Source: Chlamydiia bacterium (GTDB taxonomy: Bacteria; Chlamydiota; Chlamydiia; Chlamydiales; Parachlamydiaceae). Taken from it: DNA of 21,226 nt. Below the pieces are notes generated by a model. That model was not told where the DNA came from. It searched no databases and worked only from the letters and a program-made list of their open reading frames with translations. The position numbers and the translations under genes are program-made. Position 1 is the stretch's first letter; each line of letters begins with the position of its first letter. Positions 1-21,226 of the stretch are shown in pieces. Where the stretch lies: the NCBI GenBank assembly GCA_038257035.1, contig JBBSJT010000029.1, forward strand, positions 1 to 21,226, written 5' to 3'.

Positions 1-64
1 GGTTGTTTTTTACGAAAGATGATGTTATTTGTTGTTGGATTATGAAACTTCTTGGATGGAAATT

Positions 65-2164
65 ATGATTACAACAAGCTTAAGCCCATTTGAGCAATGC
101 TATGTTACATGGCCTGACATTGTAAAATATGGTCCCGAGATAGACGAAAGAGATGTTTTGAATTTATCTCAAACATCCATGCTTTGGCACACCGGGCTTC
201 TTGAAAATTCTAAGTTGTTGGCAAAGGCAGACATTTTGCCATTTATCGCTTTTCTTAAAACTCATAAAATTACAAGCCCTCAAATAGTAGATTTAACGTG
301 CTTTCAGTCATGTACAACTTTTTTTGATATCTCTTTAACAAAGATAGAAAAGATTGTTGAAATTTCTCTTTTTCTTCATCAACTTAACGATGTTAGTAAA
401 ACAATATTACAGCAGGATTTTAAAAAACAGCATCTAGCGTCGATTTTTACAAGAGTGATGAAATCTATTAAAACAGATGAGCAAATCATAAAAAAAATAA
501 GGAAAAATCCCCCTTCTGACATTTATACACAACATGATCCTGAAAAAATTGAAAAATTTTACAAAGAAAAATTCATTCATTACTTAATCGTAACCGGGCA
601 ATTTGCAAAAGCAACTCACCACATAAAAAAAGATGGGTTTAAATTTAAAATCAATGATTGCATTAAAAACCCAAACTACACACTTATCCATGCACCATTC
701 TTAATTAGCTCTGAAAGAGTTATAATTATTAGGAACATATTTAAACAAAACTTACTTAAAAACTTTAACAAGAAAAACATAACAATAACAACTCAGAACT
801 TAGCAAAACGTATTCATATGCCTGAAATGGCTTTTCCGAGGGCATTTTTTTATTTTTTTGCTAAATTAGTAATGCTAAGCGAGCGCGATGATTCGCAAAT
901 GACAACCTTACATACTCTGATAGGTAAATCTTCGCTTAACGCTTTAGGACTAACTAAACATTCGGCCATTGCTACATATAGGAACGCAAAAGATTTTTAT
1001 TTAAAGTATAAAATAGAAGATAATTTAAAGAGTAATAATTTTGAAACTGCCGGTGCGCTAATCAAAAGTTTATTTAGTGCATCCAGTCAGGAACTTGCGA
1101 CTTCAAACCTTCTCAAAAGTCAAATAAATCGCCATTTATTAAACGATGATTTAAAAAATGGCTTTGATTTATTAACAAAACTATCGGCTTATGACATAAA
1201 TCGAAATTCAATCGCTATAGATATTGCAAAAAAAGCAATTCATGATCATGAATTGGATTTTGCGCTAGCTGCACTTCAATTAGTTAACATTTCGCCCCTT
1301 AGGAGAAAAGATGATCCACGAAAAGCATTAGAAATTACACACGAGAAAGATAAACTCTATTTGGAAATTGCCTGCAAGCAGTCTCTTACACTGGGTTATA
1401 AAACTTTTAAGCTTCTTTCTTATCCAATGGATTATATTGACGCATTTTGTTTAAATGCTGCTGAAATTATAGATAAATCAGATATTTCTAAAGTTTTGGA
1501 TTTAATAGCTAACTTAAAAATAGAGGTTAGCTTGAAGGTTCTTAATCGTCTTGTTGAAAAACTGTTTAAAGGGGCTTCTGCAAATAGTTGGTTTCATTAT
1601 GCAGCAGGGATTAAGGATAGTTCTAAACAAAGGTACGTACTTCATCTTTTATTTACCGGTTTACAAGAAAAACAACATTCAGCTTTATTTTGTGGAAATA
1701 ATGATCTTTACCATACCCTGATGATAAAGCTTGAAGAAGCCAATTTTCAAAAATGTTTAGATCTACTTTTTAATTTACCGACAAAGTGTGAGCAGCATCT
1801 TCTGCTTTACCGTATAGTAGATTATTTTTATCCGAATAAAGATATGGACGAGTGGATTAAAAGCGTGAGTAAAATTGCAGATGATCTGGAAAAACGCAAA
1901 TTTTTAAATAATTTTATTACTAACACGAAACTCATTGGGGCAATGTTTAAGATAAAATTACTTGAGATTGCAAATGTCGATGCAACTTTGGCATTTGATA
2001 TTATTAATGCCCATCCTGATAAGAAAAAAAGATTAACACTTTTTATTTTCATCTCTAATAAAATTAATTTAGACGAAGATGCTATCCAATGGATGAAACT
2101 TTGCGACCTGATTAGCGATCCTATTGAAAGACGCCAATTCATCCTCGACAAAACCGGCAAATAA
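65..2164 (+). CDS. Large hypothetical helical-repeat protein with a possible degenerate N-terminal F-box
   Basis: Long ORF (29..2164 from TTG; ATGs at 56 and 65 are more likely starts). Leu/Ile/Lys-rich. Motif WPDIV...DVLNLSQTSMLWH near the N-terminus and three C-terminal repeats of about 80 aa. Confidence 0.75.
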   Translation: MITTSLSPFEQCYVTWPDIVKYGPEIDERDVLNLSQTSMLWHTGLLENSKLLAKADILPFIAFLKTHKITSPQIVDLTCFQSCTTFFDISLTKIEKIVEISLFLHQLNDVSKTILQQDFKKQHLASIFTRVMKSIKTDEQIIKKIRKNPPSDIYTQHDPEKIEKFYKEKFIHYLIVTGQFAKATHHIKKDGFKFKINDCIKNPNYTLIHAPFLISSERVIIIRNIFKQNLLKNFNKKNITITTQNLAKRIHMPEMAFPRAFFYFFAKLVMLSERDDSQMTTLHTLIGKSSLNALGLTKHSAIATYRNAKDFYLKYKIEDNLKSNNFETAGALIKSLFSASSQELATSNLLKSQINRHLLNDDLKNGFDLLTKLSAYDINRNSIAIDIAKKAIHDHELDFALAALQLVNISPLRRKDDPRKALEITHEKDKLYLEIACKQSLTLGYKTFKLLSYPMDYIDAFCLNAAEIIDKSDISKVLDLIANLKIEVSLKVLNRLVEKLFKGASANSWFHYAAGIKDSSKQRYVLHLLFTGLQEKQHSALFCGNNDLYHTLMIKLEEANFQKCLDLLFNLPTKCEQHLLLYRIVDYFYPNKDMDEWIKSVSKIADDLEKRKFLNNFITNTKLIGAMFKIKLLEIANVDATLAFDIINAHPDKKKRLTLFIFISNKINLDEDAIQWMKLCDLISDPIERRQFILDKTGK

Positions 2165-2180
2165 CGTTCAGCAATCATCG

Positions 2181-2296
2181 GTTCTTTTTTAACACCGAGA
2201 GCACAGAGATAAAACAAGAGAGGAACATAAGAGAAAGTGTAATTCTTAACTTCCTCTTCTCTATTGATCCTCTATGCTCTCGGTGTTAAAAAGAAC
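2181..2296. repeat. Inverted-repeat (MITE-like) element with CRCNRAG heptamer arms
   Basis: Left arm GTTCTTTTTTAACACCGAGAGCACAGAG (2181-2208) pairs with right arm CTCTATGCTCTCGGTGTTAAAAAGAAC (2270-2296), with one mismatch and one indel in the T run. Confidence 0.85.
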
Positions 2297-2340
2297 GGTA
2301 AAAAAACTCATTCCAAAAAAAAGCTTATACTAGAATATGC

Positions 2341-2369
2341 TTTACTATATCGGTTTTCTATGATATCTT
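2341..2369 (+). promoter_or_regulatory. Putative sigma70/sigma66-type promoter of the ABC-F/spoU pair
   Basis: TTTACT-17 nt-TATCTT with TG at the extended -10 position, about 30 nt upstream of the ATG at 2400. Pattern match only. Confidence 0.35.
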
Positions 2370-2399
2370 TAGTTATCAAATTAAAATCGGAATTGGAAT

Positions 2400-3986
2400 A
2401 TGGCTATTACACTAAACAAAGTTTCAAAAAGTTACGGAAGTCGCGTCTTATTTGCTGATGTTACCGCTTCATTTAACGAAGGCAATCGTTATGGCCTAAC
2501 AGGCCCGAACGGTGCGGGAAAATCCACTTTATTAAAAATCATCATGGGTTTTGAAGATGCCACTAACGGCAGCGTTAATCTTCCTGATCGCGTTGGAATC
2601 TTAAGACAAAACATCGAAGATTACCGCGATTTCAGAGTACTAGATGTTGTTATCATGGGTAATAAACGCCTATGGGAAGCGCTTCAAGAAAGAGACACTC
2701 TTTATGAAGTTGAAATGACAGATGATGTAGGTATGCGCCTTGGTGATTTAGAAGGAATTATTGCAGAAGAAGATGGTTACTCTGCCGAATCTGAAGCTGA
2801 AAGCGTGTTGATTGGCATGGGAGTTGCAAAAAACTACTTTGAACAAAAAATGGGCTCCATTCCAACAGATCTACAATTCCGCGTTCTACTTTGCCAAGCA
2901 TTATTTGGTGGGCCTCAAGCGCTTCTACTGGATGAGCCTACAAATCACCTTGACTTAGATTCTATCGGCTGGCTTGAAAAACTTCTCCATGATTATAAAG
3001 GCACGCTAATCGTAATCAGCCATGATCGCCACTTCTTAAATTCGATCACAACGCACATCGCCGATATCGATTATGGTACAATCACCATGTATCCTGGCAA
3101 TTACGATCAAATGGTGCTTTCAAAAACAAACACTCGTGAAGGCGCAGAGCTTGAAATTAAGAGTAAAGAGAAAAAAATTGCTCAGCTTCAAGATTTTGTG
3201 TCGAAATTTGGAGCCGGAACTCGTGCATCTCAAGTGCAATCTCGCGTTCGTGAAATCGAACGTTTACAGCCTGAAAAATTAAAAGAATCGAACATCCAAC
3301 GCCCGTACATTCGATTCATTCCTTCAGATAAACAACCCGGTAAAATTATTGTCAAAGCAGAAAATATCAGTAAAGCTTACGGTGATTTAAAAGTTATCAA
3401 AGGTTTTTCACTTGAAATTGAGCGCGGAGATAAAATTGGTATCATTGGGCCTAACGGTTGTGGAAAAACAACTCTGATCAAAATGTTAGCGGGTATTATG
3501 GAACCGGACAGCGGTCACGTTGAGCTTGGTCATAACCTTCAAATCAGCTATTTCCCACAAAACCATCATGAGCTTGTCGACAATAAAACGGATGATCAAG
3601 CATTTGATTGGCTTAAAACCAGAAAAACCGGCATTTATGATCAGGAAATTCGTGGTGTGCTTGGGAAAATGCTATTTGGTGGCGATGAGGCCTTTAAAAA
3701 GGTATCTGCTTTATCCGGTGGTGAAACAGGAAGATTGATTATTGCAGGGATAATGCTCTCAACACATAACACACTGTTTATGGATGAGCCAAATAATCAC
3801 CTTGATTTGGAAGCTGTTTCAGCCCTTGCATGGGGACTTGATGAATATAAAGGAACAGCCATTTTCGTCAGCCATGACAGGGACTTGATCGGTACTGTTG
3901 CAACAAAAATCATTGCTTTTGAAAAAGATGGCATCCATATTTTTGATGGTCCTTATGAAGAATACCTAGAGTCTAAAAAAGGGTAA
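2400..3986 (+). CDS. ybiT: ABC-F family ribosome-associated ATPase (YbiT-like)
   Basis: Two ABC domains: Walker A GPNGAGKST and GPNGCGKTT, Walker B LLLDEPTNHLD and LFMDEPNNHLD, SHDR switch twice, second signature LSGGE, no TM segments. The N-terminal GNRYGL motif is typical of YbiT. Confidence 0.9.
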   Translation: MAITLNKVSKSYGSRVLFADVTASFNEGNRYGLTGPNGAGKSTLLKIIMGFEDATNGSVNLPDRVGILRQNIEDYRDFRVLDVVIMGNKRLWEALQERDTLYEVEMTDDVGMRLGDLEGIIAEEDGYSAESEAESVLIGMGVAKNYFEQKMGSIPTDLQFRVLLCQALFGGPQALLLDEPTNHLDLDSIGWLEKLLHDYKGTLIVISHDRHFLNSITTHIADIDYGTITMYPGNYDQMVLSKTNTREGAELEIKSKEKKIAQLQDFVSKFGAGTRASQVQSRVREIERLQPEKLKESNIQRPYIRFIPSDKQPGKIIVKAENISKAYGDLKVIKGFSLEIERGDKIGIIGPNGCGKTTLIKMLAGIMEPDSGHVELGHNLQISYFPQNHHELVDNKTDDQAFDWLKTRKTGIYDQEIRGVLGKMLFGGDEAFKKVSALSGGETGRLIIAGIMLSTHNTLFMDEPNNHLDLEAVSALAWGLDEYKGTAIFVSHDRDLIGTVATKIIAFEKDGIHIFDGPYEEYLESKKG

Positions 3987-4711
3987 TGTTTACCAAAAGA
4001 AGATTTTTAAATTTTGCTTTAAAACAGCAACATAAAAAATGTGCTGAACTCCTTAAAATTGCCTACGAAGGCAATTTTAAGGAGTATCTTGAACATTATA
4101 ACGAATTGCTTGTCTGGCTAAACCTCCCCCCATTTCACCCCAATAACAAAAAAGATATTGCTGATGCTTACCATAGGCATCTTATTTTAAGCGATGTCTG
4201 TTTCAAAGAGCATAATCTACTCCCCTCCATTAGAAAAGGCGACCAAACGACAAAATCTGCGGATTTTGAAATAGACATCTACCTTGATCAAATTCGTTCA
4301 GGACATAATGTTGGTAGTATCATCCGAACGACAGAAGCATTTTCCTTAGGCAGACTCTATTTTTCTGAAGACACACCTTTCAAAGACAATAAAAAAGTAA
4401 TAGATGCTGCCATGGATGCGCATCATCATGTACAAAGCTTTAAAAATGTTCCGCTCAAAGACCTTACTCGACCCATCATTCTTTTAGAAACAAGTGAAAA
4501 TGCAGTTAGTCTTTACGACTTTATTTTTCCTGAAAAATTTACACTAGTTCTTGGTAATGAAGAATATGGTTGTAGTGATGAGTCATTGAGGATTGCTGAC
4601 TACATCGTGGAAATTCCTTTAAGAGGGCATAAGAACTCCTTAAATGTGGCTAATGCCTTCGCAATCGTCGCCTCCGAGGTATTGCGTCAGAAACGTTCGT
4701 ATTTAGAATAG
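3986..4711 (+). CDS. TrmH/SpoU family RNA methyltransferase
   Basis: SPOUT motifs LDQIRSGHNVGSIIRT, LVLGNEEYG and IPLRGHKNSLNVA. The start overlaps the ABC-F stop (TAATG), suggesting translational coupling. Confidence 0.92.
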   Translation: MFTKRRFLNFALKQQHKKCAELLKIAYEGNFKEYLEHYNELLVWLNLPPFHPNNKKDIADAYHRHLILSDVCFKEHNLLPSIRKGDQTTKSADFEIDIYLDQIRSGHNVGSIIRTTEAFSLGRLYFSEDTPFKDNKKVIDAAMDAHHHVQSFKNVPLKDLTRPIILLETSENAVSLYDFIFPEKFTLVLGNEEYGCSDESLRIADYIVEIPLRGHKNSLNVANAFAIVASEVLRQKRSYLE

Positions 4712-4750
4712 AGAGAAATGTTGGATCTTTGATGTTTCATAATGTTATAA

Positions 4751-4846
4751 TTTTTTAACGCAAAGGCGCAAAGGCGCGAAGAATTAAAATAAAGGTCTTG
4801 AAGCTTAACGTTTCTCTTTGCGACTTTGCGCCTTTGCGTTTAAAAA
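4751..4846. repeat. Inverted-repeat element with three CGCRAAG heptamers per arm (may act as a bidirectional terminator)
   Basis: TTTTTTAACGCAAAGGCGCAAAGGCGCGAAGA (4751-4782) pairs with TCTTTGCGACTTTGCGCCTTTGCGTTTAAAAA (4815-4846). Lies between convergent spoU and menE. Confidence 0.85.
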
Positions 4847-4960
4847 TCTTAATCTACTGAATTTTTTACGATTTTGTGGCTTAGTGTTTAAAAATAACTA
4901 TTTAAAAACAACTCCCTAGTCTCCTCAAGCTTTGCGTTAAAAAAACACTTCGGAACAGCT

Positions 4961-6052
4961 TTACGGGTATAGTTTCCTGAGGAGGGCCGCTTTACAAAGC
5001 TTATTTAGAGCTGTCCTTGGAATACTGTCGACAACATGGACTTTCCTGATGCGTTCATAAGGCATTACAGATGCATTATATTCTTCTACAAGACTTGTAC
5101 ATTCATATTGAGTTGTTGCAAGATGGATGATGAATCCAAGGCGATCATCTTCTACAGCTATTAATGCGGCATCATGGTTAAGGCGCTTGTTTAATTTGAT
5201 TTCTTCCAAATGTTTTTCCAATTGTGAAAAGTGAACCCCCTCCCCTCCAATTTTAATAAAATCAGACGTTCTACCAAGTATGTTGAGGTTATTATTTTCA
5301 ATTGTTGCAAGATCTTCAGTAATGAACCAATCATTGACTTTTGGATCAATGATTTTATTTTTAGTTGGGCTAACAAAAATGTAGGCTGTCAGTAAGGATT
5401 TTGATTTTAACATCAGGTACCCATCTGGGCTGATTCTAGCTTCAACGTGTTGTAGTATATTGAGGCTGTTTGATTTATGGAACGATGTTGCTACTTGGGA
5501 GCAGCACTCAGTAAGGCCATAACTTATGAGGAGTGGCCAGCCAAGGTGAAGAGCTTTTTCGTACAATTGTTGATTGATTGCCCCCCCACCGACAACTAGC
5601 CCTCGAAGACTTTTAGGTGCATGTAATTGATGAAAAACTAAATCGAAAACCTGAGCGGGAACCAGCGATGTAAGAGTAATCTCATAGATAGAAATAAGTT
5701 CATGGAAGATTTGAGGATCCCATTTTTCAAGTGAATAAATTTTAGAATTAGTAAGTTGAGCGCGTGCTAAAATGCCAAGTCCTCCCACATGAAAATGAGG
5801 CAAGCAATTTAGCCAAATATCTTTAGGGGTTGCATTTAGATGTCTATTAACAGCCTTGGCAGACTCTAAAATTGCACTTTTGGAAAGGGCCACGAGTTTT
5901 AAGTCATCGCCATCTTTTTTCGTGGTACCTGAACTTGCAATAAAAAAATGAGCTTTAAAATGATCTGTAACTAGTTCATTTTCAATCGACGAAGTATCCA
6001 TTTCAAGCTTTGGATTGAGCAGAAGCTCTGATTTATCAGAATAAAAATCCAT
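4961..6052 (-). CDS. menE: o-succinylbenzoate-CoA ligase (AMP-binding family, short form)
   Basis: AMP-binding P-loop SSGTTK, CLPHFHVGG, SYGLTE, GRTSDFIKIGGE; in the men cluster. Start placed at ATG 6052, which follows the SD GAGGGG (the ORF track begins at TTG 6070). Confidence 0.85.
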   Translation of the reverse strand: MDFYSDKSELLLNPKLEMDTSSIENELVTDHFKAHFFIASSGTTKKDGDDLKLVALSKSAILESAKAVNRHLNATPKDIWLNCLPHFHVGGLGILARAQLTNSKIYSLEKWDPQIFHELISIYEITLTSLVPAQVFDLVFHQLHAPKSLRGLVVGGGAINQQLYEKALHLGWPLLISYGLTECCSQVATSFHKSNSLNILQHVEARISPDGYLMLKSKSLLTAYIFVSPTKNKIIDPKVNDWFITEDLATIENNNLNILGRTSDFIKIGGEGVHFSQLEKHLEEIKLNKRLNHDAALIAVEDDRLGFIIHLATTQYECTSLVEEYNASVMPYERIRKVHVVDSIPRTALNKLCKAALLRKLYP

Positions 6053-6104
6053 ATTCCCCTCAAGCGTCAATATATAAAGGTTTTTCTTTCATAGCGAAAT
6101 TAAA

Positions 6105-6267
6105 TTTGCTAATTTGGAGTGCGGTAACTTGTTACCGCTTTGTTGCTCAAATCGGCTTGACGATTTGCCACTAGCTAGAGATTTTTTAAAAATCTCTAGC
6201 TAGTGCAGCCCGCCAGGTCGGGCTGAAGACAAAGCGGTAACAGGTTACCGCACTCCAAATTAGCAAA
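6105..6267. repeat. REPIN-like element with GGAG-type REP termini and internal hairpins
   Basis: 39-bp terminal inverted repeats (6105-6143 / 6229-6267, 1 mismatch), each containing GGAG-T-GCGGTAAC-NN-GTTACCGC. Internal palindrome with 18-bp arms at 6169-6205 and a 7-bp hairpin at 6206-6225. Confidence 0.85.
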
Positions 6268-6279
6268 CTAGCAACGCCT

Positions 6280-7173
6280 CTAATTAATAAACCCATCAAT
6301 AAGGAACAAGCTAAAAACAATATATATAATTATTGAGCGGGCTAAAAATGTGTTGTAAAGCGATGAGGGTTCTGTCCGCCAAATATTGAAGATCAATAAT
6401 AGTGCAAAAATAAAAAGCGTTAAGTAGTTGAAGGTCCAAAAATTTGTAGCATATACGTTCAAGGCAAAGGGAAGAATGGCTAATAAAGTAATTTCAGCCC
6501 TTGCAAAGGTTTTCCCAAAACGCACAGCTAAAGTTTTTTTATTGACCACGGCATCATCTTCAATATCGCGTAAGTTATTAATACCAATCGGTAATGAAGC
6601 TAAACACCCTAATTGCAATCCTGTTACTACAATTTCTAAGGTTACAAAACCTGTTTGAAGATAAAAAGCAGAGAGGGTGCTGATTAAGCCAAAAAACAGA
6701 ATGACAAAGAGTTCGCCAAGACCATTGTAGGCCAAAGGTTTTGGCCCTCCGGTGTAAATATAGCCACAAATAACAGAAAGCAGTAAAACAGCGCAAATAA
6801 CGGCTCCTCCTTTAATAACTAAAGGGACACCAAGTAAAAGTGCGATGGCAAAACAAAAAAGGGCAGCTAAATAAACTTGGGTAGAGTTTAAGATTCCACT
6901 TTGAATGCCTCTTTTTGGTCCAAGTCTTGTCGTTTTATCGGCCTTATTTTTAAAATCGTAAACATCATTAATAAAGTTTGTTCCGATTTGTATAAATAAG
7001 GCGCTTGTTGCTGCAAAAACCATGATGGCAATGTCTAACTGGCCGGTTGTTGCCTCGGCAATAAGTGAGCCCACCAAAAAAGGAATAATTGAAAGAATCA
7101 ATGTTTTTGGTCGCGTTGTTAAAATCCAAGCTTTAGCGTAATCAACCGAGCTTGTTTTGACTGTTTCCATCAT
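6280..7173 (-). CDS. menA: 1,4-dihydroxy-2-naphthoate prenyltransferase (UbiA family)
   Basis: RPKTL, NFINDVYDFKNKAD, YTGGPKPLAY and NNLRDIEDDAVVNKKTLAVRFG motifs; many TM helices. Confidence 0.93.
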   Translation of the reverse strand: MMETVKTSSVDYAKAWILTTRPKTLILSIIPFLVGSLIAEATTGQLDIAIMVFAATSALFIQIGTNFINDVYDFKNKADKTTRLGPKRGIQSGILNSTQVYLAALFCFAIALLLGVPLVIKGGAVICAVLLLSVICGYIYTGGPKPLAYNGLGELFVILFFGLISTLSAFYLQTGFVTLEIVVTGLQLGCLASLPIGINNLRDIEDDAVVNKKTLAVRFGKTFARAEITLLAILPFALNVYATNFWTFNYLTLFIFALLLIFNIWRTEPSSLYNTFLARSIIIYIVFSLFLIDGFIN

Positions 7174-7188
7174 GGTTCTCCTAGTTTT

Positions 7189-8022
7189 TTAAGGCAATCT
7201 TGGAAATTGGCTAAAGTCAGGTTTGCGCTTTTCAAGAAAAGCGTTTTTCCCTTCAGCAGCTTCTTCTGTCATGTAATAAAGCAGAGTAGCATTGCCTGCA
7301 AGTTCTTGAAGGCCAATTTGTCCATCACAGTCAGCGTTTAAAGCAGATTTTAAGCAACGAAGGGCCAATGGTGAATGTTGCATCATTTCACGCGCCCATT
7401 TAATGGTTTCTTCTTCTAAATTTTCAAGAGGCACCACCGTATTGACAAGCCCCATTTGTAAAGCTTCTTCTGCATCGTATTGTCGGCAGAGGTACCAAAT
7501 TTCGCGTGCTTTTTTTTGTCCGACTATACGACTTAAGTAGCTGCTTCCAAGACCTGCATCAAAAGAACCTACTTTTGGTCCAACCTGTCCAAATTTTGCA
7601 TTTTCTGCTGCAATGGTCAAATCACAAACAATATGTAAAACGTGTCCTCCACCAATTGCGTAGCCCGCAACCATGGCAATGACAGGTTTTGGCATATGAC
7701 GAATCTGCTTTTGCAAGTCTAATACGTTTAGTCTTGGAACGCCATCAGAGCCAACGTACCCTTCTCCCCCACGGATTTTTTGGTCTCCTCCGGAGCAAAA
7801 AGCTTCATTACCTTGGCCTGTCAGGATAATCACGCCAACCGTTGCATCGTTGCGTGCCATTTCAAATGCCACTTGCATTTCCATGACTGTTTCGGGACGA
7901 AATGCATTTCTCACTTCAGGACGATTAATTGTTATTTTAGCAATACCATCGTCTGTTTTTTCATATTTAATATCTTGAAATGTTTTAACAGACTGCCAAT
8001 TGGCCATGTGCGTGATTGTCAT
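7189..8022 (-). CDS. menB: 1,4-dihydroxy-2-naphthoyl-CoA synthase
   Basis: Crotonase-fold MenB motifs [43 protein letters not shown]. The start overlaps the menH stop (ATGA); alternative start at 8007. Confidence 0.97.
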
Positions 8023-8714
8023 AAACCCTCTAAAAATAAGTTAACTTGTTTTTCAAATTCTACGGATTCCCATGCTACCCGATGAGAGCAATTTTTCGCT
8101 ATCCAAACTCGCGATTTAGGGTTTGAAAATGTTAAGTTTAAGGCAAGATCGGTAAATTTGAAATCTTTTTCGCCTACAATCCACAGAATCGGCATCGGTA
8201 GTTTGGTAATTGCTTCTCTTAAATCATCTTGTAGACCCAAAGACCAGTCATCGAGGCATTGTTCTAACATTTGGTCTGTATAGTCCCCTTTAGACAAGTT
8301 TAAGGGATTGTCTTTATTAAAAATTGGTTGATCGTTCCATTCACTCATTACGGCATCAAAATCTTCTGTTTGAAATTTTTGCAGCCAGTTTTTATCGCTT
8401 TTGAAACGCTCTTGTTTTTCGTATTCTGTAATTAAACCGGGATGTGCCGAAATGATGATTGCCGCTTTCCACTTATTTGGTGAGTCAATCAAGGAATGGA
8501 GTGCGAGACGCCCTCCCATGGAATAGCCAAGAAGTATATTTTCTTGTCCTTCTAGGACTTTGTTTTGATTAAAATCGGAAGCAAATTCTAAAATGTTTAA
8601 TGTTTTTTTCGAATGAAAAAGATTAGGGGCAGTAAGTGGAGCATAGAAATTGAATTTATCCCAATCAGTAGATGTCCCAAGGAAGCCATGCAAAGCATAA
8701 ATTTTTTTATTCAT
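8019..8714 (-). CDS. menH: SHCHC synthase (alpha/beta hydrolase)
   Basis: LHGFLG oxyanion motif, [10 protein letters not shown] nucleophile elbow, GEKDFKF, C-terminal His; directly upstream of menB. Confidence 0.88.
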
Positions 8715-8760
8715 GTATGCAGCATAAACAATTTACGCAATTTTTAACAATTCCATATTT

Positions 8761-9014
8761 TTTGTGGCACTACTCCGTAGTGCATGATTATATGATATTT
8801 ACCGGTGGTTGCACCACCGGCTAGCTATGTAGTACCGCTCCGCGGTAAAAGCAATTTATTTCCTCTTAGTTTTAATCGCGAAAATTAACCCACTTAATCC
8901 TTAACCGTTTGACATTACTTTGTTTTTACCGCGGAGCGGTACTACATATCTAGCCGGTGGTGGAACCACCGGTACATCAATTATTAAAATGCACCACGGA
9001 TGTGGTGCCACAAA
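8761..9014. repeat. REPIN-like cluster downstream of the transposase (two inverted three-hairpin units)
   Basis: A hairpin 8764-8783 and B unit 8801-8847, a unique spacer, then inverted B unit 8927-8973 and inverted A hairpin 8991-9011. Confidence 0.92.
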
Positions 9015-9016
9015 CG

Positions 9017-9466
9017 CTATCCAAGAACGAAATTTTCGTTATATTCAATTTTATGGCTCTTAAGGAAATTTAGCCATTCTTCATCGAATCCACGAATTTT
9101 ATGATGTTCTTTTTGATTCAAAATATATTCTTTTACCATATCTGTTTGTGATGTACTAACACTAAAGGCTCCAAAACCAGTCTGCCAGGAAAATTTATTA
9201 AAATCAGGAGATGTTTCTTTAAGCCATTTGGAGGAAGCAACTTTAACTGTTTTAACCAAATCAGAAATATTTTGATCAGGATTTAACTGAACCAATAAAT
9301 GCACATGGTCTGACATGCCACCTATTTGAATAACGGTTCCATTTTTTGCTTGTACAATACCTGTCATATATGCATGAAGTTTATTTTCTATTGTTTCTGA
9401 TATGAAACCCGCTCTATTTTTGGTAGACCATATTAAATGGTAATATAATGCACTATATGTAGTCAT
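9017..9466 (-). CDS. tnpA: IS200/IS605-family Y1 transposase TnpA, probably REP-associated (RAYT-like)
   Basis: YHLIWSTKNR, HUH motif DHVHLL, FSWQTGFGAFSVS, catalytic Tyr in EYILNQKEHH. SD AAGGA upstream; intact 149-aa frame. Confidence 0.92.
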   Translation of the reverse strand: MTTYSALYYHLIWSTKNRAGFISETIENKLHAYMTGIVQAKNGTVIQIGGMSDHVHLLVQLNPDQNISDLVKTVKVASSKWLKETSPDFNKFSWQTGFGAFSVSTSQTDMVKEYILNQKEHHKIRGFDEEWLNFLKSHKIEYNENFVLG

Positions 9467-9480
9467 TTCAAATCCTTATT

Positions 9481-9911
9481 TGGGGCACTACTCCGTAGTG
9501 CATGATTATATGTATAGACCGGTGGTTGCAACACCGGCTAGCTATGTAGTACCGCTCCGCGGTAAAGCAAATTTTGCCTAAGTCTTAAGCAAAACCGATT
9601 GCTAAGCTTTTATGGCGTTAAATATTAGAATCATGTGATTTTTATTGATAGCTAAAAATATCGGTATGAGTTGTATAATTGTTTTTTTATCGCAGAGCGC
9701 TACTACATAGCTGGCCGGTGGTGCAGCCACCGGTAAGAATTTTTGTTTTACCACGGAGCGGTACTACATAGCTAGCCGGTGGTGCAACCCACCGGTATTT
9801 CATTATTGTATGAGCTACATGGCTTTACCGCGGAGCGGTATTACATAGCTAGCTGGTGGTGAAACCACCGGTAATTTATTTATTGTAATGCACTACGGAG
9901 TAGTGCCACAA
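9481..9911. repeat. REPIN-like cluster upstream of the transposase (one forward unit, three inverted B units, terminal A hairpin)
   Basis: A 9482-9501 and B 9518-9564 in forward orientation; inverted B copies at 9688-9734 (degenerate), 9749-9796 and 9826-9872; inverted A at 9890-9910. Confidence 0.92.
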
Positions 9912-9960
9912 TTTAGCTTAATTAATTCCACTGAATTGCAGAAGACTAAACTTGCAAAGT

Positions 9961-10965
9961 TTAAGTGTTCCATTTTTGTTTAAAAAATGCGTCCATATTT
10001 GATGGATCACTATCGCTGATCAAGTTGTAGGCTTTGACAGCATTTTCTGGTTTGGCATTATGAAAAAATTCCAAGGCTACATGCCCAAGAAGAGCGTCTT
10101 TATTTTTAACATCAAGTTTGTTTGCAATTTCTAATATTTCATCAAATTTGTTAGCATTAACTAGATTTCTTATTGTATATGAAGTTTGACCCAACTCTTT
10201 AAAAATATTATCTTTTTCAATTCCTTGACTCATTGCAACTTCAATCCCTTTCTTCATATAACCTGCTTCACAAAGCTGGACAGCTAGATTATTAAAAGTT
10301 TTTCTTTTGCTTTGTTGATGAGAAATTGTGCTCGCAAGATTTATCGCTCTATCTACAAAGCCATAGTTTAGTAATGCAGATGCAATGCCCATTTTGAACC
10401 CATCCTCATCATTCAATGCAAAAGGAAGTGCAGCTAGCACAAAAAGATTATTTAAAGACTGATTTTCCGGTAAGACAAGATCAGGATAGATTTCCATATC
10501 CCATGATAGGGGTGTTTTTTCAACTGTCATTGGCATTAAAGTCATTAATGTAGCATGGGGTAATTTTTTTAAGATGGCTACAACTTCATCTTTGACAATC
10601 ATTAATGAAGATTTGACTTCTAATAGATTTATGGGTTTACGCTCATTCGCAATGATTAAAAGCTCTTCTAATTTCTTGATGACCTCATCAATTTCTAAAG
10701 AAGGTTTTTCAATTTTCATTGTGTTTAAATGAACAATCAAACCTTCTAAATATGAATTTAGAAGGGCAAATTCTTGATTTTTAATTGAATTGAGAACTTC
10801 AACATTAAAAAATTTATCTACGGAACCAGCATTTGAGAGGCTCAATTCATCAAGTTGAGAAAAGATTAACATAACAACTTCACGAGGGAGCGTTGGATTT
10901 GTAATTATTGATTCTGGATTAGATGAAATAGGTTGATTACCACTACTTGACTTTACTGGCTCCAT
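9961..10965 (-). CDS. F-box-like/helical-repeat protein, paralog 6 (candidate secreted effector)
   Basis: LPREVVMLIFSQLD...VDKFFN after an S/N/Q/P-rich N-terminus; SD AGGAGG; paralogous to its neighbours. Confidence 0.82.
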   Translation of the reverse strand: MEPVKSSSGNQPISSNPESIITNPTLPREVVMLIFSQLDELSLSNAGSVDKFFNVEVLNSIKNQEFALLNSYLEGLIVHLNTMKIEKPSLEIDEVIKKLEELLIIANERKPINLLEVKSSLMIVKDEVVAILKKLPHATLMTLMPMTVEKTPLSWDMEIYPDLVLPENQSLNNLFVLAALPFALNDEDGFKMGIASALLNYGFVDRAINLASTISHQQSKRKTFNNLAVQLCEAGYMKKGIEVAMSQGIEKDNIFKELGQTSYTIRNLVNANKFDEILEIANKLDVKNKDALLGHVALEFFHNAKPENAVKAYNLISDSDPSNMDAFFKQKWNT

Positions 10966-10987
10966 AACTACCTCCTGCTATAAGCTA

Positions 10988-11992
10988 TTATTTTTGTTGT
11001 TCAAAAAAGGCATCTTTATTAGCTTCAGAGCTATTACTCATTAAATAATAAAATTTAGTTGCATTTTCAGGTTTGCCATTTTTGAAAAATTCCTTTGCCA
11101 CCAAACCAAAAAGAGCATCTTTATTATTGGTAGCAAGTTTACCTGCAATTTCTAAAATTTCATCAATTTTTTCGTTTTTCACCAGAGAACGTAATGTGGG
11201 TGAGAGTGTTCCTAATTCCTTATATATATTATTTTTATCAATACCAAGGCCCTCCGCAATTTCATTTGCTTTCTTGAGATAACCCGCTTCTAAAAGAAGT
11301 GCTGACATCATCAACAATAAATTCCTTTTTTCAATTTCATCGTTAAACTTATTGGCTAAATTTATAGCCTTATCTACTAAACCAAACATAAACAGCTCAC
11401 TAACAGCCTCTTGTAAGAAATGTTGCGGAACATTTTCTTCATCTGACGCTACCAAATAAAAAAAATGATTAAAAGGCGGTTTGTCAGTTGGCATGGTTCC
11501 GGGATAAACTTCCATATTCCACGATACCGGTGTCTTTTCGTATTCCATTTTTTGTGTTAACATCCCTAATGTAGGCATATCCATATTCAGACTCTTTAAT
11601 AATTTGATAACATCATTTTTTACGTTCATTAACGAAGACTTAACTGTTAATAAATTAAAAGGTTTAAGAACATTCACACTTACTAAAACTTTTTCTAATT
11701 CTTCCACAACCTTTCCAACTTCCTTTGAATCGGATGCAATTTTTATATTTGCAATTAAGCTTTCAACAAAAGATTTTAAAAGGTTAATTTCTTCGTTTTT
11801 CACAGAATTTAAAACTTGTGGATTAAAGATTTTATTTACAGCGCTTGCTTGTTCTGATCCCATGGCATCCAGTTGAGAAAAGATAAGCATAACAACTTCC
11901 GGTGGAAGCGTTGGATTCTGTATGGTTGTGTCTTGGTTTACATTTTGATTTAATGGACTATTATTGACATTACTTGTGTTTATAGGTTCCAT
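10988..11992 (-). CDS. F-box-like/helical-repeat protein, paralog 5
   Basis: LPPEVVMLIFSQLD...VNKIFN; N/Q-rich N-terminus; SD AAGGAG. Confidence 0.82.
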   Translation of the reverse strand: MEPINTSNVNNSPLNQNVNQDTTIQNPTLPPEVVMLIFSQLDAMGSEQASAVNKIFNPQVLNSVKNEEINLLKSFVESLIANIKIASDSKEVGKVVEELEKVLVSVNVLKPFNLLTVKSSLMNVKNDVIKLLKSLNMDMPTLGMLTQKMEYEKTPVSWNMEVYPGTMPTDKPPFNHFFYLVASDEENVPQHFLQEAVSELFMFGLVDKAINLANKFNDEIEKRNLLLMMSALLLEAGYLKKANEIAEGLGIDKNNIYKELGTLSPTLRSLVKNEKIDEILEIAGKLATNNKDALFGLVAKEFFKNGKPENATKFYYLMSNSSEANKDAFFEQQK

Positions 11993-12080
11993 AACAAGAT
12001 CTCCTTAGCTGTTTGGAATAATTTAAATATACTTATTTTAAATTAAAACCATTCGTTAAATAGCTACAAAATTAACTGTT

Positions 12081-13109
12081 TCAAGCTTTTAAAAAAAAGG
12101 CATCTGCTTTTGATGGATCTTTATCGCTATCACTTATTAAATAGTAAGCTTTATATGCATTTTCAACTTGAGATTGATTCCAGAATTCCAGAGACACAGA
12201 AGTAAGAAAAGCATCTTTATTTTTAATATCAAGCTTGCCTGCAATTTCTATAATTTCATCAAATTTTTCATAATTTACAAGATGTCTAACAGAAGCTGAA
12301 ACATGACCGAGCTCTTTAAAAATATTATCTTTTTCAATTCCTTGGGCTTTTGCAACTTCTATTCCTTTTTTCATATATCCTGCCTCACAAAGCAATACGG
12401 CGAGATAATTAAAAGTTTTTCTTTTGCTGGTTTGATCAGAAATTGTATCAGCAAGATTTATCGCTTTATCTACAAAGCCATAGTTAAGCAGTGTGGCGGC
12501 AAGCTCAGCTTTTTCCTGATCCTTATAAAAAACCTCTAAGTCTTCATCAATATCCTTTGATGCTAGAAGTGCAGTTAATACAAAAAGTTTATTCATTGGC
12601 TGGATTTCTGCAGGAACTAGATCGGGATAGATTTCCATCTCCCAAGATAGTGGTGTTTTATCAACTGTTAATTGCATTAAAGTCATTAATTTTTCTAAGG
12701 GTAATTGTTTTAAAATAGTGACAAGCTCATTTTTCACACTCATCAATGACGATTTAACTTCTAGTAAATTAATAGGTTTACGTTCATTTGCATTTACAAA
12801 AAGCTCTTCAATTTTTTTGATAACTTCATCAATTTCTGCAGAAGGAGTTGTAGTTTTCATAGTATTTAAATGACTACTTAAGCCATTCAAAAAAGAATTT
12901 AAAAGATTAAACTCTTCCCTCTTGATTGAATTAAGTACTTCTACATTAAAATATTTATCAACCAAACCGGCTTTTGATATATCCAATTCATCAAGTTGAG
13001 AAAATATAAGCATGATGATTTCACGGGGAATCGTTGGATTTGAAACAGCTGTGTCCTGATTGGTTGCTGAAATGGGTTGACTACTATTACTTACCTTTAT
13101 AGGCTCCAT
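12081..13109 (-). CDS. F-box-like/helical-repeat protein, paralog 4
   Basis: IPREIIMLIFSQLD...VDKYFN; closest to paralog 6; SD AGGGGG. Confidence 0.82.
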   Translation of the reverse strand: MEPIKVSNSSQPISATNQDTAVSNPTIPREIIMLIFSQLDELDISKAGLVDKYFNVEVLNSIKREEFNLLNSFLNGLSSHLNTMKTTTPSAEIDEVIKKIEELFVNANERKPINLLEVKSSLMSVKNELVTILKQLPLEKLMTLMQLTVDKTPLSWEMEIYPDLVPAEIQPMNKLFVLTALLASKDIDEDLEVFYKDQEKAELAATLLNYGFVDKAINLADTISDQTSKRKTFNYLAVLLCEAGYMKKGIEVAKAQGIEKDNIFKELGHVSASVRHLVNYEKFDEIIEIAGKLDIKNKDAFLTSVSLEFWNQSQVENAYKAYYLISDSDKDPSKADAFFLKA

Positions 13110-13126
13110 AACTACCCCCTATTAGA

Positions 13127-14230
13127 TTATTTTTTTTGTTGAAGATTTATAACTTTTTTAAGTGAGGCTTTATAAGATTCATCACTAATTAAGTTGTAAG
13201 CCTTTAAAGCGTTTTCAATATCATTTTGACTTAAAAAATTGGAGGCTATAGAAAGCCAGGTGTCATTTTTTCTTTTTTCATCTAAAGTACTGCCAAGAAC
13301 GATTGCTTCATCCAGTTTACCCATAAGAGCTAATTCGTTGACTTCTTTACTAAGAAACATATCACTTCTTTCTTTTAGGTGTTTAAGGACAACATCTTTA
13401 ATGCTATGCTCATCAGCAATTTTCATCCCTTTATCCGAATATCCCGCATCACAAACTTCCAAAGCGAGCCATATGATCATTTCCTTTTTTTGGACCGGAT
13501 CAGAGATGGTGTTGCTGAACTGAAGTGCCCTATCAATAAGTCCAAGAGATTTTAACTGCCCGCACAATTGCATAATTGAGTCATCATCAATTACCTTAGT
13601 GCTCTCAATGATTTTAGAAACAGAAGCTAATAAAAATAAAATTCCGGTTTTGTCATTAGTTTCTTTAACGAGTTTTGGATACACTTCAAAATCCCATGTA
13701 ACCGGGGTTTTATTATCTTCACACATCTCGGCTAAAGTGAATAAAATTTCTCGATCTAGGTATTTCAAAGCATCAATGATTTTTTCTTTTACATTGACCA
13801 GGGAGGTTTTAATTGTTACTAAACTAAAAGGTGATTTTAGATCCTCAATATTTTTATCTGCTATTGTGATCGAGGCTAATTTCTTACAAACTTCATCCAT
13901 CACTTTTATTTCTACATCAAGTTCAAAGCGTTCATCAGGTTTAAGTTCCTTATCATCAACTTGAAGTTCGATTGAAATAAATTTTAGATTTTCAATTAAA
14001 CTTGCGATAAAAGATTTGGCAGTTAAAAATTCCTCTTCTTTAACACAATTGATGACTTCTGTTTTCCAAAGATTAGATACGGTAAGTAATTGCGCTGGAT
14101 CCAAAGATTCCATTTGGGAAAAAATCACCCTGATAATTTCTGACGGAAGGGATTTAATAGGGCCTTCTTTAACTTGCCCTTGAGTTAATTGAATCTCATT
14201 ACTTTCATTACTTCCTTGTACAGGTTCCAT
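13127..14230 (-). CDS. F-box-like/helical-repeat protein, paralog 3
   Basis: LPSEIIRVIFSQME...VSNLWK; SD AGGAGG. Confidence 0.82.
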   Translation of the reverse strand: MEPVQGSNESNEIQLTQGQVKEGPIKSLPSEIIRVIFSQMESLDPAQLLTVSNLWKTEVINCVKEEEFLTAKSFIASLIENLKFISIELQVDDKELKPDERFELDVEIKVMDEVCKKLASITIADKNIEDLKSPFSLVTIKTSLVNVKEKIIDALKYLDREILFTLAEMCEDNKTPVTWDFEVYPKLVKETNDKTGILFLLASVSKIIESTKVIDDDSIMQLCGQLKSLGLIDRALQFSNTISDPVQKKEMIIWLALEVCDAGYSDKGMKIADEHSIKDVVLKHLKERSDMFLSKEVNELALMGKLDEAIVLGSTLDEKRKNDTWLSIASNFLSQNDIENALKAYNLISDESYKASLKKVINLQQKK

Positions 14231-14261
14231 AAAATCCTCCTAACAACAAATTAAAAATTAT

Positions 14262-15386
14262 TTAGTCATTTAGCTCTGCCAAAATTATTTTGAGTTCTTC
14301 AATACGGTAGATAAGATCGGGTATATGAGAAAGATCTGGCATGAAAGAAAAAGACTCAACATACTCGTTTAGTTTTTTCACTATTTCTTTTTTTGCAGAA
14401 CTTCTTAGTTGATCATCCTCAATTAAAACATAAATTTTAAGAGCATCCTTATAGTCCAGTGTATTGAGAATTATCGAATTAACATCACACAAAACGGAAT
14501 CTCTTACTTTTACATCTTTTATTAAACTGCAGATTTTCATCACCAAGGCAATTGGTTGATTCTTTGTGTAATACTTGATTACATTTGTTAAGTCCGGTAT
14601 ATACATGGGATTCGTATTTGCTATATCAACTGCTTTTTGCAAAAATCCTTTTCGAATAAGGTCTTTTAAAATTACTTCAACGTATAGCGATCGCTCCTCT
14701 TTATTTGAAATTTCCTGCACTTTTTCAATAGCCCGATCAACATAACCTTCATGGATAAGATTGGAAACAACAGCACTTAAACTTCCAAATTTTAAAATAT
14801 CAGTAATTTCAAAGATATCAGCCTTATCCCCCCCATAAATCTCTAAGTTCCAGGTTTGAGGTGTTTTTTCATCTTGTAACGTTGAATGTAATATAAAGAT
14901 TATATCTCTATCTAAAGGCTTTAAGAGGTTAATGATTTGGTTTTTCTCGCTCATCAATGATGTTTTTATTTTTAATAAATCAAGCGGTTGAGTAATTTTA
15001 CTATTTTTGAGGATTTCCAACGCCTTAATCACAGTCTTAACTTGAGCTTCTCTTTCAGACTCAAAAATATTCAAGTGGGTATGGGTAATAAAATATTTAT
15101 CTTTTAACCCTAGAACATCGTAATCAATGGGATTTTTTACAATAAGTTCCAATTTATGGATTAATGCAATTACAAACGAATCTAATAAATTAAGCTCTTC
15201 TTCTCTAACGGCCTTTATTACTTCAACATTCCAAAGAGAACTGACACTACTTAGTTCTTGAGTTCCCAGTTCCTTCAAATGAGAAAAGATCAACATCAAA
15301 ATTTCTGGTGGGATTTTTTTAATGGGTCCTTCGGTCACAACCTGAGTAGGTAAATCTTTATTAACACTTGGTTGTATGGGCTCCAT
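14262..15386 (-). CDS. F-box-like/helical-repeat protein, paralog 2
   Basis: IPPEILMLIFSHLK...LSSVSSLWN; SD AGGAG. Confidence 0.85.
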   Translation of the reverse strand: MEPIQPSVNKDLPTQVVTEGPIKKIPPEILMLIFSHLKELGTQELSSVSSLWNVEVIKAVREEELNLLDSFVIALIHKLELIVKNPIDYDVLGLKDKYFITHTHLNIFESEREAQVKTVIKALEILKNSKITQPLDLLKIKTSLMSEKNQIINLLKPLDRDIIFILHSTLQDEKTPQTWNLEIYGGDKADIFEITDILKFGSLSAVVSNLIHEGYVDRAIEKVQEISNKEERSLYVEVILKDLIRKGFLQKAVDIANTNPMYIPDLTNVIKYYTKNQPIALVMKICSLIKDVKVRDSVLCDVNSIILNTLDYKDALKIYVLIEDDQLRSSAKKEIVKKLNEYVESFSFMPDLSHIPDLIYRIEELKIILAELND

Positions 15387-15405
15387 TTCTTTCTCCTAAG
15401 TAAAA

Positions 15406-15425
15406 TGACGGGTTAAAACCCGTCA
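15406..15425 (-). terminator. Intergenic hairpin (weak terminator or mRNA-stabilising stem) between paralogs 1 and 2
   Basis: TGACGGGTT-AA-AACCCGTCA perfect inverted repeat, followed by TTTT on the minus strand. Confidence 0.45.
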
Positions 15426-15439
15426 AACATGCTTAAAGT

Positions 15440-16381
15440 TTAACCATTGGGTAAATTCATGGCCGTGTTAATATGTTCTAAAGCCTCGGCTTGAATATCA
15501 GGATCAGTTATGAAATTTGCAACATCAATTGCTTTATCAAAATATTTATCAAAAATAAGTTCGTTGCAGATTTTTTGCAGAACAACAGATTGCTGATCTA
15601 GATCAGGTATTTGTACTGCGTATTCGACTGCCCTGTCAAGGTGACCGCGTTGTATTAATGTATTAATAACTTCTACTATTGACTCCATTTTAAAATAATC
15701 AGGATAAGTCATGGCAGTTGCTATTTTTTTTCGGGCTTCAAATAAATTGCCAAAAACAGTGTAAAAATTCTTGCTACGTACATTTGCTGAATCGGATAAA
15801 TAATGAAGCTTCCAAAGATTAGGTAATGCTACGTTTTTAGTCATTGCCAATGCTTTTATAAATAGATCATCATCAAAACTTGACAAGCTGTCTAAAATTT
15901 TCTCTAATATGTTGATGACAACCTGTTTAAATTTTATTAAATTAAGTGGTTCAAGCTCTTTAGTTTCGTTGATAAGTTCTGTTAAATCGATAATTGCTTG
16001 ATCTATACAATTTTGATCCCGGGCGAATTTGTCTTCTACTTCCTGATATTTATTATAACTTTTGACATTGAGTATTTCATATTTATCTAACCCCATTGTA
16101 TCGTAATCATCAGGATTTTTAGCTATAAACTTTAAATTACTGATCAGCGCATTCACAAACTGGTAAGCTAATTGCTTCTCCTCTTTAACTACATTCACAA
16201 CTTCAACATTCCACATTTTACTGACTAGGAGGGCTGCTGTTGAATCGGTTGAGTCTAATTGAGAAAAAATTACTCGAATAAGTTCATTTGGCACTATGTT
16301 AATCTTGCCGGAAATCATCTCCCCATCTCTATTTTGAATCGGTAGATTACCGTTATCATAATTTCCACTTACACTCTTCAT
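15440..16381 (-). CDS. F-box-like/helical-repeat protein, paralog 1 (first gene of the array)
   Basis: VPNELIRVIFSQLD...VSKMWN; C-terminal repeats GHLDRAVEYAVQIPD / YFDKAIDVANFITD; SD AAGGA. Confidence 0.8.
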   Translation of the reverse strand: MKSVSGNYDNGNLPIQNRDGEMISGKINIVPNELIRVIFSQLDSTDSTAALLVSKMWNVEVVNVVKEEKQLAYQFVNALISNLKFIAKNPDDYDTMGLDKYEILNVKSYNKYQEVEDKFARDQNCIDQAIIDLTELINETKELEPLNLIKFKQVVINILEKILDSLSSFDDDLFIKALAMTKNVALPNLWKLHYLSDSANVRSKNFYTVFGNLFEARKKIATAMTYPDYFKMESIVEVINTLIQRGHLDRAVEYAVQIPDLDQQSVVLQKICNELIFDKYFDKAIDVANFITDPDIQAEALEHINTAMNLPNG

Positions 16382-16397
16382 TTTTATCCTTTATTTG

Positions 16398-16423
16398 GCC
16401 GTTAGGAGATTAACGGCTTTTTT
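16398..16423. other. Hairpin in the leader of the F-box array (terminator-like on the + strand)
   Basis: GCCGTTA-GGAGAT-TAACGGC followed by T6 on the + strand. Confidence 0.5.
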
Positions 16424-16447
16424 GTATTTTTATATCATTTATTTGTA

Positions 16448-16465
16448 ATGCAAATTTCATGCCAA
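16448..16465 (-). promoter_or_regulatory. Sigma-54 (RpoN) -24/-12 promoter of the F-box array
   Basis: Minus strand reads TTGGCATGAAATTTGCAT: exact GG-N10-GC spacing, matching consensus YTGGCACG-N4-TTGCW. Predicted +1 near 16438, about 57 nt before the ATG at 16381. Confidence 0.78.
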
Positions 16466-16519
16466 ACTTAGCGTAATTTATAATTTATGAATTACGGTCG
16501 CATTATTGTAAATTTGAGT

Positions 16520-16532
16520 TATCAATCCTTTG
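16520..16532. promoter_or_regulatory. Possible IHF binding site
   Basis: TATCAATCCTTTG matches WATCAANNNNTTR and lies upstream of the sigma-54 box. Such matches are not rare in AT-rich DNA. Confidence 0.4.
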
Positions 16533-16729
16533 TTATTTCATTTAACCGACGGAAAGACTTTACACATTTATCATTATGGCATAAATAGAAGTTAATTAAC
16601 AACCACATTACTTTATTAACAAACATCTAATCAAAATCAAAAAATGTTTTTAATGCCATTTCTTAGACTGTAGTAAATGGTTAGGGAGAATGCATGTTGA
16701 AGGGGTGAAATAAAAAATATGTAAAGTGC

Positions 16730-16759
16730 TTGACGTTTTTTTCTTCTTATGTTTAAATT
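16730..16759 (+). promoter_or_regulatory. Putative sigma70/sigma66-type promoter of putP
   Basis: TTGACG at 16730-16735 with TTAAAT/TAAATT at 17-18 nt spacing. Pattern match only. Confidence 0.35.
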
Positions 16760-16828
16760 TACACTAGCTTCAAAAAAGGAAATCCAGTAAGGTAGTTTTT
16801 TTACTATTATACCGGAGATAAGATCCCC

Positions 16829-18289
16829 ATGCATTCACAAGTTTTAATCTCATTTTTCGCCTACTTTTGCATCCTGCTTGCCATCGGGATTTTCTCCCAT
16901 AAAAAGCAAACATCATCCGCTGATTTTATTATGGGAAACCGCTCGCTCAATTTTTGGCTGACGGCATTATCGGCACACGCAAGCGACATGAGTGCTTGGC
17001 TTTTCATGGCTTTTCCTGCGGCGATCTTTATTGGCGGTCTATCAAAAGCCTGGATTGCATTTGGATTGTTAGGCGGAATGTTTTTTAATTGGCAATTTGT
17101 TGCTAAGAAACTTCGCTTGGCAACAGAAAAGTATGACAGTTACACACTGCCAAGCTTTTTTGAAAAAAGATTCGGAGACAATACGGGAACTCTTAGACTT
17201 TTAACAGCTATTACCTCCGTTTTCTTTTTAACCTGTTATCTTTCTGCAGGTTTAATCGCCATGGGCTTTCTTTTTGAGGCCCTTTTTAAAATCGACTATT
17301 TTGTGGGCTTATCGCTTGCAAGCTTTGTCGTTGTTGCCTACACATTTTTTGGTGGATTTGTAACGGTTGCCTGGACAGATCTTTTCCAAGCGCTCTTTTT
17401 ACTTTTGGTGATAATTTTTGTTCCGGTTATGGCCTTTACGCATCTACCGAACGGTATTTCAGACATTTTCGAACTGGCGGCTGCAAAAAATATTAGCTTG
17501 AATTTACTTCAAAATAGCTCAAGTGAATCGATGCTTACTAATGTGTTTCTTGTTTGTTGGGGTCTTGGTTATTTTGGACAACCTCATATTGTTACAAAAT
17601 TCATGGGAATCAATAATCCAAATGATGTTTACAAGGCAAAATATGTGGGAATGGCTTGGCAGCTAATGACACTTATTGCTGCTTGCTGCATAGGCTTGAT
17701 CGGAATTGCCTTTTTCCCTGTAGGCATTATGAATTCTGAACTTGTTTTCGTTGACATGGTTAAAATATTATTCAATCCCCTAGTTGCAGGATTTATCCTT
17801 TGTGCGGTTTTAGCAGCTAACATGTCTACAATGGATTCACAAATTTTAGTTTGCGCCTCAATTATAAGTGAAGATTTTTACAAGGCCTTCTTTGGGAAAA
17901 ATGCCTCACAGAAAAAACTTTTGCTGATTTCACGCATGAGTGTGATTCTTGTTTCCTTAGTTGCCCTTGGCATATCCTTTAGCAAAAACCCATCTGTTGC
18001 AGATGCTGTAGCTTACGCTTGGTATGGTCTTGGATCTTCTTTTGGACCTTTGGTTCTCATGTCACTTTACTCTAAGAGAACTAACAAATATGGTGCCATA
18101 GCAGGTATTGTTGTTGGCGGTGTTGTTTCGTCCTCATGGCACCTTGTCAATGATTACATCACAGTTTACACATTCCCAGCCATGATACCAGGTTTTTTCT
18201 TGAGCTTGCTGTCTATTTACGTGGTCTCTATGGCTACTCGAAAGGAAACAGTCAGCCTTAATCCAAGCACAAGAGCTGACGTTAATTAA
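16829..18289 (+). CDS. putP: Sodium/proline symporter (SSS family)
   Basis: ALSAHASDMSAWLFM, YTFFGGFVTVAWTDLFQ, WGLGYFGQPHI, LAANMSTMDSQ, YAWYGLGSSFGP; multiple TM helices. Confidence 0.9.
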   Translation: MHSQVLISFFAYFCILLAIGIFSHKKQTSSADFIMGNRSLNFWLTALSAHASDMSAWLFMAFPAAIFIGGLSKAWIAFGLLGGMFFNWQFVAKKLRLATEKYDSYTLPSFFEKRFGDNTGTLRLLTAITSVFFLTCYLSAGLIAMGFLFEALFKIDYFVGLSLASFVVVAYTFFGGFVTVAWTDLFQALFLLLVIIFVPVMAFTHLPNGISDIFELAAAKNISLNLLQNSSSESMLTNVFLVCWGLGYFGQPHIVTKFMGINNPNDVYKAKYVGMAWQLMTLIAACCIGLIGIAFFPVGIMNSELVFVDMVKILFNPLVAGFILCAVLAANMSTMDSQILVCASIISEDFYKAFFGKNASQKKLLLISRMSVILVSLVALGISFSKNPSVADAVAYAWYGLGSSFGPLVLMSLYSKRTNKYGAIAGIVVGGVVSSSWHLVNDYITVYTFPAMIPGFFLSLLSIYVVSMATRKETVSLNPSTRADVN

Positions 18290-18313
18290 ATCACTTCAGC
18301 TTGGATCAATAAC

Positions 18314-18343
18314 AGGCTCGTATGTATACATACGGGCCTTTTT
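18314..18343 (+). terminator. Rho-independent terminator of putP
   Basis: AGGCTCGTATG-TATA-CATACGGGCCT stem followed by a T run, about 25 nt after the stop. Confidence 0.75.
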
Positions 18344-18415
18344 CATTTCACACCACAGATTTTCCACCACAAAGAACATGAGACTTCAAAGAGATAGCTC
18401 ACACGTTATGAGGGA

Positions 18416-18718
18416 CTTTTTTACCGCGAAGACCGCGAAGAAGCGCAAGCATAGCTTGCGGGAAGATACGCGAAAAAGCGCGAAGAAGAACAGCAAGAAG
18501 AAAGTGGAGTTATTCATCTTTGCAATCTGCAAAGATGATGATTTATAAAATTGGTTTGCCGAAAACAATTTCTAGGAACAGAGTTTTTATAAGTAGCTAT
18601 CGCACACTTTCTTCATCGCGCTTAGCGCGCTTCTTCGCGTTTCTTCCCGCAAGCTATGCTTGCGTTTCTTCCCGCAAGCTATGCTTGCGCTTCTTCGCGG
18701 TCTTCGCGGTAAAAAAAA
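18416..18718. repeat. Large inverted-repeat element with CGCGAAG heptamer arms and nested hairpins
   Basis: Left arm TTTTTTACCGCGAAGACCGCGAAGAAGCGCAAGCATAGCTTGCGGGAAGA... pairs with the right arm ending at 18718. The right arm carries a 25-bp tandem duplication (18640-18664, 18665-18689). Confidence 0.9.
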
Positions 18719-18745
18719 GCATCAAAAAGGGTGGAAAAAGGGCAG

Positions 18746-18786
18746 AAAAAAGCCGCGCTTTTTAAGGTTTAAAAAGTACGGCTTTT
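18746..18786 (-). terminator. Rho-independent terminator of the fab/acpP operon
   Basis: Imperfect stem GCCGTACTTTTTAA...TTAAAAAGCGCGGC followed by T6 on the minus strand, just after the acpP stop. Confidence 0.65.
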
Positions 18787-18795
18787 AAGAGAAAA

Positions 18796-19032
18796 TTATT
18801 CAGCTTTTGTCTTTTCAATGTACGTAACAACATCTTGAACCGTTTTTAGCTTTTCAGCTTCTGATTCACTGATTTCACATCCAAAACGCTCTTCGAATGT
18901 CATGATTAATTCTGTAAGATCCAAAGAATCTGCGTTGAGATCTTCAACGAAAGATTTCGTCAATGTCACATCTTCTTTATCTACACCTAATTGCTCGACC
19001 ACTATGTCGATAACTTCTTGTTCAACTGTCAT
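18796..19032 (-). CDS. acpP: Acyl carrier protein
   Basis: 78 aa, acidic, with the phosphopantetheine motif [15 protein letters not shown]. Confidence 0.97.
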
Positions 19033-19064
19033 GTTATTTCCTTTTTTGTCAGGTTTAAAAATTT

Positions 19065-19817
19065 TTACATTACCATTCCACCGTCAACGACGATGACTTG
19101 CCCTGTGATATAATCGCCATACTGGCTTGCAATAAAGGCTACTACGTTTGCAATATCATCAGGTTTGCCCATCTTGCCAAGTGGAATTGCGGCAAGGGTT
19201 GCTTTTTTTTGTTCTTCGGTCATTGCATCGGTCATTGGTGTTTCAATAAAACCGGGAGCTATTGCGTTTACGCAAATATTTCTAGGCCCAAGCTCTTTTG
19301 CAAGAGCTTTAGTAAATCCAATCATCCCGGCCTTCGATGCTGCATAATTTGCTTGACCGGCGTTTCCTGTTAGACCGATAACCGAACTAATATTGATAAT
19401 TTTGCCATGACGCGCCTTCATCATCGGACGAACGAGCGCATGACAAAAATTATAACAGGATTTTAAATTTACTTCTAGTACCTTATCAAAGTCCTCTTCA
19501 GACATCTTCATTAAAAGTTGATCGCGCGTAATTCCTGCGTTGTTAACAAGGATATCTACTTTTCCAAAAGACTCTAAAATCTTCTTTACAACAGCTGTTG
19601 AAGCTTCATGATTTGCGACGTCGACTTTAAAAAAACAAGCTCTATCTGCCCCATACTTTTCATTAATTTCCAAAGCAACACTTAATCCCCTTTCTTCATT
19701 GGTACCAATGAGGGCAATCTTAGCGCCATGCGAGCCAAGTTTTAGAGCAATCGCTTTACCAATGCCGGCTGTGGCTCCTGTTACAATGGCTGTCTGTCCT
19801 TTTAATAAATCCTGCAT
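19065..19817 (-). CDS. fabG: 3-oxoacyl-ACP reductase
   Basis: SDR motifs [28 protein letters not shown]; fab operon context. Confidence 0.96.
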
Positions 19818-19825
19818 TTTTATCC

Positions 19826-20767
19826 TTAAATTTGAGCTAATTGTTCAAGGTCTGATAATTTTTCAATACTGATTACAGGCACCGTTGGCGTTGTCCTTTT
19901 AACTAAGGTGGACAGTGTTTTACCGCAACCGATTTCCACAAAAAGATCGACCGATGATTCAGCCATTTTTCTTAAGATTGACTCAAAAAGAACGGGTTGT
20001 GTGACTTGGGCTATTAAAAACTTTTTGATTTGGCTTAAATCTTTTACAAAATCACCGGGTACATTCATTGCAAAATCTATGCTGGAATCTTGTATTGGGG
20101 CATTATGAATATGCTCGCTTAAACGCTCTTCGGCATGCCTCATAAGCCCGCTATGAAAAGCTCCATGAACAGTTAGAGGAAGGACTCTTTTTGCGCCCAA
20201 AGCTTTTGCAGCCAAAGCCCCTTCTTCAATCCCTTTTATCGATCCTGAGATGACAACTTGTCCAGGACAGTTTATATTCGCAACAAAAAGATCGTTTGGT
20301 AATTGCAAATCCTTAACAAGCTTGAATACAACTTCTGCGTCCAGACCTAGTATAACAGCCATTGTTCCTGTCGTTTCCTCGCAGGCATCATTCATAAATT
20401 GCCCACGATACTGGACAATCGGCAGGCAGGTGGCAAAATCAAGACGGTTAGAGGCTGTTAGCGCAGTGTATTCACCTAAACTTAAGCCCGCAGTAGCGCT
20501 TGGTGCCAAATTTGGAAATTGCGATTGAATAGCCCTTAATAAAGCTATCGAAGTGATAAAAATTCCCGTTTGACTGTTTTTAGTCTCGGTAAGAACATTT
20601 TCCGGTCCCTGCAAAATAATGGATGAGATTTTTCTTGAAAGAATATCGTCGGCTTCTTGAAAAGTCTCTTTTACAACAGCAAAATGATCGTGAAAATCTT
20701 GACCCATCCCTCCATACTGAGAACCTTGACCCGGGAAAATAAAAGCTATTTTTTTAAACTTTGACAT
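19826..20767 (-). CDS. fabD: Malonyl-CoA:ACP transacylase
   Basis: FPGQGSQ, GLSLGEY nucleophile, NINCPGQVVISG, GAFHS. Confidence 0.96.
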   Translation of the reverse strand: MSKFKKIAFIFPGQGSQYGGMGQDFHDHFAVVKETFQEADDILSRKISSIILQGPENVLTETKNSQTGIFITSIALLRAIQSQFPNLAPSATAGLSLGEYTALTASNRLDFATCLPIVQYRGQFMNDACEETTGTMAVILGLDAEVVFKLVKDLQLPNDLFVANINCPGQVVISGSIKGIEEGALAAKALGAKRVLPLTVHGAFHSGLMRHAEERLSEHIHNAPIQDSSIDFAMNVPGDFVKDLSQIKKFLIAQVTQPVLFESILRKMAESSVDLFVEIGCGKTLSTLVKRTTPTVPVISIEKLSDLEQLAQI

Positions 20768-20790
20768 TAACCAACTTGTCCTTTTTTTAG

Positions 20791-21226
20791 TTAAACTTTT
20801 TTAGTTAGAATTAAAGCACCCCATGTAAGACCTGCGCCAAATGCTACGAGTAAAACTCGCTGAGTATCTGTTAAACCCTTATCTTCGATTAAGCAATCGA
20901 GTGCAATACCAACGCTTGAGCCTGAAGTATTACCAAATTTGTGAAGTGTTTTGTAAATTTTTTCGACAGGAAATCCAAGTTGTGACCGGATAGCATCAAT
21001 AATACGAAGATTGGCTTGATGAGGAACTAGCCAATCGATTTCATCCTTTGAAATGTTTGACTTATCCAACGCTTCAATGGAAGCTGCAGCCATTCTTCTA
21101 ACGGCATGTTTAAATAATTCCTTGCCATTCATTTTCAAATAATGAAGCCCTTTAGAAAGAGTCTCTTCACTTGCAGGAGTTTTGGCACCACCGGCAGGCA
21201 CAATCAATAATTCTGCAAGGTTGCCA
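20791..21226 (-). CDS. fabH: 3-oxoacyl-ACP synthase III, 3' part (5' end outside the window)
   Basis: MNGKELFK, VPHQANLRII, GNTS, AFGAGLTWG; the frame is open to the window edge. Confidence 0.95.
   Translation of the reverse strand, partial: GNLAELLIVPAGGAKTPASEETLSKGLHYLKMNGKELFKHAVRRMAAASIEALDKSNISKDEIDWLVPHQANLRIIDAIRSQLGFPVEKIYKTLHKFGNTSGSSVGIALDCLIEDKGLTDTQRVLLVAFGAGLTWGALILTKKV

Follow-up and report, generated by a model that had tools for sequence, protein, structure and literature searches.

The window analysed here is a stretch of 21,226 nucleotides from a Chlamydiia assembly. At positions 8762-9911, a gene for a Y1 transposase, tnpA, is bracketed by four three-hairpin units of ~89 nt and by two two-hairpin units. 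This set of units was derived from a reading of the sequence, repeat finding and an nhmmer profile. The gene sits between two inverted doublets, which bears out the REPtron-like layout put forward in the initial annotation of the stretch. The features of the locus, in positions of the window, are the following:

8762..8850, minus strand: full three-hairpin unit, left arm of doublet 1 (nhmmer E 5.3e-28)
8851..8923, no strand: spacer of 73 nt within doublet 1, unconserved relative to the orthologous locus L037
8924..9013, plus strand: full unit (B1, B2, linker, A), right arm of doublet 1 (nhmmer E 9.9e-26)
9017..9466, minus strand: tnpA, 149-aa HUH/Y1 transposase, intact, with the motifs of TnpAY1 subclass 1.2
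9480..9567, minus strand: full unit, left arm of the extended doublet 2 (nhmmer E 4.1e-26)
9568..9684, no strand: spacer of 117 nt, unconserved relative to L037
9685..9739, plus strand: B-only unit (hairpins 1 and 2, hairpin 1 degenerate; nhmmer E 9.9e-15; repeat family D1)
9746..9809, plus strand: B-only unit with a one-base insertion in hairpin 2 (nhmmer E 4.3e-16; alignment)
9823..9911, plus strand: full unit, right arm of the extended doublet 2 (nhmmer E 6.7e-27)

The order within a full unit is hairpin 1, a (C/G)TAG foot, hairpin 2, an AT-rich linker, hairpin 3 (identical with hairpin A) and CYACAA; on the plus strand, the unit at 8762..8850 reads A', B2', B1'. The hairpin-2 pattern, with at most two mismatches, occurs at five sites in the window against none in 100 shuffles. 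A sixth copy, missed by the pattern owing to its one-base insertion, was seen by repeat finding and nhmmer. The hairpin-A pattern gave three sites in the window with none expected, and a fourth copy at 8991-9008 has a compensated CACCAC/GTGGTG stem with a 4-nt loop. The rest of the window contains no copy of hairpin 2 or hairpin A. The six B units and four A hairpins first counted around tnpA were recovered through sequence, repeats and nhmmer. The GTGG/GTAG feet that had been read on the opposite strand were likewise confirmed. On that strand, GT[AG]G is the 5' foot of hairpin A in 16 of the 19 aligned units, and GTAG adjoins hairpin 1, as it does both hairpins 1 and 2 in most dispersed copies.

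The hairpin A at 8991-9008, within the unit 8924..9013, adjoins the stop codon of tnpA and is terminator-like on the minus strand (site 9008-8991). At the other end of the gene, the unit 9480..9567 lies directly upstream, with the coding-strand order B1, foot and B2, linker, A, RBS, ATG. A promoter of tnpA must sit in the spacer 9568..9684 or further upstream; no promoter-like site was found within that spacer. The flanking ORFs encode a MenH-like hydrolase (menH) and an F-box-like protein. The lack of a tnpB, already remarked on for the locus, extends to the whole assembly, with 0 matches to PF07282 (the control matched in 8 of 14 genomes). There was no Rfam match above a gathering score. Two microRNA-precursor matches at 9522-9730 (50.8 and 28 bits, gathering score 110) are artefacts of the long hairpin. 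The anatomy alone was enough to reject three other candidates (CRISPR array, tRNA-linked element, riboswitch), as the repeats are inverted, non-periodic and without spacers of constant length.

In the alignment of the units, 97.9% of pair cells form a pair, and five base pairs are changed on both sides (32 cells). The covariation score was reached by none of 500 shuffles, and slid controls pair at 25-57%. These compensatory changes support the predicted hairpins 1 and 3; hairpin 2 is without covariation and almost invariant in sequence. Single units fold into three hairpins on both strands, with z between -4.2 (the value for 8762..8850) and -5.7. The two units of a doublet, ~190 nt in all, fold together into a single long hairpin (-78.3 kcal/mol, z -16).

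The transposase was correctly recognised at the outset as an intact HUH/Y1 enzyme (149 aa; Pfam Y1_Tnp, 108.3 bits), and carries the motifs DHVH, WQ and YILNQKEHH. Its Y motif is Y-x3-Q-x2-HH and not Y-x3-NP, which is given as the signature of class 2 (RAYT/TnpAREP) in Quentin 2018 (PMC6006769). The Y..Q..HH motif is common to 159 of 167 TnpA homologues and Y-x3-NP is found in none of the 167; W94, Q95, Y114, Q118, H121 and H122 are invariant across 62 aligned sequences. The protein passes the NCBIfam equivalog model transpos_IS200 (NF033573; 87.3 bits, cut-off 55) and falls below the cut-off of REP_Tyr_transpos (NF047646; 29 bits, cut-off 80), for which the same genome has a true match in C68 (86 bits). 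The top structural matches of its AF2 model (pLDDT 94.2) in Foldseek are the TnpAs of ISDra2 and IS608 (E about 1e-9), with E. coli RayT only at rank 30, and the best sequence matches are likewise ISDra2 and IS608. By sequence, TnpA is not a canonical RAYT. The RAYT identity initially proposed fails on the two models and also in the tree, where TnpA groups with Y..Q..HH proteins and IS200/IS605 TnpAs, far from E. coli RayT. Passing the IS200 model, failing the REP-transposase model and carrying YILNQKEHH together indicate that TnpA belongs to TnpAY1 subclass 1.2 of Quentin et al. 2018.

The gene is present once at 100% identity, which agrees with the initial reading of the locus. The five other loci in the assembly are paralogues, 27-47% identical, two of which match in two pieces and are probably frameshifted. 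As the assembly is in 210 contigs, a collapsed tandem copy is possible. The frequent presence on plasmids associated with IS200/IS605 is not seen for TnpA. Its 1062 matching plasmid records are all below 60% identity; among the 25 matches listed, the best is 49.6% (on a 632-kb Persicobacter replicon) and the other 24 are at most 31.6%.

The nearest named MenB proteins come from Parachlamydiaceae MAGs (82-83%) and Ca. Protochlamydia naegleriophila (80%), which supports a host in the Parachlamydiaceae and upholds the chlamydial lineage suspected in the initial annotation. A relative of the locus is found in the metagenomic locus L037, where TnpA is 85% identical, the order F-box-like gene, tnpA, menH is kept and the unit layout is shared. 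The units of the two loci are roughly 90% alike by eye, whereas the spacers are unalignable. The linker had been described as variable in sequence; this holds among dispersed copies but not between the orthologous units of the window and L037, in which it is conserved. Between the two loci, tnpA has a Ka of 0.067 and a Ks of 0.51 (menH: 0.097 and 0.38), and its Ka/Ks of 0.13, measured against this one relative, points to purifying selection. L037 has two identical tandem copies of tnpA with a 706-bp period, from which it follows that the block of gene plus units can duplicate. No tnpA ortholog was found in 30 related genomes (top TnpA at most 47% identical), and the two among them that belong to the same genus have neither tnpA nor the repeat, so that vertical persistence is seen in one relative only.

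The search with nhmmer returned 19 full units, four at the locus and 15 on eight other contigs. The expectation that such units recur across the genome was thus confirmed. Fourteen of the 15 are paired as seven inverted doublets of 188-253 bp, always with hairpin 3 and its GTAG foot outermost. The dispersed units are intergenic; 0 of 12 unit loci examined overlap an ORF of at least 100 aa. The family is small and old. All 19 full units differ, with a top pairwise identity of 0.91 and a local-to-dispersed identity of only 0.72, so recent mobilisation is unsupported for it, and the REPIN trait of a large population around an abundant master sequence is absent from these 19. Seventeen copies of the hairpin-2 core were counted in this genome, and none in 30 related genomes. 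A blast of 60-nt flanking sequences from 10 unit loci against the genome recovered neither an uninterrupted flank pair nor a target motif, and the doublet ends show no visible target-site duplication. Contigs from public reads break at the repeats and provided no usable excision joint; run X2 contains a related strain of about 95-97% identity. The pattern TAGCCCAGGCC..AAGGCCTGGG has 0 matches in G000, G024 and G027. The flank blast also returned a short shared stretch outside the C134 and C11 doublets.

Several diverged tnpA paralogues are each paired with a dispersed hairpin family of their own. The C105 tnpA of this genome (G000) has another three-hairpin unit on its flanks, for which nhmmer returned 119 hits on 39 contigs. 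Its family includes 79 near-full units and 36 unit pairs of at least 98% identity, and these near-identical pairs suggest recent copying in this sister system. For the C119 and C48 paralogues, too, the flanking hairpins rank among the most frequent of the genome. The three-hairpin unit, called unusual in the initial annotation, is not peculiar to the locus, given that multi-hairpin units also flank the subclass 1.2 genes of G000 C105, G002, G009 and G005. G005 has about 58 inverted pairs (116 hairpin copies, with a control of 0), one of which encloses the homologous gene, and the Persicobacter replicon has about five, again with the gene inside one; the gene-less pairs of both look like MITEs of an IS. 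In this genome and a related one, the families of sister subclass 1.2 genes run to about 80-120 copies. A proliferated hairpin family is not universal in subclass 1.2. In G021 (the genome of L002; TnpA 45% identical) the gene-flanking hairpin is found at only six sites, two of them beside the gene, and in G009 only at the two gene-flanking sites.

The locus is probably a REPtron/REPIN-like system whose enzyme is an IS200-like Y1 transposase of subclass 1.2 and not a canonical RAYT; in such a system, the gene would be fixed and the doublets mobilised in trans. The anatomy of the locus, the single tnpA copy, the dispersed covarying units, the conserved L037 locus with its signal of purifying selection and the cognate hairpin families that accompany the TnpA paralogues in the same genome all argue for this, as does the lineage specificity of the hairpin-2 core. 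In the proposed mechanism, the single-copy tnpA would stay at one chromosomal place with an inverted doublet on each side. TnpA would bind the hairpins in single-stranded DNA, with the sequence-invariant hairpin 2 as the likely recognition site. The GTAG/GTGG feet of hairpins 1 and 3 may then determine where the DNA is cleaved and joined. In this way TnpA would move or copy the doublets in trans, with no duplication of the target, the gene itself being left unmobilised.

Alternatively, the unit, tnpA and inverted unit could form an autonomous IS200-like IS of about 650-700 bp, whose doublets are MITE-like derivatives and whose low activity or decay accounts for its single copy. By sequence and fold, through the equivalog match and the proximity to ISDra2 and IS608 TnpA, the enzyme does side with autonomous IS200/IS605 elements. 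The inverted pairs of G005 and Persicobacter, with a gene in one pair and MITE-like gene-less pairs beside it, also tell for an IS and against the REPtron-like reading. The same could be said of the tandem tnpA copies in L037, but these are equally explained by unequal recombination between direct unit copies about 710 bp apart. An IS is at odds with one copy in the assembly and no near-identical copy elsewhere, with a chromosomal position kept in a relative at a neighbouring Ks of about 0.4-0.5, and with a tnpA Ks that is not below that of menH. The dispersed doublets, with hairpin 3 outermost, are oppositely arranged and are therefore not simple internal deletions of unit-tnpA-unit. On this evidence, an autonomous IS seems rather unlikely.

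It is very improbable that the units are mainly structural or regulatory elements of the host, such as terminators or stabilisers of mRNA 3' ends, with tnpA a relic that no longer moves them. Such a role would suit the six terminator-like sites in 8650-10000 (1.3 expected), the position of the dispersed loci (0 of 9 outside the window contig with ORFs on both sides lie between divergent gene starts), the top unit-pair identity of 91% and the conservation of units but not spacers between lineages. A relic is countered by the retained HUH and Tyr motifs and the low Ka/Ks, by the several diverged paralogues each with its own flanking repeat family, and by the recent copying suggested for the C105 family. 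The REPtron-like reading is itself weakened by the small and old family, the flank search without empty site or target motif, the same-genus genomes without tnpA and repeat, and the room that 210 contigs leave for a collapsed tandem copy.

Comparison was made with the REPtron/REPIN-RAYT systems of E. coli RayT and the Pseudomonas Group 2 and 3 RAYTs, as described in PMC5581495, PMC3733652 and bioRxiv 10.1101/2021.07.10.451892. Shared with these are a single-copy Y1 gene with inverted repeats on either side, cognate doublets between genes that form a long hairpin when folded, feet of the GT[AG]G type, more than one diverged gene-repeat pair per genome, and a conserved locus under apparent purifying selection (here with L037 as the one relative). 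Unlike RAYTs, the enzyme is IS200-like class 1 (Y..Q..HH, not Y..NP) and fails NF047646. Unlike REPs, which have one hairpin in 20-40 nt, the unit comprises three hairpins in ~89 nt, and unlike REPINs, its family is small, at 19 full units.

The IS200/IS605 elements (IS608, ISDra2, IS200), which make up TnpAY1 subclass 1.1, are the nearest relatives in sequence and fold. They share the HUH/Y1 chemistry, hairpins beside the gene and, as at the doublet ends here, no target duplication. Classical members are multi-copy with near-identical copies, have both end hairpins on the same strand and often carry tnpB, whereas here there is one copy with inverted flanks at a locus syntenic with L037, in a genome lacking tnpB. 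As in TIRtrons/TIRYT (PMC3733652), a Y1 gene lies between long, partly self-complementary inverted repeats that also occur genome-wide as singles, dimers or groups. Composites with more than one stem-loop are likewise present in P. putida and P. fluorescens, as units of GTAG plus stem-loop (Di Nocera et al. 2013, PMC3733652). Most TIRYTs are class 2 (subclass 2.1) with C-terminal HTH domains, according to Quentin et al. (PMC6006769), unlike the minimal 149-aa class 1 enzyme and the GTAG-footed units found here.

In PMC6006769, subclass 1.2 is characterised by DH[IV]H, WQ and a Y motif of the YIKNQKEHH type, a median of 148 aa, a conserved C-terminal tail, low copy number and low identity between copies within a genome. 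Its hosts are mostly Cyanobacteria and Bacteroidetes, and it is entered as 'REP: no' in Table 1. The present enzyme resembles this description (DHVH, WQ, YILNQKEHH, 149 aa, paralogues 27-47% identical) and departs from it in that the genes are in Parachlamydiaceae and flanked by dispersed multi-hairpin repeats. Several related genomes also have more than one diverged TnpA match each. Chlamydial genera go unmentioned in two supplements of Quentin et al. The Persicobacter (Bacteroidota) member also has flanking and nearby pairs. In the literature searched, no description of such elements in Parachlamydiaceae was found. An 'IS200 Group 3' was reportedly described as RAYT-like by Bertels and colleagues in 2017. 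One supplementary file of Bertels et al. 2017 contains no NQKEHH, NQEEHH or Chlamydia string.

What is at stake is the 'REP: no' entry for subclass 1.2, at least as it stands in that table (PMC6006769). The enzyme of this locus shows the marks of a domesticated REP transposase, namely single copy, syntenic locus, purifying selection and cognate doublets. It is tentatively suggested that, in subclass 1.2, IS200-like enzymes have been domesticated as a second lineage that maintains populations of the REPIN kind and is either independent of RAYTs or intermediate towards them. Both stages of the route proposed to lead from IS200 to REPtron seem to be represented in the family. The IS/MITE-like stage would be that of G005 and Persicobacter, with the gene inside an inverted multi-hairpin pair, and the REPtron-like stage that of this genome and L037, with the gene fixed between complete doublets whose outer hairpins are GTAG-footed. 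The ancestral end structure may have been hairpin 1, foot, hairpin 2, linker, hairpin 3, gene. If this is true, a single protein subclass would allow the study of how REPIN-RAYT systems arose from IS200-like elements, on the basis of its IS/MITE-like and REPtron-like layouts, and much of the repeat load and assembly fragmentation of environmental Parachlamydiaceae genomes would be explained. Parachlamydiaceae would carry several co-resident systems of the subclass 1.2 type.

The tnpA gene of the window, which encodes an HUH/Y1 transposase (TnpA), probably belongs to a REPtron/REPIN-like system built on an IS200-like class 1 enzyme and not on a RAYT. It is located amid copies of a three-hairpin unit that were identified in the sequence itself, by repeat search and with an nhmmer profile.

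Features of the tnpA region (window coordinates; B-only units lack the third hairpin)
8019-8714, minus strand, MenH-like hydrolase gene, one neighbour of the region
8762-8850, minus strand, full ~89-nt unit
8924-9013, plus strand, full ~89-nt unit
9017-9466, minus strand, tnpA ORF, 149 aa, between the MenH-like hydrolase and F-box-like genes
9480-9567, minus strand, full ~89-nt unit
9685-9739, B-only unit
9746-9809, B-only unit
9823-9911, plus strand, full ~89-nt unit
9961-10965, minus strand, first F-box-like gene in a row, the other neighbour

In the unit's own orientation, hairpin 1 (TACCGC GGA GCGGTA) is followed by CTACATAG(C/G)TAG. Hairpin 2 (CCGGTGGT GNA ACCACCGG) has an AT-rich linker on its 3′ side, and hairpin 3 (GCACTAC GGA GTAGTGC) is followed by C(C/T)ACAA. 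The initial annotation had counted six copies of the first two hairpins and four of the third, and both counts are right. Chance is no explanation for the repeats: the hairpin-2 pattern occurs at five window sites and the hairpin-3 pattern at three, versus none in 100 shuffles for either, the remaining copies being off by a one-base indel. The order on the coding strand is an inverted unit, two B-only units, a forward unit, the RBS, tnpA, an inverted unit, a 73-nt spacer and a forward unit. Thus, tnpA is flanked on each side by one inverted doublet. Third hairpins adjoin the gene directly at its start region and at its stop codon, and the hairpin copy just 3′ of the stop resembles a terminator on the transcript strand. 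The gene stands alone, as had been noted, with no TnpB domain found in the whole assembly.

The assembly (G000), in which the window is C29, is a fragmented MAG of 2.37 Mb in 210 contigs with 36% G+C. The genome-wide count proposed at the outset was made with a profile from the six window copies, and yielded 15 further full units on eight other contigs, repeats at contig ends being undercounted. Fourteen of them form seven doublets (contigs C3, C14, C134, C11, C54, C12 and C91) and one stands alone on C17; weaker, partial copies occur on C55, C13 and C106. As hairpin 3 with its foot is outermost in all seven doublets, their ends read TTGTAG...CTACAA. Five doublets are 188-192 bp long, and none of 12 unit loci examined overlaps an ORF of at least 100 aa. 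A search with the flanks of 10 unit loci yielded neither an empty site nor a target sequence. All 19 full units are distinct, with a mean pairwise identity of 0.76 and a maximum of 0.91; local units share 0.85 with each other versus 0.72 with dispersed ones. The hairpin-2 core of the family was found 17 times in G000 and in none of 30 related genomes. At C134:4325-4550 (L015), the sequences just outside the doublet are inverted repeats, CCCACATCTTTA ... TAAAGATGTGGG, and this doublet may lie inside another palindromic element.

Across the alignment of the 19 full units, standard pairs occupy 97.9% of 380 pair cells, and both-sided changes affect five pairs (32 cells). The observed covariation was reached by 0 of 500 shuffles, and pairing falls to 25-57% when the partners are slid as a control. 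Hairpin 1 covaries between ACCGC/GCGGT and ATCAC/GTGAT, and hairpin 3 among CACTAC, CACCAC and CACCGC, each with its matching partner; hairpin 2 is nearly invariant. Fold prediction gives three hairpins on either strand for single units (z -4.2 to -5.7) and one long hairpin for a whole doublet (-78.3 kcal/mol, z -16).

The enzyme is where the system differs from a RAYT, being IS200-like class 1. TnpA matches Pfam Y1_Tnp with 108 bits and the NCBIfam IS200 equivalog with 87.3 bits (cut-off 55), and scores 29 bits with the REP-associated tyrosine transposase model (cut-off 80). Its PDB sequence matches are the ISDra2 and IS608 TnpAs (E about 1e-9), with E. coli RayT missing at E up to 1. Foldseek with the AlphaFold model (pLDDT 94.2) returns ISDra2, IS608 and IS200 TnpA chains at E 1e-9 to 2e-7, and RayT (4er8) not before rank 30 (E 5e-5). 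Judged from sequence, the length and motifs (DHVH, WQ, YILNQKEHH) match TnpAY1 subclass 1.2. Table 1 of Quentin et al. 2018 (PMC6006769) gives this subclass the motifs DH[IV]H, WQ and YIKNQKEHH, a median of 148 aa, 1.7 copies per genome, 36% identity, the mark “REP: no” and a distribution in Cyanobacteria and Bacteroidetes. Y-x3-Q-x2-HH is found in 159 of 167 homologues and Y-x3-NP in none. RAYT identity was rejected on both sequence criteria tested, the REP model score and Y-x3-NP, and the system is thus classed as REPtron-like in function, not as a RAYT. Fusions of two Y1 domains account for 25 of the 167 homologues (266-321 aa; P0020-P0047 and others). Both HUH motifs are mostly kept in these, with the N-terminal domain often devoid of the Tyr motif or carrying H or F for Y, which hints that the subclass acts as a dimer in which a single active site is complete.

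The suggested phylogeny of IS200 and RAYT proteins did not bear out a RAYT placement, the window TnpA standing apart from E. coli RayT. The tree had 52 rows: the window protein, three from the same genome (C119 left out), 14 related or metagenomic, 30 random representatives, three IS200/IS605 TnpAs and E. coli RayT. In it, the window protein clusters first with L037 and P0002 (support 97) and next with P0005 (support 98). A single group beside or inside the Y..Q..HH proteins holds the three IS TnpAs, and RayT shares a long separate branch with the class 2 protein of G000. This quick tree is poorly resolved, with 23 of 48 inner branches open. The class 2 gene itself (C68:12186-12590, L027; NF047646 86 bits, NHYH, YVMQNP) has an inverted CAGCCCG hairpin on either side, at 12029-12048 and 12792-12811.

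The copy-number check agreed with the earlier reading in that tblastn found one 100% copy of tnpA in G000, a collapsed tandem copy being possible in a fragmented MAG. A TnpA match occurs in 14 of 30 related genomes, never above 47% identity. Two same-genus genomes carry a gene of 420-445 aa directly before menH, with neither tnpA nor an F-box gene at that place. Vertical persistence of the locus is based on one relative, the metagenomic contig locus L037, which has an 85% identical TnpA, the same order of F-box-like gene, tnpA and menH, and the same unit arrangement. Between window and L037, Ka is 0.067 and Ks 0.51 for tnpA (ratio 0.13), compared with 0.097 and 0.38 for menH, so tnpA appears to be at least as old at the locus as its neighbour and is under purifying selection. 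The units, including the linker, are ~90% alike by eye in the alignment, the spacers between them are unalignable, and hairpin 3 of L037 carries a compensated change (GCACTGC...GCAGTGC). L037 speaks against a strictly single-copy gene, as it contains two identical tandem tnpA copies with a period of 706 bp. The duplicated block (L037:1391-2900) comprises tnpA, an inverted unit, a spacer and a forward unit. Unequal recombination between direct unit copies ~710 bp apart would give exactly this tandem; an IS-like duplication is the alternative.

Five diverged tnpA loci were also detected in G000 by tblastn: C105 (47% identical), C119 (37%, the match spanning one TGA), C48 (27%), and C25:9979-10418 and C7:10521-10957, both matched in two pieces and probably frameshifted. 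The C105 paralogue (C105:2160-2875, L022) has another three-hairpin unit on both sides, inverted, with hairpins CAGGGC AAA GCCCTG, CCTAGGGC AAA GCCCTAGG and GCAGGC TGTAG GCCTGC. The composite unit, held to be unusual at first, is therefore a design shared with sister genes, as also in G005, another member of the Parachlamydiaceae. The C105 family has 119 nhmmer matches (79 near-full) on 39 contigs. As 47 of the 119 lie no more than 300 nt from a contig end, it is probably the cause of much of the assembly fragmentation. Neighbouring units form 39 inverted-then-forward versus 18 forward-then-inverted pairs, and 36 unit pairs at least 98% identical suggest recent copying. Among the 384 perfect G+C-rich hairpins counted in G000, the commonest include those flanking tnpA paralogues: CCTAGGGC of the C105 unit (66), AACGGGT and GTTACAG at C48 (18 and 13), CCGGTGGT of window hairpin 2 (14), GCACCAC (13) and CCGCGGGT at C119 (13). 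The C48 paralogue (C48:13885-14277, L026; 148 aa) has lost the second His of HUH (SDHIQ) and the catalytic Tyr motif, and its flanks read CAACGGGT TAAA ACCCGTTG and GCTGTAAC TTAA GTTACAGC. The repeats flanking the C7 and C25 paralogues recur at few other loci only.

Inverted hairpins also flank homologues in related genomes and in one Bacteroidota MAG, frequently in a form that has (A/G)TAG at the foot, an 8-bp stem beginning with CC and a loop of the GNAA type; G002 and G009 have this footed hairpin plus two more. The four contigs of G005 contain TAG-CCCAGGCC-GYAA-GGCCTGGG 116 times (control, 0). Convergent pairs predominate, and one of them encloses tnpA. Three aligned G005 elements are ~205 bp long and 92% alike, with three hairpins per arm. 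A 632-kb Persicobacter replicon repeats this pattern at small scale: roughly 14 sites carry the hairpin, one pair encloses the gene, and four pairs without a gene occur within 8 kb. The hairpin is limited to two gene-flanking sites in G009 and six sites in G021, so a spread repeat family is not present in all subclass 1.2 members.

An autonomous IS200-like element with MITE-like derivatives is the main rival. It suits G005 and Persicobacter better than G000, where the dispersed doublets end in hairpin 3 and are arranged opposite to unit-tnpA-unit; for the window locus it is judged unlikely. What speaks for the REPtron/REPIN-like system is that tnpA occurs once, stays at a fixed locus and is under purifying selection, that its cognate doublets are intergenic, and that G000 holds several diverged gene-and-repeat pairs. 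The RAYT/REPIN system first proposed thus stands in its anatomy and population features and falls on enzyme class and the sequence criteria for RAYTs. A mechanism is proposed on the basis of known chemistry, described in part in PMC3733652 and PMC6006769: IS608 and ISDra2 TnpA and E. coli RayT bind ssDNA hairpins and cleave where foot bases direct. Hairpin 2 is the predicted recognition site, given its invariant sequence and a position that corresponds to that of the 8-bp hairpin with a foot near other genes of subclass 1.2. Hairpins 1 and 3, both GTAG-footed and conserved in shape but not in sequence, are putative marks of the cleavage and joining sites.

The overall design is already known, since PMC3733652 describes composite and double-palindromic flanks of Y1 genes (TIRtrons) and several REPtrons per genome. 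No published account was found of a REP/REPIN-type link for subclass 1.2, nor, in the REP, IS200, miniature inverted-repeat and extragenic palindrome literature, of such elements in Parachlamydiaceae. Subclass 1.2 in the Quentin sense was not found mentioned beyond the original paper, and the literature found on REP-associated tyrosine transposases and Chlamydiae touches the PVC superphylum in general terms only.

Beside the tnpA region, six consecutive minus-strand ORFs of 313-374 aa occupy window positions 9961-16381. The F-box-like row is absent beside menH in the two same-genus genomes. The first two ORFs, of 334 aa each, have an N-terminal LPxEVVMLIFSQLD motif in common, and a weak F-box-like Pfam match (E 0.0022) was obtained with the first.
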